Assembly: GCA_016190945.1 (NCBI GenBank)
Contig: JACPPO010000097.1
Span: 258 to 64,257 of the forward strand
Length of the DNA stretch: 64,000 nt
Direction: 5' to 3'
DNA from: Acidobacteriota bacterium
GTDB lineage: Bacteria; Acidobacteriota; Vicinamibacteria; Vicinamibacterales; UBA2999
A program made the translations under genes and the position numbers. The notes under the pieces were generated by a model. It had not been told where the DNA came from. It did not search any database and was given only the letters and a program-made list of their open reading frames with translations. How positions within the stretch are numbered: position 1 is the stretch's first letter; the number at the start of each line of letters is the position of its first letter. Of this stretch, positions 1 through 64,000 are shown in pieces.

Positions 1-792
1 GTTCTAGACAAGTTGGACAAGATTGGCGGCGATGGCGTCAATCGTGAGTTGGCCGCGCTTGGTTTAGGTCCGAATGAGAGATTGTGGCTCCTCAACACGC
101 TCGAACCGCTCCGCCGGCTGGCTGTGACGAATGTTGAGAAGGACTGGCCGAGGAAAAACGCAGCCGCGCTTGAGGCGTTAGATAAAGAGATTCCGGACGG
201 TCAATCTGCGACTGCAAATCTGAGGCAGATTCTGGGTCTGTTGGAGCCAGGAGTCTCGCAGAGGGTGCGCGTGGACGTAACGCTGGCGCGCGGGCTGTCC
301 TACTACACGGGCGCGATCATGGAGGTGAACGTCCCCGACCTCGCGGGCAGCCTCGGCGGCGGCGGGCGGTACGACAACCTGATCGGCATGTTCGCTGGAC
401 AGGATATTCCCGCCTGCGGCTTCTCACTCGGCCTCGAGCGCATCCTGGTCGTCATGACCGAGCGTGGCATGTTCCCTGCGACCCTGGCCATGTCGCCGGC
501 CGACGTGATGGTCGCCATGTTCGAAACCTCGGCCGCGACGCATGTCATGGCCGTCGCCAGTCGTCTCCGGGCGCGCGGCCTGCGCGTGCTCGTGTATCCG
601 GATGCTGAGAGGATCGGAAAGCAGATCAAGTACGCTGACGTGCGGGGCATTCCCTTCGTGGCGCTCGTTGGCGATGAGGAGATGAAGGCAGGAACGTTGA
701 CGGTGAAGGACCTGGCCGCGCAAACGCAGCAGACCTATGACGAGCCGGCGGCAGGGGACGCGATGCTCGAGGCACTGAAGCGACGTGGCTGA
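1..792 (+). CDS. hisS: Histidine--tRNA ligase, C-terminal part (5' end outside window)
   Basis: The reading frame is open from the window edge. It contains the class II aaRS motif-3 region GGGGRYDNLIGMF and a C-terminal anticodon-binding region (VLVYPDAERIGKQIKYADVRGIPFVALVG). Confidence 0.9.
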   Translation, partial: VLDKLDKIGGDGVNRELAALGLGPNERLWLLNTLEPLRRLAVTNVEKDWPRKNAAALEALDKEIPDGQSATANLRQILGLLEPGVSQRVRVDVTLARGLSYYTGAIMEVNVPDLAGSLGGGGRYDNLIGMFAGQDIPACGFSLGLERILVVMTERGMFPATLAMSPADVMVAMFETSAATHVMAVASRLRARGLRVLVYPDAERIGKQIKYADVRGIPFVALVGDEEMKAGTLTVKDLAAQTQQTYDEPAAGDAMLEALKRRG

Positions 793-2560
793 GCAGCTTG
801 GCGAACTCACGCGTACGCATACCTGCGGCGCGCTGCGCCCCGACGACGTCGGGGCGGAGGTTGTCCTGCTTGGCTGGGTACACCGCGTACGCGATCTCGG
901 TGGGCTGCTGTTCGTCGACGTGCGCGACCGCGCCGGCATCACGCAAATCGTCTTCGACAGAGACGACGAGGCGCTGATGGCCAAGGGGAAGCGCCTGCGG
1001 TCGGAGTTCGTCGTCGGCGCGACGGGACGGGTACGGCGCCGGTCGGCCGAGACCGAGAATTCGAAGCTGGCGACGGGCGAAGTCGAGGTCGTCGTGCGCC
1101 AGCTCACGCTGCTCAACGAGGCGAGGACGCCGCCGTTTCCGATTGCCGACGACACGCCGGTGTCCGAGGACGTACGCCTGAAATACCGCTACCTCGACTT
1201 GCGGCGCCCTCGGTTGCAGGCCAACATCGGCCTCCGCCATCGCGTGACGGCCGTCATCCGCCAGTATTTCGACGCCAACGGCTTCTGGGAGATCGAAACG
1301 CCGATTCTCACCAAGTCGACGCCTGAGGGCGCGCGCGATTATCTGGTGCCCAGCCGCGTGCATCCGGGCGAGTTCTTTGCGCTTCCGCAGTCACCGCAGC
1401 TCTTCAAGCAGATCCTGATGATCGCCGGCGTCGATCGTTACGTGCAAATCTGCCGCTGTTTCCGAGACGAAGATCTGCGCGCCGACCGGCAGCCGGAGTT
1501 CACGCAGGTCGACGTGGAGATGTCCTTTGCGCGGCCGGAGACGATCTTCGGCGTTATCGAGCCCCTCGTGCGCGAGGTGTTTGCGGTGGTCGGGCGGGAG
1601 ATCGACACGCCGTTCCAGCGGATGCCGTATTCGGATGCGATCGCGACCTATGGCTCCGATAAACCCGATCTCCGCTGCGGGATGCCGATCCAGGATCTAC
1701 GCGAACTGTTCCGCGAATCGAAATTCCGGGTATTCCGTGAGATCGTCGACAGCGGCGGTACGTCCCGCGGCTTCGTCGTGAAGAACGCCGCCGGTTACTC
1801 CCGGAGCGAGCTCGACGGCATCGTCGATCAGGCGAAGCAGCTGGGTGCGGCCGGCTTGATCTGGGCGCGGCGCGCGGAAGACGGCGCCATCACGAGTTCC
1901 GTCATGAAGGCGCTCGGCGAGGAAGAAATCCGGCGCATGCTCGACGCCGCGTCGGCGGAGAAAGGCGAGCTGCTGCTCGCGGCGGCCGGCGAACCCGATG
2001 CGACGTCGAGGATGCTCGGACAACTCAGGTTGGCGCTCGCCCGGCGAAAAGGGCTGCTGAACCCGGATGAATATGCGTTCGCGTGGGTTGTGGACTTTCC
2101 CTTGCTGGAGTGGGATCACGAGGCACGGCGATACAACTCGGTGCACCACCCGTTCACATCGCCGCACGACGCTGATTTCGATCTTCTCGAACGCGAGCCC
2201 GGGCAGGTCCGCGCCAAGGCGTACGATCTCGTGCTGAACGGCAACGAAATCGGCGGGGGAAGCATTCGGATCCACGACGCCACCGTGCAACGGCAGATCT
2301 TCTCCCTGCTCAACATCAGCCCCGAGGAGGCGAAGCTCCGGTTCGGCTTCTTTCTGGAGGCGCTCGAGTACGGCACCCCGCCCCACGGCGGGATCGCGCT
2401 CGGTCTCGATCGTATGATCGCGATCATGGCCGGCGAAACCTCCATTCGCGAAGTCATCGCGTTCCCGAAGACGGCCGCCGCGGTGGACCTGATGTGCGAC
2501 GCGCCGTCGCCGGTCGATTCGAAACAGCTCAAGGAGCTGCACCTGCTGTTGAAGAAATGA
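785..2560 (+). CDS. aspS: Aspartate--tRNA ligase
   Basis: 591-aa ORF with an N-terminal OB fold (GWVHRVRDLGGLLFVDVRDRAG). Class II motifs present: FRDEDLRADRQPEFTQVD, GGGSIRIHD, PPHGGIALGLDRM. The GTG start overlaps the hisS end by 8 nt. Confidence 0.97.
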   Translation: MAEQLGELTRTHTCGALRPDDVGAEVVLLGWVHRVRDLGGLLFVDVRDRAGITQIVFDRDDEALMAKGKRLRSEFVVGATGRVRRRSAETENSKLATGEVEVVVRQLTLLNEARTPPFPIADDTPVSEDVRLKYRYLDLRRPRLQANIGLRHRVTAVIRQYFDANGFWEIETPILTKSTPEGARDYLVPSRVHPGEFFALPQSPQLFKQILMIAGVDRYVQICRCFRDEDLRADRQPEFTQVDVEMSFARPETIFGVIEPLVREVFAVVGREIDTPFQRMPYSDAIATYGSDKPDLRCGMPIQDLRELFRESKFRVFREIVDSGGTSRGFVVKNAAGYSRSELDGIVDQAKQLGAAGLIWARRAEDGAITSSVMKALGEEEIRRMLDAASAEKGELLLAAAGEPDATSRMLGQLRLALARRKGLLNPDEYAFAWVVDFPLLEWDHEARRYNSVHHPFTSPHDADFDLLEREPGQVRAKAYDLVLNGNEIGGGSIRIHDATVQRQIFSLLNISPEEAKLRFGFFLEALEYGTPPHGGIALGLDRMIAIMAGETSIREVIAFPKTAAAVDLMCDAPSPVDSKQLKELHLLLKK

Positions 2561-3516
2561 GAAAGATTGCCCTGCCTGAGGAAGGCATCGAGACGCTCTA
2601 CGGAGCGCACGACGCGAACCTTAAGCACATCGAGTCGATGCTGAATGTTGCAATTCGCACGCAGGGATCCGAACTGACCGTCCAAGGGGACCCGGGCGAC
2701 GAGCAGCGCGCGCAGCACATCTTCGAACAGCTCCGGGCGCTGATGGCGGAAGGCTATACGCTCGCCAACGGCGACGTAAAGACCGCCGCGCAGCTCCTGG
2801 TCGAGGACGCGGACGTCGATCTTCGCGACTACTTCCTCAAGGGTGGGCAGTGGCAGGGAACTCGCCGCCGGGTCAATCCGAAGAGCGTCAACCAGCGCAG
2901 GTATCTCGACGCCATCCAGCAGTTCGACATCGTCTTTGGCGTCGGCCCCGCGGGGACCGGCAAGACCTACCTCGCGATGGCGCAGGCGGTGCATTACCTG
3001 GTCGCCAAGAAGGTGAGCCGGATCATCCTGGCGCGGCCGGCCGTCGAAGCCGGCGAGAAGCTCGGCTTCCTGCCGGGGGACCTGCAGGAGAAGATCAATC
3101 CGTACCTGCGGCCGTTGTACGACGCGCTCTTCGACATGATGGACTCCGAGAAAGCCGGCCGGCTGATAGAGCGCGGCGTGATCGAGGTCGCGCCGCTCGC
3201 CTTCATGCGAGGGCGCACCCTCAACGACGCGTTCGTGATCCTCGACGAGGCGCAGAACACCACGTCCGAGCAGAGGCAGATGTTTCTCACGCGTCTTGGA
3301 TTCGGCACCAAGGCGGTGGTGACCGGCGATATCACGCAGATCGACCTGCCGAACGCCCGCATGTCGGGGATGGTGGAGGCGCTGAAGATCGTCAAGGATG
3401 TCGAGGGCATCGGCTTCGTGTACTTCGACGAGAAGGACGTCGTGCGCCACAAGCTCGTGCAGCAGATCGTCAAGGCGTACGAGACGTTCACCAACGGCTC
3501 GCGCTCGAGCGGCTGA
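2557..3516 (+). CDS. phoH: PhoH-like ATPase (PhoH/YbeZ family)
   Basis: Walker A GPAGTGKTYLAMA plus PhoH-type C-terminal region. ATG 2557 overlaps the aspS stop (ATGA). The upstream part of the 340-aa track ORF lies inside aspS and was trimmed. Confidence 0.93.
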   Translation: MRKIALPEEGIETLYGAHDANLKHIESMLNVAIRTQGSELTVQGDPGDEQRAQHIFEQLRALMAEGYTLANGDVKTAAQLLVEDADVDLRDYFLKGGQWQGTRRRVNPKSVNQRRYLDAIQQFDIVFGVGPAGTGKTYLAMAQAVHYLVAKKVSRIILARPAVEAGEKLGFLPGDLQEKINPYLRPLYDALFDMMDSEKAGRLIERGVIEVAPLAFMRGRTLNDAFVILDEAQNTTSEQRQMFLTRLGFGTKAVVTGDITQIDLPNARMSGMVEALKIVKDVEGIGFVYFDEKDVVRHKLVQQIVKAYETFTNGSRSSG

Positions 3517-3545
3517 TGCTAAGACATGCCTGATCGCAGGGGTGC

Positions 3546-4127
3546 ATGACTGATCGTGGAGGCAGACCTCTACGGGGCCCCCGCCGCGCGCGCCTGCGCG
3601 GCGGGGGGCAAGATCCGCCTGCGCGGCTAACGGTCGATGTTGTAACCACCGCCGCCACGCGTGCCCCGGGGCTCGCGCGGTGGCTGGCATCTGCCGCGCC
3701 CGCGCGGGCCCGCGGGAGGGTCACCGTCGCCCTCGTCCCTGATGGCCGCGTGCGCCTGCTCAACCGAAGATTCCGCCACACGGACCGTGCAACCGACGTC
3801 CTGTCCTTTCCATCCAGCGAGCCCGAGGAGGGTCCCCGCCGCCAACACCTCCACCCCATCGCGCAGGCGTGCACGATGCGGCCCCCGGGTTTGCGCGGGG
3901 GGGCGTCAGATCTGGGCGAGATCGTCATTGCCGAGGGGGTGGCTCGCCGTCAGGCCGGTGACGCGGGCCACTCCCTGCAGGCCGAGCTTCGCGTCCTGGC
4001 CCTGCATGGCCTCCTGCACCTGCTTGGCTATGATCACGAGCGTGACGATGGCCGCATGGCCCGCATCGAGGCCCGACTCGGTCGGCGCGGCGGGTTGCGT
4101 GAGGGCCTGATCGAGAGACACCGGTGA
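3546..4127 (+). CDS. ybeY: rRNA maturation endoribonuclease YbeY
   Basis: Zinc-binding motif HGLLHLLGYDHERD and PTDVLSFP-like ATDVLSFP. The conserved phoH-ybeY-corC gene order is present. The first ~30 aa are Arg/Gly-rich, so the exact start is uncertain. Confidence 0.85.
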   Translation: MTDRGGRPLRGPRRARLRGGGQDPPARLTVDVVTTAATRAPGLARWLASAAPARARGRVTVALVPDGRVRLLNRRFRHTDRATDVLSFPSSEPEEGPRRQHLHPIAQACTMRPPGLRGGASDLGEIVIAEGVARRQAGDAGHSLQAELRVLALHGLLHLLGYDHERDDGRMARIEARLGRRGGLREGLIERHR

Positions 4128-5365
4128 CGCCGCTTGCCCTTTTCCTGATCGCCTGCGCAACGGTGTTTCTGGGTTCGGTGCAGGCGGCCTTCAGCGCGCT
4201 GATGCGCCTGTCGTTGCGCCTGATGGCCGAGCGCGGCGGCCGCGGCGACCGGCTCGGCCGGTACCTGGACGATCCGTTGCAGTTGTTCATACCCGTTCGC
4301 ATTCTGATTGGGTTGTGCACCGTGCTCGCGGGTGTGCTGATCGCCGGGCTCAGCACGGTGGACGACGCGCCGTCGATAGCGACCTTCTTCTTCTCGCTGG
4401 TCGCATTCGTGGTGGTCTGCGAGCACCTGCTGCCGATGCTGGTGGCGCGGCGCGACGCCGAGCAGGTGCTGGATGTGCTGCTGCCCGCATTTCATCCGAT
4501 CGCGCGGCTGATGCTTCCGATGACGCGCGTGCTGATTGACATCGCCGACCTCCGGGGCGACCGGGAGACCGTGACGAACGGCGGGGCGGCTGGCGCGGAC
4601 GCCAAGGCGCCGGTGGCAGGCGAGGAGGCGGGCGAGGAGGGCGCCATCTCGGAAGAGGAAGGACGCGAGCTCCTTCAGTCGGTCGTAGATTTCACGGAGA
4701 CGGTCGTCCGCGAAGTCATGACGCCACGGCCGGACATCATCGCCATCCAGGCCGATGCGACCCTGAACGACCTTCGCGCACTCTTCCGCGAGGAGCAGTA
4801 CTCGCGCATTCCGGTCTACCGCGGCAACCTCGACAACATCATCGGGATCGTGTTCGTGAAGGATTTGGTCGGGCTGCCGCCGGGAACGGAGCCGCCGCTC
4901 ACGACGTTGATGCGATCGGCGTACATGGTGCCCGAGAGCAAGCGGGTGTCGGAGCTGCTGAAAGAGATGCAGCGCCGGCAGGCGCAGACGGCCATCGTCG
5001 TCGACGAGTACGGCGGCACGGCGGGTCTGGTCACGGTTGAAGACCTGCTGGAAGAGATCGTCGGCGAAATTCGGGACGAGTACGACGTCGAGAGCGAGAC
5101 GGTCACGGATGAAGGCGACGGGGCATTTGTCTTCAGCGGCAAGGTCGGCGTGGACGAGGCCATGAATCGGCTCGGCGTGAAGATCGAGCGCGAGGGGTTC
5201 GAGACGGTTGGCGGGTATCTGCTCTCGCACCTCGGCCGGATGCCGTACGTCGGTGAAACGTTCGAGGTGGACGACCTCGCTGTCGAAGTCCTCGAAGTAG
5301 AGCGACGCCGGATTACAAAGGTGCGGGTCCGGCGGCGTGCAGGCGCCCCCGCAGAAACGGAGTAG
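4124..5365 (+). CDS. Hemolysin/CorC-family membrane protein (DUF21 + tandem CBS + CorC_HlyC transporter-associated domain)
   Basis: N-terminal TM helices, a CBS pair region (VMTPRPDIIAI..., IPVYRGNLDNIIGIVFVKDL) and a C-terminal CorC/HlyC-type domain. The GTG start overlaps the ybeY stop (GTGA). Confidence 0.88.
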   Translation: MTPLALFLIACATVFLGSVQAAFSALMRLSLRLMAERGGRGDRLGRYLDDPLQLFIPVRILIGLCTVLAGVLIAGLSTVDDAPSIATFFFSLVAFVVVCEHLLPMLVARRDAEQVLDVLLPAFHPIARLMLPMTRVLIDIADLRGDRETVTNGGAAGADAKAPVAGEEAGEEGAISEEEGRELLQSVVDFTETVVREVMTPRPDIIAIQADATLNDLRALFREEQYSRIPVYRGNLDNIIGIVFVKDLVGLPPGTEPPLTTLMRSAYMVPESKRVSELLKEMQRRQAQTAIVVDEYGGTAGLVTVEDLLEEIVGEIRDEYDVESETVTDEGDGAFVFSGKVGVDEAMNRLGVKIEREGFETVGGYLLSHLGRMPYVGETFEVDDLAVEVLEVERRRITKVRVRRRAGAPAETE

Positions 5366-5387
5366 GGGCGGGCCTTCAGGTCCACCC
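5365..5387 (+). terminator. GC-rich hairpin after the corC-like gene; degenerate copy of the GGGCGGACC-TTCA-GGTCCGCCC hairpin family
   Basis: GGGGCGGGCC TTCA GGTCCACCC, an imperfect stem (one mismatch, one G-U) with no T-tract. It shares loop and arm sequence with the hairpins at 32740 and 33926. Confidence 0.45.
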
Positions 5388-5392
5388 GGACG

Positions 5393-5920
5393 ATGTCACT
5401 AATTCACCCCGGCGTTCGCATCGGTCACGTTCACCTGAAGGTCGCGGATCTCGATCGAGCGTTGCGGTTCTATCGCGATATCCTGGGGTTCGAACTGACG
5501 CAGCGGTACGGTCCGGGCGCCGCATTTCTTTCCGCGGGCGGCTATCACCATCACATCGGGCTGAATACGTGGGAGAGCCAGGGCGGTGCGCCGCCCGCGC
5601 CAGGCACTACCGGCCTCTATCACCTCGCCGTCCTGTACCCGACGCGAGCGGAACTGGCTGACGGGCTCCGCCGCGTGCTGAAGGCGGGCATTGGCCTCGA
5701 TGGCGCGGCCGATCACGGGGTCAGCGAGGCGCTCTATCTGCGCGACCCGGACAACAACGGGATCGAGCTGTATTGGGATCGACCCGCAGAGCAGTGGCCG
5801 CGCGCGGCCGACGGGCAGCTCGCGATGTTCACGCGCCGGTTGGACATCGACGGCCTGTTACTCGAACGAGACGCGGCGCCTCTCGGCCAGCCAGCGGGCT
5901 CTGGGCCGCGCGACCGCTGA
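5393..5920 (+). CDS. VOC (glyoxalase/bleomycin-resistance/extradiol dioxygenase) family protein
   Basis: N-terminal HVHLKVADLDRALRFYRDILGFEL and the later HLAVLYP/ALYLRDPDNNGIELY are typical VOC beta-alpha-beta-beta-beta modules. Confidence 0.75.
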   Translation: MSLIHPGVRIGHVHLKVADLDRALRFYRDILGFELTQRYGPGAAFLSAGGYHHHIGLNTWESQGGAPPAPGTTGLYHLAVLYPTRAELADGLRRVLKAGIGLDGAADHGVSEALYLRDPDNNGIELYWDRPAEQWPRAADGQLAMFTRRLDIDGLLLERDAAPLGQPAGSGPRDR

Positions 5921-5969
5921 TCGTGCCCCTTCGATTCCATTCAGGGTCATCCCGAGCTATTGTCGAGGG

Positions 5970-6863
5970 ATGAAAGCCGGCTTCGTGTCGTTCATCGGCC
6001 GCCCCAATGCCGGCAAGTCGACGCTGCTGAATCGCATCGTCGGGCACAAGCTGGCCATTGTCTCGGACAAGCCGCAAACAACCAGGACACGCATCGTCGG
6101 CGTGAAGAACTATTCCGAGGGACAAGTCGTGTTCGTCGACACACCCGGTGTGCACAAGCCGGCGCACCGAATGAACGTCCGGATGGTCGACGTGGCACTG
6201 GACGCCATGCGTGAGGTGGACGTGCTCACGCTCGTCGTCGACGCGTCGGTCGCCACAGGACCGGGCGACCGCCACCTGCTCACGCTGCTCAAGGACGTCA
6301 AGACCCCTGCCATCCTGGCGTTGAACAAAGTAGATGTAATTGCCAAGGCGAAGCTTCTGCCGATCCTCGACTGGTACCGCAACGCACACTCGTTTGTGGA
6401 GTTCGTGCCGATTTCGGCCGCCGACGGCACGAATGTCGACGTGCTCGAGAGGTTGTTTCTACAGTATCTGCCGGAAGGCGACCCCCTGTATCCGCCCGAC
6501 TACGTCACGGACCAGCCCGAGCGCTTCTTTGTTGCGGAGATCGTGCGCGAGCAGGTGCTGCGGCTCACGCATGACGAGCTGCCGTTCTCGACGGCGGTGG
6601 TCGTCGATCGGTTCGAGGAGCCTGATGCTGACATGGTCGTGAACCTCTATTGCACCATCCTGGTTGAGCGGGAGTCGCAGAAGCCGATCGTCATCGGCCG
6701 GGCCGGCGCGATGATCAAGAAGATTGGCACCGCCGCGCGCACGGAGCTCGAACGATTCTTTGGGGCGCGGGTGTACCTGGACCTGCACGTCAAGGTAAGG
6801 TCCGAATGGCGCGACGACGTGCGCGCTCTGGACGAGATGGGCCTTCAGGGTCGCGACCGCTGA
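5970..6863 (+). CDS. era: GTPase Era
   Basis: G1 GRPNAGKST, G3 DTPG, G4 NKVD and a C-terminal KH domain. ATG 5970 (MKAGFVSFIG) was chosen. The 5691 track start overlaps the VOC gene in another frame context. Confidence 0.95.
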   Translation: MKAGFVSFIGRPNAGKSTLLNRIVGHKLAIVSDKPQTTRTRIVGVKNYSEGQVVFVDTPGVHKPAHRMNVRMVDVALDAMREVDVLTLVVDASVATGPGDRHLLTLLKDVKTPAILALNKVDVIAKAKLLPILDWYRNAHSFVEFVPISAADGTNVDVLERLFLQYLPEGDPLYPPDYVTDQPERFFVAEIVREQVLRLTHDELPFSTAVVVDRFEEPDADMVVNLYCTILVERESQKPIVIGRAGAMIKKIGTAARTELERFFGARVYLDLHVKVRSEWRDDVRALDEMGLQGRDR

Positions 6864-6923
6864 CTTCACTGGTTCGAAGAGAAATTCCACGTACCCAGCC
6901 GCTGACCGGCGAGCGGGGTCGAG

Positions 6924-7262
6924 TCAGCGATTCGCCGGTAGCATGATCGCGAGCAGAGCCGCGAGGGCGGCGACCTGCCCAATCCAGAACAAAAACGACC
7001 ATCGCAGCCAGGCGACATGTCCCAGAGACATTTCCCGCCGGATCGCCGCAAAACCTTGATGCATCTCGAGCCGTAGGCCGGAGACTTCCTCAGCCAGCCG
7101 TCGCTCGAATCGTTCGGATGTCAGTTGATGATAGAGGCCGAACATCTCAACCAGCCCTTCCGCGGCTTCATCACCGAGCTTTCTACGAATCGAGGCAGGC
7201 ACCACAAGCGCTTCCATAAGATCCTCTGCTGTGGGCACCCGACCTTGCGACGACGATGCCAT
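6924..7262 (-). CDS. Small coiled-coil protein with C-terminal transmembrane anchor (DUF1640-like architecture), function unknown
   Basis: 112-aa ORF with a coiled-coil-like middle (ERFERRLAEEVSGLRLEMHQGFAAIRREM) and a hydrophobic tail (WSFLFWIGQVAALAALLAIML). No competing gene at this locus. Confidence 0.45.
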   Translation of the reverse strand: MASSSQGRVPTAEDLMEALVVPASIRRKLGDEAAEGLVEMFGLYHQLTSERFERRLAEEVSGLRLEMHQGFAAIRREMSLGHVAWLRWSFLFWIGQVAALAALLAIMLPANR

Positions 7263-7338
7263 CGTCGCAAAGAGCTGTCAATAGACCGATGCCGCGTGCT
7301 AGATTTAGCTGTTTGCCCGTGGCGGACGGACCTTCACC

Positions 7339-8712
7339 ATGGCGGCGCAGCGAAGAATCGATCTCGTCCTCGACTCGGTCAGGCGACTGCTGCGCATCGG
7401 TGCGACCGCCAACCTGTTGAACCTGCTGCAAAAGCAGCATCCCGCCGATCTCGCCCGGATTTTCAGCGACCTTCAGGACAAAGAGCGCGAGGCGACCTTC
7501 AGCCTGCTCGCCGAGCGGAACGGTCGGCTTGCGATGGAAGCGGTGTCCGAGCTCGGCCCGGAGGCGGGCGCGGCACTCCTGGGCACGCGCTCGGCGGAGG
7601 AGATCGCGAAGCTCGCCCAGGAGATTCCGTCCGACGACGCCGCGGCGCTGATCGATTACCTGCCAGAGGAGCTCTCGGCTGCGGTTCTCGACCTGATGCG
7701 CCCGAAAGAGTCCGGCGTCGTCGAGAACCTGCTCGAGTACGACGAGCAGACCGCCGGCCGCATCATGAACCCGCATGTCTTCGCACTCAATGAGGACATG
7801 ACGGTCGGCGAATCCATTACGGAGCTGCAGACCAACCGCGACGTCGAGATGGTCTTCTATCTCTACGTGGTGGACGAGCGTCGGCACCTCGTCGGAGTGA
7901 CGTCGCTGCGCCGGCTGCTGCTGGTCTCACCGGAGACGCCGCTGAAGCGGATCATGACGACGGACCTGATCACTGCGCGGGTCGACATGGACCAGGAGGA
8001 AGTCGCGCGGCAGGTGGCGTCGTATAACCTGCTGGCGATCCCCGTTGTCGACGAGGAGAACAAGCTGGTCGGCGTGATCACCGTCGATGACGTCATTGAC
8101 GTCATCAAGGATGAGGCGACGGAGGACATCTATCGACTGGCCGGTGTGGCGGGCGACGAACGCGCGTTCACGCCCGTGGGCGAATCACTGCGCAAGCGGC
8201 TGCCGTGGCTTGGAATTAACCTCGTCACCGCGTTCATGGCCGCCTCCGTCGTGGCGCTGTTCGAGGGCACGATCGAGCGGATCACGGCGCTGGCGGTCTT
8301 CATGCCGATCGTGGCCGGGATGGGCGGGAACGCTGCCACGCAGACGCTGACCGTCATCGTCCGCGGTATTGCCCTGGGCGAGCTGACCTGGAGCAATTCC
8401 CGCAAAGCGCTGCTGAAGGAAGCCATCGCCGGCATGGGAAACGGCGTTATCCTCGGCTTGGTCGCGGCAGCGGTTGTCTGGGCCACTCGCGGTAACCCGG
8501 TGCTGGGCCTGGTCCTGTGCGCCGCCATGATCATCAACATGTTCGTCGCCGCCACCGCCGGAACGCTCGTTCCGTTGGGTCTGAGGGCCGCGAACATCGA
8601 TCCGGCACTCGCCTCGTCGGTATTCATCACCACCCTGACCGACGTGTTCGGCTTCTTTTCATTTCTCGGTCTGGCGACGCTGCTCATGCGGTACCTTGTT
8701 CCCGTCACGTAG
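7339..8712 (+). CDS. mgtE: Magnesium transporter MgtE
   Basis: MgtE N-domain, two CBS domains (IMNPHVFALNEDMTV..., IPVVDEENKLVGVITVDDVIDV) and a C-terminal 5-TM MgtE channel domain (PIVAGMGGNAATQT). Confidence 0.93.
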   Translation: MAAQRRIDLVLDSVRRLLRIGATANLLNLLQKQHPADLARIFSDLQDKEREATFSLLAERNGRLAMEAVSELGPEAGAALLGTRSAEEIAKLAQEIPSDDAAALIDYLPEELSAAVLDLMRPKESGVVENLLEYDEQTAGRIMNPHVFALNEDMTVGESITELQTNRDVEMVFYLYVVDERRHLVGVTSLRRLLLVSPETPLKRIMTTDLITARVDMDQEEVARQVASYNLLAIPVVDEENKLVGVITVDDVIDVIKDEATEDIYRLAGVAGDERAFTPVGESLRKRLPWLGINLVTAFMAASVVALFEGTIERITALAVFMPIVAGMGGNAATQTLTVIVRGIALGELTWSNSRKALLKEAIAGMGNGVILGLVAAAVVWATRGNPVLGLVLCAAMIINMFVAATAGTLVPLGLRAANIDPALASSVFITTLTDVFGFFSFLGLATLLMRYLVPVT

Positions 8713-8726
8713 AATAGATAAGTTTC

Positions 8727-9380
8727 GTGCCACTGTACACCGCCGACGCGCTCGTTCTCCGCACCTACAAGTTGGGTGAGGCCGACTGCATCGTAGTGTT
8801 TCTGACGCGCGATCGGGGTAAGAAACGAGGTGTTGCGAAGGGGGCCCGCCGCCCGCGATCGCGGTTTCTCGGCGCGCTGGAGCCGCTCACCGAAGTCCGC
8901 GTCGCCTACTTCGAGAAGGAGCGGCGCGAGCTGGTGGGATTGAACTTCGCCGAGACGATCCGATCGCCGCTTGCGCATACGCCTCACGACGGCTCGCTCG
9001 AGCACGTCGGGTACTTTGCGGAGCTGCTCGACGAGTGGGCGCAGGAGGCGGACGCCGACGAGCGTCTGTACCGCTTGGGCGCATCAATGCTGAATGCGCT
9101 GGGGGCTGGCGCCCCGGTGGAACCGCTCGCGCGGTATTTCGAGTACTGGCTCCTCCGGTTGCAGGGGGTCTATCCGGAGTCGCGGGGGGCGCTGTCGGAC
9201 GCGGCGATGGCGTTTCTTGCCGCGTCGCGCAGCTTGGGGCCGGATCGGGTCCGCGAGCTGCCCGCCGAGCGCGGCGCGCTCAACGAGCTGGAACGGGTGC
9301 ACCGTGGCCTCATTGCGATGCACCTGGAGAAGACCTTGAAATCGGATCGCGTCCTCCGCGACGTCCGCCGCCACAGCTAG
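8727..9380 (+). CDS. recO: DNA repair protein RecO
   Basis: N-terminal OB fold typical of RecO (ALVLRTYKLGEADCIVVFLTRDRGKKRGVAKGARRPRSRF). The size of 217 aa is typical. Confidence 0.85.
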   Translation: MPLYTADALVLRTYKLGEADCIVVFLTRDRGKKRGVAKGARRPRSRFLGALEPLTEVRVAYFEKERRELVGLNFAETIRSPLAHTPHDGSLEHVGYFAELLDEWAQEADADERLYRLGASMLNALGAGAPVEPLARYFEYWLLRLQGVYPESRGALSDAAMAFLAASRSLGPDRVRELPAERGALNELERVHRGLIAMHLEKTLKSDRVLRDVRRHS

Positions 9381-9401
9381 ACGAGTGGCGCAGTCACCTT
9401 C

Positions 9402-10313
9402 GTGACGTTCCAGGATCTCATCCTCAAGCTCTCGGTCTTCTGGGCGTCTCACGGTTGCCTGCTGCAACAGCCGCTCGACCTCGAAGTGGGCGCCGGCACG
9501 TCGCATCCCGAAACACTGTTCCGGGTACTCGGACCGAAGCCGTGGAGCGTGGCATACGTGCAGCCCTCGCGGCGGCCCGACGACGGGCGCTTCGGGCAGA
9601 ACCCGAACCGCCTGTTCAAGCACCATCAGTATCAGGTCATCCTCAAGCCGTCCCCGGACCAGGTGCAGCAGATCTATCTCGAGAGTCTCGAGGCGTGCGG
9701 TATCAACCCGCGGCAGCATGACATTCGCTTCGAGGAAGACAACTGGGAGTCGCCGACCCTGGGCGCCTGGGGCATCGGCTGGCAGGTGATGCTCGACGGC
9801 CTGGAGATTACGCAGTTCACCTACTTCCAGCAGGTGGGCGGCATGGACCTCGCGCCCATTTCATGCGAGATCACTTACGGTCTCGAGCGGATCGCGATGT
9901 TCCTGCAGCGCGTGGACAACGTCTTCGATCTTGAATGGGGCGGCGGCGTGAAGTACGGCGAGGTGCGACTGCAGGAGGAGGTCGAACAGTCGAAGTACGC
10001 TTTCGGCCAGATGGACATGCCGGCGGAAGCGTTCGCCAGGCTGCATCGCGATCTCTTTGACCAGTACTACGGGTTCTCGGAGCGGCTGCTGGCGTCAGGG
10101 CTCATCTGGCCCGCGCTCGAGCACTGTCTCAAGTGTTCACATCTCTTCAACGTGCTTGATTCGAGCGGGAGCATCGGTGTCACCGAGCGCACCGCCTACA
10201 TTCTCCGGGTCCGGCAGCTCGCCGTGGGTATTACCAGGGCCTATGTCGGGCAGTCAAACCCGCCTTCGCCCGGCTCGGGCGAGGCCAGCGCGAAGATTAC
10301 GGAGAGCCTGTAG
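9402..10313 (+). CDS. glyQ: Glycine--tRNA ligase alpha subunit
   Basis: Highly conserved GlyQ N-terminus ([34 protein letters not shown]) followed immediately by glyS. Confidence 0.96.
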
Positions 10314-10315
10314 GC

Positions 10316-12544
10316 ATGGATCGCGAGCTGCTCGTCGAGATCGGGTGCGAGGAGATCCCGGCGGGATGGCTCCCCGGGCTAACGGTGCAGCTTGCGCGGC
10401 ATCTGGACGCGCGACTCAAGGAGGTCCGGCTCACCTCCTCGGCGCGGGCGGAGAGCTACAGCACCCCCAGACGTCTGACCGCGCGCGTGGCGAAACTTGC
10501 CGAGCGCCAGACGGATTTCGAGGAGACGGTGACCGGACCGCCCGTGGGGGCGGCGTTCGAGGCTGATGGTGGGCCCACCCCTGCGGCGATCGGGTTCGCG
10601 AAGAAGTACGGCGTGGACGTCACCGCACTCGAGCGGCATGAGACACCGAAAGGCGCGTATCTGGCGTACCGGGTACATCACCGCGGCAAGGCAACCATCG
10701 ATGTGCTTGCGGATGTCATGGGCGGGCTCCTGCGCGCCCTCACGTTTCCCAGGCAGATGCGGTGGGACGCCCACCTCGAAGACGGGAAAGGGGACCTCGT
10801 CTTCGCGCGGCCGATCCGGTGGCTGGTGTTGATGTACGGCGGTCGCGTCGTACCGTTCGTCATCCGCCGATCGGAGCTTGCGCAGGGTCCCAACGTACAG
10901 GACATCCGGTCCGGCTCCCAGACCTACGGCCATCGTTTTCTGACGACGAGCGGGCGCGCGGGCCGGGCCATTAAGATCAAGACCTTCGAGGACTACCAGG
11001 CGCGGCTGCTCGAGAACTTCGTCATTCTCGACCGCGCTGAGCGGGAATCCCGCATTCGCCGCGAGCTGGAAACGCATGCGCGCAGGTTAGGCGGTCGCGT
11101 GAGCCCTTCGACCTCGCTCAGGGCAGGCGGCCTGTTCATCGACCAGTCCTCTCTCCTCCAGGAAGTGCCGGACCTCGTGGAGTACCCGTCCGTGGTGGCC
11201 GGCCATTTCCCCGTCGAGTTCCTCCAACTGCCGGAGGAGGTACTGACGACGACAATGATGCATTACCAGCATTACTTTCCAGTCGTGGACGAGGAAGGGA
11301 AGCTGAAACCCGCGTTTCTGGCGGTGACCAACACGGAGCCGGAAAAGCCCGAGATTATCGCGCGCAACGCGGAACGCGTCCTCATCGCGCGGCTTCGTGA
11401 CGCGCAGTTCTTTTGGGATGAAGATCGCGAGGCCACGCTGGAGTCGCGTATTGCACGCCTGTCGACCATCCTCTTCCACAAGAAGCTGGGCAGCTATCGA
11501 GAGAAGGCGGACCGTGTCGCGTCGCTGGCGCGGTGGATTGCCCAGGCCGCGTTCGAGCAGCCCGAGGCAGTTGCCAATGACGCCGAGCGCGCCGGCCGCC
11601 TCTGCAAGGCGGATCTTGTTACGGACATGGTGCGGGAGCTCACCGACCTGCAGGGGGCGATGGGCGGGATCTATGCGCGCGAGGAAGGACAACCCGAGCT
11701 GGTTTGGAAGGCGATCTATTTCCATTACCTGCCGATTGGCGTCGAGGCCGACGCGCCGCCACCGCGCCAGCAGCTTGGCGCCGCGGCCGTCACGTGGGCT
11801 GCCGTATCGCTCGCCGACAAGCTCGACTCCGTTGTGGGGATGTTCATCGCGGGAGAGCGTCCGACCGGCTCGCGCGACCCGCTCGGCTTGCGGCGGCAGG
11901 CGCAGGGCGCAGTGAAAATTCTAACCGACCTGCCGGAGCTGACGGGCCTTCATAAACGGTTGCGAATAGGGCCGCTGCTCGCGCGCGCGGCGGAGCCGTT
12001 CGGTGGGTATGGAGACTCGTCGGCACCCCTCGTCTCGTTCATGGCGGATCGCCTTGGATACCTGCTGGAGCAGCGTGGGTACGACGTGCGCAACGTGCGC
12101 GCCGTCCTACATGGCGGAATCGAGGGCGTGAGCCCCCTGGAAGCTCGCCTGAAGATCGAGGCGCTCGCGCATATGAGCGGATCAGAGGCGCTGCTGAGTG
12201 TCGCGACGTTGTTGAAGCGCGTCAAGAACATCACAAAGGGGGTAGGCGACACGCGCGACTGGGCAGCGATTCAGGCGCGGCTCGTCGAGCCGGCGGAGCA
12301 GACCCTCTGGTCACAAGTCGATGCCCGCGCGCCCGGGATCAGGGATGCGTCGGCGCGCGGTGACTACCGCGAGGCATTCGCGGGCATCGCCGCGCTGCAG
12401 CCCGCCGTGATGAAATTCTTTGACGACGTTCTGGTCATGACCGATGATGAACCGCTTCGGCACGCGCGGCTGGCATTGGTTGCGGCGCTGCGGGATGTGA
12501 TCCTCGCGATTGCCGATATTTCTGAGATCGTTACGGAAAGCTGA
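10316..12544 (+). CDS. glyS: Glycine--tRNA ligase beta subunit
   Basis: 742-aa ORF starting MDRELLVEIGCEEIP (GlyS-type N-terminus), positioned 2 nt after glyQ. Confidence 0.95.
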   Translation: MDRELLVEIGCEEIPAGWLPGLTVQLARHLDARLKEVRLTSSARAESYSTPRRLTARVAKLAERQTDFEETVTGPPVGAAFEADGGPTPAAIGFAKKYGVDVTALERHETPKGAYLAYRVHHRGKATIDVLADVMGGLLRALTFPRQMRWDAHLEDGKGDLVFARPIRWLVLMYGGRVVPFVIRRSELAQGPNVQDIRSGSQTYGHRFLTTSGRAGRAIKIKTFEDYQARLLENFVILDRAERESRIRRELETHARRLGGRVSPSTSLRAGGLFIDQSSLLQEVPDLVEYPSVVAGHFPVEFLQLPEEVLTTTMMHYQHYFPVVDEEGKLKPAFLAVTNTEPEKPEIIARNAERVLIARLRDAQFFWDEDREATLESRIARLSTILFHKKLGSYREKADRVASLARWIAQAAFEQPEAVANDAERAGRLCKADLVTDMVRELTDLQGAMGGIYAREEGQPELVWKAIYFHYLPIGVEADAPPPRQQLGAAAVTWAAVSLADKLDSVVGMFIAGERPTGSRDPLGLRRQAQGAVKILTDLPELTGLHKRLRIGPLLARAAEPFGGYGDSSAPLVSFMADRLGYLLEQRGYDVRNVRAVLHGGIEGVSPLEARLKIEALAHMSGSEALLSVATLLKRVKNITKGVGDTRDWAAIQARLVEPAEQTLWSQVDARAPGIRDASARGDYREAFAGIAALQPAVMKFFDDVLVMTDDEPLRHARLALVAALRDVILAIADISEIVTES

Positions 12545-12558
12545 GAGGTTGAGTCGAA

Positions 12559-15354
<2,796 letters not shown>

Positions 15355-16320
15355 TTGGTCAGTATTTTCCTCCACCAAAACGGCGGGACGACACGCGCGG
15401 ACGAGGTCAATCCGGCATGGCTGACACCGGAATCGGACATCACGCTCTGGGTCGACCTCGCGGCCCCGACGCCGGAGGAGGGCCGCCTCCTCTCCGACGT
15501 GTTTCACTTTCATCCGCTGTCGGTTGAAGACGCGCTCAGCGCGATCCACCATCCGAAGATCGAGGCGTACGAGTCGTATCTGTATCTGATCCTCCACGGC
15601 ATCGACTTTCAGGAAGACGAGCACTGGTTCGCCACGCGGGACGTCGACTTTTTTCTCGGCCGGAATTACCTCGTCACAGTACACGACGGCCGCTCGCGCA
15701 GCATCGCCGAGCTGAGGGAAATCTGCGACCGGAACGAGCACGTGCTCGGCGAAGGGCCGGCGGGTCTCCTTCACCGCATCGTCGACTCGATGGTGGACAA
15801 CTACAGGCCGGAGATAGAGGGACTCGAGCAGCACATGAATGAGCTTGAGGATCAGGTGATCCTCGGCCGCCGCGAGAACTTCGTCCGCGACATCCTGGCA
15901 CTCAAGCGCGACCTTTCCTCGCTTCGTCGTGTCGTCATTCCGCAGCGCGACGCGGTTGGGCGTCTGGCACGCCGGGAATTTCCAACGATCGACGACGAGA
16001 TGGCGTTCCGATTTCGTGACGTCTACGACCAGCTCGTGCGGCTCTCGGAGGAAGCCACTATGTTCCAGGATCGCGTGACCGGAATCCTCGAGGCGCACCT
16101 GTCGACCATCTCGAACCGGCTCAACCTCGTGATGAAGGTCCTGACGGTGATGTCCACGATTTTTCTGCCGCTCACGGTGCTGACAGGCATGTGGGGGATG
16201 AACGTTCCGCTCCCCGCGTTTCCCGGCGGTGAGACGCCGCAATTCTGGTGGGTTGCGGCGTGCATGGTGGCGATCTCCGGCGTCATGCTGGTACTGTTCT
16301 GGCGCAAGGGCTGGCTCTGA
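15355..16320 (+). CDS. corA: Magnesium/cobalt transporter CorA
   Basis: C-terminal two TM helices with the signature GMWGMNV (GMN motif). TTG start directly after the ppdK stop. Confidence 0.9.
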   Translation: MVSIFLHQNGGTTRADEVNPAWLTPESDITLWVDLAAPTPEEGRLLSDVFHFHPLSVEDALSAIHHPKIEAYESYLYLILHGIDFQEDEHWFATRDVDFFLGRNYLVTVHDGRSRSIAELREICDRNEHVLGEGPAGLLHRIVDSMVDNYRPEIEGLEQHMNELEDQVILGRRENFVRDILALKRDLSSLRRVVIPQRDAVGRLARREFPTIDDEMAFRFRDVYDQLVRLSEEATMFQDRVTGILEAHLSTISNRLNLVMKVLTVMSTIFLPLTVLTGMWGMNVPLPAFPGGETPQFWWVAACMVAISGVMLVLFWRKGWL

Positions 16321-16323
16321 GGC

Positions 16324-18102
16324 ATGAGCCGGATCCAGATCCTTCCGGGCGATCTCGCCAACCAGATTGCCGCCGGTGAGGTGGTCGAGCGCCCGGCGTC
16401 CGTGATCAAGGAACTGATCGAGAACTCGATTGACGCGGGTGCGCGCCGCATCTCTATTGCCATCGAGCTCGGCGGCAAGAAGCTGATTCACGTCGAAGAC
16501 GACGGCGAGGGGATGGGGCCGGAAGACGCCCGGCTCGCCGTCCAACGCCACGCCACGAGCAAGATCCGGCGGGCGGAGGACCTCGAGGGCATCGCGACGC
16601 TGGGATTCCGCGGCGAGGCGCTGCCGAGCATCGCGTCGGTTGCGCATGTCGTGCTGCGGAGCCGGGCGCGAGGCGCGGAATCGGGCACCGAGATTCGGAT
16701 CAATGGCGGTGCGGTAGCGTCGGTCACCGAGGTCGGGACGGGCGAAGGGACCTCAGTCGACGTCGCCGACCTGTTCTACAACCTGCCGGCTCGCCGCAAG
16801 TTCCTGAAGTCCGACGGCGCGGAGTCCGCCCAGGTCTCGCGCGTTGTGACGCAGCTGGCTCAGTGCTATCCGGAGATCGGCTTTACGTTGACGAGCGCCG
16901 GGCGCAAGGTGCTGCAATGCCCGCCGGTCGGCGCCCTTCGCGATCGGCTGTACCAGCTGTACGGCGAGCGGAACGATTTCATCGAAGTGCGGCGTGATGT
17001 TGGGGCTATCAAGGTCCTGGGCTACGTCGCCGCGCTTGCCGAGCAGGGGCCCGCCCGCGGTCCACAGAACGTGTTCGTCAATCGGCGGATCGTGAAGGAC
17101 CGCACCATCGCGCACGCCATCATTGATGCCTACAGCGTGGCCTCCATCAAGGAGCGTAGCCCTGAGGTGCACCTATTCATTTCGATGCCGTACACGGCGG
17201 TGGACGTCAACGTCCATCCGACCAAGGCGGAGGTGCGCTTTCGCGATCAGTCGCACATCCACGAGGTGGTCCGGCGGACGCTCGGTGACGCGCTGGGCCG
17301 GGGCCCGGCGCCAGAGCTGCAGCTCGAGGCGCCGCCGGCCTACCAGGCGCCGGCAACCACGCTGCCGCTGCCCACCGCGTACGCGGGCACGTTCCCAAGC
17401 CGCTGGACGGTAGGGGCCGCCGTCGCACCGTCGACCGTGCCGTCGGACCCCGGCACCGTCGCCCCCTTGGACGCACCCTCGCACCTTCGCACTGTCGCAC
17501 CGCGCACTGACGCGGAGTTCGTAATCCGTCCGATGATCGCGTTGGGCCAGTTTCGCGACACGTTCATCATCGCCGTGGACGAGGAGGGCATCGCGATCGT
17601 CGACCAGCATGTGGCCCATGAGCGCGTGCTGTTCGAGCGAATCGTGGAGCGGCTGACCGCCGGCCCACTCGAGAGCCAGCGCCTGCTCGAACCGATGCTC
17701 ATCGACTTGCCCGCAGCCGCGCGTCAGGCCCTGGTGGCGCATACCGCCGGGCTCGAGCGTATGGGATTTGAGCTGGAGGAGTTCGGCGGGGAAGCCGTTC
17801 GCGTCGTCGCGGCCCCTGCGTTGTTGCGGCGCGAGGAGTGCGAGGCGGCGATTCGGGCGCTGGGCGAGGACCTTGAAGGCCTCGATCGGGGGTCACGGGT
17901 GGACGAGGCGCTGAAACGCATCGCCGCGACGATGGCCTGCCATGCCGCGGTGAAGGCCAATTACCCGCTCACGGCGGAAAAGATGGCACACATCCTGGAC
18001 GAGCTGCGTCGAACAGCGTATTCGACCATCTGCCCGCACGGACGGCCGGTGATGCTCCGTCTGACGCGCCGAGAGGTCGAAAAGAACTTCCAGCGCGTTT
18101 GA
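16324..18102 (+). CDS. mutL: DNA mismatch repair protein MutL
   Basis: GHKL ATPase N-terminus (ANQIAAGEVVERPASVIKELIENSIDAGA), a low-complexity linker and a C-terminal dimerisation domain (ALGQFRDTFIIA). Confidence 0.95.
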   Translation: MSRIQILPGDLANQIAAGEVVERPASVIKELIENSIDAGARRISIAIELGGKKLIHVEDDGEGMGPEDARLAVQRHATSKIRRAEDLEGIATLGFRGEALPSIASVAHVVLRSRARGAESGTEIRINGGAVASVTEVGTGEGTSVDVADLFYNLPARRKFLKSDGAESAQVSRVVTQLAQCYPEIGFTLTSAGRKVLQCPPVGALRDRLYQLYGERNDFIEVRRDVGAIKVLGYVAALAEQGPARGPQNVFVNRRIVKDRTIAHAIIDAYSVASIKERSPEVHLFISMPYTAVDVNVHPTKAEVRFRDQSHIHEVVRRTLGDALGRGPAPELQLEAPPAYQAPATTLPLPTAYAGTFPSRWTVGAAVAPSTVPSDPGTVAPLDAPSHLRTVAPRTDAEFVIRPMIALGQFRDTFIIAVDEEGIAIVDQHVAHERVLFERIVERLTAGPLESQRLLEPMLIDLPAAARQALVAHTAGLERMGFELEEFGGEAVRVVAAPALLRREECEAAIRALGEDLEGLDRGSRVDEALKRIAATMACHAAVKANYPLTAEKMAHILDELRRTAYSTICPHGRPVMLRLTRREVEKNFQRV

Positions 18103-18233
18103 GGGGGTGCGCGAACGCCTCAGGCAGGCTCGATAACCGCCACCAGGCTCTTAGGCATTACTTCCTCTTCGGTCTCACCCACGCTGATGACACCGGAAGG
18201 TCCTTGCACCCGCGAACCTCGCCGCCTCGCACC

Positions 18234-19628
18234 TCAGCTCTTGCGCTTCTTCAGCTTCTTCCATTCCTCGAGCCGTTTCCGAATCTCCTTCTCGAAGCCG
18301 CGCTCGGGCGGCTTGTAGTATTGGCGACGGGCAAGCGACGCCGGCAGGCACTCCATGGCAGCAATGGCGTCCGGCTCGTCGTGCGCGTACCGGTAGTCCT
18401 TTCCGTACTCGAGCTCTTTCATCAGCTTCGTTGGGGCGTTCCTCAGATGCAGTGGCACCGGGTCGGCCGCCTGCGCATGTGCGTCAGCGGCGGCAGCTTC
18501 GTACGCGGCATAGACGGCGTTGCTCTTGGGCGCGGTTGCCAGGTAGATGGCCGCCTGCGCGAGAGCGGCGCTGCCTTCGGGCATGCCGATGAAGTGCGCC
18601 GCGTCCTTGGCGGCCACCGCGACCGCCAGCGCCTGTGGGTCCGCGTTGCCGACGTCCTCGGACGCAAAGCGAATCAGCCGCCGCGCGATATACAGGGGAT
18701 CCTCGCCCGCCTCGAGCATGCGCGCGACCCAGTAGACGGCGGCATCCGGATCGCTGTTCCGCATCGATTTGTGGAGCGCCGAGATTAGGTTGTAGTGCTC
18801 CTCGCCACTCTTGTCGTACAAGAGGGCGCGGCGCTGGATAGACTGCTCGAGCTGCGGGAGATCGAGGCGGCGGCCGGTGGTGCCTGGCTCCTCGGGCGCC
18901 GCGGCTGCGGACAACTCCAGCAGGTTCAGCGCGCTCCGCGCGTCGCCATTGGCAAACCGCGCGATGGCTGCAATTGCCGCGTCGGTAACGGTGATGTCCA
19001 TCTTGCCGAGACCGCGATCGACGTCCGCCAGTCCGCGGCGCAGGATGGTCTCGATCCCGTCTGCCGTCAGCGGTTGAAGCAGGAACACTTTCGACCGCGA
19101 AAGCAGCGCCGCGTTGACTTCAAATGACGGGTTCTCAGTCGTGGCACCGATCAGGACGATATCGCCCCCTTCGACCCGGGGAAGAAACGCGTCTTGCTGC
19201 GCCTTGTTGAACCGGTGGATCTCGTCGATGAACACGATCGTGCGCCGGCCCGTGGTATGCCGTCGCGCCTCGGCGGCCGCCATGACCTCCTTGATTTCTT
19301 TGATCCCGGAGAGAACGGCGCTGAACTGGACAAAGTGCGCCTTGGTCATGTCCGCGACGATGCGCGCGAGGGTGGTCTTGCCGGTACCGGGTGGACCCCA
19401 CAGGATGATCGATTGCAGCATGTCGCGTTCGATGGCTTCTCGGAGGGGCCTGCCGGGCGCGAGGATCTGCTCCTGCCCGACGACCTCGTCCAGGGTGCGG
19501 GGGCGCACGCGGTCGGCGAGAGGAGTGCCTTCGACCGGCGCGCGGCCTCTAGGTAACGAGGTGTCTCCGTGCCTCCGTACCTCCGTGGCCCGTGGAGACG
19601 GTTCGTCGTCGAAGAGGAAGTTGCTCAT
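18234..19628 (-). CDS. rarA: Replication-associated recombination protein A (RarA/MgsA AAA+ ATPase)
   Basis: Walker A GPPGTGKTTLARIVA, Walker B IVFIDEIHRFNK and MgsA C-terminal domain. The start was set to ATG 19628 (MSNFLFDDE), which overlaps the upstream gene's stop (ATGA). The 108 extra codons of the track ORF overlap that gene. Confidence 0.93.
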   Translation of the reverse strand: MSNFLFDDEPSPRATEVRRHGDTSLPRGRAPVEGTPLADRVRPRTLDEVVGQEQILAPGRPLREAIERDMLQSIILWGPPGTGKTTLARIVADMTKAHFVQFSAVLSGIKEIKEVMAAAEARRHTTGRRTIVFIDEIHRFNKAQQDAFLPRVEGGDIVLIGATTENPSFEVNAALLSRSKVFLLQPLTADGIETILRRGLADVDRGLGKMDITVTDAAIAAIARFANGDARSALNLLELSAAAAPEEPGTTGRRLDLPQLEQSIQRRALLYDKSGEEHYNLISALHKSMRNSDPDAAVYWVARMLEAGEDPLYIARRLIRFASEDVGNADPQALAVAVAAKDAAHFIGMPEGSAALAQAAIYLATAPKSNAVYAAYEAAAADAHAQAADPVPLHLRNAPTKLMKELEYGKDYRYAHDEPDAIAAMECLPASLARRQYYKPPERGFEKEIRKRLEEWKKLKKRKS

Positions 19629-20422
19629 GATTGCTGGCGGCGCGCCGCGTAAATGAGGATCGCACCCGCCACCGCCACGTTGAGAGATTCCACAGGCGGC
19701 GTCATCGGGATCGTGACGAGTTCGTCGCACTGAGCTAGAACGCCGGCCGGCAGGCCGGGCCCTTCGCCGCCCAGGAGCAACGCGACGGGGCGGCTCCAAT
19801 TGATGGTATCCGGCGCGCGCCCGTCGTGCGGCACCGCGGCCACCGTCGTGGTCCCGGACGTCCGGGCACAAGCCACGATCGCATCGGGTGTCAGACCGGC
19901 CGCGACCGGCAGGCGCAGCGCGCTGCCCATACTCCCGCGCAGCGCCTTCCACGAGAACGGGTTCGCCGACGTGCCCGTGACGAGCACGCCTGTCACGCCG
20001 CCAGCCTCGGCTGCGCGGACAAGTGCGCCGAGGTTGCCTGGATCCTGGACGTCGACCGCAACGAGCGTGAACCCGTTGGCCGCGCGGCAGATGGCGGTAG
20101 GGTCAGATGGTGATCGCCACGCAATGGCCGCAATGCCGGATGGCGACCGCACAGGGATCATCGTCGCGAAGGCCTCATCGCCGACAGCGAAGACAGGGGC
20201 TCCCGCTGAGTCCAGTGAGCGCGCCATCTCGCCCTCTTCGGTGTTGCCATTCAGACGGGACGAGGCGACCGCCACCGCCTCGAACCCCAGAGCTGCCGCC
20301 CGCGCCTCGCGCACGAGATGCACGCCGTCGAGCAGGAGCCGCGTGCCGTCTGCATCGGGCGCGTCCGCCAGCGCGCGAAACGCACGGACGATCGGGTTCT
20401 GGCGGCTGGAGATCGTCTTCAT
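19625..20422 (-). CDS. TrmH/SpoU-family RNA 2'-O-methyltransferase
   Basis: SpoU methylase motifs (LLLGGEGPGLP, IPMTPPVESLNVAVAGAILIY). Confidence 0.85.
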   Translation of the reverse strand: MKTISSRQNPIVRAFRALADAPDADGTRLLLDGVHLVREARAAALGFEAVAVASSRLNGNTEEGEMARSLDSAGAPVFAVGDEAFATMIPVRSPSGIAAIAWRSPSDPTAICRAANGFTLVAVDVQDPGNLGALVRAAEAGGVTGVLVTGTSANPFSWKALRGSMGSALRLPVAAGLTPDAIVACARTSGTTTVAAVPHDGRAPDTINWSRPVALLLGGEGPGLPAGVLAQCDELVTIPMTPPVESLNVAVAGAILIYAARRQQS

Positions 20423-20428
20423 CTAGCT

Positions 20429-20481
20429 GGTAGTTGGTAGCTGATAGTTCGTGGTTCGTGTTCGTGTTGCTACCAACTACC
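20429..20481. repeat. 13-bp perfect inverted repeat (GGTAGTTGGTAGC / GCTACCAACTACC) enclosing three GTTCGTG direct repeats, embedded in a heptamer array
   Basis: Read directly: arms at 20429-20441 and 20469-20481, with loop tgataGTTCGTGGTTCGTGTTCGTGtt. It is followed by CTACCGA-type heptamers to ~20512. It lies in the divergent intergenic region between the TrmH-family gene and greA. Confidence 0.8.
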
Positions 20482-20532
20482 GACTACAAACTACCGACTA
20501 CCGACTGCCAACCGAATTCAGCATAACAGACT

Positions 20533-21021
20533 GTGCTAGAGTCTGAATCTGCCGTGAAAGACCGCATTCTGAAGCGTTTTAGCGATCAGATCGCCGCGCT
20601 CGAGCGCGAGCTGAGATTCGAGCTGCCCAAGGAGATTCAGCGCGCGCGTGAACATGGCGATCTGCGCGAGAACGCGGAGTACAAGGCCGCCAGAGAGCGC
20701 CAGGGGATTCTCAACACGCAGATCGCAATGCTGAAGAAGCGCGTCGGGGAGATTTCGATGATGAACCTCGATCGCATCCCGCGCGACCGCGCCGGTTTCG
20801 GATCGACGGTGCATCTTCGCGGCGCCAACGGCGACACCATCATCTATCAGCTCGTCATGCCCGAGGACGCCGACGCGGATAAGGGGATGATCTCCACCTC
20901 GTCGCCGATCGGCCGCGCCATTCTCAACAAGGAGGAAGGCGACGAGATCAAGGTGACGACCCCGAATGGCGTCCGCCGTTTTGAGCTGGTCAAGGTCACG
21001 ACGATCCACGACGAAGAATGA
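20533..21021 (+). CDS. greA: Transcription elongation factor GreA
   Basis: Coiled-coil N-domain with AREHGDLRENAEYKAARERQ and a C-terminal FKBP-like domain (ISTSSPIGRAILNKEEGDEI). The in-frame GTG 20554 is an alternative start. Confidence 0.92.
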   Translation: MLESESAVKDRILKRFSDQIAALERELRFELPKEIQRAREHGDLRENAEYKAARERQGILNTQIAMLKKRVGEISMMNLDRIPRDRAGFGSTVHLRGANGDTIIYQLVMPEDADADKGMISTSSPIGRAILNKEEGDEIKVTTPNGVRRFELVKVTTIHDEE

Positions 21022-21024
21022 GGC

Positions 21025-22368
21025 GTGCAGCCGTACTCTCCTGAGCGTCGCACCGCCCTCGTGCTGTGCGGAACCGGCGCGCACGGCGCTTATCATGCGG
21101 GCGTGCTGCGCGCTCTGCAGGAGGCGGGCGTCAAGATCGACGTGATGGCGGGACAGGGTGTCGGGGCCGGCGCCGCCGCCCTGGCGGCGATCGATGGTGC
21201 CGCTCGTCTCTGGGATGCCGACGGGATTTGGCGCGGCGCCGCGATCCGGACGTTTTATCGGTGGAAATGGCCGTTGCGCGCGGCCGGATGGCTGTGTCTT
21301 CTGCTGGTCGCGATGCTCGCGGCCCCGCTTCTGTTCCTCGCCCTTGGGCTGCCGGGCTATCCAATCGAATTCATATCGGTCGCGCTGATGGATATCGCCG
21401 CGCTGCTGGCGGTACTCGCGGCGGGCGTGGCAATCGCGCAACACCGGGTGCCGGCCCGGCGAAAAGCCCGAGGCGCATGGTGGTGGCGGATCCTGGGCGC
21501 GCCGCTTGATGCGGATACCGCCCGTGACACATTCGCCGCGTCACTCTGGCAGTTGATTCGCGGCGCCGCCCATGTGGCGCGTCCGCCGGGTCCTGCGCTC
21601 GGTCGCCGCTACGCCGGCGTGCTGGCGGAGAATCTCGGTCAGCCTGGATTTCGCGAGCTGATGATCGTCGCGACCGACCTGGATGCACGCCGCGACGTGG
21701 TTGGGGCGCTGCTTCGGGAGCCCTACCGGCACGAGTTTGTCGCGCCGCGCCCCGAGCGTGAGCGGCGATGCGAGGTGGTCGATCTCACCGGCGCCGGCCG
21801 CGATCATGCCTTTGATCTCATCGCCGCCGGGTTGACGCCGCTGCTTGGATGCGACGCTCACATGATGACCTTTGGCGCCGACAGCTACTGGCGGGGAGAA
21901 ACACACCGCGCGTGCGACCGGCCCGGCGCGGTCTCACGGCTGCTGGAGGAGCTTGCCGCGGCCGGCGTCTCCCAGGCCATCCTCGTCAGCGCGGTCGCGG
22001 CGCCGCCGCCACCGCACCGGCTGAACGTGCCCAGGCTGGAAATCCGGCACCGTCTTGGAGAGTTTCTGGCAGCGGCTGAATCCGCGGCGCTGCGGGACGC
22101 CACCGAGATGGCGCGGCTCCGGTTCGATTCCGTGTACCTGATTTGTCCGGCGCACAATCCCGTTGGCGCCTTCGACTTTGCCGGCGCGTATGATGAGGCC
22201 TCGGACCGGCGGCAGGACCTGGTGGAGCTGATGGAACGCGCGTACGAAGACGCCTATCGCCAGTTCATCGAGCCTGTCGTCGGCGCCAGTGGCGAGCATC
22301 TCGCGCGCGCGAGTAAGGGCAACGGGCCACAGAGCCACAGGGACACAGAGAAACTCGATTCTCTGTGA
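21025..22368 (+). CDS. Patatin-like phospholipase-domain membrane protein, predicted non-catalytic (Ser nucleophile replaced)
   Basis: Patatin block I-like LVLCGTGAHGAYHAGVLRAL. The block II position reads AGQGVGAG instead of G-x-S-x-G. A central pair of TM helices is present (WLCLLLVAMLAAPLLFLALGL...ALLAVLAAGVAIA). Confidence 0.6.
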   Translation: MQPYSPERRTALVLCGTGAHGAYHAGVLRALQEAGVKIDVMAGQGVGAGAAALAAIDGAARLWDADGIWRGAAIRTFYRWKWPLRAAGWLCLLLVAMLAAPLLFLALGLPGYPIEFISVALMDIAALLAVLAAGVAIAQHRVPARRKARGAWWWRILGAPLDADTARDTFAASLWQLIRGAAHVARPPGPALGRRYAGVLAENLGQPGFRELMIVATDLDARRDVVGALLREPYRHEFVAPRPERERRCEVVDLTGAGRDHAFDLIAAGLTPLLGCDAHMMTFGADSYWRGETHRACDRPGAVSRLLEELAAAGVSQAILVSAVAAPPPPHRLNVPRLEIRHRLGEFLAAAESAALRDATEMARLRFDSVYLICPAHNPVGAFDFAGAYDEASDRRQDLVELMERAYEDAYRQFIEPVVGASGEHLARASKGNGPQSHRDTEKLDSL

Positions 22369-22407
22369 CCCTGAGTCTGTGTGGCCTGTCTCACAAGAGC
22401 AGGGCCG

Positions 22408-23523
22408 ATGCATCGAGACACGCTAATCGTGCACGCCGGATACCGGAAGAGTACCGAGCCCGGGCCTTTTCTGTCCGGTCCGCAGTTCTCATCCACGTAC
22501 ACGGCGCCTGGCGATCCGTCGCGGCACGCGCTCACTTATGGACGTTTTCATAATCCCACCTGGACGGCCTGGGAGGACGCGCTCGGCGTGCTTGAAGGCG
22601 GGCAGGCCATTGCGTTCGCGTCGGGCATGGCCGCCGCGGCTGCGGTCTTCGGGGTGAGTCTTTGTCGCGGCGATATCGTCGTGCTGCCGGCGGATTCGTA
22701 CTACGCGATCAGGAAGGTCGCCTCGACCTGGCTCGACTCAATCGGCGTCCAGGTTCGCTTGGCCCCGACCAGGGGCAACGCACAAGCCGCCGCGATCGAG
22801 GGTGCGCGGCTGTTATGGATCGAATCGCCGACGAACCCGATGCTTGACGTCTGCGACATTCACGGACTCGTCGATGCGGCCCGGACGCGAGGCACCCTCG
22901 TGGCCGTCGACAACACGACGGCGACCGCGTATCTCCAGCAGCCGCTGGCGCTCGGGGCGACCTTCGTGGTGGCGTCCGACACGAAGGCGCTCACCGGCCA
23001 TAGCGATCTCATCCTCGGGCATGTGGCCACAACTGACGGCCGGTTCGCCGACGCGCTGCGAACCTGGCGGACGCACCATGGCGCTATTCCCGGCCCGATG
23101 GAAGTGTGGCTCGCGCACCGATCGCTGGCCACCTTGCCGGTTCGCGTCAGTCGGCAGTGCGCAACGGCCCAGCAGCTGGCCGATCTTCTCGCGTCCCGGT
23201 CCGACATCAGCGCTGTTCGCTATCCCGGCCTGCCGGCCCATCCCGGTCATGCCGTCGCGAAACGTCAGATGCAGGCGTTCGGAACCGTTGTCAGCTTCGA
23301 TCTCGGCACGCGCCCGCGCGCGGAGGCATTCCTCGGAGCCTTGACGCTGGTTCGGGAAGCAACGAGCTTCGGAGGGGTGCATTCGATCGCTGAACGCCGG
23401 GCCCGCTGGGGAGGCGACGCCGTCAGCGAGGGCTTCATCCGGTTCAGTGTCGGCTGTGAAACCGCCGAGGATATCCTGAGCGACGTGACCCACGCCCTGC
23501 AAGCCGCGTCCGTCAGACCTTGA
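22408..23523 (+). CDS. PLP-dependent Cys/Met metabolism enzyme (cystathionine gamma-synthase/beta-lyase family)
   Basis: Family-typical N-terminus (TLIVHAG) and PLP-lysine region (VVASDTKALTGHSDLILG). ATG 22408 was chosen over the GTG 22381 track start. Confidence 0.88.
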   Translation: MHRDTLIVHAGYRKSTEPGPFLSGPQFSSTYTAPGDPSRHALTYGRFHNPTWTAWEDALGVLEGGQAIAFASGMAAAAAVFGVSLCRGDIVVLPADSYYAIRKVASTWLDSIGVQVRLAPTRGNAQAAAIEGARLLWIESPTNPMLDVCDIHGLVDAARTRGTLVAVDNTTATAYLQQPLALGATFVVASDTKALTGHSDLILGHVATTDGRFADALRTWRTHHGAIPGPMEVWLAHRSLATLPVRVSRQCATAQQLADLLASRSDISAVRYPGLPAHPGHAVAKRQMQAFGTVVSFDLGTRPRAEAFLGALTLVREATSFGGVHSIAERRARWGGDAVSEGFIRFSVGCETAEDILSDVTHALQAASVRP

Positions 23524-24940
23524 CGAGCTTTTTCTCTGGGGGCTGGTGCTCGTGGAGAAACTCGATCGCCATGGCGAGCACGCGTTCGGTGAAGCCGTCG
23601 GCCTGCAGGTTGCCAAACTTGTCGCGGAAGGCGTTGAGGGGTACGACCGCCTTGGCCATCGCACGGTGGCCGCCGGCACTCCCGATGTCGGCGAAGTATT
23701 TGCGCACGAACTCGCCGGCGTTCCGTGAATAGCCGAGATTCCTGACCGACATGATGAGCGCGTCGTTGACGATCCCGGACACGATCGTCCACTTCACGTT
23801 CTCGAGCTGCAGGTAGAAGTCCGCGACGTACGGGATGAAGTCCTCGCGCGGGGAGGTGCCCAGGAAGGTGCAGAACACCTGCTCGACCATCCGTCCATGC
23901 TGCTTGGCCTTGAGCACGTACTCCAGCCGCTCCATGGTGATCTCGGCGCCTTCCATCTTGCGGATGAGCGCGGCGTCCGCCAGGGGATACAGGTACGAAA
24001 ACGCTTCGATATCGACGCGGTTGGCCTGCCGGTTAAAGAACAGCGTGTCCGACTTGATCGCGTAGAGCATCGCGGTCGCCGTGCGCTCCGAGATGTTGGC
24101 ATCCACGGCGCGCAGGTGCTCGCTCAAGATGGTCGACGTCGAGCCGTAATCGGTTCGGATGTCCTTGAACACGGCGCTGTAGCCAGGCTGCTCGGGATGG
24201 TGGTCGATCACCAGATCGACCCGGTCGATCGCGCCACCAAAGTAGTGCGGCTGCACGTCAACCATCGCGACACGGTCGTATTCGGCCACCTGCTCTGGCG
24301 TGATGAGATCGACGTGGAGATCGAGGAGGTTGATCATCCGCACGTTCTCCGGTCGCGTCACGCCCCCGACGGCCGCGATGATCGCGGTCTGCTTGGTGCG
24401 GCGCAGCACGTTGCGCAGCGCGAGGGCGCTCGCCAGGGCGTCCGGATCCGGGTCGTTGTGCATGAGGATGAGCACTCGATCGGCATCGTTGAAGAAGCGC
24501 TGGTACTGCTGAACCTTCAACCGGGTTATCGAGCGGCTGAACTCCGTCAGCAGCGGCCCGCCGAATAGCTCGGAGAGCGCGAGGTAAGAGAGCTCGGGGA
24601 ATCGCGACTTCAGCTCCTCCTCCCGAGCCCGGAAGTCGGAAATGCCCACCCCCAGGACGTAGATCAGCGTGCCGCCGGCATCCCGGACCGACTCGAGGAT
24701 CTTCTTGAGACTGCGCCGCCCGTTGTCTTCGACGATGACGCAGGTGCCTGGCGTGACGTCGGCCTTGAGATAGGTGTCGGTTCGGCGCGGATCCGCCGCG
24801 GTGACATTCATGCCGGCGTCGTGGAGCCGGCGGGCGAGTGGTTTGCTCTCGACGAGAAAATCGACTTGGAAGCTGGGCAGCAGGATCTCGTCGAGCATCC
24901 TCGTGACCAGCTCGGTCTGACAGACGGCGAGGCACCTCAT
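23513..24940 (-). CDS. DHH-family phosphoesterase with extra N-terminal domain (NrnA-like DHH/DHHA1)
   Basis: DHH motifs (LILMHNDPDPDALASALAL, DHH-like VIDHHPE) and the DHHA1 GGH motif (GSAGGHRAMAKA). It has a ~130-aa N-terminal Rossmann-like extension. Confidence 0.8.
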   Translation of the reverse strand: MRCLAVCQTELVTRMLDEILLPSFQVDFLVESKPLARRLHDAGMNVTAADPRRTDTYLKADVTPGTCVIVEDNGRRSLKKILESVRDAGGTLIYVLGVGISDFRAREEELKSRFPELSYLALSELFGGPLLTEFSRSITRLKVQQYQRFFNDADRVLILMHNDPDPDALASALALRNVLRRTKQTAIIAAVGGVTRPENVRMINLLDLHVDLITPEQVAEYDRVAMVDVQPHYFGGAIDRVDLVIDHHPEQPGYSAVFKDIRTDYGSTSTILSEHLRAVDANISERTATAMLYAIKSDTLFFNRQANRVDIEAFSYLYPLADAALIRKMEGAEITMERLEYVLKAKQHGRMVEQVFCTFLGTSPREDFIPYVADFYLQLENVKWTIVSGIVNDALIMSVRNLGYSRNAGEFVRKYFADIGSAGGHRAMAKAVVPLNAFRDKFGNLQADGFTERVLAMAIEFLHEHQPPEKKLVKV

Positions 24941-25063
24941 ACGATGAACACGAACGCCTCATCAGGAAGAGCCTGCGCCATGGGCGGGAAACCCTGATTA
25001 TACGCCCGCTACACGACTATCGGGTCTACCAGGGGCCGGGTGTAGGATCGGAATCCTCCAAAG

Positions 25064-25990
25064 ATGGGCATGTTCAGGGCCGGCGTCTTGGCGATGACAA
25101 CGCTCGCGGCGAGCGCCGTCGCGCTCGTCGAAGGGCAGCAGGCGACATTCCGGGGGGGCATCGACCTGATGAGTTTCGGCGTGACGGTCACCGATCGGCG
25201 CGGCAACCTCATCGCCGACCTTAACGCTGAGGATTTCGAGATCGTCGAGGAGGGCCGGAAACAGACGATCAGCTATTTCGCGCGCGGCGATCGATCGGCT
25301 TCCGCCCCTGCCCTGCATATCGGCCTGCTGTTCGACACGAGCGGCAGCATGGGCGAGGACATCAAGCTGGCTCGATCGGCCGCGGTCCGTTTCCTCAATA
25401 CCCTCGGCGACGCCGTCGACATGACGCTGGTCGATTTCGACACGGAGGTGCGCGTCGCCACGTATGGTCAGCGCGATTTTCCGCGGATGGTCGAGCGGAT
25501 TCGCGGACGGCAGCCCGGCGGATGGACCGCGATGTACGACGCGCTGGGCGTCTATCTCGACGGGGCGGCGGAGAACGAGGGGCGCACCATCCTGGTCCTG
25601 TACACCGACGGTGGCGACACGCGCAGCGCGATTACCGTTGGCGACGTGATGACGCTCGTCCGCGCGTCGGACGTCACGATCTATGCCGTTGGCTTCCTGG
25701 AGCACCAATCAAGCGGCTCGCGGTTGGCGCAACGCATGGGGCTCATGGAGATTGCGGAAACCACCGGCGGTCAGGCATTCTTTCCATCGGCCATGAAGGA
25801 CGTCGAGGTCGCTTACGACAAGATCCTGGCCCAGATTCGCGCCCAGTACAGCCTGGGTTATTCCTCCACCGACACGGCCCGGGATGGCCGCTGGCGCAAA
25901 GTCGAGATCAAGCTGACGCGCCAGGAGCTCAAGGACGCGCGCATCCAGTCGCGCAAGGGATATTTCGCGCTGTTCAAGGAAGGACAGTAA
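25064..25990 (+). CDS. Secreted VWA-domain protein of the acidobacterial VWFA-related type
   Basis: Signal peptide, then [53 protein letters not shown]-like motif FDTSGSM follows. The C-terminus (SLGYSSTD...RKVEIKL) is characteristic of this family as I remember it. Confidence 0.8.
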
Positions 25991-26001
25991 GATCGTGTGT
26001 T

Positions 26002-26020
26002 GGCCGTACGGCGTACGGCC
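26002..26020. promoter_or_regulatory. Perfect palindrome GGCCGTACG-g-CGTACGGCC between the VWA gene and uvrB (terminator hairpin or operator)
   Basis: Read directly. It lies 12 nt after the VWA stop and 15 nt before the uvrB ATG, with no T-tract. Confidence 0.4.
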
Positions 26021-26034
26021 GCGCCCGACTGTCC

Positions 26035-28056
26035 ATGCCTTCGGTCCACGATCGGTTCACCCTTGTCAGCGATTTTGAGGTGCGCGGGGACCAGGTCCGC
26101 GCAATCCCGGAGCTCGTCGAAGGGCTGAACCGCGGCGACACCCATCAGGTCCTGCTGGGCGTCACCGGCTCGGGCAAGACGTTCACGATGGCGCACGTCA
26201 TCGCGTCCGTGAACCGGCCGACGCTGGTGATGGCGCACAACAAGACGCTGGCCGCCCAGCTCTACCAGGAATTCAAGCGGTTCTTTCCCGACAGTGCGGT
26301 CGAATACTTCGTCAGCTACTACGACTATTACCAGCCCGAGGCCTACGTTCCCGCCACCGACTCGTACATCGAGAAGGAGGCGACCATTAACGACGAGATC
26401 GATCGCATGCGCCTTTCCGCGACGCGATCGCTCTTCGAGCGGCGCGACGTCATCATCGTGGCGAGCGTTTCGTGCATCTACGGCCTCGGCTCGCCGGAGG
26501 CCTACTACGGGATGCTGCTGCCGCTGCAGCTCGGCCAGCGGATCGATCGAGACGAGATCCTGCGCAAGCTCGTCGAATTCCAGTACGAGCGCAATGACAC
26601 CGAGTTCGGCCGCGGCACATTCCGTGTCCGAGGCGACATCGTCGAAGTCGTACCGTCGTACGAGGAACATGCGCTCAGAATCGGGCTGTTCGGCGACGAG
26701 GTCGACGAGCTCTCATGGTTCGATGCCCTGACGGGGAAGGTGGTCCGCCGGCTCGACAAGGTCGCCGTGTACCCGAAGTCGCACTTCGTCACCTCGCGCG
26801 ACCGCACCAGGCTCGCGGTGCAGGCAATCAGACAGGAACTCGAATCGTATCGGGGGCAGCTCGAATCGGAGGGAAAGCTTCTCGAGGCCCAGCGGTTGCA
26901 TCAGCGCACGATGTTCGACCTCGAGATGATCCGCGAGATCGGGTACTGCCACGGGATCGAGAACTACGCGCGCCATCTCACCGGGAGGGCCCCGGGGGAT
27001 CCGCCGCCGACCCTGCTCGATTACCTGCCCGACGATGCGCTCGTGATCGTGGATGAAAGTCACCAGACGGTGCCTCAGATCCGCGGCATGTATCACGGCG
27101 ATCGATCGCGGAAGGAGGTGCTTGTCGCCTACGGGTTCCGCCTGCCGTCCGCGCTGGACAACCGGCCGCTCAACTTTGCCGAATGGGAAGAGCGCGTGAA
27201 CCAGGTGGTATTCATATCGGCGACCCCCGGCCCGTACGAGCTATCGAAGGCCGGCGGGGTCGTCGTCGAGCAGGTCATCCGGCCGACGGGCCTGATGGAT
27301 CCCCCGATCGAGGTGCGGCCGGTGCGCGGACAGGTTGATGATCTGCTGGCCCAGATTCGCGAGCGCGCCGAGCGAAAGGAGCGGGTGCTCGTCACGACGC
27401 TCACCAAACGGATGGCCGAGGACCTGACGACGTACTACCAGGAGCTCGGCGTGAAGGTCCGGTACTTGCATTCGGACATCGACACGCTCGAGCGCGTGGA
27501 GATTCTCCGGGACCTGCGTCGAGGGGTCTTCGACGTGCTCGTCGGCATCAACCTGCTGCGCGAAGGCCTCGACCTCCCGGAGGTGTCGCTCGTGGCGATC
27601 CTCGACGCCGACAAGGAAGGGTTTCTTCGGTCGGCCGGTGCCCTAATTCAAACGTCCGGCCGTGCCGCGCGCAACGTGAACGGCCGCGTCATCATGTACG
27701 CCGACACGGTGACGGCATCGATGAAATCCGCGATTGGCGAGACGGAACGCCGCCGCGACCTGCAGGCCGCGTATAACGTCGAACACGGCATCACGCCGGA
27801 GTCCGTCGTCCGCCAGATCGATGACGTCATGTCGAGCGTGTACGAGCGCGACTACCTGATGGGACGGTCGTTCGGCGAGCCTCGGGAGACATTCCGCACG
27901 CAGGCGGAGCTCGATGCTGAGATCGGACGTCTTGAGACGGAGATGAAGGCGGCGGCGGCGAACCTGGACTTCGAGCGCGCGGCGGCGCTGCGCGATACGC
28001 TCAAGACGCTGCGCAGTCGAGAGCTCGGCCTGACAGGTCTCTCGGCGGGCCGGTGA
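26035..28056 (+). CDS. uvrB: Excinuclease ABC subunit B
   Basis: [24 protein letters not shown], Walker [13 protein letters not shown], helicase motifs and a C-terminal UVR domain ([15 protein letters not shown]). ATG 26035 was chosen. The 25522 track start overlaps the VWA gene. Confidence 0.97.
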
Positions 28057-28060
28057 CCGC

Positions 28061-28834
28061 GTGCTGAGACTACTCGAAGGCTGGATCAAGTCCGCGCTGC
28101 TGGAGATCCAGGAGTACGCGCGCCTGCAGAGCGCAACGGTGCGCGGCTGCGTCACGCGGCCCTTCTACTTTCGCGATGTCGTCGAGCAGTTCGAGCAGAT
28201 CGGGATCGGGTCGCTGACCGTTGTGCTCTTGACGGGGTTCTTCACGGGTGCCGTTCTTGCGCTGCAGACCGGCATTACGCTCGACCAGTTCGGCGCGCGC
28301 CCCTTTGTCGGCCGCCTGATCAGCGCCTCCATGATCAAGGAGCTCGGTCCAGTGCTAACCGGGTTGATGCTTGCCGGCCGTGTGGGATCCGGCATCGCGG
28401 CGGAGCTTGGATCGATGGTTGTCACGGATCAGATCAACGCACTCCGCACCCTCGGGACCGATCCGGTGCGCAAGCTCGTTGTGCCGCGCGTACTGGCCGG
28501 AGTGTTCATGGCGCCGGTGCTGACCGTGGTGGCCAATACCGTCGGAATCATCGGCGGATGGTTGATCGCCGTGTTTCAATTGCGAGTCGCGTCCAGCCTG
28601 TACTGGACGTCGGTCATCGAGGGCCTGTATCTCGAGGATGCGTGGATGGGGCTCATCAAGCCATTCTGTCTCGGCTTCGCGATCGTGACGATCGGCTGCC
28701 ACGTCGGCCTGCGCACGCACGGCGGAACCCAGGGAGTCGGCCGCGCGACGACCAACGCGGTGGTTGCCTCGTCGGTGGCGGTGATCGCCGTGGATTTCTT
28801 TGTGACGCGGCTGTTGATTACGCTGCTGTACTAA
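28061..28834 (+). CDS. mlaE: Mla-type ABC transporter permease (MlaE family)
   Basis: Polytopic permease of typical MlaE length with conserved region (GPVLTGLMLAGRVGSGIAAELGSMVVTDQINAL). Confidence 0.9.
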   Translation: MLRLLEGWIKSALLEIQEYARLQSATVRGCVTRPFYFRDVVEQFEQIGIGSLTVVLLTGFFTGAVLALQTGITLDQFGARPFVGRLISASMIKELGPVLTGLMLAGRVGSGIAAELGSMVVTDQINALRTLGTDPVRKLVVPRVLAGVFMAPVLTVVANTVGIIGGWLIAVFQLRVASSLYWTSVIEGLYLEDAWMGLIKPFCLGFAIVTIGCHVGLRTHGGTQGVGRATTNAVVASSVAVIAVDFFVTRLLITLLY

Positions 28835-29682
28835 TGGGATTTGCCGCGCAACGTTCCGCGTCGCTTGAGGAAGGGCTCGGTGCGGGGTCGCCGGTTCTGA
28901 TCTTCGACAAGGTGTCGCTCGCGTTCGATGACAAGGTGATTCTGAAGGACATCAGCTTCACCGTCATCGTGGGCCATACGAAGATCATCCTCGGCGCCAG
29001 CGGCTCCGGCAAGTCGACCATCTTGAAGCTGGTTCTTGGACTTCTGAGGCCCGATGAGGGCATCATCTGGGTCAACGGCGAGCGGGTCGACCAGATGACT
29101 GAGCAGCAGATGATGAAGGTGCGAGCCGATCTGGGCATGGTGTTCCAGGAAGGGGCGCTCTTCGACTCGCTGACCGTCGCGGAGAACGTCGGCTACAAGT
29201 TATATGAGGAAACGGACATGCCGACGGATCAGGTGCACCGCCGCGTGGAGGAGGTTCTCGGGTTCATCGGTCTTGGAGAATACTCCGATCGGATGCCGTC
29301 CGAGCTCTCAGGCGGGCAGCGGCGGCGCGTGGCGATCGCCCGCGCCATGGCGGCCAAGCCGCGGATCCTCCTGTACGACGAGCCGACTACGGGCCTCGAT
29401 CCGATCACGGCAACGACCGTCGACGACGAGATCATCAAGCTCCGGGACTTCGAGAATGTCAGCTCGATCCTGGTGACGCACCAGCTGCGCGACGCCTTTT
29501 ACGTGGCGACGCACGAGGCGGTGCGGCGTGATGACGGGGTACTGCAGATTGTTCCTGCCGATCCGGAGAAATCGGAGGAAGCGGAGTTCATCATGTTGAA
29601 GGACGGCGGGGTTGCCTTCGAGGGTTACGCCGCCGAGCTCCGCGCGTCGTCGGACGCCTATCTGAAGACCTTTTTGTCGTAG
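28834..29682 (+). CDS. mlaF: Mla-type ABC transporter ATP-binding protein (MlaF family)
   Basis: Walker A GASGSGKST, ABC signature LSGGQRRRVAIARA and Walker B ILLYDEPT. ATG 28834 overlaps the mlaE stop (TAATG). Confidence 0.92.
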   Translation: MGFAAQRSASLEEGLGAGSPVLIFDKVSLAFDDKVILKDISFTVIVGHTKIILGASGSGKSTILKLVLGLLRPDEGIIWVNGERVDQMTEQQMMKVRADLGMVFQEGALFDSLTVAENVGYKLYEETDMPTDQVHRRVEEVLGFIGLGEYSDRMPSELSGGQRRRVAIARAMAAKPRILLYDEPTTGLDPITATTVDDEIIKLRDFENVSSILVTHQLRDAFYVATHEAVRRDDGVLQIVPADPEKSEEAEFIMLKDGGVAFEGYAAELRASSDAYLKTFLS

Positions 29683-29686
29683 TGAA

Positions 29687-29825
29687 GGGCGGACCCTTCG
29701 GCCTCCGCTGCTGTCGGGTCGCTAGGCGCCCCGACGGGCCAGCGCTGGCCGGGCGGTCTGCGTTGGCGGACCGTCCTGGCGGACGCGCCGAAGCGCGACA
29801 AGCGCGAAGGCCGGCGGGTCCGCCC
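29687..29825. repeat. Long imperfect hairpin/expanded copy of the GGGCGGACC...GGTCCGCCC element inside the mlaF-mlaD spacer
   Basis: GGGCGGACCC (29687-29696) and GGGTCCGCCC (29816-29825) are exact reverse complements ~120 nt apart. Adjacent TTCGGCCTCCGC / GCGAAGGCCGGC extend the pairing. The right end GGTCCGCCCATCG is identical to that of the 32753 copy. Confidence 0.6.
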
Positions 29826-29841
29826 ATCGAAAGGCGATTCA

Positions 29842-30882
29842 ATGCCCCGTACGCGTTCGCTGGCCTGGTCGGAACTGAAAATCGGCCTTCTGACGATCTT
29901 CGCGATCGTGATGGCGACCTTGCTCATCTTCCTGTTGAGCGGGGAGGGGGGATTCTTCTGGCAGCGCTACTCGCTGAAGACCGTGTTCCCCAACATCGCC
30001 GGGCTGAAGCCGGGCGCGCCGGTACGCGTGGCCGGCGTCGAGGTGGGATCGGTGAGCGAGGTCCACTTCGTCGGCGATCGCGTTGAAGTCGTGGTGGAGA
30101 TCGACCGCGACATGCAACCGCGCGTCACGTCGACGTCTGCGGCATCGCTCGGATCGATATCGCTGCTCGGCGAGGCGGCGGTGGACATTACCGCCTCGAG
30201 CCAGGGTACGCCGATCCCTGAATGGGGCTACATCCCCTCGGGAGCGGCCGCCGGGTCGCTGACCGAAGTCACCGCGCAGGCGGCCGAGGGTATCGAAGAA
30301 TTGACCGTACTACTGCAGGATGTCCGCTCGGGCCGCGGCACTGTGGGCCGGCTGTTCACCGACGAGGCGCTCTACTCCGAGATGAACGCCCTCGTCGCCG
30401 CGGCCGAAAAGGTCGTCCGCAGCGTGAATGAGGGGCGCGGCACGCTGGGCCGGCTCGCCCACAACCCGACGGCAGCCCAGGCGCTCGAAGCCTCTCTCCA
30501 GAACTTCGAGGCCATGACCGCCCGGATCAGGGCTGGCGAGGGCAGTCTCGGCAAGCTGCTCACTGACGATGTACTGGCCAAGACGCTCGCCTCGACAACA
30601 ACGAACCTCGACTCGATTACCGGCCGGATTAGCCGCGGCGACGGCACGGCAGGGAAGCTGATTACCGAGCGCGAGCTGTACGATCGACTGAATTCCATGT
30701 CGGAGCGTCTGGACAAGGTCATGACGGGGCTGCAGCAGGGCGAGGGCACGGCTGGCCAGCTCCTGCGGGACCGCCAGTTGTACGAGAATATGAACGGAGC
30801 GGTCGCTGAATTGCGGCAGCTCGTGCGGGATATCCGTGCGAATCCGAGGAAGTTCTTGAACGTCAGGGTGAGCCTTTTCTAG
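29842..30882 (+). CDS. mlaD: MCE/MlaD-family substrate-binding protein
   Basis: N-terminal TM anchor and MCE domain (FPNIAGLKPGAPVRVAGVEVGSVSEV). The C-terminus carries repeated G-x-G-T/S-L-G-K/R-L motifs. Confidence 0.85.
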   Translation: MPRTRSLAWSELKIGLLTIFAIVMATLLIFLLSGEGGFFWQRYSLKTVFPNIAGLKPGAPVRVAGVEVGSVSEVHFVGDRVEVVVEIDRDMQPRVTSTSAASLGSISLLGEAAVDITASSQGTPIPEWGYIPSGAAAGSLTEVTAQAAEGIEELTVLLQDVRSGRGTVGRLFTDEALYSEMNALVAAAEKVVRSVNEGRGTLGRLAHNPTAAQALEASLQNFEAMTARIRAGEGSLGKLLTDDVLAKTLASTTTNLDSITGRISRGDGTAGKLITERELYDRLNSMSERLDKVMTGLQQGEGTAGQLLRDRQLYENMNGAVAELRQLVRDIRANPRKFLNVRVSLF

Positions 30883-31035
30883 CCTTGCACCTCGCACCTC
30901 GCACCGCCGCGCCTTTTGGCCCTTCCGTTCCGGTCCGATTGACGACCGGGCCCTCCGGTGGTACAAGTCGCCGTGACTAGCGGGATCCCCGCCGCGCACG
31001 CCTGCGCGGTGGAGTGCCGTCCGGGGGGTGCGCCC

Positions 31036-31581
31036 ATGACTGATCGTCTTCGTGGCGTGCGTTGTCTCGCCACCGCGTCTGTCTTGCTCGTCGCGCCGGC
31101 GCTTGCCGGAGCCCAGGAATCCAGGTCGTCGCAGCTTGCTACCGAGCTGGTGAAGATGCTCGACGCGATGAAACTCGACAGCATCGCGGCGAAAGCGGAA
31201 GGCGATCGGTATGTCGGCGCCCTGTACTTCCCAGGCAGCCAGCTCCTCGTCGTCCAAGCCCGATACAGCGTCCCGGAACGCATGGACGCGCAGCTGGCCG
31301 GGAAGAACTATCGAGACGTCTACATCGATCTAAACAGCGCCTCGATCAAGGATTCGAAGACCCTGGTCTCCGATCTCGGGGCCAACGGGCTCCAGGCCAG
31401 GCGCCGCGACGATCAGCCGTACGACACGGTGGACGTCGGCGGCAGGAGCTATGCGTTCGACGGTGACTGGGACAAAGCGAAGATATCCGAGCAGGAGTAC
31501 ACGAAGGCCTTCGAGGCGAGTGACGCGGAGTATACGCGTATGCTCGAAGTCCTCGTCGCTCATCTCAAGAAGACCTCGTAG
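31036..31581 (+). CDS. Secreted hypothetical protein downstream of mlaD
   Basis: ATG 31036 gives a signal peptide (RCLATASVLLVAPALAGAQE). Composition is coding-like and the gene is followed by a strong intrinsic terminator. I recognised no family. Confidence 0.5.
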   Translation: MTDRLRGVRCLATASVLLVAPALAGAQESRSSQLATELVKMLDAMKLDSIAAKAEGDRYVGALYFPGSQLLVVQARYSVPERMDAQLAGKNYRDVYIDLNSASIKDSKTLVSDLGANGLQARRRDDQPYDTVDVGGRSYAFDGDWDKAKISEQEYTKAFEASDAEYTRMLEVLVAHLKKTS

Positions 31582-31611
31582 CCGGCGCGTGCCGCCAATG
31601 GTGCGAGGCAG

Positions 31612-31642
31612 AAAAGGGCCGCCCCTCGGGGCGGCCCTTTTT
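31612..31642 (+). terminator. Rho-independent terminator
   Basis: AAAA-GGGCCGCCCC-tc-GGGGCGGCCC-TTTTT: a perfect 10-bp GC stem (31616-31625 / 31628-31637) followed by T5, 30 nt after the stop at 31581. Confidence 0.85.
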
Positions 31643-31644
31643 GT

Positions 31645-31969
31645 GTGTGCGCCAGGCAGGGCGCGCAGCGCCGTGGCTGGCGCTGTCAACCGATAGCGAA
31701 AGCGAGTCGGAAAGTGACTTGGAGGTGCAAGTCCGCCGGGGGCCGGCGCCTCGCGGATACCGTACTCAATGGCCGGGGGCCGTGGTGGCACGCGGGCGCG
31801 AGTCACATGCACGCGGCCCAACCCACCGCTGCGCTGCGGCAGGCGGGTCTCTTGAGCTTGCTGGAGGAGTACAGCGCCTTACGGGTGCTTCGTGAACCGC
31901 CGGATGCCGAACGGCACGTCCGGTGGTGTGGGAGGTGAGGATCAGCAATAATCCTCACCTACCCGCTAC
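31645..31969 (+). mobile_element. ORF-less group II intron-like ribozyme (bacterial class C type), ~325 nt
   Basis: 5' GUGUGCGCC at 31645 directly after a terminator, the known class C insertion context. DI-like stem GCGCCAG 31649-55 / CUGGCGC 31677-83. A short hairpin at 31873-31889 occupies the place where DIV/ORF would be. The domain V hairpin at 31894-31930 has a CGC triad, a 2-nt 3' bulge and a GAAC loop. The domain VI-like hairpin at 31930-31964 has a bulged A at 31961, 8 nt before ...CUAC 31969. There is no RT ORF. Confidence 0.7.
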
Positions 31970-31970
31970 A

Positions 31971-32702
31971 GTGACGGGACTCGTGACCCTGGTTCGCTCG
32001 ATCGTCACCTACGCCGTCGTGCTCGCCTACATTCTGGTGGCGGGGCCGACGGGGCTCCTGATCGCAGTCGGCTTCCGGTGGAAGTGGGGACTGTACGCGC
32101 TCGGGCACGCGGGCGTGCGGCTTGCCCTGACGCTGGCGGGCATCCGATACCGCGTCGTGGGTCGCGATCGCGTGCCCGCGACCACCGTGGTGTTCTGCTC
32201 GAACCACGCGAGCAACGTCGATCCCCCCGTCCTCTTCCAGGCGCTGCACCCGCAGCTCCACGTGCTCTACAAGGCCGAGCTCCACAGGTTTCCCATCATG
32301 GGCGCGGTATTCGACGTCGGCGGGTTCGTGCCGATCGATCGGGGCGACCGTGACAAGGCCATGGCGTCGATCACCAGGGGTGCGGAGTCGCTGCGCGCCG
32401 GCAACTCGTTTCTGATTTTTCCCGAAGGGACTCGCAGCCGGACCGGACACCTGCTGCCTTTCAAGAAGGGCGGTTTCATCATGGCCATCCAGGCGCAGGT
32501 GCCGATCGTCCCTGTCGCCGTGCAGGGTGGCCGCGCCGCCATGCGGAAGGGCAGCGCCCTCATTCGCCCCGTTCGGGTCAGCGTGCGCCTTGGAACCCCG
32601 ATCCCGACCGCCGGCCTGACGCTGGACGATCGGGACGCGCTGATTGAACGAGTCAGACGACAGGTCGAACTGTTGCTGGAAGAAGGGTCGCTCTGGGAAT
32701 AG
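31971..32702 (+). CDS. plsC: 1-acyl-sn-glycerol-3-phosphate acyltransferase
   Basis: HX4D motif (SNHASNVDPPVL), FPEGTRS and a PIVPV block. The start was moved to in-frame GTG 31971 (or 31983) because the track start at 31923 lies inside the intron-like domain V/VI hairpins. The start is uncertain. Confidence 0.85.
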   Translation: MTGLVTLVRSIVTYAVVLAYILVAGPTGLLIAVGFRWKWGLYALGHAGVRLALTLAGIRYRVVGRDRVPATTVVFCSNHASNVDPPVLFQALHPQLHVLYKAELHRFPIMGAVFDVGGFVPIDRGDRDKAMASITRGAESLRAGNSFLIFPEGTRSRTGHLLPFKKGGFIMAIQAQVPIVPVAVQGGRAAMRKGSALIRPVRVSVRLGTPIPTAGLTLDDRDALIERVRRQVELLLEEGSLWE

Positions 32703-32739
32703 ATCCCATTGCCCTGTCGCTGATTCTCTGAGTCATGCA

Positions 32740-32783
32740 GGGCGGACCTTCAGGTCCGCCCATCGCGGCCGCGGGGATGCCGG
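32740..32783. repeat. Left copy of 44-bp inverted-repeat element (hairpin GGGCGGACC-TTCA-GGTCCGCCC + ATCGCGGCCGCGGGGATGCCGG)
   Basis: Read directly. Its reverse complement matches 33907-33950 at 41 of 44 positions. The hairpin part probably also terminates plsC. Confidence 0.85.
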
Positions 32784-32978
32784 AAACAATCCTCAACATG
32801 GAGCAACTCAAAGATGTGCTCAGCGACCGTCGCATTCAACGCCGATCGGAATGACTGATAATGGGATATTGTCAGACAACTTCGGTGCGCGACCGGGATG
32901 CTTCATGTCCCCCGGCCTCAGAAGAATGACGTGTACGGAATGATGAGCGCTCTCCATGGCATAGGAAGGAGATATTGG

Positions 32979-33716
32979 ATGAAGCTACGGGCGTCGAGCT
33001 GGATAGCTCTCGCTGTTGCAATGGCAGCCTCCGTCATGATCGCAATTCAGCCTCTGCATGCCGAATTGATCGAAATGACGAAAAAGGTGGCGGGAACCAC
33101 GGTTCACTATAAGGTCGTGTTACCGAACGGGTACGATCCGGGGAAGGCGTATCCTGGAGTCCTCGTGCTCGGCGGTGGCCCGCAAACGATGAACACGGTC
33201 GACAACATTCTGATGCGCAGCTTTCGTGCAGAAGCCGAGAAACGCGGGTATATCGTCGTCGCACCCGCCGCTCCGGACGGGCAGCTGTTTTTCGAAGGCG
33301 GCGCGCGCATCTTTCCTGAATTCTTGAAAATGATTTCCGCGGATTATGAGATTCAGGATGGAAAGTTTCATATCGCGGGGCCGTCAAACGGTGGGATCGC
33401 GGCATTCCACGTGGCGGCGGCAAATCCGCAGTACTTCCTCTCCGTTACTGCTTTCCCTGGATACATGTGGGAGCCCACCGCAGCCAAGCTTCAGGCGATC
33501 TCGAAAATGTGCGTGTTTATGTACGTGGGCGAGTTAGACGAGTACATGTGGCACGGTGAAATGAAGAAGGAAGCCGAATTCCTTCGTTCCAAAGGTACCC
33601 TCGCACGTTACACCGTCGAGAGAGGCCAGCCCCACCGCTTGGCCACCCTCGCCGGAGCCAACGCCGCACGCCTGTTCAATGGATTTGAAGACACTCAGAA
33701 GGGATGCAGCCAATAG
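32979..33716 (+). CDS. Secreted alpha/beta-hydrolase (esterase/dienelactone-hydrolase-like)
   Basis: ATG 32979 is preceded by AGGAAGGAG. Signal peptide (WIALAVAMAASVMIAIQPLHA) and nucleophile elbow G-x-S-x-G (GPSNGG). The DNA is visibly AT-richer than all neighbours. Confidence 0.75.
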   Translation: MKLRASSWIALAVAMAASVMIAIQPLHAELIEMTKKVAGTTVHYKVVLPNGYDPGKAYPGVLVLGGGPQTMNTVDNILMRSFRAEAEKRGYIVVAPAAPDGQLFFEGGARIFPEFLKMISADYEIQDGKFHIAGPSNGGIAAFHVAAANPQYFLSVTAFPGYMWEPTAAKLQAISKMCVFMYVGELDEYMWHGEMKKEAEFLRSKGTLARYTVERGQPHRLATLAGANAARLFNGFEDTQKGCSQ

Positions 33717-33906
33717 GGCCGCAAGCGGATGACCCCGATGAACGTAGCCACCCACCGACGTCGGTGAGACGATCCGGTCGAAACTGCGAAAGGCTCACAT
33801 GGCATGCGGCCGTCGGCAGAACTTCCCTCGATAAAGTAGACGCTTCCACTTAACGCTGAGAGGCGTCTGTGGCTCAGAGCCGGCATGCGGAGCCGGCGGC
33901 CGCGGG

Positions 33907-33951
33907 CCGGCATCCCCGCGACCGCGAGGGGCGGACCCGAAGGTCCGCCCC
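33907..33951. repeat. Right copy (inverted) of the 44-bp element; contains 12-bp-stem hairpin 33926-33953 (bidirectional terminator candidate)
   Basis: CCGGCATCCCCGCGACCGCGAGGGGCGGACC-CGAA-GGTCCGCCCC. It lies between the convergent esterase and Ig-like protein genes. Confidence 0.85.
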
Positions 33952-33988
33952 TCCATCAACAATCAACTCGGGATGTGGGATTTCCAGA

Positions 33989-35098
33989 CTAACTGCCGGC
34001 CGAGAAAGTGAGCGTCCAGGGCTTGACAGGCGCCCCGTCGAAGGCCTTGAGCCCTTCCAGCAGCTCGACCCGTATCGCCCGGAACCGATCCAGTGGCTGC
34101 GTGAACTTGATCTCAATGGCGCGCGTCCCGGCATCGTAGGTGTGCAGGAACTCCAGCGAGGCGGGCTGTGGCGCGTCTGGCGGCGCCGGGCCGACGTAGC
34201 TGACGCGAACCTGGCCGGCGATCGTGGCGGGATCGAGTCCGCGTGAAAACTGGATGCGGACCGAGCTCGTCACCGGGACGCCGACTTCCCCCTCGTATGG
34301 TGAAGTGAAGACCACTTCCGCCGGCTCGAGCGGCACAGCGGGAGAAGGGGCTTCCTCCTCCGCCGCCGGCGCCTCCGGGGCCGTGGTCGTGGCAACAGCG
34401 CTGCCCACGATGGTCACGAGGCCGCGATCCTGGGTCACCGTGCCGGTGATCTGCAGCCAACGTCCGGTGTCGACGCGGGCGTCCACCGAGAGGTCAAAGC
34501 CCCGCCCCCGGGGACGCAGATCGGTCACCCAGACGGCGGCATCGGCCGAGCGCAGGACGAAGTCATAGCGGCTCTTTCCGGGTGCGCTGGGGAGATCGCC
34601 AAACAAGTTGCGTCCGCGGAACTGGCCGACGATGGTGACTTTCTGGCCCTCGAACCGCCACGGCTGCAAGGCGAGGCCGCGTACCGACGGCGTTGTAGCA
34701 AACTGCGCCTCAGCGACCCCCGTCACGAGCAGCAGCAGTTCTTCGCCGGGCCGCGGCCATCGCTCCGGATCGCGGACCCCGTCATAGCCGGCGAGTCGGA
34801 GATCTCCGGGCTCGAGCCGCCCCACGTCGAGAAGCTGTCCGCGCACCTCGACGGCCCGCGCGGCCGTCTTTGCGCCGGTCAACAGGACTGTGATGTCACG
34901 CTCGCCCCCGCGCAGCATCACGCGCGCGCCGCTCTCAACAAACTCGCCGTGCAGGAGCACGTTCTGAAGGTGGAAGTAACCGGGGTACTGATGAAGCATC
35001 GCAACCGTCGCCAAGTGACGGATGGCTCCTTGGGACGTGGCGCTCCCGGATGGGGCCAGGAGAAGAAGGATCGCCGCGAGAAGCTGCAGCCGCCTCAC
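33989..35098 (-). CDS. Secreted hypothetical protein with C-terminal bacterial Ig-like domain
   Basis: Signal peptide MRRLQLLAAILLLLAPSGSA and two similar beta-rich modules. After a Pro/Ala/Glu linker, the C-terminal region resembles SbsA-type Ig-like domains (VVFTSPYEGEVGVPVTSSVRIQFSRGLDPATI). Confidence 0.55.
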   Translation of the reverse strand: MRRLQLLAAILLLLAPSGSATSQGAIRHLATVAMLHQYPGYFHLQNVLLHGEFVESGARVMLRGGERDITVLLTGAKTAARAVEVRGQLLDVGRLEPGDLRLAGYDGVRDPERWPRPGEELLLLVTGVAEAQFATTPSVRGLALQPWRFEGQKVTIVGQFRGRNLFGDLPSAPGKSRYDFVLRSADAAVWVTDLRPRGRGFDLSVDARVDTGRWLQITGTVTQDRGLVTIVGSAVATTTAPEAPAAEEEAPSPAVPLEPAEVVFTSPYEGEVGVPVTSSVRIQFSRGLDPATIAGQVRVSYVGPAPPDAPQPASLEFLHTYDAGTRAIEIKFTQPLDRFRAIRVELLEGLKAFDGAPVKPWTLTFSAGS

Positions 35099-35102
35099 AT
35101 CT

Positions 35103-37049
35103 TCATTCTACCGTGCGCATTGCCATGCGGCCCACGATGATCGCCAGCGCGATGAAGAGCGCCGAGCTTGCGAGGTGACCGAGGAGCGTTTCCTCGTGGA
35201 AGAAGGGGAATGCCGTGCCGATTGCCTGCAGCGGCGCAATCGTGCCGGTCCCGACGAGAATCGCAAAGACGATCCCGGCGATCGACCCGCCGGCGATGAG
35301 GCCCGAGCTGAACAGTGTCCCGGCTCCGACGTCGGACTGCTGCGCGGGGCTTTCCTTCCGTTCGACCCACGCGCGGACGAGACCGCCCGCGAAGATGGGC
35401 GCCGTGGTCGCAATCGGCAGGTACAAGCCAACCGCAAACGAGAGCGAATGAATGCCGCTCAGCTCCAGCGTAACGGCGATAAAAATCCCCACCAAGACCA
35501 GTCCCCACGGCAGGTTCTGGTTCAGCAGGCCGGTGATGATCGTCGACATCAACGTTGCCTGGGGCGCCGGCACCGCCTCGGACCCGATGCCGAAGACCTG
35601 GTGCATGTACAGCGTGGTCATGCCGATGATCAGGCCCGAGGTGAGCACGCCGATGATCAGTCCGAGTTGCTGGTACAACGGCGTCGCACCGACGATATAG
35701 CCCGTCTTTAAATCCTGGGACGTCGTCCCCGCGTTTGCCGCCGCGATACACACGATGGCGCCCACCGAGAGCGCGATGGGTGCGTAGAGGTCGCCCGTCC
35801 ACCCGAGGGCGACAAAGAGCACGCAGGTCAGGATGAGTGTCGCGATTGTCATCCCCGAAATCGGGTTCGAGGACGACCCGATGAGACCAGTGATCCTGGA
35901 TGACACGGTGGCAAAGAAGAAGCCGAAAATCAGGATGAGGACGGCGGTAAGCACGTTTCCCTGCGTCGGCAGGCCAGGGCTCGCGAACAGGAAGATCGCC
36001 AGCAGGAGCGAGCCGCCAAGGACGACCCCCATCGGGATGTCGCGCTCCGTGCGGACCCAACCGCTCCCCTCGGGTCCGGTTACCGCGAAACCGCGAAGGC
36101 TTCCGCGCGCCGAAGACACGATGATCGGGATGGTTCGTGCCAGCGTGATGATGCCGGCGGCGAGCACGCCCCCCGCGCCGATGTACCGGATATAGGCGCT
36201 CCACAACTGTCCCGGGTCCATCTCCGAGATGAGGAACGGCCTTCCGGTCGCCGGATTCACCGCGAAATTCGGGTGAATGGGCGGAAACGGCTCCGTGATG
36301 AACGCGCCGAGAATCGACAGCAAGGGAAGCAGGCCCAGCCACGCCAGGACGCCGCCGGCGACCATCGTCCCGGCAATCCGTGGTCCGATAACGTAGCCGA
36401 CGCCAAGGTACTCAGGCGAGATGTCGACCGCCAGCGTCGCGTTGGGAAACTGGCTCGCGCGAGGCATCGCGTAGCCGATTTCGGTTCGAAAGAGATTGAA
36501 GATCCACGAGAGCGCCTTCCACAGCGCCCCGACGCCGAGCCCGCCGAACACGAGTGCGGCGAGCCGGCCGCCCCGCTCGCCCGCGACAAGTACCTCGGCG
36601 CACGCGGTGCCCTCAGGGTAGGGGAGCGTCGCGTGCTCCTTGACGATCAACGCACGGCGCAGCGGCACCATCATGAGGACGCCCAGCACCCCGCCCGCGA
36701 GCGTCAGCATCGTGATCTGCAGGTAATTGAAGTAGTTCGGACCGTAGGGTAGCAGGAAGATCAGTGCCGGGATCGTAAAAACCACACCGCCGGCGACGGA
36801 TTCGCCGGCCGACCCGATCGTCTGGACGATATTGTTTTCGAGGATAGTGGAGCCGCCGAACTTCTTCAGCACCGAGATCGCCAGAACAGCGATTGGAATG
36901 GACGCGCTGACGGTCAGTCCGGCCCTCAGTCCCAGGTAGACGGTGGAGGCGCCGAAGAGCAGGCCGAAGAGGATGCCGAGCACGATCGCTTTGGCGGTGA
37001 ATTCCGCCGGCGATTGCGACGGAGGTACGTACGGGCTCCAGCGAGCCAT
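35103..37049 (-). CDS. OPT-family oligopeptide transporter
   Basis: Polytopic membrane protein with an OPT-type N-terminus (EFTAKAIVLGILFGLLFGASTVYLGLRAGLTVSASIP). The start was set to ATG 37049 (MARW...). The track start 37106 would overlap rex on the opposite strand. Confidence 0.88.
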   Translation of the reverse strand: MARWSPYVPPSQSPAEFTAKAIVLGILFGLLFGASTVYLGLRAGLTVSASIPIAVLAISVLKKFGGSTILENNIVQTIGSAGESVAGGVVFTIPALIFLLPYGPNYFNYLQITMLTLAGGVLGVLMMVPLRRALIVKEHATLPYPEGTACAEVLVAGERGGRLAALVFGGLGVGALWKALSWIFNLFRTEIGYAMPRASQFPNATLAVDISPEYLGVGYVIGPRIAGTMVAGGVLAWLGLLPLLSILGAFITEPFPPIHPNFAVNPATGRPFLISEMDPGQLWSAYIRYIGAGGVLAAGIITLARTIPIIVSSARGSLRGFAVTGPEGSGWVRTERDIPMGVVLGGSLLLAIFLFASPGLPTQGNVLTAVLILIFGFFFATVSSRITGLIGSSSNPISGMTIATLILTCVLFVALGWTGDLYAPIALSVGAIVCIAAANAGTTSQDLKTGYIVGATPLYQQLGLIIGVLTSGLIIGMTTLYMHQVFGIGSEAVPAPQATLMSTIITGLLNQNLPWGLVLVGIFIAVTLELSGIHSLSFAVGLYLPIATTAPIFAGGLVRAWVERKESPAQQSDVGAGTLFSSGLIAGGSIAGIVFAILVGTGTIAPLQAIGTAFPFFHEETLLGHLASSALFIALAIIVGRMAMRTVE

Positions 37050-37057
37050 GGCGCGAG

Positions 37058-37744
37058 ATGGTAGCATTGAACCTTGTGAATCGGTTGAACAAGCGGAAAC
37101 AGGCATCCGATCAGGTTTCCGAGCTCACGATTAACCGCCTCTCCGTGTATCTGCGTTGTCTCAACGAGCTCGACGTCGCCGGAACGCAGACGATTTCTTC
37201 GCAGGCGCTCGCCGAGCAGTTTCGTCTCAACGCCGCGCAGATTCGCAAGGATCTCGCGTGCTTCGGTGAATTCGGCGTCCGCGGCGTCGGTTATTACATC
37301 AAGGAGCTTCGCCGCGATCTCCGTCAGATCCTCGGGCTCGATCGCCACCTGCGCGTGGTCATCATGGGCGCGGGCAACCTCGGGTTGGCGCTGGCCGACT
37401 ACCCGGGCTTTCGGCAGGAAGGCTTCGAAATCGCCGCGCTCTTCGACGCGGCGAATGAGAAGATCGGGCACGAGTCGCGCGGCGGCGTCCCGATCTACGA
37501 CATCAAGGCGCTGAAGCGACTGGCGCGGCGGGAACGGCTCGACATTGCCGTGATCGCGGTGCCGGCGCCCCACGCCCAGCCGGTTGTCGATGTCGTGGTG
37601 GTTGCCGGCATCAAGGCGATCCTCAATTTCTCGCCGGGGGCGCTCAAGGTGCCGGGCGATGTGAAGCTGAAGAGTGTCGACTTGACCGTATCGCTCGAAA
37701 GCCTTTCGTTCTACCTCGCCCGGGGAAAAGAAACGCGTGGCTAA
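37058..37744 (+). CDS. rex: Redox-sensing transcriptional repressor Rex
   Basis: Winged-helix region ([34 protein letters not shown]) and Rossmann NADH site ([14 protein letters not shown]). An alternative in-frame TTG start exists at 37085. Confidence 0.9.
37074..37092. promoter_or_regulatory. Candidate degenerate Rex operator (TTGTGAA-tcgg-TTGAACAA)
   Basis: The left half-site is a perfect TTGTGAA. The right half matches TTCACAA at about 5 of 7 positions. It sits in the OPT/rex head-to-head junction. Confidence 0.25.
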
Positions 37745-38279
37745 GAGGCGACGCGCGAGGGTGCGACGTGCGACGGAGCGGAAGGGGCGATTGGTCGCAC
37801 TATCGCATCGCACGCTCTCGCACGTTGATCGTCAGGGTCGCGTGAAGATGGTGGACGTCGGCGACAAGCCGGTGACGAACCGCGAGGCGGTGGCGCGCGG
37901 CGAGGTCGCAATGAGCGCCGCCGCGTTGAAAGCCATCCGCCGGGGGGCGGTTGCGAAAGGCGACCCGCTGCAGGCGGCGAGGCTCGCCGGTATCATGGCG
38001 GCCAAGCAGACCTCGGCGATGATTCCCTTGTGTCATCCGTTGCCGCTGACCCATGTGAGCGTGGAGCTTGCCCCGACCCGGCGCGGCTACCGGATCGAAG
38101 CCCGCGTGCGGACCGGCGCCCAGACGGGCGTCGAGATGGAGGCGCTCGTGGCCGTATCGGTGGCCGCCCTGACGATCTATGACATGGTCAAGGCGATCGA
38201 CAAGGCAATGGTCATCGGAGACATCTGCCTCGTGGAAAAGCGTGGCGGCAGGTCTGGGACGTTCACGCGCAAGACCTGA
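37737..38279 (+). CDS. moaC: Cyclic pyranopterin monophosphate synthase MoaC
   Basis: [21 protein letters not shown] and [16 protein letters not shown] are MoaC signatures. The GTG 37737 start overlaps the rex stop. The first ~25 codons are built from GTGCGAC/GTCGCAC repeats, so the true start may be later (TTG ~37791). Confidence 0.9.
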
Positions 38280-38524
38280 TCCGGCCGACGCGCACCCTTC
38301 GACAGGGTAGCGACAAGGGGCCGCCTGCACGCGGGCGCGGTTGGTGAGCTGACGGAGGCCGAGGCCCCGAACCGCCGAGCGCATCTCAAGAGCGCCGCCT
38401 CACTATGTCACCTCCTGCGGATCGGTCCGGACGTGGTCCAGCGGGCGCAAAGGCGGGCGTCCTCGAACGCCTGCGAAATGAGACGGAAGGATAACGGAGG
38501 CCCGGCGGTCCACTCAGGACTCGG

Positions 38525-39433
38525 TCATTGGGCTGTGGGATGTTCCGGCGGCGGTGGCTCGATATGGATGACCACGTCTACCAGATGCGGGAACCGCTTC
38601 ATCAGGAGATCCTTGACGATATGCGACGTGGCGTGCGCTGACGCGAGCGGTGTCCGCCCGTCAAGCCACACGTGAAGATCCATGAACACGTAGTCCGCCG
38701 GGCCGCGCGTCCGGATCTGGTGGCAGCCCAGGACCTGAGGAATGGACCGCACCACGGCTCGCACGTCGTCCTCGGCCATGACGATCTCGTCGGCGAGGAT
38801 CCGTGACGCTTCCTGGGCGATCCCCCAGCACGCCCGGCCGATGAAGGCCGCCACGAAGAACGCGGCGAACGGGTCGAGCAGCGGGTACCCCCACCAGACG
38901 CCGAGCAGCGCGCCCAGCACCGTACCGGACGTCAGCACATCACTGCGCGTGTGTTTCGCATCCGCGCTGAGCACTTCGCTGTTCAGCCGCTTCGCTTCCC
39001 GTTCCTCGTACGCCACGACGAACAGGTTCACGACGAGCGTGATCGTCATGATGCCGATGCCTTCGGGAAACACCTTCGGCGCGCCGCCGTTGACCAGCCG
39101 ATCATAGGCGGCGCCGAGCACCTGCACGAGGACGATGACCAGGAACACCAGGATACCGAGCGAGGCCATCGTCTCGTATTTTCGGTGGCCGTACGGATGG
39201 TTCTGGTCGGGCGGGCGGCGCGCGACCGACACGCCGACGAGCGCGACGACGTTGGAGGCGGCGTCGGTCAGCGAGTGAAAACCGTCGGAAAGGATCGAGA
39301 CCGCCCCGGTGGCATATCCAAGGCCGATCTTGATGACGGCAACCGCGAGGTTGAGAACGAGGACGCGGTAGAGGACGGAAACGACCGCGGAATACCGGTC
39401 CGTCAGAATACGTGTGCGGTCGGTATCGGCCAC
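38525..39433 (-). CDS. Cation diffusion facilitator family transporter
   Basis: CDF TM domain (SILSDGFHSLTDAASNV, HPYGHRKYETMASL) and C-terminal cytoplasmic domain. The start was assigned to GTG 39433. The rest of the 455-aa track ORF is an out-of-frame overlap with lepB. Confidence 0.85.
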   Translation of the reverse strand: MADTDRTRILTDRYSAVVSVLYRVLVLNLAVAVIKIGLGYATGAVSILSDGFHSLTDAASNVVALVGVSVARRPPDQNHPYGHRKYETMASLGILVFLVIVLVQVLGAAYDRLVNGGAPKVFPEGIGIMTITLVVNLFVVAYEEREAKRLNSEVLSADAKHTRSDVLTSGTVLGALLGVWWGYPLLDPFAAFFVAAFIGRACWGIAQEASRILADEIVMAEDDVRAVVRSIPQVLGCHQIRTRGPADYVFMDLHVWLDGRTPLASAHATSHIVKDLLMKRFPHLVDVVIHIEPPPPEHPTAQ

Positions 39434-40062
39434 CAGCGCAGCTGCACCTTGCCGATGATGTATTTCTTCGGCACGAAGCCCCAGTGGCGGCTGTCGGAGC
39501 TGTTGTTCCGGTGGTCGCCCATCACGAAGTAATAGCCTTCCGGAATCACCGAGGGGCCGAAGTCGTCGTGGCTGCGGTACTCGGGCGGCACGAAGTCGTC
39601 CTGCATCGGCACGTCGTTGACGAACACGCGGCCGGCGACGATACGAACCTGGTCGCCTTCCTCCGCAATGACCCGCTTCACGAACGACTTGTCGGGGTTG
39701 AGCGGGTAATAGAGCATCACGATATCGCCGCGCCGTGGCTCGCCCATCCGGTAGGCCAGCTTGTTGACGATGAGGCGGTCCTGGTCCGCCAGCGTCGGTG
39801 CCATGCTCAAGCCCTCGACGCGGGCCACCTGAAAGCCGAACGTGACGATCAGGGTGGCGTAGACCGCAGCCGAGGCCAGCGTCTTGAACCACGCCACGAT
39901 CTCGTCCTTCCAGATATGAAGGCGGTGCATGATGACCGCCCGGCGGTCGTCGATGGCCAGCCGCATGTCAGGCGCTGCGCTGGCCTCCGCCGCCGGGCTT
40001 GCGCCGAAGTCGGGAAGGGAGGAGGCGGATGCCTCCAACGGCTCAGCCGGCGTCGGCAGCAT
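39403..40062 (-). CDS. lepB: Signal peptidase I
   Basis: Catalytic Ser box GLSMAPTL, Lys box (VKRVIAEEGD) and GDHRNNSSDSRHWGFV. ATG 40062 was chosen so it does not overlap the upstream response regulator. The start is uncertain (ATG 40209 or the MRLAID Met are possible). Confidence 0.88.
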   Translation of the reverse strand: MLPTPAEPLEASASSLPDFGASPAAEASAAPDMRLAIDDRRAVIMHRLHIWKDEIVAWFKTLASAAVYATLIVTFGFQVARVEGLSMAPTLADQDRLIVNKLAYRMGEPRRGDIVMLYYPLNPDKSFVKRVIAEEGDQVRIVAGRVFVNDVPMQDDFVPPEYRSHDDFGPSVIPEGYYFVMGDHRNNSSDSRHWGFVPKKYIIGKVQLRWWPIPTAHVF

Positions 40063-40103
40063 GCCCTCGAACGCCTCCGGCGCCCCCTCGGCCCGAGGCT
40101 CGG

Positions 40104-40886
40104 TCAGAGCTTCAGATACTCCCGAAGCCGCTTCGTCTGCGCGCGGCTGACCGGTATCTGGGTGCCCTTCGCGTCCTTCATCCGAAGGATGTAATTCCTG
40201 CTGAACCAAGGGACTATCTCCTTGATCTTGTTGATATTGACGAGGTGCGAGCGATGCACCCGCCAGAACACTTCCGGGTCGAGGCGGGTCTGAAGTTCGT
40301 CGAGCGTCCGATAGTTGGACGTCCCGGCGACCTGCCCCGTCACTATGTTAATCGACTCGTCGGCCAGCGAGGCATAGATGATCTCTTCGGCCTGCACCAA
40401 GAGGAACCGGTCGCCGACCTTGACAGCCACCTGATCCCGCCGGATCTGGCGATTCGCCATCATTTTGACGATGCGCTCGAGCTGGTCGTTGACCGGGTCG
40501 CCCGGGCGTTGCGAGTTCAGCCGTCGCCTGGCGCGCGCCAGTGCCTGCTCCAGCCGCCCGGCATCCACCGGCTTCAGCAAGTAATCGACGGCATTGACTT
40601 CAAATGCCTCTATCGCGTGCTGGTCAAACGCGGTGACAAACACCAGGGCCGGCGACTGCCGGTCACGTTCGAGCAGGCGCCGCGCCACCTCAAAGCCGCT
40701 CAGGCCCGGCATCTGGATATCCAGGAACACCAGATCCGGCTCGTGGCGGTCCACGGCCGACAGCGCCTCGAGGCCGTTGCCGGCCTGCGCCACGACCTCG
40801 ACCTCGGCCAGTCGTTCGAGCTGGTAGCACAGCTCGTCACGCGCCAGCCGCTCGTCGTCCACCACCATGACGCGAAGCGCGTTCAT
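40104..40886 (-). CDS. LytTR-family response regulator
   Basis: Receiver domain (VMVVDDERLARDEL, phospho-acceptor FLDIQMPG) and C-terminal LytTR DNA-binding domain (FWRVHRSHLVNINKI). Confidence 0.9.
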   Translation of the reverse strand: MNALRVMVVDDERLARDELCYQLERLAEVEVVAQAGNGLEALSAVDRHEPDLVFLDIQMPGLSGFEVARRLLERDRQSPALVFVTAFDQHAIEAFEVNAVDYLLKPVDAGRLEQALARARRRLNSQRPGDPVNDQLERIVKMMANRQIRRDQVAVKVGDRFLLVQAEEIIYASLADESINIVTGQVAGTSNYRTLDELQTRLDPEVFWRVHRSHLVNINKIKEIVPWFSRNYILRMKDAKGTQIPVSRAQTKRLREYLKL

Positions 40887-42205
40887 GCCGTGATTTGTTC
40901 GGCCGCCAGCAGCTCTGGCACTTCAATGCGCGCGGTGGTCCCTTCACCGGGCTGACTCGCGAGCGTCAACTGGTACGTGGCGCCGTAGATGACCCGCAGC
41001 CTCTCTCTCACGTTGGCCAGCCCGATGCCGCTCGACATCGGCGCGTCGAGCCGTTCCAGCAGGAAACCCATGCCGTCGTCTTTCACCTCGATGATCGCGC
41101 GGCCGTTCTCACGCCAACTGCGGATAACGATGGAGCCGGAGCCCACCTTGCGTGCGAACCCGTGCTTGATCGAGTTTTCCACCAGCGGCTGAAGAATCAT
41201 GCTCGGCACGATCACGTCGATCGTGTCGGGGCTGATCTCCTTGCGAACCTGGAGCTTCGGGCCGAACCGGACCACCTCGATGTCGAGGTACTCGTCGACC
41301 GACTCGAGTTCTTCGCGCAGGGTGACGAAATGCTGATGGCTGCGAATCAGCCGCCGCAGCAGTCCGGACAGCTTGATGATGAGCGTGCGCGCGGTATCCG
41401 GCTGGGATCGAATCAGCGATGCGATCGACGCCAGCGTGTTGAACAGAAAATGCGGGTTGATCTGGCTCTTGAGGGCTTCGATTTTCGCCGCCAGCAGCAG
41501 TTTTTCCTGTTCCTGCAGGCGGTGCTCGATGCGCGCACTGTTCCAGATCTTGATGGGCGTCGCCACGGCCAGCACCGTGGCGAGGACGACGAGCGCCGTC
41601 ATCCACGGGGACAGCGAATCGAGATAGAAGAGCCGCCGCTGGCCGAAGCGCATGCCGAGCGCCTGGCGAAGGAGTTCGAGTGCCACGGGCGCGACGAGCA
41701 GCACGAGCTGCCAGTTCGGCTCCAGCCTCCGAAGCATCTGCCACACATGCTTGCGCAGGTCGACAAAGACAAACGGCGTGAACTGCCAGATGGCTTCTTT
41801 CGGGCACGCCTCGCGCAGGCCGCCCCCGGCAAACCCGCAGCCCACCGCGAAGGGGATCGCGATCACCTCGCCCGCGACGAGCGCGGGGACGCCGACCAGC
41901 AGCCCCACCGTGGCACCTGCATACGGACCGGCGATCAGGCCTACGAGGAAGGCGCCTTCGAGCGTCAGGTCGGCGGCGTTGTAGTTGAGAAGCAGCCGCG
42001 CGGCGACGCCCGCCATCAACGGGAGGCCGATTGCCAGCGCAAAGACGAGACGGTCGGTCCAGCCGCGGCGCTCGAAGATAAGAATGTGCCGGAACTGCCG
42101 GAACCGGGCGAGCATCGTCGCCAGCACCGCCATGACGGCGAGCTTGACGATAAGCGTCGTCAGCAGGAACTGGTCCGCGGAGAGGAATTTAGGCTCTTCG
42201 ATCAC
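40883..42205 (-). CDS. LytS/YehU-type sensor histidine kinase
   Basis: Multi-TM 5TMR-LYT-like N-terminus, His_kinase box (INPHFLFNTLASIASLI) and HATPase_c domain (LQPLVENSIKHG, DDGMG). The stop overlaps the regulator start by 4 nt. Confidence 0.88.
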   Translation of the reverse strand: MIEEPKFLSADQFLLTTLIVKLAVMAVLATMLARFRQFRHILIFERRGWTDRLVFALAIGLPLMAGVAARLLLNYNAADLTLEGAFLVGLIAGPYAGATVGLLVGVPALVAGEVIAIPFAVGCGFAGGGLREACPKEAIWQFTPFVFVDLRKHVWQMLRRLEPNWQLVLLVAPVALELLRQALGMRFGQRRLFYLDSLSPWMTALVVLATVLAVATPIKIWNSARIEHRLQEQEKLLLAAKIEALKSQINPHFLFNTLASIASLIRSQPDTARTLIIKLSGLLRRLIRSHQHFVTLREELESVDEYLDIEVVRFGPKLQVRKEISPDTIDVIVPSMILQPLVENSIKHGFARKVGSGSIVIRSWRENGRAIIEVKDDGMGFLLERLDAPMSSGIGLANVRERLRVIYGATYQLTLASQPGEGTTARIEVPELLAAEQITA

Positions 42206-42236
42206 CGGTGGCTCATTGTATTATCATGAGCCCTGC

Positions 42237-42680
42237 ATGATTAAACCGTTCCTCGTCGGGCTGAGCACTACGTTCCGGCACATGTTCAAGAAGAAGGTTG
42301 CGGTGAATTATCCGGAGCAGAAAGTGCCTATGTTCCCAAGGTATCGCGGCAAGCAGGTGCTGATGCGCGATGAGAACGGGCTCGAGAAGTGCGTGGCGTG
42401 CGGGCTCTGCTCGGTGGCGTGTCCCGCGGATGCGATCTACCTGGAGGCGGAAGAGAACGACGGCACCGTCCTGGCCGGCCCACGCTACGCCAAAGTCTAC
42501 CAGATCCACAAGACGCGCTGCATCTTCTGCGGGTACTGCGAAGAGGCCTGCCCCGTGTCGGCCATCTTCATGGGCAAGGACTACGAGCTGGCCGTTTACA
42601 GCAAGGACGACTTCATCTGGGATAAGGCCGACCTGCTCGTACCGGCGCCGTCGAACGCGAAAGCGCCAGCGGTCGCCTAG
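42237..42680 (+). CDS. nuoI: NADH-quinone oxidoreductase subunit I-like 2x[4Fe-4S] ferredoxin (stand-alone)
   Basis: NuoI-type N-terminus (FKKKVAVNYPEQK, RYRG) and two CxxCxxCxxxCP motifs (CVACGLCSVACP, CIFCGYCEEACP). ATG 42237 was chosen. No other nuo genes occur in the window. Confidence 0.8.
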   Translation: MIKPFLVGLSTTFRHMFKKKVAVNYPEQKVPMFPRYRGKQVLMRDENGLEKCVACGLCSVACPADAIYLEAEENDGTVLAGPRYAKVYQIHKTRCIFCGYCEEACPVSAIFMGKDYELAVYSKDDFIWDKADLLVPAPSNAKAPAVA

Positions 42681-42784
42681 CGAGGGCCTAGACTCGAATC
42701 CCAAAGCCCAAGTTCCAAAGCACGCCTTCGCACGGCACCCCGAGGCGCCGGCAATGCGATAATGGCAGGGAAGATCCCCTCCTG

Positions 42785-44734
42785 ATGAAGCCATTTCTTG
42801 AGGCCCTCGACGAACGTGTGCTCGTCTGCGACGGTGCGATGGGGACGATGCTCTACGCGAAGGGCATCTTCATCAACCGGTGCTTCGACGCGCTGAACCT
42901 CACCGAGCCGGGCCGCGTGGCCGAAGTCCATCAGGAGTACGTGCGCGCGGGCGCGGATGTCCTCGAAACCAACACCTTTGGCGCCAATCGGATCAAGCTG
43001 CGCGGGTTCGGCCTTGCCGACCGATTGCGTGACATCAACGTGGAGGGAGCGCGTCTGGCCAGGACCGCCGCGAGCGGCCAGGCGTACGTGGCGGGCGCGA
43101 TCGGCCCGCTTGGCATCCGCATCGAGCCGTGGGGCAAGACGGGCAAGGACGAGGCAGAGGCCTATTTTCGGGAGCAGGCGGAAGCGCTGCTGGCGGGCGG
43201 GGTCGACCTGTTCATCCTGGAGACGTTCCGTGACGTCTCCGAGCTCTTGGCCGCCATCGCGGCCGTCCGCGGCGCGTGCGACCTACCAGTCATCGCGCAG
43301 ATGACGATTGAGGAGGACGGCAACAGTCTCGACGGTACGCCGCCGGAACAGTTCGCTCCCGCACTGGAACCGTACGCGGACGTCGTCGGCGTGAACTGCA
43401 GCATCGGTCCGGCGCCGATGCTGGAGACGATTGAGCGGATGGCGGCGATTACGCGCGCCCGGCTCTCGGCGCAGCCCAACGCGGGCCGACCGCGCGATAT
43501 TGAAGGACGCAACATCTATCTCTCTTCGCCGGAATACATCGCCTCGTATGCGCGGCGGTTCATGAGCCATGGCGTACGTCTCGTCGGCGGCTGCTGCGGT
43601 ACGACCCCGGAGCACATCCGTCAGATCAAGCTTGCCGTCAAGGCGTTTGCACCGGAGGTAGCGCGCGCCGTGGCACGTGAGCGAACCGGCACCGCGTCCG
43701 CTCCGGGCTTGGGCGCCGGGGCGGTCCATCCGACAGATGGACCGCCCAGCCAGCAACGGCCGGTCGGGTCGCACAACGACCCGACCTCGGCGAAGGCGGC
43801 CGCAGTGGTGACGGTCGTCGACGAGGCAATCCCGTCCGTGCCGAGAGCCGAGCGTTCGCGGCTGGCGCGCGCATTGGTGGAAGGGCGGTTCGCGACGATT
43901 GTCGAGCTGGCCCCGCCGAAAGGCTGCGTCGGCGACGCCACGATCGGTCGTGCACGGCTGCTGAAGGCCCACGGGGTGGATGTCGTTCACATTCCGGACG
44001 GCCCGCGCGGCGCCCGCATGAGCGCGCTGTCGCTTGCCGTACTGATCCAGCAGAATGCGTCGATCGAGACCGTGCTCCAGTACTCGTGCCGCGACCGCAA
44101 TCTCCTCGGCATGCAGTCGGACCTGCTCGGTGCGCATGCCATGGGAGTGCGCAACGTGATGATCGTGACCGGCGACGCGTCGCACGTCGGCGACTACCCC
44201 GACGCGACCGCGGTGTTCGACGTCGATTCGATCGGGCTCACCAATGTCGTCTCGCGTCTCAACCGCGGTCTCGATATCGGCGGGCAGACGATTGGCAGCC
44301 CGACCTCGTTTCACATCGGCGTACAGGTGAATCCGGGGGCGGAGGATCTCGAGGCCGAGATCCGCCGTTTCGAGTATAAGGTCGAAGCGGGCGCCGAGTT
44401 CGCGGTGACGAAACCGCTCTTCGACCTGGGCACCTTCGAGCGGTTCTTCAAGCGGATTGAATCCGCGCGGCTTCCGCTCATCATCGGCCTGTGGCCGTTC
44501 GAAAGCGTGCTGAATGCCGAGTTCATGGCCAACGAGGTGCCTGGCGTGCGCGTGCCGGACGCCGTGCTGGAGCGGATGCGTCGCGCGGGCGGCCCCGAAG
44601 CCGCCGCGGCCGAAGGCGTGGCGATCGCGCGCGAAGTGGGGTGCACGCTGAAGGGCACCGTCCAGGGCGTCCACGTCGCCGCCCCTTCTGGACGGATCGA
44701 ATCAGCGGTCGAGGTGCTGGCCGGGTTGAGGTAG
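42785..44734 (+). CDS. Bifunctional homocysteine S-methyltransferase / 5,10-methylenetetrahydrofolate reductase (YitJ-like)
   Basis: N-terminal Hcy-binding domain (VLVCDGAMGTMLY, ETNTFGAN, GGCCGTTPEHI) fused through a ~60-aa linker to an MTHFR domain (CRDRNLLGMQSDLLGAHAMGVRNVMIVTGD). Confidence 0.88.
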   Translation: MKPFLEALDERVLVCDGAMGTMLYAKGIFINRCFDALNLTEPGRVAEVHQEYVRAGADVLETNTFGANRIKLRGFGLADRLRDINVEGARLARTAASGQAYVAGAIGPLGIRIEPWGKTGKDEAEAYFREQAEALLAGGVDLFILETFRDVSELLAAIAAVRGACDLPVIAQMTIEEDGNSLDGTPPEQFAPALEPYADVVGVNCSIGPAPMLETIERMAAITRARLSAQPNAGRPRDIEGRNIYLSSPEYIASYARRFMSHGVRLVGGCCGTTPEHIRQIKLAVKAFAPEVARAVARERTGTASAPGLGAGAVHPTDGPPSQQRPVGSHNDPTSAKAAAVVTVVDEAIPSVPRAERSRLARALVEGRFATIVELAPPKGCVGDATIGRARLLKAHGVDVVHIPDGPRGARMSALSLAVLIQQNASIETVLQYSCRDRNLLGMQSDLLGAHAMGVRNVMIVTGDASHVGDYPDATAVFDVDSIGLTNVVSRLNRGLDIGGQTIGSPTSFHIGVQVNPGAEDLEAEIRRFEYKVEAGAEFAVTKPLFDLGTFERFFKRIESARLPLIIGLWPFESVLNAEFMANEVPGVRVPDAVLERMRRAGGPEAAAAEGVAIAREVGCTLKGTVQGVHVAAPSGRIESAVEVLAGLR

Positions 44735-44736
44735 AT

Positions 44737-44766
44737 CCCAACGCCCAACGCCGAACGCCGAAAGCC
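44737..44766. repeat. Heptanucleotide tandem repeat (CCCAACG CCCAACG CCGAACG CCGAAAG)
   Basis: Read directly, immediately after the yitJ-like stop. A related motif occurs at 42699-42720 and an inverted relative at 44798-44815. Confidence 0.8.
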
Positions 44767-44912
44767 TGGGCTCCGATCTGCACGTTGAGATCTGAAATTT
44801 GGGGTTCGGGATTTGATAATGATGTATAGTGCCGGGACGGCCGGCCGGCGTCCGGGACCGAAATTACCAGAAAGTCACGGGGCTAACAGGTTACGGCCGG
44901 GGAGGTCTGCGA

Positions 44913-45599
44913 ATGGCGCTGTTCGAACGTGAAAACGACAACTTCAGCGGCGACGTTGCGACGCGGGCTCTTTCGGCCGCCGCGGTGGAAAACGACTTCG
45001 TTGAACGCGTGTACGGCAATCTCGCGTCCGTCTACGACGTCGTGTATGGACCGCCGCTGCATCCTGGACGTCTGCAGGCCGTGGAGCGGATGCGGATCCG
45101 ACCCAATGACCAAGTGCTGGAGGTTGGGATTGGAACGGGTATTACGGCCGCGTTGTACCCGAAGCATTGCACGGTGATCGGCGTCGATCTTTCCGTGTCA
45201 ATGTTGGCAAAGGCCAAGAAGCGGCTGCGACGCAAAGCCGTCGAGAACGTGCGGTTGTTACGAATGGATGCCGCTGACTTGCAGTTCGAGGACGGCGTAT
45301 TCGATATCGTTTACGCTCCCTATCTCATCAGCGTTGTCCCGGATCCGGTTGCGGTGGCCCGCGAGATGCATCGCGTATGCAAGCCCGGCGGCCGAATTAT
45401 CTTTCTGAATCATTTCCTGAGTCCTCGTCCCGCTTTGGCGTGGATTGAAAGATTGATCTCACCGTTAACGATCCATATCGGATGGAAGTCCGATCTCGAC
45501 CTTTCGGCCTTCCTTGCGCAGGCCGCGCTGCGGGCCACGTCCATTGCACCGGTCAATCTTCTAGGGCTTTGGTCGTTGGTGACCTGCCAGCGCGATTGA
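44913..45599 (+). CDS. Class I SAM-dependent methyltransferase (UbiE/PmtA-like)
   Basis: SAM-binding motif I VLEVGIGTG and motif post-I/II (IGVDLS, FDIVYA). ATG 44913 is preceded by GGGGAGG. Confidence 0.8.
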   Translation: MALFERENDNFSGDVATRALSAAAVENDFVERVYGNLASVYDVVYGPPLHPGRLQAVERMRIRPNDQVLEVGIGTGITAALYPKHCTVIGVDLSVSMLAKAKKRLRRKAVENVRLLRMDAADLQFEDGVFDIVYAPYLISVVPDPVAVAREMHRVCKPGGRIIFLNHFLSPRPALAWIERLISPLTIHIGWKSDLDLSAFLAQAALRATSIAPVNLLGLWSLVTCQRD

Positions 45600-45621
45600 C
45601 ACCTGCTCGTCGCGAGCAGCG

Positions 45622-46797
45622 TCAGAACTTCGCCCGCGGCCGCCCCCTCGGTTTCTTCGGCGGCTTATCCAGCGTCTTGAGCAGGATCTCGGCGACCACG
45701 TCGGCGCCGTGGGTCTCGGGCTTCTTGTGGTTCTTCGGCCGCGGCTGCGCGATGAGCTTCGCCAGGTGAGTCTCCCATTTTCCCGCGAACAGTTCCTCCT
45801 GGCCGATGAACGCGGTGCGCAGATAGCTCGGCATGTCCTCGACGAGGACCTCGTACTCGGGGAAGTGTCCGCGCGAGGTATACAGCACCGCCGTATCGTT
45901 GGCGATGCACTCGGAAATGATGCCGTAGCCCGGCTTGGTCACCACGGCCTCGGCCGCGCCCACGAGGTCCTCGTAGCGGACGCCCGCGTCGTACATCGCC
46001 TCCTCGTTGACGCTGATGAACGAGCCCTTGCGCTCGGCCAGCGGTGCTTCCTTCCGTGTCCGGCCGACCGGCAGGTTGGCGACGGTGACCACCGTATATT
46101 TCTTGAACTTGGCGAGGACGTCGGTGTCGACGCCGGGCAGGCCATATCCGCCGAACGACATCAGCACGATCGGCTTGTCCGCCGGCAGCTTCAGCACCTT
46201 GCAGACTTCCTCCCGCGTGCGCGTCGCGTGCCGTGCGACAAACGGGATGTCTTTGATGTTCGAGAAGGTCTCGAAGCCCGCGGACATCGGCAGCCGCAGC
46301 GCCATGGAGGCCTTGGCGTAGGCGCCGCGGATCGCGGGGAGGAGCGAGGGCGCAAGACGCACGCGCGGGTAGTCGGCGTAAATCCAGTCCCACGTGAAGT
46401 TGCCGAGGCCAATCGAGGGAATGCCGGCCGCCGCGCTGACGGCGAAGGCGAGCGGTGGAATATCCCCGACGATCAGACCGGCCCCAAGCTCGCGCAGCAC
46501 CCGTGTTTCGCTGGCGGCGCGCGTCACCAGATCGCTGTGAAAGGCCGCCGCACGGCGGATCGTGTCGGCCTCATCCAGCGTGAGGGCGTCGATCTGCACG
46601 ACGCCGGTGTCGCATTCAAGCGTGCTGAAGGCGATCTTTCCCTTGACGGTCAGGTCGAAAAGCCACCGGGGCGCGGAGGTGCGCACGCCAATGCGCGTCT
46701 CGGGACGGCGGGCCAGGACGGCGTTGATCACCTCGATCGCGCGCGAGGCATGTCCGAACCCGTGGCCCGATACGTAGAAGACGATAGCGGCTGCCAA
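45622..46797 (-). CDS. GT-B fold glycosyltransferase (GT28/MJ1255-like), Lys-rich C-terminal tail
   Basis: N-terminal FYVSGHGFGHASRAIEV, typical of this GT family as I recall it, and a C-terminal nucleotide-sugar-binding half (KPGYGIISECIANDTAVLY). Confidence 0.7.
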   Translation of the reverse strand: MAAAIVFYVSGHGFGHASRAIEVINAVLARRPETRIGVRTSAPRWLFDLTVKGKIAFSTLECDTGVVQIDALTLDEADTIRRAAAFHSDLVTRAASETRVLRELGAGLIVGDIPPLAFAVSAAAGIPSIGLGNFTWDWIYADYPRVRLAPSLLPAIRGAYAKASMALRLPMSAGFETFSNIKDIPFVARHATRTREEVCKVLKLPADKPIVLMSFGGYGLPGVDTDVLAKFKKYTVVTVANLPVGRTRKEAPLAERKGSFISVNEEAMYDAGVRYEDLVGAAEAVVTKPGYGIISECIANDTAVLYTSRGHFPEYEVLVEDMPSYLRTAFIGQEELFAGKWETHLAKLIAQPRPKNHKKPETHGADVVAEILLKTLDKPPKKPRGRPRAKF

Positions 46798-46799
46798 GT

Positions 46800-49196
46800 C
46801 TATCGGCCCGACTCTACTGGCGAACTCACTTTTCCACTTTCCACTTTTTCCACTTTTCCACTTTCCGGCATGGCCACCTTGATGACCTGTTCGAGGGTCT
46901 CGACCGGGACGAAGGTCATCTCGCGCCGGATCTCCTCCGGCAGCTCGACAAGGTCGGGTTCGTTCAGCGCCGGCAGGATGAACGTCTTGATGCCAAACCG
47001 CCGCGCGGCCAGCGCCTTTTCGCGAATGCCTCCGACCGGCAGCACCAGGCCGCTGAGCGTAATTTCGCCTGTCATGGCCACATCCTGGCGCACCGGACGG
47101 TTACGCACCGCCGACAGTATCGCCGTGGCGATCGTGACGCCCGCCGAAGGGCCATCTTTCGGGATCGCCCCTGCGGGCACATGGACGTGTATGTCGTGCT
47201 TCGCGAGGAACTCCGGCGAGATAATACCCAGCTCCTCGGCCCGGGCGCGCAGGTGGCTGAGCGCCGCCCGTGCCGATTCCTGCATGACGTTACCGAGCTG
47301 GCCCGTCAGAATAATGTTCTGGTTTCCGCCTGGAAGCAAGGTCGCTTCGATGAAAAGCACGTCGCCGCCCGTCTCGGTCCAGGCGACGCCCGTCGCCACC
47401 CCCGGGCGGGACGTGCGGAAGGCGACCTCCTTCCTGAACCGCGCGACCCCGAGATAATCGTCGACCTGATCCCGGTCGACCGTCGTCTTCTCCGCCGGCG
47501 GCGCGTCGGAAGGCCGGGTAGCCAGCCGCGCCGCTACTTTGCGCGCGATCGTCCCCAGCTGGCGCTCGAGGTTCCGCACCCCCGCCTCGCGGGTGTACTC
47601 GGCGATGACCAGCCGCAGCGCCGCATCGGTGATCTCCATCGCCTCGGGCGGCAGGCCGTGCTCGCTCATCTGCCGCGGCAGCAAGTACTTACGCGCGATG
47701 TGAACCTTCTCCTCCTCCGTGTAACCGGCCAGCGCGATGACTTCCATGCGGTCGAGAAGCGCGGGGTGAATCGTCCCGAGCTGATTCGAGGTCGTAATGA
47801 ACAATACGCGCGAAAGGTCCACCGGAATCTCGAGGTAATGGTCGCGGAACGAATGGTTCTGCCCAGGATCCAGCACCTCGAGCAGCGCAGCCGCTGGATC
47901 TCCCTGGTAGCCGACAGACACCTTGTCAACCTCGTCGAGCATGAAGACAGGGTTCATCGACCCGGCCTGCTTGAGCGCCTGGACGATGCGGCCGGGCATC
48001 GACCCGATGTAGGTGCGGCGATGGCCTCGAATCTCCGCCTCGTCGCGAACGCCGCCCAATGAAATCCGCACGAACTTGCGCGACATCGCCCGGGCAATCG
48101 ACTGGCCGAGCGACGTCTTGCCGACGCCTGGAGCACCCACGAAGCAGAGGATGGGTCCCTTCATGTCTCCTTTGAGCTTCCGGACCGCCAGGTATTCGAC
48201 GATCCGTTCCTTGACCTTGTCGAGGTCATAGTGGTCCTCGTCGAGGACCCTGCGCGCTTCGACGGGATCGATCCGGTCAGGAGTCATCACGGACCACGGC
48301 ACATCGAGGAGCCAGTCGATGTACGTCCGCAGCATCTGGTACTCGGGAGATGCCGCGCCCATCCGGGCCAGGCGATCGACCTCCCGCCTCGCGGCGGCGA
48401 CAATCGGTTCCGGCAGCTTGGCGTCCTCGACCCGCTTCCGCAGTTCGGCCAGCTCGTTGCCTTCACCTTCGCCAAGCTCCTGCTCGATGGCTTTGAGCTG
48501 CTGGCGGAGGTAATACTGCCGCTGCGCATCGGTCATTTCCTGCTGCGCCTGCGACTCGATCTTGCCCTTCAGCTCCAGCAGCGAGATCTCGCGCGTCAGC
48601 GCGTCGGCGATCGCTCCCAGCTTCTTCAGGAGGTCGCTCTCCTCGAGGAGCGCCTGCTTGTCGGCCGGCTTCATATCGATCAGGGTCGCGAGGACATACG
48701 CGAGCCGCAGCGGATCGTCGATGCTCATGACGACGGCGCGCAGCTCCTCGGAGAGGCCGGTGGTCAGCGACAGGGTCTTCTCGATCAGTTCCTGGATGCG
48801 GCGGACGTATGCCTCGACCTCGATCGTCCGCTCGTACGGCTCCGGCAGGGACGTGATCTTTGCGCGCATCGAAGTGCCGACGCGCGTGACCACATCGGCC
48901 CGCGCGCGCGCGACACCTTCAGTGATGATGTTGATGCCGCCGCCCGCTTTCGCCATCTGCCGAATCACGGCGACGGTGCCGATTCGCCGCAGGTCCTCCG
49001 GGGTGGGGTCGTCCGCGTCGTTGTCCTGCAGGAGCAGGAGAATGAGGCGATCGGCGCCCAGCGCGCGGTTCACCGCGTCAATCGAGACGGGCCGGTTCAC
49101 CGCCAGCGGCTGCAGCGTCAGCGGAAACGCGACCGTGCGCCGGAGGGGCAGAACCGGAAGTTCCGAAGGCAGGGTCGGCGGGGTTGGCTTGGCCAT
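46800..49196 (-). CDS. lon: ATP-dependent Lon protease
   Basis: LON N-domain, Walker A GAPGVGKTS and the protease catalytic site PKDGPSAGVTIATA. It has an unusual C-terminal GKVEKVESGKV repeat tail. Confidence 0.97.
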   Translation of the reverse strand: MAKPTPPTLPSELPVLPLRRTVAFPLTLQPLAVNRPVSIDAVNRALGADRLILLLLQDNDADDPTPEDLRRIGTVAVIRQMAKAGGGINIITEGVARARADVVTRVGTSMRAKITSLPEPYERTIEVEAYVRRIQELIEKTLSLTTGLSEELRAVVMSIDDPLRLAYVLATLIDMKPADKQALLEESDLLKKLGAIADALTREISLLELKGKIESQAQQEMTDAQRQYYLRQQLKAIEQELGEGEGNELAELRKRVEDAKLPEPIVAAARREVDRLARMGAASPEYQMLRTYIDWLLDVPWSVMTPDRIDPVEARRVLDEDHYDLDKVKERIVEYLAVRKLKGDMKGPILCFVGAPGVGKTSLGQSIARAMSRKFVRISLGGVRDEAEIRGHRRTYIGSMPGRIVQALKQAGSMNPVFMLDEVDKVSVGYQGDPAAALLEVLDPGQNHSFRDHYLEIPVDLSRVLFITTSNQLGTIHPALLDRMEVIALAGYTEEEKVHIARKYLLPRQMSEHGLPPEAMEITDAALRLVIAEYTREAGVRNLERQLGTIARKVAARLATRPSDAPPAEKTTVDRDQVDDYLGVARFRKEVAFRTSRPGVATGVAWTETGGDVLFIEATLLPGGNQNIILTGQLGNVMQESARAALSHLRARAEELGIISPEFLAKHDIHVHVPAGAIPKDGPSAGVTIATAILSAVRNRPVRQDVAMTGEITLSGLVLPVGGIREKALAARRFGIKTFILPALNEPDLVELPEEIRREMTFVPVETLEQVIKVAMPESGKVEKVESGKVSSPVESGR
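46827..46865. repeat. Five tandem CCAC-T(3-5) units encoding the Lon C-terminal tail
   Basis: cactttt ccacttt ccacttttt ccactttt ccacttt read directly. On the minus strand this encodes SGKVEKVESGKV. Confidence 0.8.
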
Positions 49197-49561
49197 TTCG
49201 TGTCGTCAGTCTATCAGCCCTCCGGTCCTCGATCGACTTCGTGTACGCTGCACTGGTGGATGAACGCCAGTTCTTTACCGAGAAGCCCGAGCAGCGCCCC
49301 GCGAAGTTTCAATGCCCGCGCTGCCGCCGTACCAACGATTACACGATCCGCTGGATACGCCGCACGAAAAAGATACAGATCCCCCCGGGTGCCGATGCGC
49401 GCGACCGCACGCTGTTTGAAAAGAGCAAGGACCATCTCATCCGCGTGGATGACGATGTGACGTGCAAGACCTGCGGCAAGCGGTTCGAAATCCCTTCACA
49501 TCGTGCGCTGGTATTTCTCGAGGAACTGGAAGGGCTGCCGCGGGACGATGAAACCGAGTAG
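49184..49561 (+). CDS. Small zinc-ribbon protein, function unknown
   Basis: Two CxxC pairs (CPRCRRT ... CKTCGKRF). The start is uncertain: ATG 49184 overlaps the lon start on the opposite strand, and in-frame GTGs at 49241 and 49256 are alternatives. The 3' end overlaps the next gene by 14 nt. Confidence 0.45.
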   Translation: MAWPFRVVSLSALRSSIDFVYAALVDERQFFTEKPEQRPAKFQCPRCRRTNDYTIRWIRRTKKIQIPPGADARDRTLFEKSKDHLIRVDDDVTCKTCGKRFEIPSHRALVFLEELEGLPRDDETE

Positions 49562-50651
49562 CTGGAAAAAGCTCGGCGCGGGGCTGCTCTTGTTGACGCT
49601 GTTGGCGTCGGTCGCCGAACTGGCCGCGAGCTATCTCTACCCGTATTTACAACCCTTGACGGTGAGGCCCGACCCGCAGAATCGTACCGTCTGCGACGAT
49701 GTGTACCGGTTCGACGAACACACGGGCTGGTGGCCGAAGCCCAACCTCGACTGCCTCCCGCAGGAGCGCGATTCACCGGCCATCAGGACGAACAGTCTCG
49801 GATTGCGGGCCGACCATGACTACGGGGACAAGGCGCCTGGCGTGATGAGGATCGGAGTCTTTGGCGATTCATTCACGTTCGCGGATCAGGTGCAGGCAAA
49901 CGAAACGTACGCTTCGATCATTGAGAGGAGCGTTCCAAACGTCGAGGTCCTGAATTTCGGCCTGGGAGGGGGCGGGCCCGACCAGTCGCTCATGGCCCTG
50001 AGGCATAAGGCGGCCGGATTAAACCTGGACGCCGTCATCGTCGCCCCGTTGGTCGAGAACATCGTGCGCACGCAGATGACCGATCGCGGTGGCCGGCCGA
50101 AGCCGTACTTTACGCTCGTCGACGGACAGCTGCAGGCGCACGACTACCCGGTGAAATACCAGCCACCGCCGAGTGCGCCGACGTTACGGCGTGCGGTCGC
50201 GCAAGGGCGTTCGCTGCTGTATGATTCAGCCCTCTGGCAGCTCACGCTCGCGGCCATGAGGCCGGTGGCGTTGTCGTCTGGTCTTTACAATCCGTACACC
50301 GCGTACTACAACGGACCGGCCGGCGAGTTACTGGAACGGATCCTGCTGGCGTTCAGGGAAGAGGCACGGGAAGCCGATCTGATTTTTGCGCCACTCCCCA
50401 CCTACCATTACATCGAATACGATCTCGCGCCTGATTACGAGCAGGTGTTCAGGCGTGCGGCGCAGGGCACCGGCGGGACCTACGCGCACCTGTTGCCCGC
50501 CTTCAAACGCCTGACGCCCGAGCAGAGACGGGCCACCCGCTTCCGTTTCGACCAGCACTACACGGCGCTTGGACACCGGGTGGTCGGCGAAGCGCTCGTG
50601 CCGTACGTGCGCGCCTTCCAGGCTCAGAGGGCGGGTCCGGCGGGTCGTTAG
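49548..50651 (+). CDS. Membrane-anchored SGNH/GDSL-type hydrolase family protein
   Basis: N-terminal TM anchor (LGAGLLLLTLLASVAEL), block I GDS (RIGVFGDSFTF) and a Gly-rich block II (FGLGGGGPDQ). Confidence 0.65.
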   Translation: MKPSSWKKLGAGLLLLTLLASVAELAASYLYPYLQPLTVRPDPQNRTVCDDVYRFDEHTGWWPKPNLDCLPQERDSPAIRTNSLGLRADHDYGDKAPGVMRIGVFGDSFTFADQVQANETYASIIERSVPNVEVLNFGLGGGGPDQSLMALRHKAAGLNLDAVIVAPLVENIVRTQMTDRGGRPKPYFTLVDGQLQAHDYPVKYQPPPSAPTLRRAVAQGRSLLYDSALWQLTLAAMRPVALSSGLYNPYTAYYNGPAGELLERILLAFREEAREADLIFAPLPTYHYIEYDLAPDYEQVFRRAAQGTGGTYAHLLPAFKRLTPEQRRATRFRFDQHYTALGHRVVGEALVPYVRAFQAQRAGPAGR

Positions 50652-50661
50652 GTTTCTGTTT

Positions 50662-51387
50662 TCAATACACCCGCGGCACCAGCTTCCATCGCACCTGCTG
50701 CATGTAGCGCTCGTACGCGCCCGCCGCCGCCGCGCGCATCGAGCGCTCTTCAAACGGAATGGCGATGAGCAAGTAGGCGCAGCTGACGGCTGCGAACACA
50801 AGCCGCGTCATGGTCATCGGCGAGGCCGCGAAGACCATCAGGAACCAGCCGCTGTAGATCGGGTGGCGTACCCACCCATAGGGACCGGTGGTCTTGAACT
50901 TAGGTCCGGAGATCCGACCGCCTCCGGCTTCTCGTTGCGTCAATCCCGCCAGTTCGCGGATGTCGAGGATCGCGGCGCTCTTTAACGTCAGCCAGACGCC
51001 CGCAACCTGAAGCAGACGAAGTGCCCACAGCAGGATCCCGTCCGCGTCCCACGTTACGCCTGGCACGGGTCGCCAGAGCGCGCACGTCGCGACGAAGATG
51101 AGGCTGGCGATGCACACATAGAAGGACCGCTCGAGTGATGCGGGCACCGTCCGCGCGACCCACCGGCGTACGCGCTCGCGCGCGAAGACACTATGGTGCA
51201 TGGCGAACAGAGTAAAGAGCGCGACGTTCCACCCCGCCGCTCGCGCGCGATCGCCGCCGGTGGCCGGCACGCCGAACGTAATTGCATACGCGAAGAGAAA
51301 ATACGCGAGCGAGAGGAAGAACAGGCCCGCGCCGATCCACGCGAAGAGCCGCGCGAAGGCCGGCGACGCGACCGCACGAACGTGCAC
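50662..51387 (-). CDS. ICMT/phospholipid-methyltransferase-superfamily membrane methyltransferase (possibly MddA-like)
   Basis: Multi-TM protein with the C-terminal signature FKTTGPYGWVRHPIYSGWFLMVFA...IPFEERSM. GTG start at 51387. Confidence 0.7.
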   Translation of the reverse strand: MHVRAVASPAFARLFAWIGAGLFFLSLAYFLFAYAITFGVPATGGDRARAAGWNVALFTLFAMHHSVFARERVRRWVARTVPASLERSFYVCIASLIFVATCALWRPVPGVTWDADGILLWALRLLQVAGVWLTLKSAAILDIRELAGLTQREAGGGRISGPKFKTTGPYGWVRHPIYSGWFLMVFAASPMTMTRLVFAAVSCAYLLIAIPFEERSMRAAAAGAYERYMQQVRWKLVPRVY

Positions 51388-51394
51388 GGCCTCA

Positions 51395-51403
51395 TATTAT
51401 AGT
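51395..51403. promoter_or_regulatory. Back-to-back overlapping -10 elements (TATAAT on minus strand, TATAGT/TATTAT on plus strand) in a 22-nt divergent spacer
   Basis: Plus strand cATATTATAGTgaccgcATG, minus strand TATAATatgaggccGTG. Both start codons lie 6-9 nt from a -10-like hexamer. Confidence 0.4.
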
Positions 51404-51409
51404 GACCGC

Positions 51410-52681
51410 ATGTCGGCCAACGGGCAGCTCGGCGTGGTGATTACCGGCATCGGCGTCGTCTCGCCGTTTGGCGTGGGACGCGAGCGCTACTGGGATCACG
51501 TGCGCCGCGGTATGAGCGGGTCCAAGGCGATTACCCAGTTCGATGTCTCATCCTATCCGTGCCGCGTGGCCGCGTGGGTGCCGCCGGTGTCAATGGAAGA
51601 TGCACCCGCGCTCGAAGGGGACGATGACGAGGGGGGACGCGCGGATCCGAGGCGCTATTCGCGGGCGGCGTTGTTCGGCGTCATTGCCGCGCGCGAGGCG
51701 TGGCGCGACGCCGGCCTTCGCGCCGGCGAGCCCGACGCCGCCGTGCTGATCGGCAGCGGCGGGGGAGGCATCGATGTCGGTGAAAAGCAGTACGAGGACT
51801 TCTTCACGAGCGGAGGCCGCCACGTTACCCCCTACGCCATTGCCGTCGGCATCTGCGGCATGGTCTCCAGTGAAATTTCGATCGCGCTGCGGCTTCGCGG
51901 TCTCAGCCACGTCCTGTCCTGCGGCTGTACCAGCTCCACCGATGCGCTTGGGTACGCGGCTTCGCTGATTCGCTCGGGCGAGTACGAGGTTCTGCTGTCA
52001 GGGGGCACCGATGGGTGCGTGCTGCCCGGGATGATTTTCGGGTTTTCGCGCATGCGGGCCGTCTCCACCCACTACAACGACCGGCCCGCCGAGGCGTCAC
52101 GGCCCTTCGATCGGGGACGGGACGGGTTCGTGCTCGGCGAGGGCGCCTGGATGTTCGTGCTCGAGCGCGAGGACCGCGCCATTGCCCGTGGTGCGACCCG
52201 ATACGCGCGGATCGAAGGGTACGCTTCGACCTGCGACGCGTATCATCGCGTTCAGATGGATCCTGACGGCGCCGAAATCGTGCGCTGCATCGAAACGGCG
52301 CTCGACCGCGCGCACCGTCGCCCCGAGGAAATCGGCTACATCAACTACCACGGGACGTCGACGCAATTGAACGATGCCATCGAGTCGCGCTGCGTGCGGC
52401 GTGTCTTCGGCCGTCACGCCGACTTCGTCCCGGGGTCGTCAACCAAGTCCATGATCGGCCACCCGCAGGGCGCCAGCGGAGCCGCCGGCGTGGCGGTGAC
52501 GGCCCTCGCGCTCGGGCGCGGGGTGCTGCCTCCCACGATCAACCTCGACGATCAGGACCCTGCGTGCGACATGGACTTCATCCCGAACGCCGCCCGGCTG
52601 GTGGACGTGGACACGGCGCTCTGTAATTGCCTGGGATTCGGGTCCAAGAACAGCGCGCTGGTGCTCGGGCGAGCTCGGTGA
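51410..52681 (+). CDS. Beta-ketoacyl-ACP synthase I/II-type condensing enzyme (FabF-like)
   Basis: Cys-His-His triad context: SCGCTSSTDALG (Cys), NYHGTSTQLND (His), KSMIGHPQGASGAAG (His). ATG 51410 (MSANGQLGVVITGIGVVSPFG) was chosen. Confidence 0.9.
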   Translation: MSANGQLGVVITGIGVVSPFGVGRERYWDHVRRGMSGSKAITQFDVSSYPCRVAAWVPPVSMEDAPALEGDDDEGGRADPRRYSRAALFGVIAAREAWRDAGLRAGEPDAAVLIGSGGGGIDVGEKQYEDFFTSGGRHVTPYAIAVGICGMVSSEISIALRLRGLSHVLSCGCTSSTDALGYAASLIRSGEYEVLLSGGTDGCVLPGMIFGFSRMRAVSTHYNDRPAEASRPFDRGRDGFVLGEGAWMFVLEREDRAIARGATRYARIEGYASTCDAYHRVQMDPDGAEIVRCIETALDRAHRRPEEIGYINYHGTSTQLNDAIESRCVRRVFGRHADFVPGSSTKSMIGHPQGASGAAGVAVTALALGRGVLPPTINLDDQDPACDMDFIPNAARLVDVDTALCNCLGFGSKNSALVLGRAR

Positions 52682-52764
52682 AGCATCCTTGTGGACCCAT
52701 TCGAACCACTGAGGCGGATTCGTGTTCCGATCGATGTGGCCGGCGACGTCCATCTCGCGCGGCA

Positions 52765-53298
52765 ATGGGAATGATGTCATCGCCGCCCGCCGTCGCCGCA
52801 GGATCTCTCTTCGCCGTGCTGCTGATGATGCTGGCCGAATCACGTGTCTCACGGCGCAACGAGCAGGACCTGCGGCGGCGCGGCGCCATCGAGCCGCCGG
52901 ACGATGTCTATTTGACGATGAGGTGGGCGTACCCGGCCGCGTTCGTCGCGATGGCGGCTGAGGGTGCGCTATTCGGCCCGCCGGCCGCACCGATCGCGCT
53001 GGCCGGCTCGTTACTGCTCGTCGCTGCGAAGGCCTTGAAGTGGTGGGCGATGGCCTCGCTCGGAACACGATGGGCCTTTCGCGTGCTGATCGTGCCGGGA
53101 GCGCCGCTCGTGAACACCGGACCGTACGCCATATTGCGCCACCCCAACTATGTTGCCGTGGTCGGCGAGCTGACGAGCATGGCGCTGCTGGTCGGCGCCG
53201 GTGTGAGCGGGCCCGTCAGCGTGTTGCTGTTCGGCCTGTTGCTGCGCCGCCGGATCCAGGTCGAAAATCGGGCGCTGCGGCACCCGCCTGGCACGTGA
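52765..53298 (+). CDS. Small ICMT-family membrane methyltransferase
   Basis: 177 aa, 4-5 TM helices, signature VNTGPYAILRHPNYVAVVGEL. ATG 52765 was chosen. The upstream track extension overlaps the KAS gene. Confidence 0.7.
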   Translation: MGMMSSPPAVAAGSLFAVLLMMLAESRVSRRNEQDLRRRGAIEPPDDVYLTMRWAYPAAFVAMAAEGALFGPPAAPIALAGSLLLVAAKALKWWAMASLGTRWAFRVLIVPGAPLVNTGPYAILRHPNYVAVVGELTSMALLVGAGVSGPVSVLLFGLLLRRRIQVENRALRHPPGT

Positions 53299-53354
53299 GC
53301 AGGTCCGGCCGCGCGTGTCTGGAACCGGTTGTCGAGCCGGCTGTTAGGTGAGAC

Positions 53355-55928
53355 GTGACATATACTTACGGCACTCCGATGGCAGACCAACGAGTGCAGG
53401 AGAGACCCACGGCTCGGGTGCTCACTCGGCGGCGGCTCCTGGCGGTTTGCGCCGCGTTACTCGTCGCCGTCACGACGTCCTCGTCCGGCCAGACGCCGGC
53501 CGTCGATAGCTCACCAGCGGCGGCCCGAGCCTTTAACCTGGGCCAGTTCGACCAGGTCGAGACGCTCCTGCGCTCGGCAACCGATGAGCGATCGATCGTC
53601 CTCCGAGCCCGCGGCGCCATCGCGCGCGGGCGACACACCGAAGCCGAAAAGCTACTGACCGGAACCGTTTCGTCCGCGCCGGCTGGGGACGCCGCGCTCG
53701 AGCTGGGACAGCTGTACCTCTATCTTGGCCGTCGCGAGGAAGGCACCCGTCTTCTGCAGGCGGTGCTGACGCGTGGCTCCCGGAATTCGCCGGCCGATTT
53801 GATGCGCCTTGGCCTGGCGGCGCGCGCGCTCGGCCGCTTCAAGGACGCCAATGCGTTCCTGCGCGGCGCCAGCACGCTGGCACCCGAGGACCCGGCGATC
53901 AATACCGCGTGGGGCGAGCTGTTTCTCGAGAAGTACAACCGTGCCGACGCCGTTCGATCGTTCCAGGTCGCGCTCAAGGCCGACCCGAGCTACGTGCCGG
54001 CGCGCATCGGCCTCGCGCAGGCGACACTTGAGGAGAATCCGCCCGCCGCGAAGTCCGCTGCGGCAGGGGTGCTGGAGGTCAATCCCAACTACGTCCCCGC
54101 GCACCTCCTGATCGCCGAACTGGCGCTCGACGATCGCCAGCGCGATGACGCGCGCGCATCGATCCGGAAGGCGCTGGACGTGAACCCGAGCAGCCTGGAG
54201 GCACGGTCCCTTGATGCGGCGATCGCGTTCCTCGAGGCGCGAACAAGCGACTTCGAGGCTGCCGTCGCAGGCGTTCTCAAGCTCAATCCCGTTTACGGCG
54301 ACGTCTACCGCGTGACCGGCGACCACGCGGCGCGCAACTACCGGTTTGACGAGGCGGCGGCGCTGACCCGGCGGGCGCTGGACCTCGACGAGGCCAGCAC
54401 GCGCGCGTATGCCGACCTGGGCATGCATCTGCTGCGCACCGGCGACGAAGCCGGCGCGAGGCGCGCGCTCGAAACGGCGTTCAAGGCGGATCCCTACGAC
54501 GTCGTTACCTTCAACCTGCTGGCGATGCTCGACACGGTCGACAAGTTCGAGACGATCCGCGACGGCGACCTCATCGTCCGCCTGCACCCGGACGAGGCGG
54601 GGGTGATGCGCGAGCACGTCGTACCGCTCGCCCGGCAGGCGTTGGAGACGCTCTCGAAGCAGTATCGGTTCAAGCCGACGGGGCCCATCCTCATCGAGAT
54701 GTTCCCCAAGCACGACGACTTCGCGGTTCGCACGATCGGGTTGCCGGGATTTATCGGCGCGCTCGGCGCCTGCTTCGGGCGGGTGGTGACGCTCGATTCG
54801 CCGCGTGCGCGCCCACCGGGGCAGTTCAGTTGGGCCGCCACGCTGTGGCACGAGATGGCGCATGTCATCACGCTGCAGATGTCGAACAATCGGCTGCCGC
54901 GATGGCTGTCTGAAGGGATGTCGCAATTCGAGGAGCGGCGCGCCCGCCCGGCGTGGGGTAGGGAGAGCGAAGTTCCCTTCGCGCGGGCGCTCGACGCGGG
55001 AAAGCTGCTGAAGTTGCGCGACCTGAATGAAGGCTTCAGCGACCCGCGCCTGATCTCGCTTGTCTACCACCAGGCGTCACTCGTGGTCGATCACCTCATT
55101 GATACCTATGGCGAACCGGCGTTGTGGCGGCTGCTCAGGGCCTACGGGGAGGGACTCGATACGGACGCGGCGCTCCAGTCGGCGTTCAACGCCACGATCG
55201 ACCAGATCCAGACGAGTTTCGACGCCAGGCTGGTGCGCGACTACGCGGCGCTGCGCCGCGCGTTGAAGACCCCCGAAATCCCCGATGACCCCACCGTCGA
55301 GCAGCTGAAGGCGATCGCGGCCGACAATCCTGACAGCTTCGGGGTCGAGATGACGCTTGCGCAGGCCCTGTACCAAGCGGGCAATGCCGCCGCGGCCATC
55401 GAGGCGCTGGAACGCGCGTCGCGCTTGGTACCGGCGGCTACTGGCGGCGCGAGTCCGAACGCGCTGATCGCCCAGATTGCGATCAAGCAGGGCGATACGG
55501 CGCGGGCGATCCGTGCGCTCGAGGCGGTCGTCAAGGTGGAATCGGCTGACGTGGAATCGGCGCGGAAGCTCGCGATGCTCGTGGCGCCCCTCGGCGAGGC
55601 CGCCCGCACCGCCGCCGCGTACGGGCTCGTGGCGGAGCTCGATCCGTTCGACGTGCAGGCGCAGGCGGTGGTCGGCCGGCACGCGCTGCGGCAGCACGAC
55701 GCCGCGCGGGCGCTGCGGGCGTTCCGGGCCGCCCTGGCGGCGGGGCCGCCGGACAAGGCGGTCGCGCACCTCGATCTCGCCGAGGCGCATCTTCTGGCCG
55801 GCCAGCTCGGGGACGCGAAACGCGAGACCCTTGCGGCACTCGAGATCGCGCCATCCTTCGAACGTGCGCAGGACTTTCTGTTGAAACTTATTGCGGAGCA
55901 GCCTGCGGGAGCCGGAGGCGCGCCATGA
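53355..55928 (+). CDS. Secreted TPR-repeat protein with gluzincin (peptidase MA-like) domain
   Basis: RR-containing signal region (TRRRLLAVCAALLVAV) and multiple TPR-like repeats on both sides. HEMAH followed 17 residues later by E (WHEMAHVITLQMSNNRLPRWLSEGMSQFEE). GTG 53355 is preceded by AGGTGAG; ATG 53379 is an alternative. Confidence 0.8.
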   Translation: MTYTYGTPMADQRVQERPTARVLTRRRLLAVCAALLVAVTTSSSGQTPAVDSSPAAARAFNLGQFDQVETLLRSATDERSIVLRARGAIARGRHTEAEKLLTGTVSSAPAGDAALELGQLYLYLGRREEGTRLLQAVLTRGSRNSPADLMRLGLAARALGRFKDANAFLRGASTLAPEDPAINTAWGELFLEKYNRADAVRSFQVALKADPSYVPARIGLAQATLEENPPAAKSAAAGVLEVNPNYVPAHLLIAELALDDRQRDDARASIRKALDVNPSSLEARSLDAAIAFLEARTSDFEAAVAGVLKLNPVYGDVYRVTGDHAARNYRFDEAAALTRRALDLDEASTRAYADLGMHLLRTGDEAGARRALETAFKADPYDVVTFNLLAMLDTVDKFETIRDGDLIVRLHPDEAGVMREHVVPLARQALETLSKQYRFKPTGPILIEMFPKHDDFAVRTIGLPGFIGALGACFGRVVTLDSPRARPPGQFSWAATLWHEMAHVITLQMSNNRLPRWLSEGMSQFEERRARPAWGRESEVPFARALDAGKLLKLRDLNEGFSDPRLISLVYHQASLVVDHLIDTYGEPALWRLLRAYGEGLDTDAALQSAFNATIDQIQTSFDARLVRDYAALRRALKTPEIPDDPTVEQLKAIAADNPDSFGVEMTLAQALYQAGNAAAAIEALERASRLVPAATGGASPNALIAQIAIKQGDTARAIRALEAVVKVESADVESARKLAMLVAPLGEAARTAAAYGLVAELDPFDVQAQAVVGRHALRQHDAARALRAFRAALAAGPPDKAVAHLDLAEAHLLAGQLGDAKRETLAALEIAPSFERAQDFLLKLIAEQPAGAGGAP

Positions 55929-56722
55929 CGCGGTCCGCCGCGCTCGTGATGGCCGGCCTGCTGGCGGGCCTGCTGCTCGTCGCGCCGGCCCGCCTGTCCC
56001 AGGCCCTCGCGCAGGCGCCGACGCTGCGGGACGAGCGCTTTGCCGGGCTGCAATGGACGTTCGTGCGCGTCCGGTACAGCGCCCGCACCGAAGACAGCCG
56101 GTATCGTCTGGAGTACTGGGGCGAGCCGTGGGCCATCGACGCGCCCGCTGCCGAGCAGAACCTGTCGCGCCGCCTGCGCACGGCCACGGCGATCGAGGTG
56201 AAGGATCCGATCGTGCTGGCCCTGGACGACCCGAAGCTGTGGGAGCAGGGGTGGCTGTATGTCGTGGAGCCTGGCAATATGCAGCTCCGAGACGAGGAGG
56301 TGGGGAACCTCCGCGAGTTCCTGCTGCGCGGCGGCACCGTCACGTTCGACGACTTCCACGGCCCGTACGAGTGGGACAATTTCGCGAGCGAGATGCGCCG
56401 GGTCTTCCCGGACCGCCAGATCGTGGATCTGGAGCCCCCGCATCCGATCTTCTCGAGCTTCTACAGCATCACCGCCTATCCGCAGACGCCGGGCCTCGGG
56501 TCCTTCTTTGCCGGCCGGACCTGGGAGAAAGGCGGATTCATCGCCCGTCTGCGCGGCATCCTTGACGATCGCGGGCGCCCGATGGTGCTGGCCAACTGGA
56601 ACACGGACATGGGTGACGGCGTCGAGTGGTCCAACGCCGAAGAATACCCCGGCTATATCAAGTACACGGCCGAGGCCTACCGCATGTTCATTAACGAGAT
56701 CATCTATTCCCTCACGCATTGA
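55925..56722 (+). CDS. DUF4159-like protein
   Basis: Signal/anchor, then FVRVRYS...W..D.P.AE.NL and LREFLLRGGTVTFDDFHG, which I recall as DUF4159 features. The start overlaps the upstream stop (ATGA). Confidence 0.6.
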   Translation: MTRSAALVMAGLLAGLLLVAPARLSQALAQAPTLRDERFAGLQWTFVRVRYSARTEDSRYRLEYWGEPWAIDAPAAEQNLSRRLRTATAIEVKDPIVLALDDPKLWEQGWLYVVEPGNMQLRDEEVGNLREFLLRGGTVTFDDFHGPYEWDNFASEMRRVFPDRQIVDLEPPHPIFSSFYSITAYPQTPGLGSFFAGRTWEKGGFIARLRGILDDRGRPMVLANWNTDMGDGVEWSNAEEYPGYIKYTAEAYRMFINEIIYSLTH

Positions 56723-57723
56723 CCACCAGCATTGTGAACTTCGCCGAGCGCGTCCAGCAAGGACGCGAGCGCATCCTCGCCGAGCTCCGCAAAGTGATCG
56801 TCGGGCAGGACGAGGTCGTGGATCAGGTGCTGATCGCGCTGTTCACCGGAGGGCACTGTCTGATCACCGGCGTGCCCGGGTTGGCGAAAACGCTGCTGAT
56901 CAAGACGCTGGCGCAGATCCTGGACCTGCGGTTCAAGCGGATTCAGTTCACGCCCGATCTGATGCCCTCGGACATCACCGGCACCGAGATTCTCGAGGAG
57001 CAGCACGGCACACGCAATCTGCGCTTCGTGCAGGGACCGATCTTCGCGCAGATCATCCTGGCCGACGAGATCAACCGGACCCCACCGAAGACGCAGGCGG
57101 CGCTCCTTGAGGCGATGCAGGAATATCACGTCACCGCGGCGGGGCGGACGTACCTGCTCGACCGACCGTTTTTCGTCCTGGCGACGCAGAATCCTATCGA
57201 GCTCGAAGGCACCTATCCGTTACCGGAGGCCCAGCTCGACCGCTTCATGTTCAACATCGTCATGACGTACCTGTCCGAGGATGACGAGGTCCGCGTCGTG
57301 ACCGACACGACCGGAGTGGACGCACCGGCCATCGGGCACGTCCTGAGCGGCCCTGACATCCTCGAGTTTCAGCGCATGGTCCGGCAGGTCATCGTGAGCG
57401 ACGAGATCGCGCGCTATGCGGTGCGCCTCGTGTCCGCCTCGCGCCCGGGCCAGCGCGGCACGCCGGAGGTCGTCGACAAGTACGTGAAGTGGGGCGCCGG
57501 CCTGCGCGCGTCGCAGTCGATGATCCTGGGCGGCAAGGCGCGGGCGCTCGTCAATGGCCGGCACCATGTTTCGATAAGAGATATTCAGGCGCTGGCGCCT
57601 CCCATTTTGCGCCATCGCATCGTGACGAATTTTTATGCCGAATCCGAGTACGTGAACGCCGACGGTATCGTCGCGCGGCTGCTCGAGGACGTGCCGGTTC
57701 CCAGGAGTGGGATGGCCGTATGA
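56719..57723 (+). CDS. MoxR-family AAA+ ATPase
   Basis: Walker A GVPGLAKT, Walker B ILADEINR, sensor and MoxR C-terminal lid. TTG start overlaps the previous stop by 4 nt. Confidence 0.92.
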   Translation: MTTSIVNFAERVQQGRERILAELRKVIVGQDEVVDQVLIALFTGGHCLITGVPGLAKTLLIKTLAQILDLRFKRIQFTPDLMPSDITGTEILEEQHGTRNLRFVQGPIFAQIILADEINRTPPKTQAALLEAMQEYHVTAAGRTYLLDRPFFVLATQNPIELEGTYPLPEAQLDRFMFNIVMTYLSEDDEVRVVTDTTGVDAPAIGHVLSGPDILEFQRMVRQVIVSDEIARYAVRLVSASRPGQRGTPEVVDKYVKWGAGLRASQSMILGGKARALVNGRHHVSIRDIQALAPPILRHRIVTNFYAESEYVNADGIVARLLEDVPVPRSGMAV

Positions 57724-58637
57724 ACGCGCACGCGACGAGGACGCGGCCGAGCGAGCTTCGGTTTCTCGATCCCGCCATCCTCGCGCGCCTGGGCAGCGTC
57801 GAATTAAGGGCGCGCGCCGTGGTCGAGGGCCTGCTCTCGGGTCTCCACCGCAGCCCGCTGAAGGGCTTCAGCGTCGAATTCGCCGAGTACCGCCAATACC
57901 TGCCTGGCGACGACCTCTCCAGCATCGACTGGAAGGTCTACGCGCGGACCGACCGGTACTGGGTCAAGAAGTTCGAGGAAGAGACGAACCTCGACTGTCA
58001 CCTGCTGCTCGACGCCAGCGGGTCCATGGGGTACGGATCGCGCGGGGTCACGAAGCTGGAGTACGGCTCGATGCTCGCCGCCTCGCTCGCGTATCTCATG
58101 AACCGCCAGCGCGACGCCGTCAGTCTCACCACCTTTGACGAGGCGATTCTGACGATGGTCCCGGCGAGCGCCCGCCCGAGCCATTTGCGCTCCATCCTGG
58201 TGACGCTGGACAGAATCGCGCTCGGTCGCCGGACTGACGTATCGAAGCCGCTCCATCGCCTGGCGGACGGCATCGGCAAGCACGGGCTGGTCGTGCTCAT
58301 CTCCGATCTGCTCGACGAGCCCGAGCGCGTGGTCGATGGGCTCCGCCATTTCCGGTTTCGCGGCAGCGAGGTCATTGTCTTCCACCTGCTGGATCCCGCC
58401 GAGCTTACGTTTCCGTTCGAGCGTGCCGCGCGCTTCCGCGACATGGAACTTGGAGACGAGGTGATGGCGGTGCCGTCGGCGGTGCGGCGCGAGTACCTCG
58501 ACGCGCTCCGGGCGGCACTCGACCGCTACAGGCGCGAGCTCGGATCGGAAGGCATTGACTACCGGGTGCTCGATACGTCGACGCCGCTCGAATTTGCGCT
58601 CGTGTCCTATCTGTCCACACGCGGGAGGGCGCGGTAG
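57720..58637 (+). CDS. DUF58 domain protein (MoxR partner)
   Basis: Characteristic SPLKGFSVEFAEYRQYLPGDDLSSIDWK and a VWA-like DASGSM. ATG 57720 overlaps the MoxR stop (ATGA). Confidence 0.85.
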   Translation: MNAHATRTRPSELRFLDPAILARLGSVELRARAVVEGLLSGLHRSPLKGFSVEFAEYRQYLPGDDLSSIDWKVYARTDRYWVKKFEEETNLDCHLLLDASGSMGYGSRGVTKLEYGSMLAASLAYLMNRQRDAVSLTTFDEAILTMVPASARPSHLRSILVTLDRIALGRRTDVSKPLHRLADGIGKHGLVVLISDLLDEPERVVDGLRHFRFRGSEVIVFHLLDPAELTFPFERAARFRDMELGDEVMAVPSAVRREYLDALRAALDRYRRELGSEGIDYRVLDTSTPLEFALVSYLSTRGRAR

Positions 58638-60499
58638 TGGGAGGCCTGGCGTTTCTCTCCCCGCTGTTTCTGGTCGGCGCCGCCGCTGCCGCCATTCCCA
58701 TAGCGGTTCACCTGTTTTATCGCCGGGCCGAGCCGCTCGTCGACTTTGCGGCGATGCGCTATCTGCGGAGTGCGCCGGTCGAGCAAGCGCGGCGGCGCCG
58801 GCTCAGGGAAGTCGTCCTGCTCGCCCTGCGCGTGACCGCGCTCGTCCTTCTTGCGTGCGCGTTTGCCCGGCCCTACCTGTCCGACTCCGTTGCGGCGCTC
58901 AATGGCGACGCGACGATGGTCCTGATCGATACCTCCGCGAGTGTGTCGGCGCCCGGCCGGTTCGCCGCGGCGCGCGAGGGAGCCGACCGCGCGATTCGCG
59001 CGGCGCCGGGAACGCACGCAGTCGGCGTCATGGCGTTTGCGCACGCGGCGGAGGTGATTGCGCCACTGTCCCAGGATCGTGCGGGGGCCCTCGCCGCGTC
59101 CGCACAGCTGGAGGCTGGCGGCGGCGCCACACGCTACCTGGCCGCGCTGCAGCGCGCGGCTGAAACGTTCAACGGCCGCTCGGGACGCATCGTGGTCATC
59201 ACCGACCTGCAGCAGAGCGGTTGGGACGCCGCCAGCGAGGGTGGCATTCCCGGCACCATCGCCGTGGAGCTCGAGGACATCGGCGGACCATCCACCAACC
59301 TCGCGATCACATCGCTTCGCACGGAGGGGACCGAAGCCGTCGCCGTCGTCCACAATTTTTCGTCGCGCCCGGCGACCGAGCAGGTGGTCTTCGCGGTCGA
59401 CGATCGTCGGATTGGGGCCGTCCCTCTGGTGTTGGCGCCGGAAGGCAGCGCGGAGGCGCGCGCGCCGGTCGATGGATATCGGTCGGGCGCTCTCTCGGCG
59501 TCGATTACCGATCGCGAAGGCTATCTGGCCGATAACGTCCGTTACGCGGTGCTGGATGCTGCCAACGCTACCTCGGTCCTCGCGGTGACAGCAACGGGAC
59601 ATCCCTCCGAGGCGTTGTACCTCGAACGGGCGCTGGCTATCGCTGACGGCACGGGGGGCTTCCGGTTTCGGGCGCTGAGTGGCGCGGCTTTCTCGGAACT
59701 CGACGGCGACGGCCTTGGTGACGTCAATGTGATGGTGATCGCCAGCACGAGCGGCGTCGGACAGCGCGGCCGCGAGCGGCTCGCGCAGTTTGTACGCTCG
59801 GGAGGCGGACTCCTCCTGACGGCAGGACCTGACGTCGAGCCGACGCTCCTGAGACAGGCGCTCGACGGCATCGTGGCGGCCTCGTGGGCCGCGCGGCCGG
59901 CACAGGCGCTGAGCTTTGCCCCTGATGACAGTCGTCACCCGGTGTTTCGTTTGTTTGGCGGCGGCGGAACGCTGGGGAATGTTAGCTTCGCGCGCGCGGC
60001 GCTGATCGACGCGCCAGCATACGCCCATGTCATCGCGCGGTACTCCGATGGAAGTCCCGCGCTGGTCGAGGAACGAACCACCGGCGGCCGCGTGTTGCTG
60101 TTCGGCTCTGACCTGAACTACCGCTGGAATGATTTCCCGCTGCAGCCCGCGTTCGTGCCCTTCGTCCACGAAACACTGCGATATCTCGCGGCGCCTCGCG
60201 CCACGCGATCGGATTACCTGGTCGGCGATCTCCAGGTGGCCGCCGGGTCGATGCCAGGCGTCGTGGAACTGCAAGGCCGCCGTGTGGCCGTGAACATCGA
60301 CCCTCGCGAGTCAAATCCCGCCCGCATGTCGGCGGAAACGTTCCAGGCGGGCATTTCGTGGCTCAATACGACTGCGGCCCAGCAGGCTCGTTCCGGTGCC
60401 CGGCAGGAGGAGGACAGCCAGGGACTGTGGTGGTACGGATTACTGCTCACGGTGGTCAGCCTGGCCGCCGAAGGTGTCCTGGGGCGGAGGCTTGGATGA
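58637..60499 (+). CDS. BatA-type N-terminal double-TM domain + VWA-like domain protein
   Basis: N-terminus FLSPLFLVGAAAAAIPIAVHLFYRR (Bat/aerotolerance N-terminal motif) and a VWA-like MIDAS DTSAS. GTG start overlaps the DUF58 stop. Confidence 0.8.
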   Translation: MGGLAFLSPLFLVGAAAAAIPIAVHLFYRRAEPLVDFAAMRYLRSAPVEQARRRRLREVVLLALRVTALVLLACAFARPYLSDSVAALNGDATMVLIDTSASVSAPGRFAAAREGADRAIRAAPGTHAVGVMAFAHAAEVIAPLSQDRAGALAASAQLEAGGGATRYLAALQRAAETFNGRSGRIVVITDLQQSGWDAASEGGIPGTIAVELEDIGGPSTNLAITSLRTEGTEAVAVVHNFSSRPATEQVVFAVDDRRIGAVPLVLAPEGSAEARAPVDGYRSGALSASITDREGYLADNVRYAVLDAANATSVLAVTATGHPSEALYLERALAIADGTGGFRFRALSGAAFSELDGDGLGDVNVMVIASTSGVGQRGRERLAQFVRSGGGLLLTAGPDVEPTLLRQALDGIVAASWAARPAQALSFAPDDSRHPVFRLFGGGGTLGNVSFARAALIDAPAYAHVIARYSDGSPALVEERTTGGRVLLFGSDLNYRWNDFPLQPAFVPFVHETLRYLAAPRATRSDYLVGDLQVAAGSMPGVVELQGRRVAVNIDPRESNPARMSAETFQAGISWLNTTAAQQARSGARQEEDSQGLWWYGLLLTVVSLAAEGVLGRRLG

Positions 60500-63400
60500 T
60501 GAGCGAACAGCGTGCCCAGCTGTCGGCGCTTCTTGGCCGAGTGAGGACCCGCTGGCGCCTGCTCGTCGCTCTGCGGGCCTGGGCGCACGCGGCCGCGGCC
60601 GCGTGCCTCGTGCTTGCGCTCGCACTGCTCGCTCACCGCCTGATCGTGCCCGAAGGAATCGCCCTGATTCTCCTCTGGAGCGTGGCGGGCGTAGGCGCGC
60701 TCACCTGTCTGGCCGCGGTCATCCCACCGATCCAGCGCGCGCCGCGCGATCTCCAGCTCGCCCGGTTCATCGAGGAACAGTGTCCCGATCTGGACGATGT
60801 GCTGGTCACGGCGGTGGGCGAAGAGGCCTCTGGTTCGGATCCGGTGGCCGTGGCTGTCGTAGACGAGGCGCTGCGGCGCGTGCGGGGGATCGACCGCTCT
60901 CGGATCGTGAGCGACGCCGCGCTGCGGCGGAGCGGACTCATGGCTGGGGCGGCGGTCAGTGCGCTGCTGATTCTGGCGGCGTTTTCCGCGGGCCCGGCCG
61001 GGCAGGCGGCGCGTCTGTTCGGCATCTACCTGTCTCCCGATCGGCTGGCGCTGAGTGTCTCGCCTGGCGACGTGAGGATTCGCGGAGGGGATTCTCTGCG
61101 CGTGGTCGCGAAGGTCTCCAGCATCGGTGCGTTGGTGCCTGTGATGAGCGTCAGCGAAGGCCCTGAATGGCGCCAGACGCCGATGGAGGCGGTCCCCGAG
61201 GGGTTTGCCGTCGCCTTTGAGAAGGTCGAGCGGGGCTTTCGCTATTCCGTCAGCGCGGCCGGAACGGCGACTCGTGAGTATACGGTGACCGTTGTCCGCC
61301 CGCCGCATGTCGAGCGGATCGATTTGCGGTACGAGTATCCACCGGCGTTCCGCATGCCGGCGCGGAAAGAGGAGGACGGAGGCGACATCTACGGTCCGGC
61401 CGGAACCCGTGTGCAGGTGACGGTCCACACCGACAGGCCGGTCGCTCGTGCGGCCCTGAACCTGACCGGCCGCCAGCCCCTTGCCCTCGAACTGCGAGAC
61501 ACCGTGCTCGAGGGGGAGCTCATCATTGCCGAGGATGGTTCGTACCGTGTGGCGCTGACCGATGCCGATGGGCTGAGCAACCCGGGCGACACCGAATACT
61601 TCATCCGCACGCTTCAGGATCGGCCTCCTGATGTACGGATCATCCGTCCCGCCAGCGACCGGCAGGTGACGCCCGTCGAGGAAGTGTCGATCGAAGCAAG
61701 CGTCGAGGATGATTTCGGCGTGGCGGCGCTCGACCTTGTTTACGCCATAGGCGCAGGCCCCGAGAAGGTCCTGCCATTTCAGCGAGACGGCCTCAGTACC
61801 GCGGTCTTGGGTCGCCGAACCGTCTACCTGGAAGACATGGCCGTGCGGCCAGGCGACGTCGTGGCGTACTACGCGCGTGCCCGCGACGTCAGTCAGGGCA
61901 AGCGATCGACCGAAGCGCGCAGCGACATGTTCTTCCTCGAGGTCACACCGTTCGAACAAGAGTTAGTCGCCTCGCAAAGCCAGGGAGCTGGCGGGGGCGG
62001 CGCTCTCGGCAATCTCGAAGACCTGGCTCAACGGCAGAAGGACATCGTGACCGCGACCTGGAACCTGGATCGGAGGGGCCGGGAAGCCGGCGGCCGATCG
62101 GATGAAGACATTCGTGCCGTCGATCGGGCGCAGCGTGACGTGCGCGCAGGGGCGTTGGCCGCGCTTGCCCAGTTACGGGGCGCGAGCGATCTCAGGCGCC
62201 GCCCGGTCGCCGGGCAAGTCGCCTCGGATGCGATGCTCGAGGCGACTGGCAGGGCCGCAGAGGCCATGGCGAGAGCGCACCTGCAGCTCCAGGCGTTGAA
62301 CACCAGCGACGCCCTCCCGCACGAAATGGCGGCCCTCAACGAGCTTCTGCGGGCGCAGGCCGAGGTCCGGCGGCGCGAGGTGCAGCAGCAGGCGAACGGC
62401 GCCGGCGGCCGCGTGGCGAACCGGCAGAAGCAGGACTTCTCGTCGCTGTTCGATCGCGAGTTGGCGCGCCAGCAGCAAACCAACTACGAGACGTCAGACC
62501 GCCCCGAGACGCGCCGGGAGTCGTCGGAGGATAGCGACGCCATCGAGAAGATTCGAGAGCTCACGCGACGCCAGGACGCGCTCAATCGCAGGCAGCAGGA
62601 GCTGGCGAAGAATCGGGCGAACATGCCGGCCGACCAGCTGCGCAGGGAGCTCGAACGCCTGACGCGCGAGCAAGGCGAGCTGCGCCGACAGGCAGAGGAA
62701 CTGGCACGGCAGCTTCAGCAGCGCGCGGAGGCACGGGGTCGGCAAGGCGGCGACAGTGGCAATCAGGCCACCCGGGAGCTCCAGCAGATCTCGGAGGACA
62801 TGCAGGGCGCGGCCAGCGAGCTGCGCCGGGAGAACCCCCAAGAAGCGAGCGCCCGCGGCAATCGCGCCGCCGAGCGGCTGCGCGATCTGGAGCGGCGGAT
62901 GCGAGGTGCGCAGCCCGACGATCGCCGCCGCGCGGTGGGTGAAATGCAGCTCGAATCGCGGCAGCTGGCCGACGCGCAGCGCCGGCTGACCGACGACCCG
63001 GCCGCAGCTAGCGGTGGCGACGATCGGGCGGACCGCTCGCGTCGCCTGGCGGCGGCGCAGGAGCGGCTGGCAGAACGCACCGAGCGGCTCGAACAAGGCG
63101 TGCGACAGCTCGCCAGGACGGCGCAGGACGCCGATCCGCGCGAACAGAGCGCGCTGCAGGACGCCGTGCGGGAAATCGGGGAACAGCGCCCGTCGCAGCG
63201 GATGCGCAGTGCGGCGCGGGCGGAGCAGCAGCAGCCGGGCGCCAAGCCCGAAGGCGAGAACATCGCCCGGGTGCTCGATCGGCTGGCCGATCGCTTGGGC
63301 GCTGCCGGCGGGTTGAGCGAGGACTCGGAGCGTCTGACGGAGAAGTTGGCACGTGTGCGCCAGCTTCGTGAGGACCTCACCGATCTCGACGAGCAGCTCT

Positions 63401-63837
63401 CAGAGCTGCGCGGACGCGCAGGCGATTCGACCGGCGCGGCGCGTGGTCGCAGCGGACAGCCGGGTAGCGGCGAGCAGGGGAGCGGCGTGCAGGAGGGTGA
63501 TGCTCGAGAGCCGTGGCAGACCGCCCGCGACCTCCTCAACGAGCTGCGAAATGAAAGCCGCCTCGAAAGCCTGGTGCCAGAGGCCAATGGCTTCGACCCG
63601 GGGCGGTCGGCACCCGGCACCGAAGCTTGGAAGCAGGACTTCGCACGATGGGACGAGTTGAAGCTCCAGGTCGGCGTCGCGCTCGAACGTGCTGAGCGCG
63701 ACACGGCCGATCAGCTGCGGGATCAGCAGTCGCGCGACCGTCTCAATGCAGGGGCGACGCAAACGGTGCCGGAGGCGTACCGCCGGCTCGTCGAGAAGTA
63801 CTACCGCGCGCTCGCTTCGGGATCGGACAAGAAGTGA
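60496..63837 (+). CDS. Large (1113 aa) membrane-anchored protein with highly charged coiled-coil C-terminal half (DUF4175-like)
   Basis: ATG 60496 overlaps the previous stop (ATGATGA). Two N-terminal TM helices, a beta-rich middle and ~450 aa of R/E/Q/A-rich coiled-coil-type sequence. The family call is tentative. Confidence 0.7.
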   Translation: MMSEQRAQLSALLGRVRTRWRLLVALRAWAHAAAAACLVLALALLAHRLIVPEGIALILLWSVAGVGALTCLAAVIPPIQRAPRDLQLARFIEEQCPDLDDVLVTAVGEEASGSDPVAVAVVDEALRRVRGIDRSRIVSDAALRRSGLMAGAAVSALLILAAFSAGPAGQAARLFGIYLSPDRLALSVSPGDVRIRGGDSLRVVAKVSSIGALVPVMSVSEGPEWRQTPMEAVPEGFAVAFEKVERGFRYSVSAAGTATREYTVTVVRPPHVERIDLRYEYPPAFRMPARKEEDGGDIYGPAGTRVQVTVHTDRPVARAALNLTGRQPLALELRDTVLEGELIIAEDGSYRVALTDADGLSNPGDTEYFIRTLQDRPPDVRIIRPASDRQVTPVEEVSIEASVEDDFGVAALDLVYAIGAGPEKVLPFQRDGLSTAVLGRRTVYLEDMAVRPGDVVAYYARARDVSQGKRSTEARSDMFFLEVTPFEQELVASQSQGAGGGGALGNLEDLAQRQKDIVTATWNLDRRGREAGGRSDEDIRAVDRAQRDVRAGALAALAQLRGASDLRRRPVAGQVASDAMLEATGRAAEAMARAHLQLQALNTSDALPHEMAALNELLRAQAEVRRREVQQQANGAGGRVANRQKQDFSSLFDRELARQQQTNYETSDRPETRRESSEDSDAIEKIRELTRRQDALNRRQQELAKNRANMPADQLRRELERLTREQGELRRQAEELARQLQQRAEARGRQGGDSGNQATRELQQISEDMQGAASELRRENPQEASARGNRAAERLRDLERRMRGAQPDDRRRAVGEMQLESRQLADAQRRLTDDPAAASGGDDRADRSRRLAAAQERLAERTERLEQGVRQLARTAQDADPREQSALQDAVREIGEQRPSQRMRSAARAEQQQPGAKPEGENIARVLDRLADRLGAAGGLSEDSERLTEKLARVRQLREDLTDLDEQLSELRGRAGDSTGAARGRSGQPGSGEQGSGVQEGDAREPWQTARDLLNELRNESRLESLVPEANGFDPGRSAPGTEAWKQDFARWDELKLQVGVALERAERDTADQLRDQQSRDRLNAGATQTVPEAYRRLVEKYYRALASGSDKK

Positions 63838-64000
63838 TGCAATTTGCCGTGGTGCTTCCCTGGTGGGCCCTCCTTTTCCTGGCGGCCGCCATTGGCGTCG
63901 TTGCCTGGGGGTGCTACACAGGGGCCATCGTGCCGCTGCCAGGGCGCCGCCGCGCCGCGCTTTCGACGCTGCGCGCGTTAACGCTCCTGCTCCTTGTCGC
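63837..64000 (+). CDS. Membrane protein, N-terminal fragment (continues past window); next member of the Bat-like cluster
   Basis: ATG 63837 overlaps the previous stop (TGATG). MQFAVVLPWWALLFLAAAIGVVAWG is a TM helix followed by RRR, and a second hydrophobic stretch begins before the window ends. Confidence 0.4.
   Translation, partial: MQFAVVLPWWALLFLAAAIGVVAWGCYTGAIVPLPGRRRAALSTLRALTLLLLV

Follow-up and report, generated by a model that had tools for sequence, protein, structure and literature searches.

The 323 nt from 31645 to 31967 (+) of the window, the 64-kb stretch of DNA that was analysed as a whole, are very probably the non-functional remains, here called the relic, of a class C (IIC) group II intron retroelement, and lie at the joint of two loci that are unlinked in relatives. 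The relic has kept both splice-site ends and still intact domains V and VI; deleted from it are intron nt ~101-1713, about 1.61 kb. Its ends are set at 31644/31645 and 31967/31968 by empty sites in related Acidobacteria (here and below, a slash in a sequence marks such a boundary). The features of the region, in order, are:

31036-31581 (+): hyp181, a 181-aa hypothetical protein, last gene of a UvrB-MlaE-MlaF-MlaD block (L152 gene call, 181 aa)
31616-31644 (+): intrinsic terminator hairpin GGGCCGCCC/GGGCGGCCC with the tail TTTTTGT, which is the class C target motif and closes the 5′ exon (fold, conservation)
31645-31744 (+): intron 5′ fragment, GUGUG and no more than the initial ~100 nt of domain I (91% identical to L076 nt 1-100)
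31742-31746 (+): deletion or recombination junction, intron nt ~100 joined to ~1714 (three-way comparison with L167, L164, L170 and L076)
31759-31881 (+): remnant of the gene for the intron-encoded protein (IEP, reverse transcriptase/maturase), its last 41 codons, ending ..LNGRGPWWHAGASHMHAAQPTAALRQAGLLSLLEEYSAL (tblastn of the L076 IEP)
31896-31929 (+): domain V, with CGC triad, GAAC loop and 2-nt bulge (Rfam RF00029, MFE fold)
31930-31967 (+): domain VI, with bulged A at 31961 and the intron 3′ end ..CUACCCGCU at 31967 (Rfam alignment end, relatives, empty-site homology)
31971-32702 (+): plsC, 1-acyl-sn-glycerol-3-phosphate acyltransferase, 243 aa (Pfam Acyltransferase, E = 6e-33)

The class C origin had been proposed in the initial annotation, and it is borne out by the covariance model for domains V and VI and by alignment to full-length relatives. 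RF00029, whose gathering score is 40, matches 31895-31967 with 46.9 bits (E = 4e-6 over the 64-kb window), the sole gathering-level Rfam match in the 64 kb. In the Rfam alignment as in the MFE fold, domain V is a 34-nt hairpin with a 4-bp upper helix, the CGC catalytic triad and a 2-nt bulge on the 3′ side, and the bulged branch A of domain VI is the seventh nucleotide from the intron 3′ end; the triad, the upper helix, the bulge and the bulged A at 31961 had been read correctly from the letters. The same goes for the suggestion of compensatory base-pair swaps in domain V. When the four positions that differ from the commonest IIC type were left free, the 52 matches in viral contigs comprised only the haplotypes TATA (28), TGCA (23) and GGCC (1), all of which keep Watson-Crick pairs, and the four differences are therefore compensatory. 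The exact domain V 30-mer is present at no fewer than 100 loci in genome contigs; among those listed, none matches the flanks of the window. A covariance match to domains V and VI is not, by itself, the mark of an intact intron. The initial annotation had looked to the Rfam group II models for confirmation, which came for domains V and VI and not for the remainder: the D1-D4 models gave no match in 31000-32600 even at E<=10, because that part of the intron is deleted. Divergence was considered as the cause of the missing match and dropped, since the internal deletion accounts for it.

The extent of the loss is given by L076, a contig of 1935 nt from a Longimicrobiales MAG, made up wholly of one intron and found by blastn of the element against the loci collected with the domain V pattern. 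The match is split in two: relic nt 1-100 correspond to L076 nt 1-100 and relic nt ~102-323 to L076 nt ~1714-1935, so that 31645-31744 represents intron nt 1-100 and 31745-31967 the last ~223 nt. The relic is thus collinear with parts of a full-length intron whose interior is gone, and GCC microhomology is possible at the junction (31742-31746). L076 encodes an IEP of 470 aa with RVT_1 and GIIM domains; tblastn of its residues 426-466 against 31759-31881 gives 75.6% identity over 41 codons (E = 1e-14), and the C-terminal motif encoded there is also found in many IIC IEPs. In L076 the Rfam models D1D4-3 and D1D4-1 match intron nt 136-310 and nt 344-426, regions that we take, from the O. iheyensis intron, to hold most of domain I including EBS1, domain II, J2/3 and domain III. 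The 5′ fragment stops short of the D1D4-3 region. Of domain I, with its EBS1, EBS3 and tertiary-contact motifs, the relic keeps nt 1-100 only; domains II and III and the J2/3 linker are missing together with the D1D4-1 region, and ~430 IEP codons have gone as well.

These comparisons overturn the earlier picture of a compact and complete ribozyme of ~325 nt, from which the interior turns out to have been removed. Offered as alternatives had been a miniaturised, trans-mobilised intron and a decaying one: the internal deletion upholds decay, and the deleted core and the IEP remnant within the element tell against miniaturisation. The stretch GAGUACAGCGCC-UUAC-GGGUGCU, formerly interpreted as J2/3 and a domain IV stub, consists of the last codons of the IEP gene, for 31759-31881 encodes the last 41 IEP residues. 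The remark that there is no reverse transcriptase ORF holds: beyond the 41 C-terminal codons, none was found in the element or elsewhere in the 64-kb window, which contains a single copy of the element and no further intron or reverse transcriptase sequence. Further copies of the element had been envisaged as well; the junction pattern GGAGGTGCAAGTCC-N20-50-GGCCGGGGGCCGTGGTGG has 0 matches in metagenome contigs, and there is hence no sign of a propagating mini-element.

A second scan, with a 31-mer from the 5′ end, retrieved 16 metagenome copies, each of them (16/16) directly behind a hairpin and T-run. Eight of them reach, or almost reach, from one intron end to the other over ~1.93 kb, and show the same split relative to the relic. 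The parent lineage is one of ~1.93-kb introns with a 470-aa reverse transcriptase/maturase that insert right behind terminator hairpins. Internal deletions are found, independently, in four members of the lineage (L108 2159-3460, L078 4848-5741, L139 4473-5044 and L175 549-1170, the last being one of the 16 metagenome copies); as these differ, loss of the interior with retention of the ends seems to be a recurrent route of decay. Another decayed IIC intron occupies nt 5409-7655 of the viral contig L025; its IEP is frameshifted, D1D4-3, D1D4-1 and domains V/VI are detectable, its domain V is identical to that of the window, and immediately before it stands the terminator of a 394-aa ORF, presumably a phage-type integrase as judged from sequence. 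Head-to-tail tandem class C introns ~1.9 kb apart are present in L028 (15-1980) and L122 (158-2077), a viral contig and a Gemmatimonas MAG contig.

Long ORFs across the relic are spurious products of high-GC sequence: 31645-31938 (+) of 97 aa, 31330-31821 (-) of 163 aa and 31766-31948 (-) of 60 aa. The first is open only because the old IEP frame continues into domain V. Pfam gave no match for this 97-aa ORF, as the IEP remnant lies past the GIIM domain.

Both boundaries are precisely placed. GTGTG begins at 31645, 2 nt past the T-run, where the initial annotation had put it; it conforms to the 5′ consensus GUGYG and is aligned with nt 1 of L076 and of the 16 metagenome copies. A 22-nt match to L025 (nt 6870-6891) had raised the idea that the 5′ end of the relic was an internal segment of domain I; it was dropped, given that L076 and the 16 copies align from nt 1. 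The 3′ boundary reads ..CTACCCGCT/ACAGTG, and empty-site homology resumes at ACAGTG. Introns in relatives end in CTACCCGAT or CTACCCGCT, and together with the empty sites and the end of the Rfam alignment they move the 3′ end from 31969, as formerly given, to 31967.

On the upstream side, the hairpin at 31616-31642 has 13 bp, is GC-rich and is followed by TTTTT (-31.6 kcal/mol, z = -5.45 relative to shuffles). It is kept, with compensatory changes, in L157 and L158, so that the intrinsic terminator noted directly before the element is well supported. The terminator belongs to hyp181, which shows 100% identity to HYX77_06200 of an Acidobacteria MAG at NCBI and whose synteny is kept in L157 and L158. 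Both relatives share the order UvrB-MlaE-MlaF-MlaD-hyp181-terminator and are homologous to the window up to 31644 (..TTTTTGT/) and no further. A simple consensus terminator scanner called no terminator at 31616-31644; we suspect that A/U pairs lengthen the stem at the expense of the T-tail.

On the downstream side, four relatives (L154, L155, L159 and L161) have the intron-free arrangement CarD-terminator-TTTGT/ACA-GTG(plsC), and in the two that align at the DNA level, L154 and L155, homology to the window starts at 31967/8. The longest plsC ORF, of 259 aa, does begin inside the element (31923), as had been noticed, and its first 16 codons are domain V/VI sequence; for annotation purposes this start is intron-derived. 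From homologues of 243 or 239 aa, and from the gene call in L152, which has 243 aa, the predicted start of plsC is GTG 31971 (possibly GTG 31983) and not 31923. In the intron-free relatives the plsC GTG lies only 3 nt past the T-tail of the CarD terminator (..CTCCCGGGCTTTGTTTGT ACA GTG; L154 2960-3003, L155 2950-2991), so that plsC seemingly lacks a promoter region of its own or else truly starts further downstream. In the window plsC is now preceded by the terminator of another locus and by a structured leader of 323 nt that is predicted to be unspliceable. P0005, a 255-aa plsC homologue, was considered as a second carrier of the relic and dropped, as it has the ordinary CarD-plsC arrangement. 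A distant homologue of 354 aa, P0001 (L156 1290-2486), shows an apparent internal tandem duplication of the acyltransferase region, and in L156 CarD is followed by a threefold tandem repeat of GCGATTCGTCGTAA.

The relic occupies, with nucleotide precision, a break in synteny. Its left flank (UvrB-MlaEFD-hyp181-terminator) and its right flank (plsC-...-Big_5) are not neighbours in any relative examined; CarD and plsC are adjacent in four, and in two hyp181 is followed by a different gene. In the closest relative with a long contig, a single contig of 3.69 Mb, the two flank loci lie 0.92 Mb apart on the same strand. Neither CarD, nor its neighbours, nor the 123-aa gene located after hyp181 in relatives was found in the 64-kb window. 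Both parental sites are class C targets, a terminator followed by TTTGT/A, and the flanks rejoined without the relic give TTTTTGT/ACAGTG, as in relatives. The two pieces of the relic also differ in their affinities. The best relatives of the 5′ piece are L167, L171 and L172 (93-94% identity), those of the 3′ piece L164 and L170, which form a subclade separate from L167/L171/L172 in both segments; diagnostic sites split 0 versus 3 in the 5′ piece and 4 versus 0 in the 3′ piece (Fisher p = 0.029, from only 7 sites). Flanks ~0.9 Mb apart and pieces from different subclades together suggest that the relic probably joins two intron copies at the breakpoint.

The most likely history, as far as comparison of the sequences allows, is one of recombination between two copies. 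Two intron copies would have resided behind two terminators, that of hyp181 and that of CarD; recombination between them would have joined the hyp181 and plsC loci, and the interior would have disappeared either with this illegitimate exchange or through a deletion afterwards. The mosaic signal could instead reflect recombination among introns before insertion. A history with a single intron is also conceivable: a rearrangement at TTTGTA microhomology joins the hyp181 terminator to plsC, one intron inserts and one internal deletion follows. The 6 nt TTTGTA are indeed found at the joint in both parental sites, internal deletions are common in the lineage, and, since IIC introns insert right past terminator tails, an insertion exactly at the joint would need no further explanation. 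Such a course of events nevertheless requires illegitimate recombination exactly within a 6-nt stretch, and it sits poorly with the assignment of the two pieces to different subclades and with their unequal identity to the best relative, 94% for the 5′ piece and at most 83-89% for the 3′ piece; we regard it as unlikely. The relic records, at nucleotide resolution, a rearrangement that joined loci ~0.9 Mb apart in a relative; if two copies did recombine, it also illustrates how class C introns of uncultured Acidobacteria can serve as substrates of recombination.

Left with only the start of domain I, and with no domain II, domain III, J2/3 or reverse transcriptase, the relic cannot form a catalytic core and, on these grounds, is not expected to splice or move. 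It is extremely improbable that the ~325-nt RNA is a miniaturised, ORF-less functional class C ribozyme that self-splices or is mobilised in trans in the manner of HYERs, ORF-less IIC ribozymes whose existence is documented in PMC12990946 (which cites Liu et al. 2024). In favour of such a ribozyme are the position behind a terminator and the integrity of the 5′ GUGUG, of domain V and of domain VI including the bulged A; the whole relic RNA also folds better than shuffles (z = -3.85). Its middle third, however, is an IEP coding remnant, the D1D4-3 and D1D4-1 regions are wholly absent, and HYER1, according to the same paper, measures 637 nt with D1 and D3 present. The metagenome contigs hold no match to the junction; relatives covering both ends (L076 and eight metagenome copies) are ~1.93 kb long, and the shorter L078, L108, L139 and L175 have differing, idiosyncratic deletions.

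Exaptation of the relic, its structured RNA (domain I stub, domains V and VI) serving as a regulatory 5′ leader or processing site of plsC, or the relic as an outward promoter, is very unlikely too. In its favour, plsC has no upstream region besides a terminator, outward promoters are known in IIC-attC introns (PMC3001079), and Toro et al. speculate about conserved intron remnants near transcribed regions (PMC4181065). Moreover, the relic is identical in three Logan contigs (including L152 and L153) from at least two sequencing runs, contigs that are 99.98-100% identical to the window. These identical copies represent one population, though, and carry no signal of selection. A scan for sigma-70-like promoters found none in 31300-32200, and the plsC genes of relatives also lie 3 nt behind a terminator with no intron, so the relic is not needed for that arrangement. 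Highly improbable as well is the proposal that the relic is excised with the aid of domain I-III RNA and maturase that full-length copies elsewhere in the genome would provide in trans, or acts as a structured leader controlling plsC; if excision in trans did occur, the relic would be a naturally split bacterial group II ribozyme, located before an essential lipid-synthesis gene.

The relic is a class C member by descent only, an ordinary decayed mobile element. Class C introns such as B.h.I1 and O.i.I1 insert after intrinsic terminators (Robart et al. 2007, as cited in PMC4424553). The relic shares with them the 5′ GUGUG, the CGC-triad domain V, the domain VI bulged A 7 nt from the 3′ end and the insertion directly past a hairpin and T-tail, and its parent lineage of ~1.93-kb introns has the En-less reverse transcriptase/maturase (RVT_1 and GIIM). 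Unlike them, it consists of nt 1-100 and the last ~223 nt only. Like HYERs, as far as PMC12990946 describes them, the relic is IIC-derived and has no protein-coding region. HYERs are presented there (from Liu et al. 2024) as having a 6-nt target-recognition site, and D1 and D3 contacts are described for HYER1; the relic, at 323 nt, has no Rfam D1-D4 match and is for one third dead IEP coding sequence. A compact ORF-less ribozyme of the HYER type would be expected to retain the ribozyme core and to occur in several copies, whereas here the core is deleted, the junction scan of metagenome contigs is empty and the window holds one copy.

Further parallels are the fragmented or internally deleted group II introns of bacteria. 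Sinorhizobium harbours the RmInt1 remnant FRE652 and an RmInt1 copy with a deletion of 1520-1844 (PMC4181065); 111 group II intron fragments are reported in Enterobacteriales, and rearrangements are acknowledged to arise by ectopic recombination among intron copies (PMC3522654). As in these cases, the relic is a decayed, immobile intergenic copy beside conserved genes. In contrast to the RmInt1 and Enterobacteriales fragments, it has lost the whole core and kept both splice-site ends, it lies exactly at a synteny breakpoint, and its host is an uncultured acidobacterium. Terminator-linked class C introns (PMC4424553) and fragmented or deleted bacterial group II introns (PMC4181065, PMC3522654) are already known; the interest of the relic lies not in a new ribozyme architecture but in a synteny breakpoint marked at nucleotide resolution.
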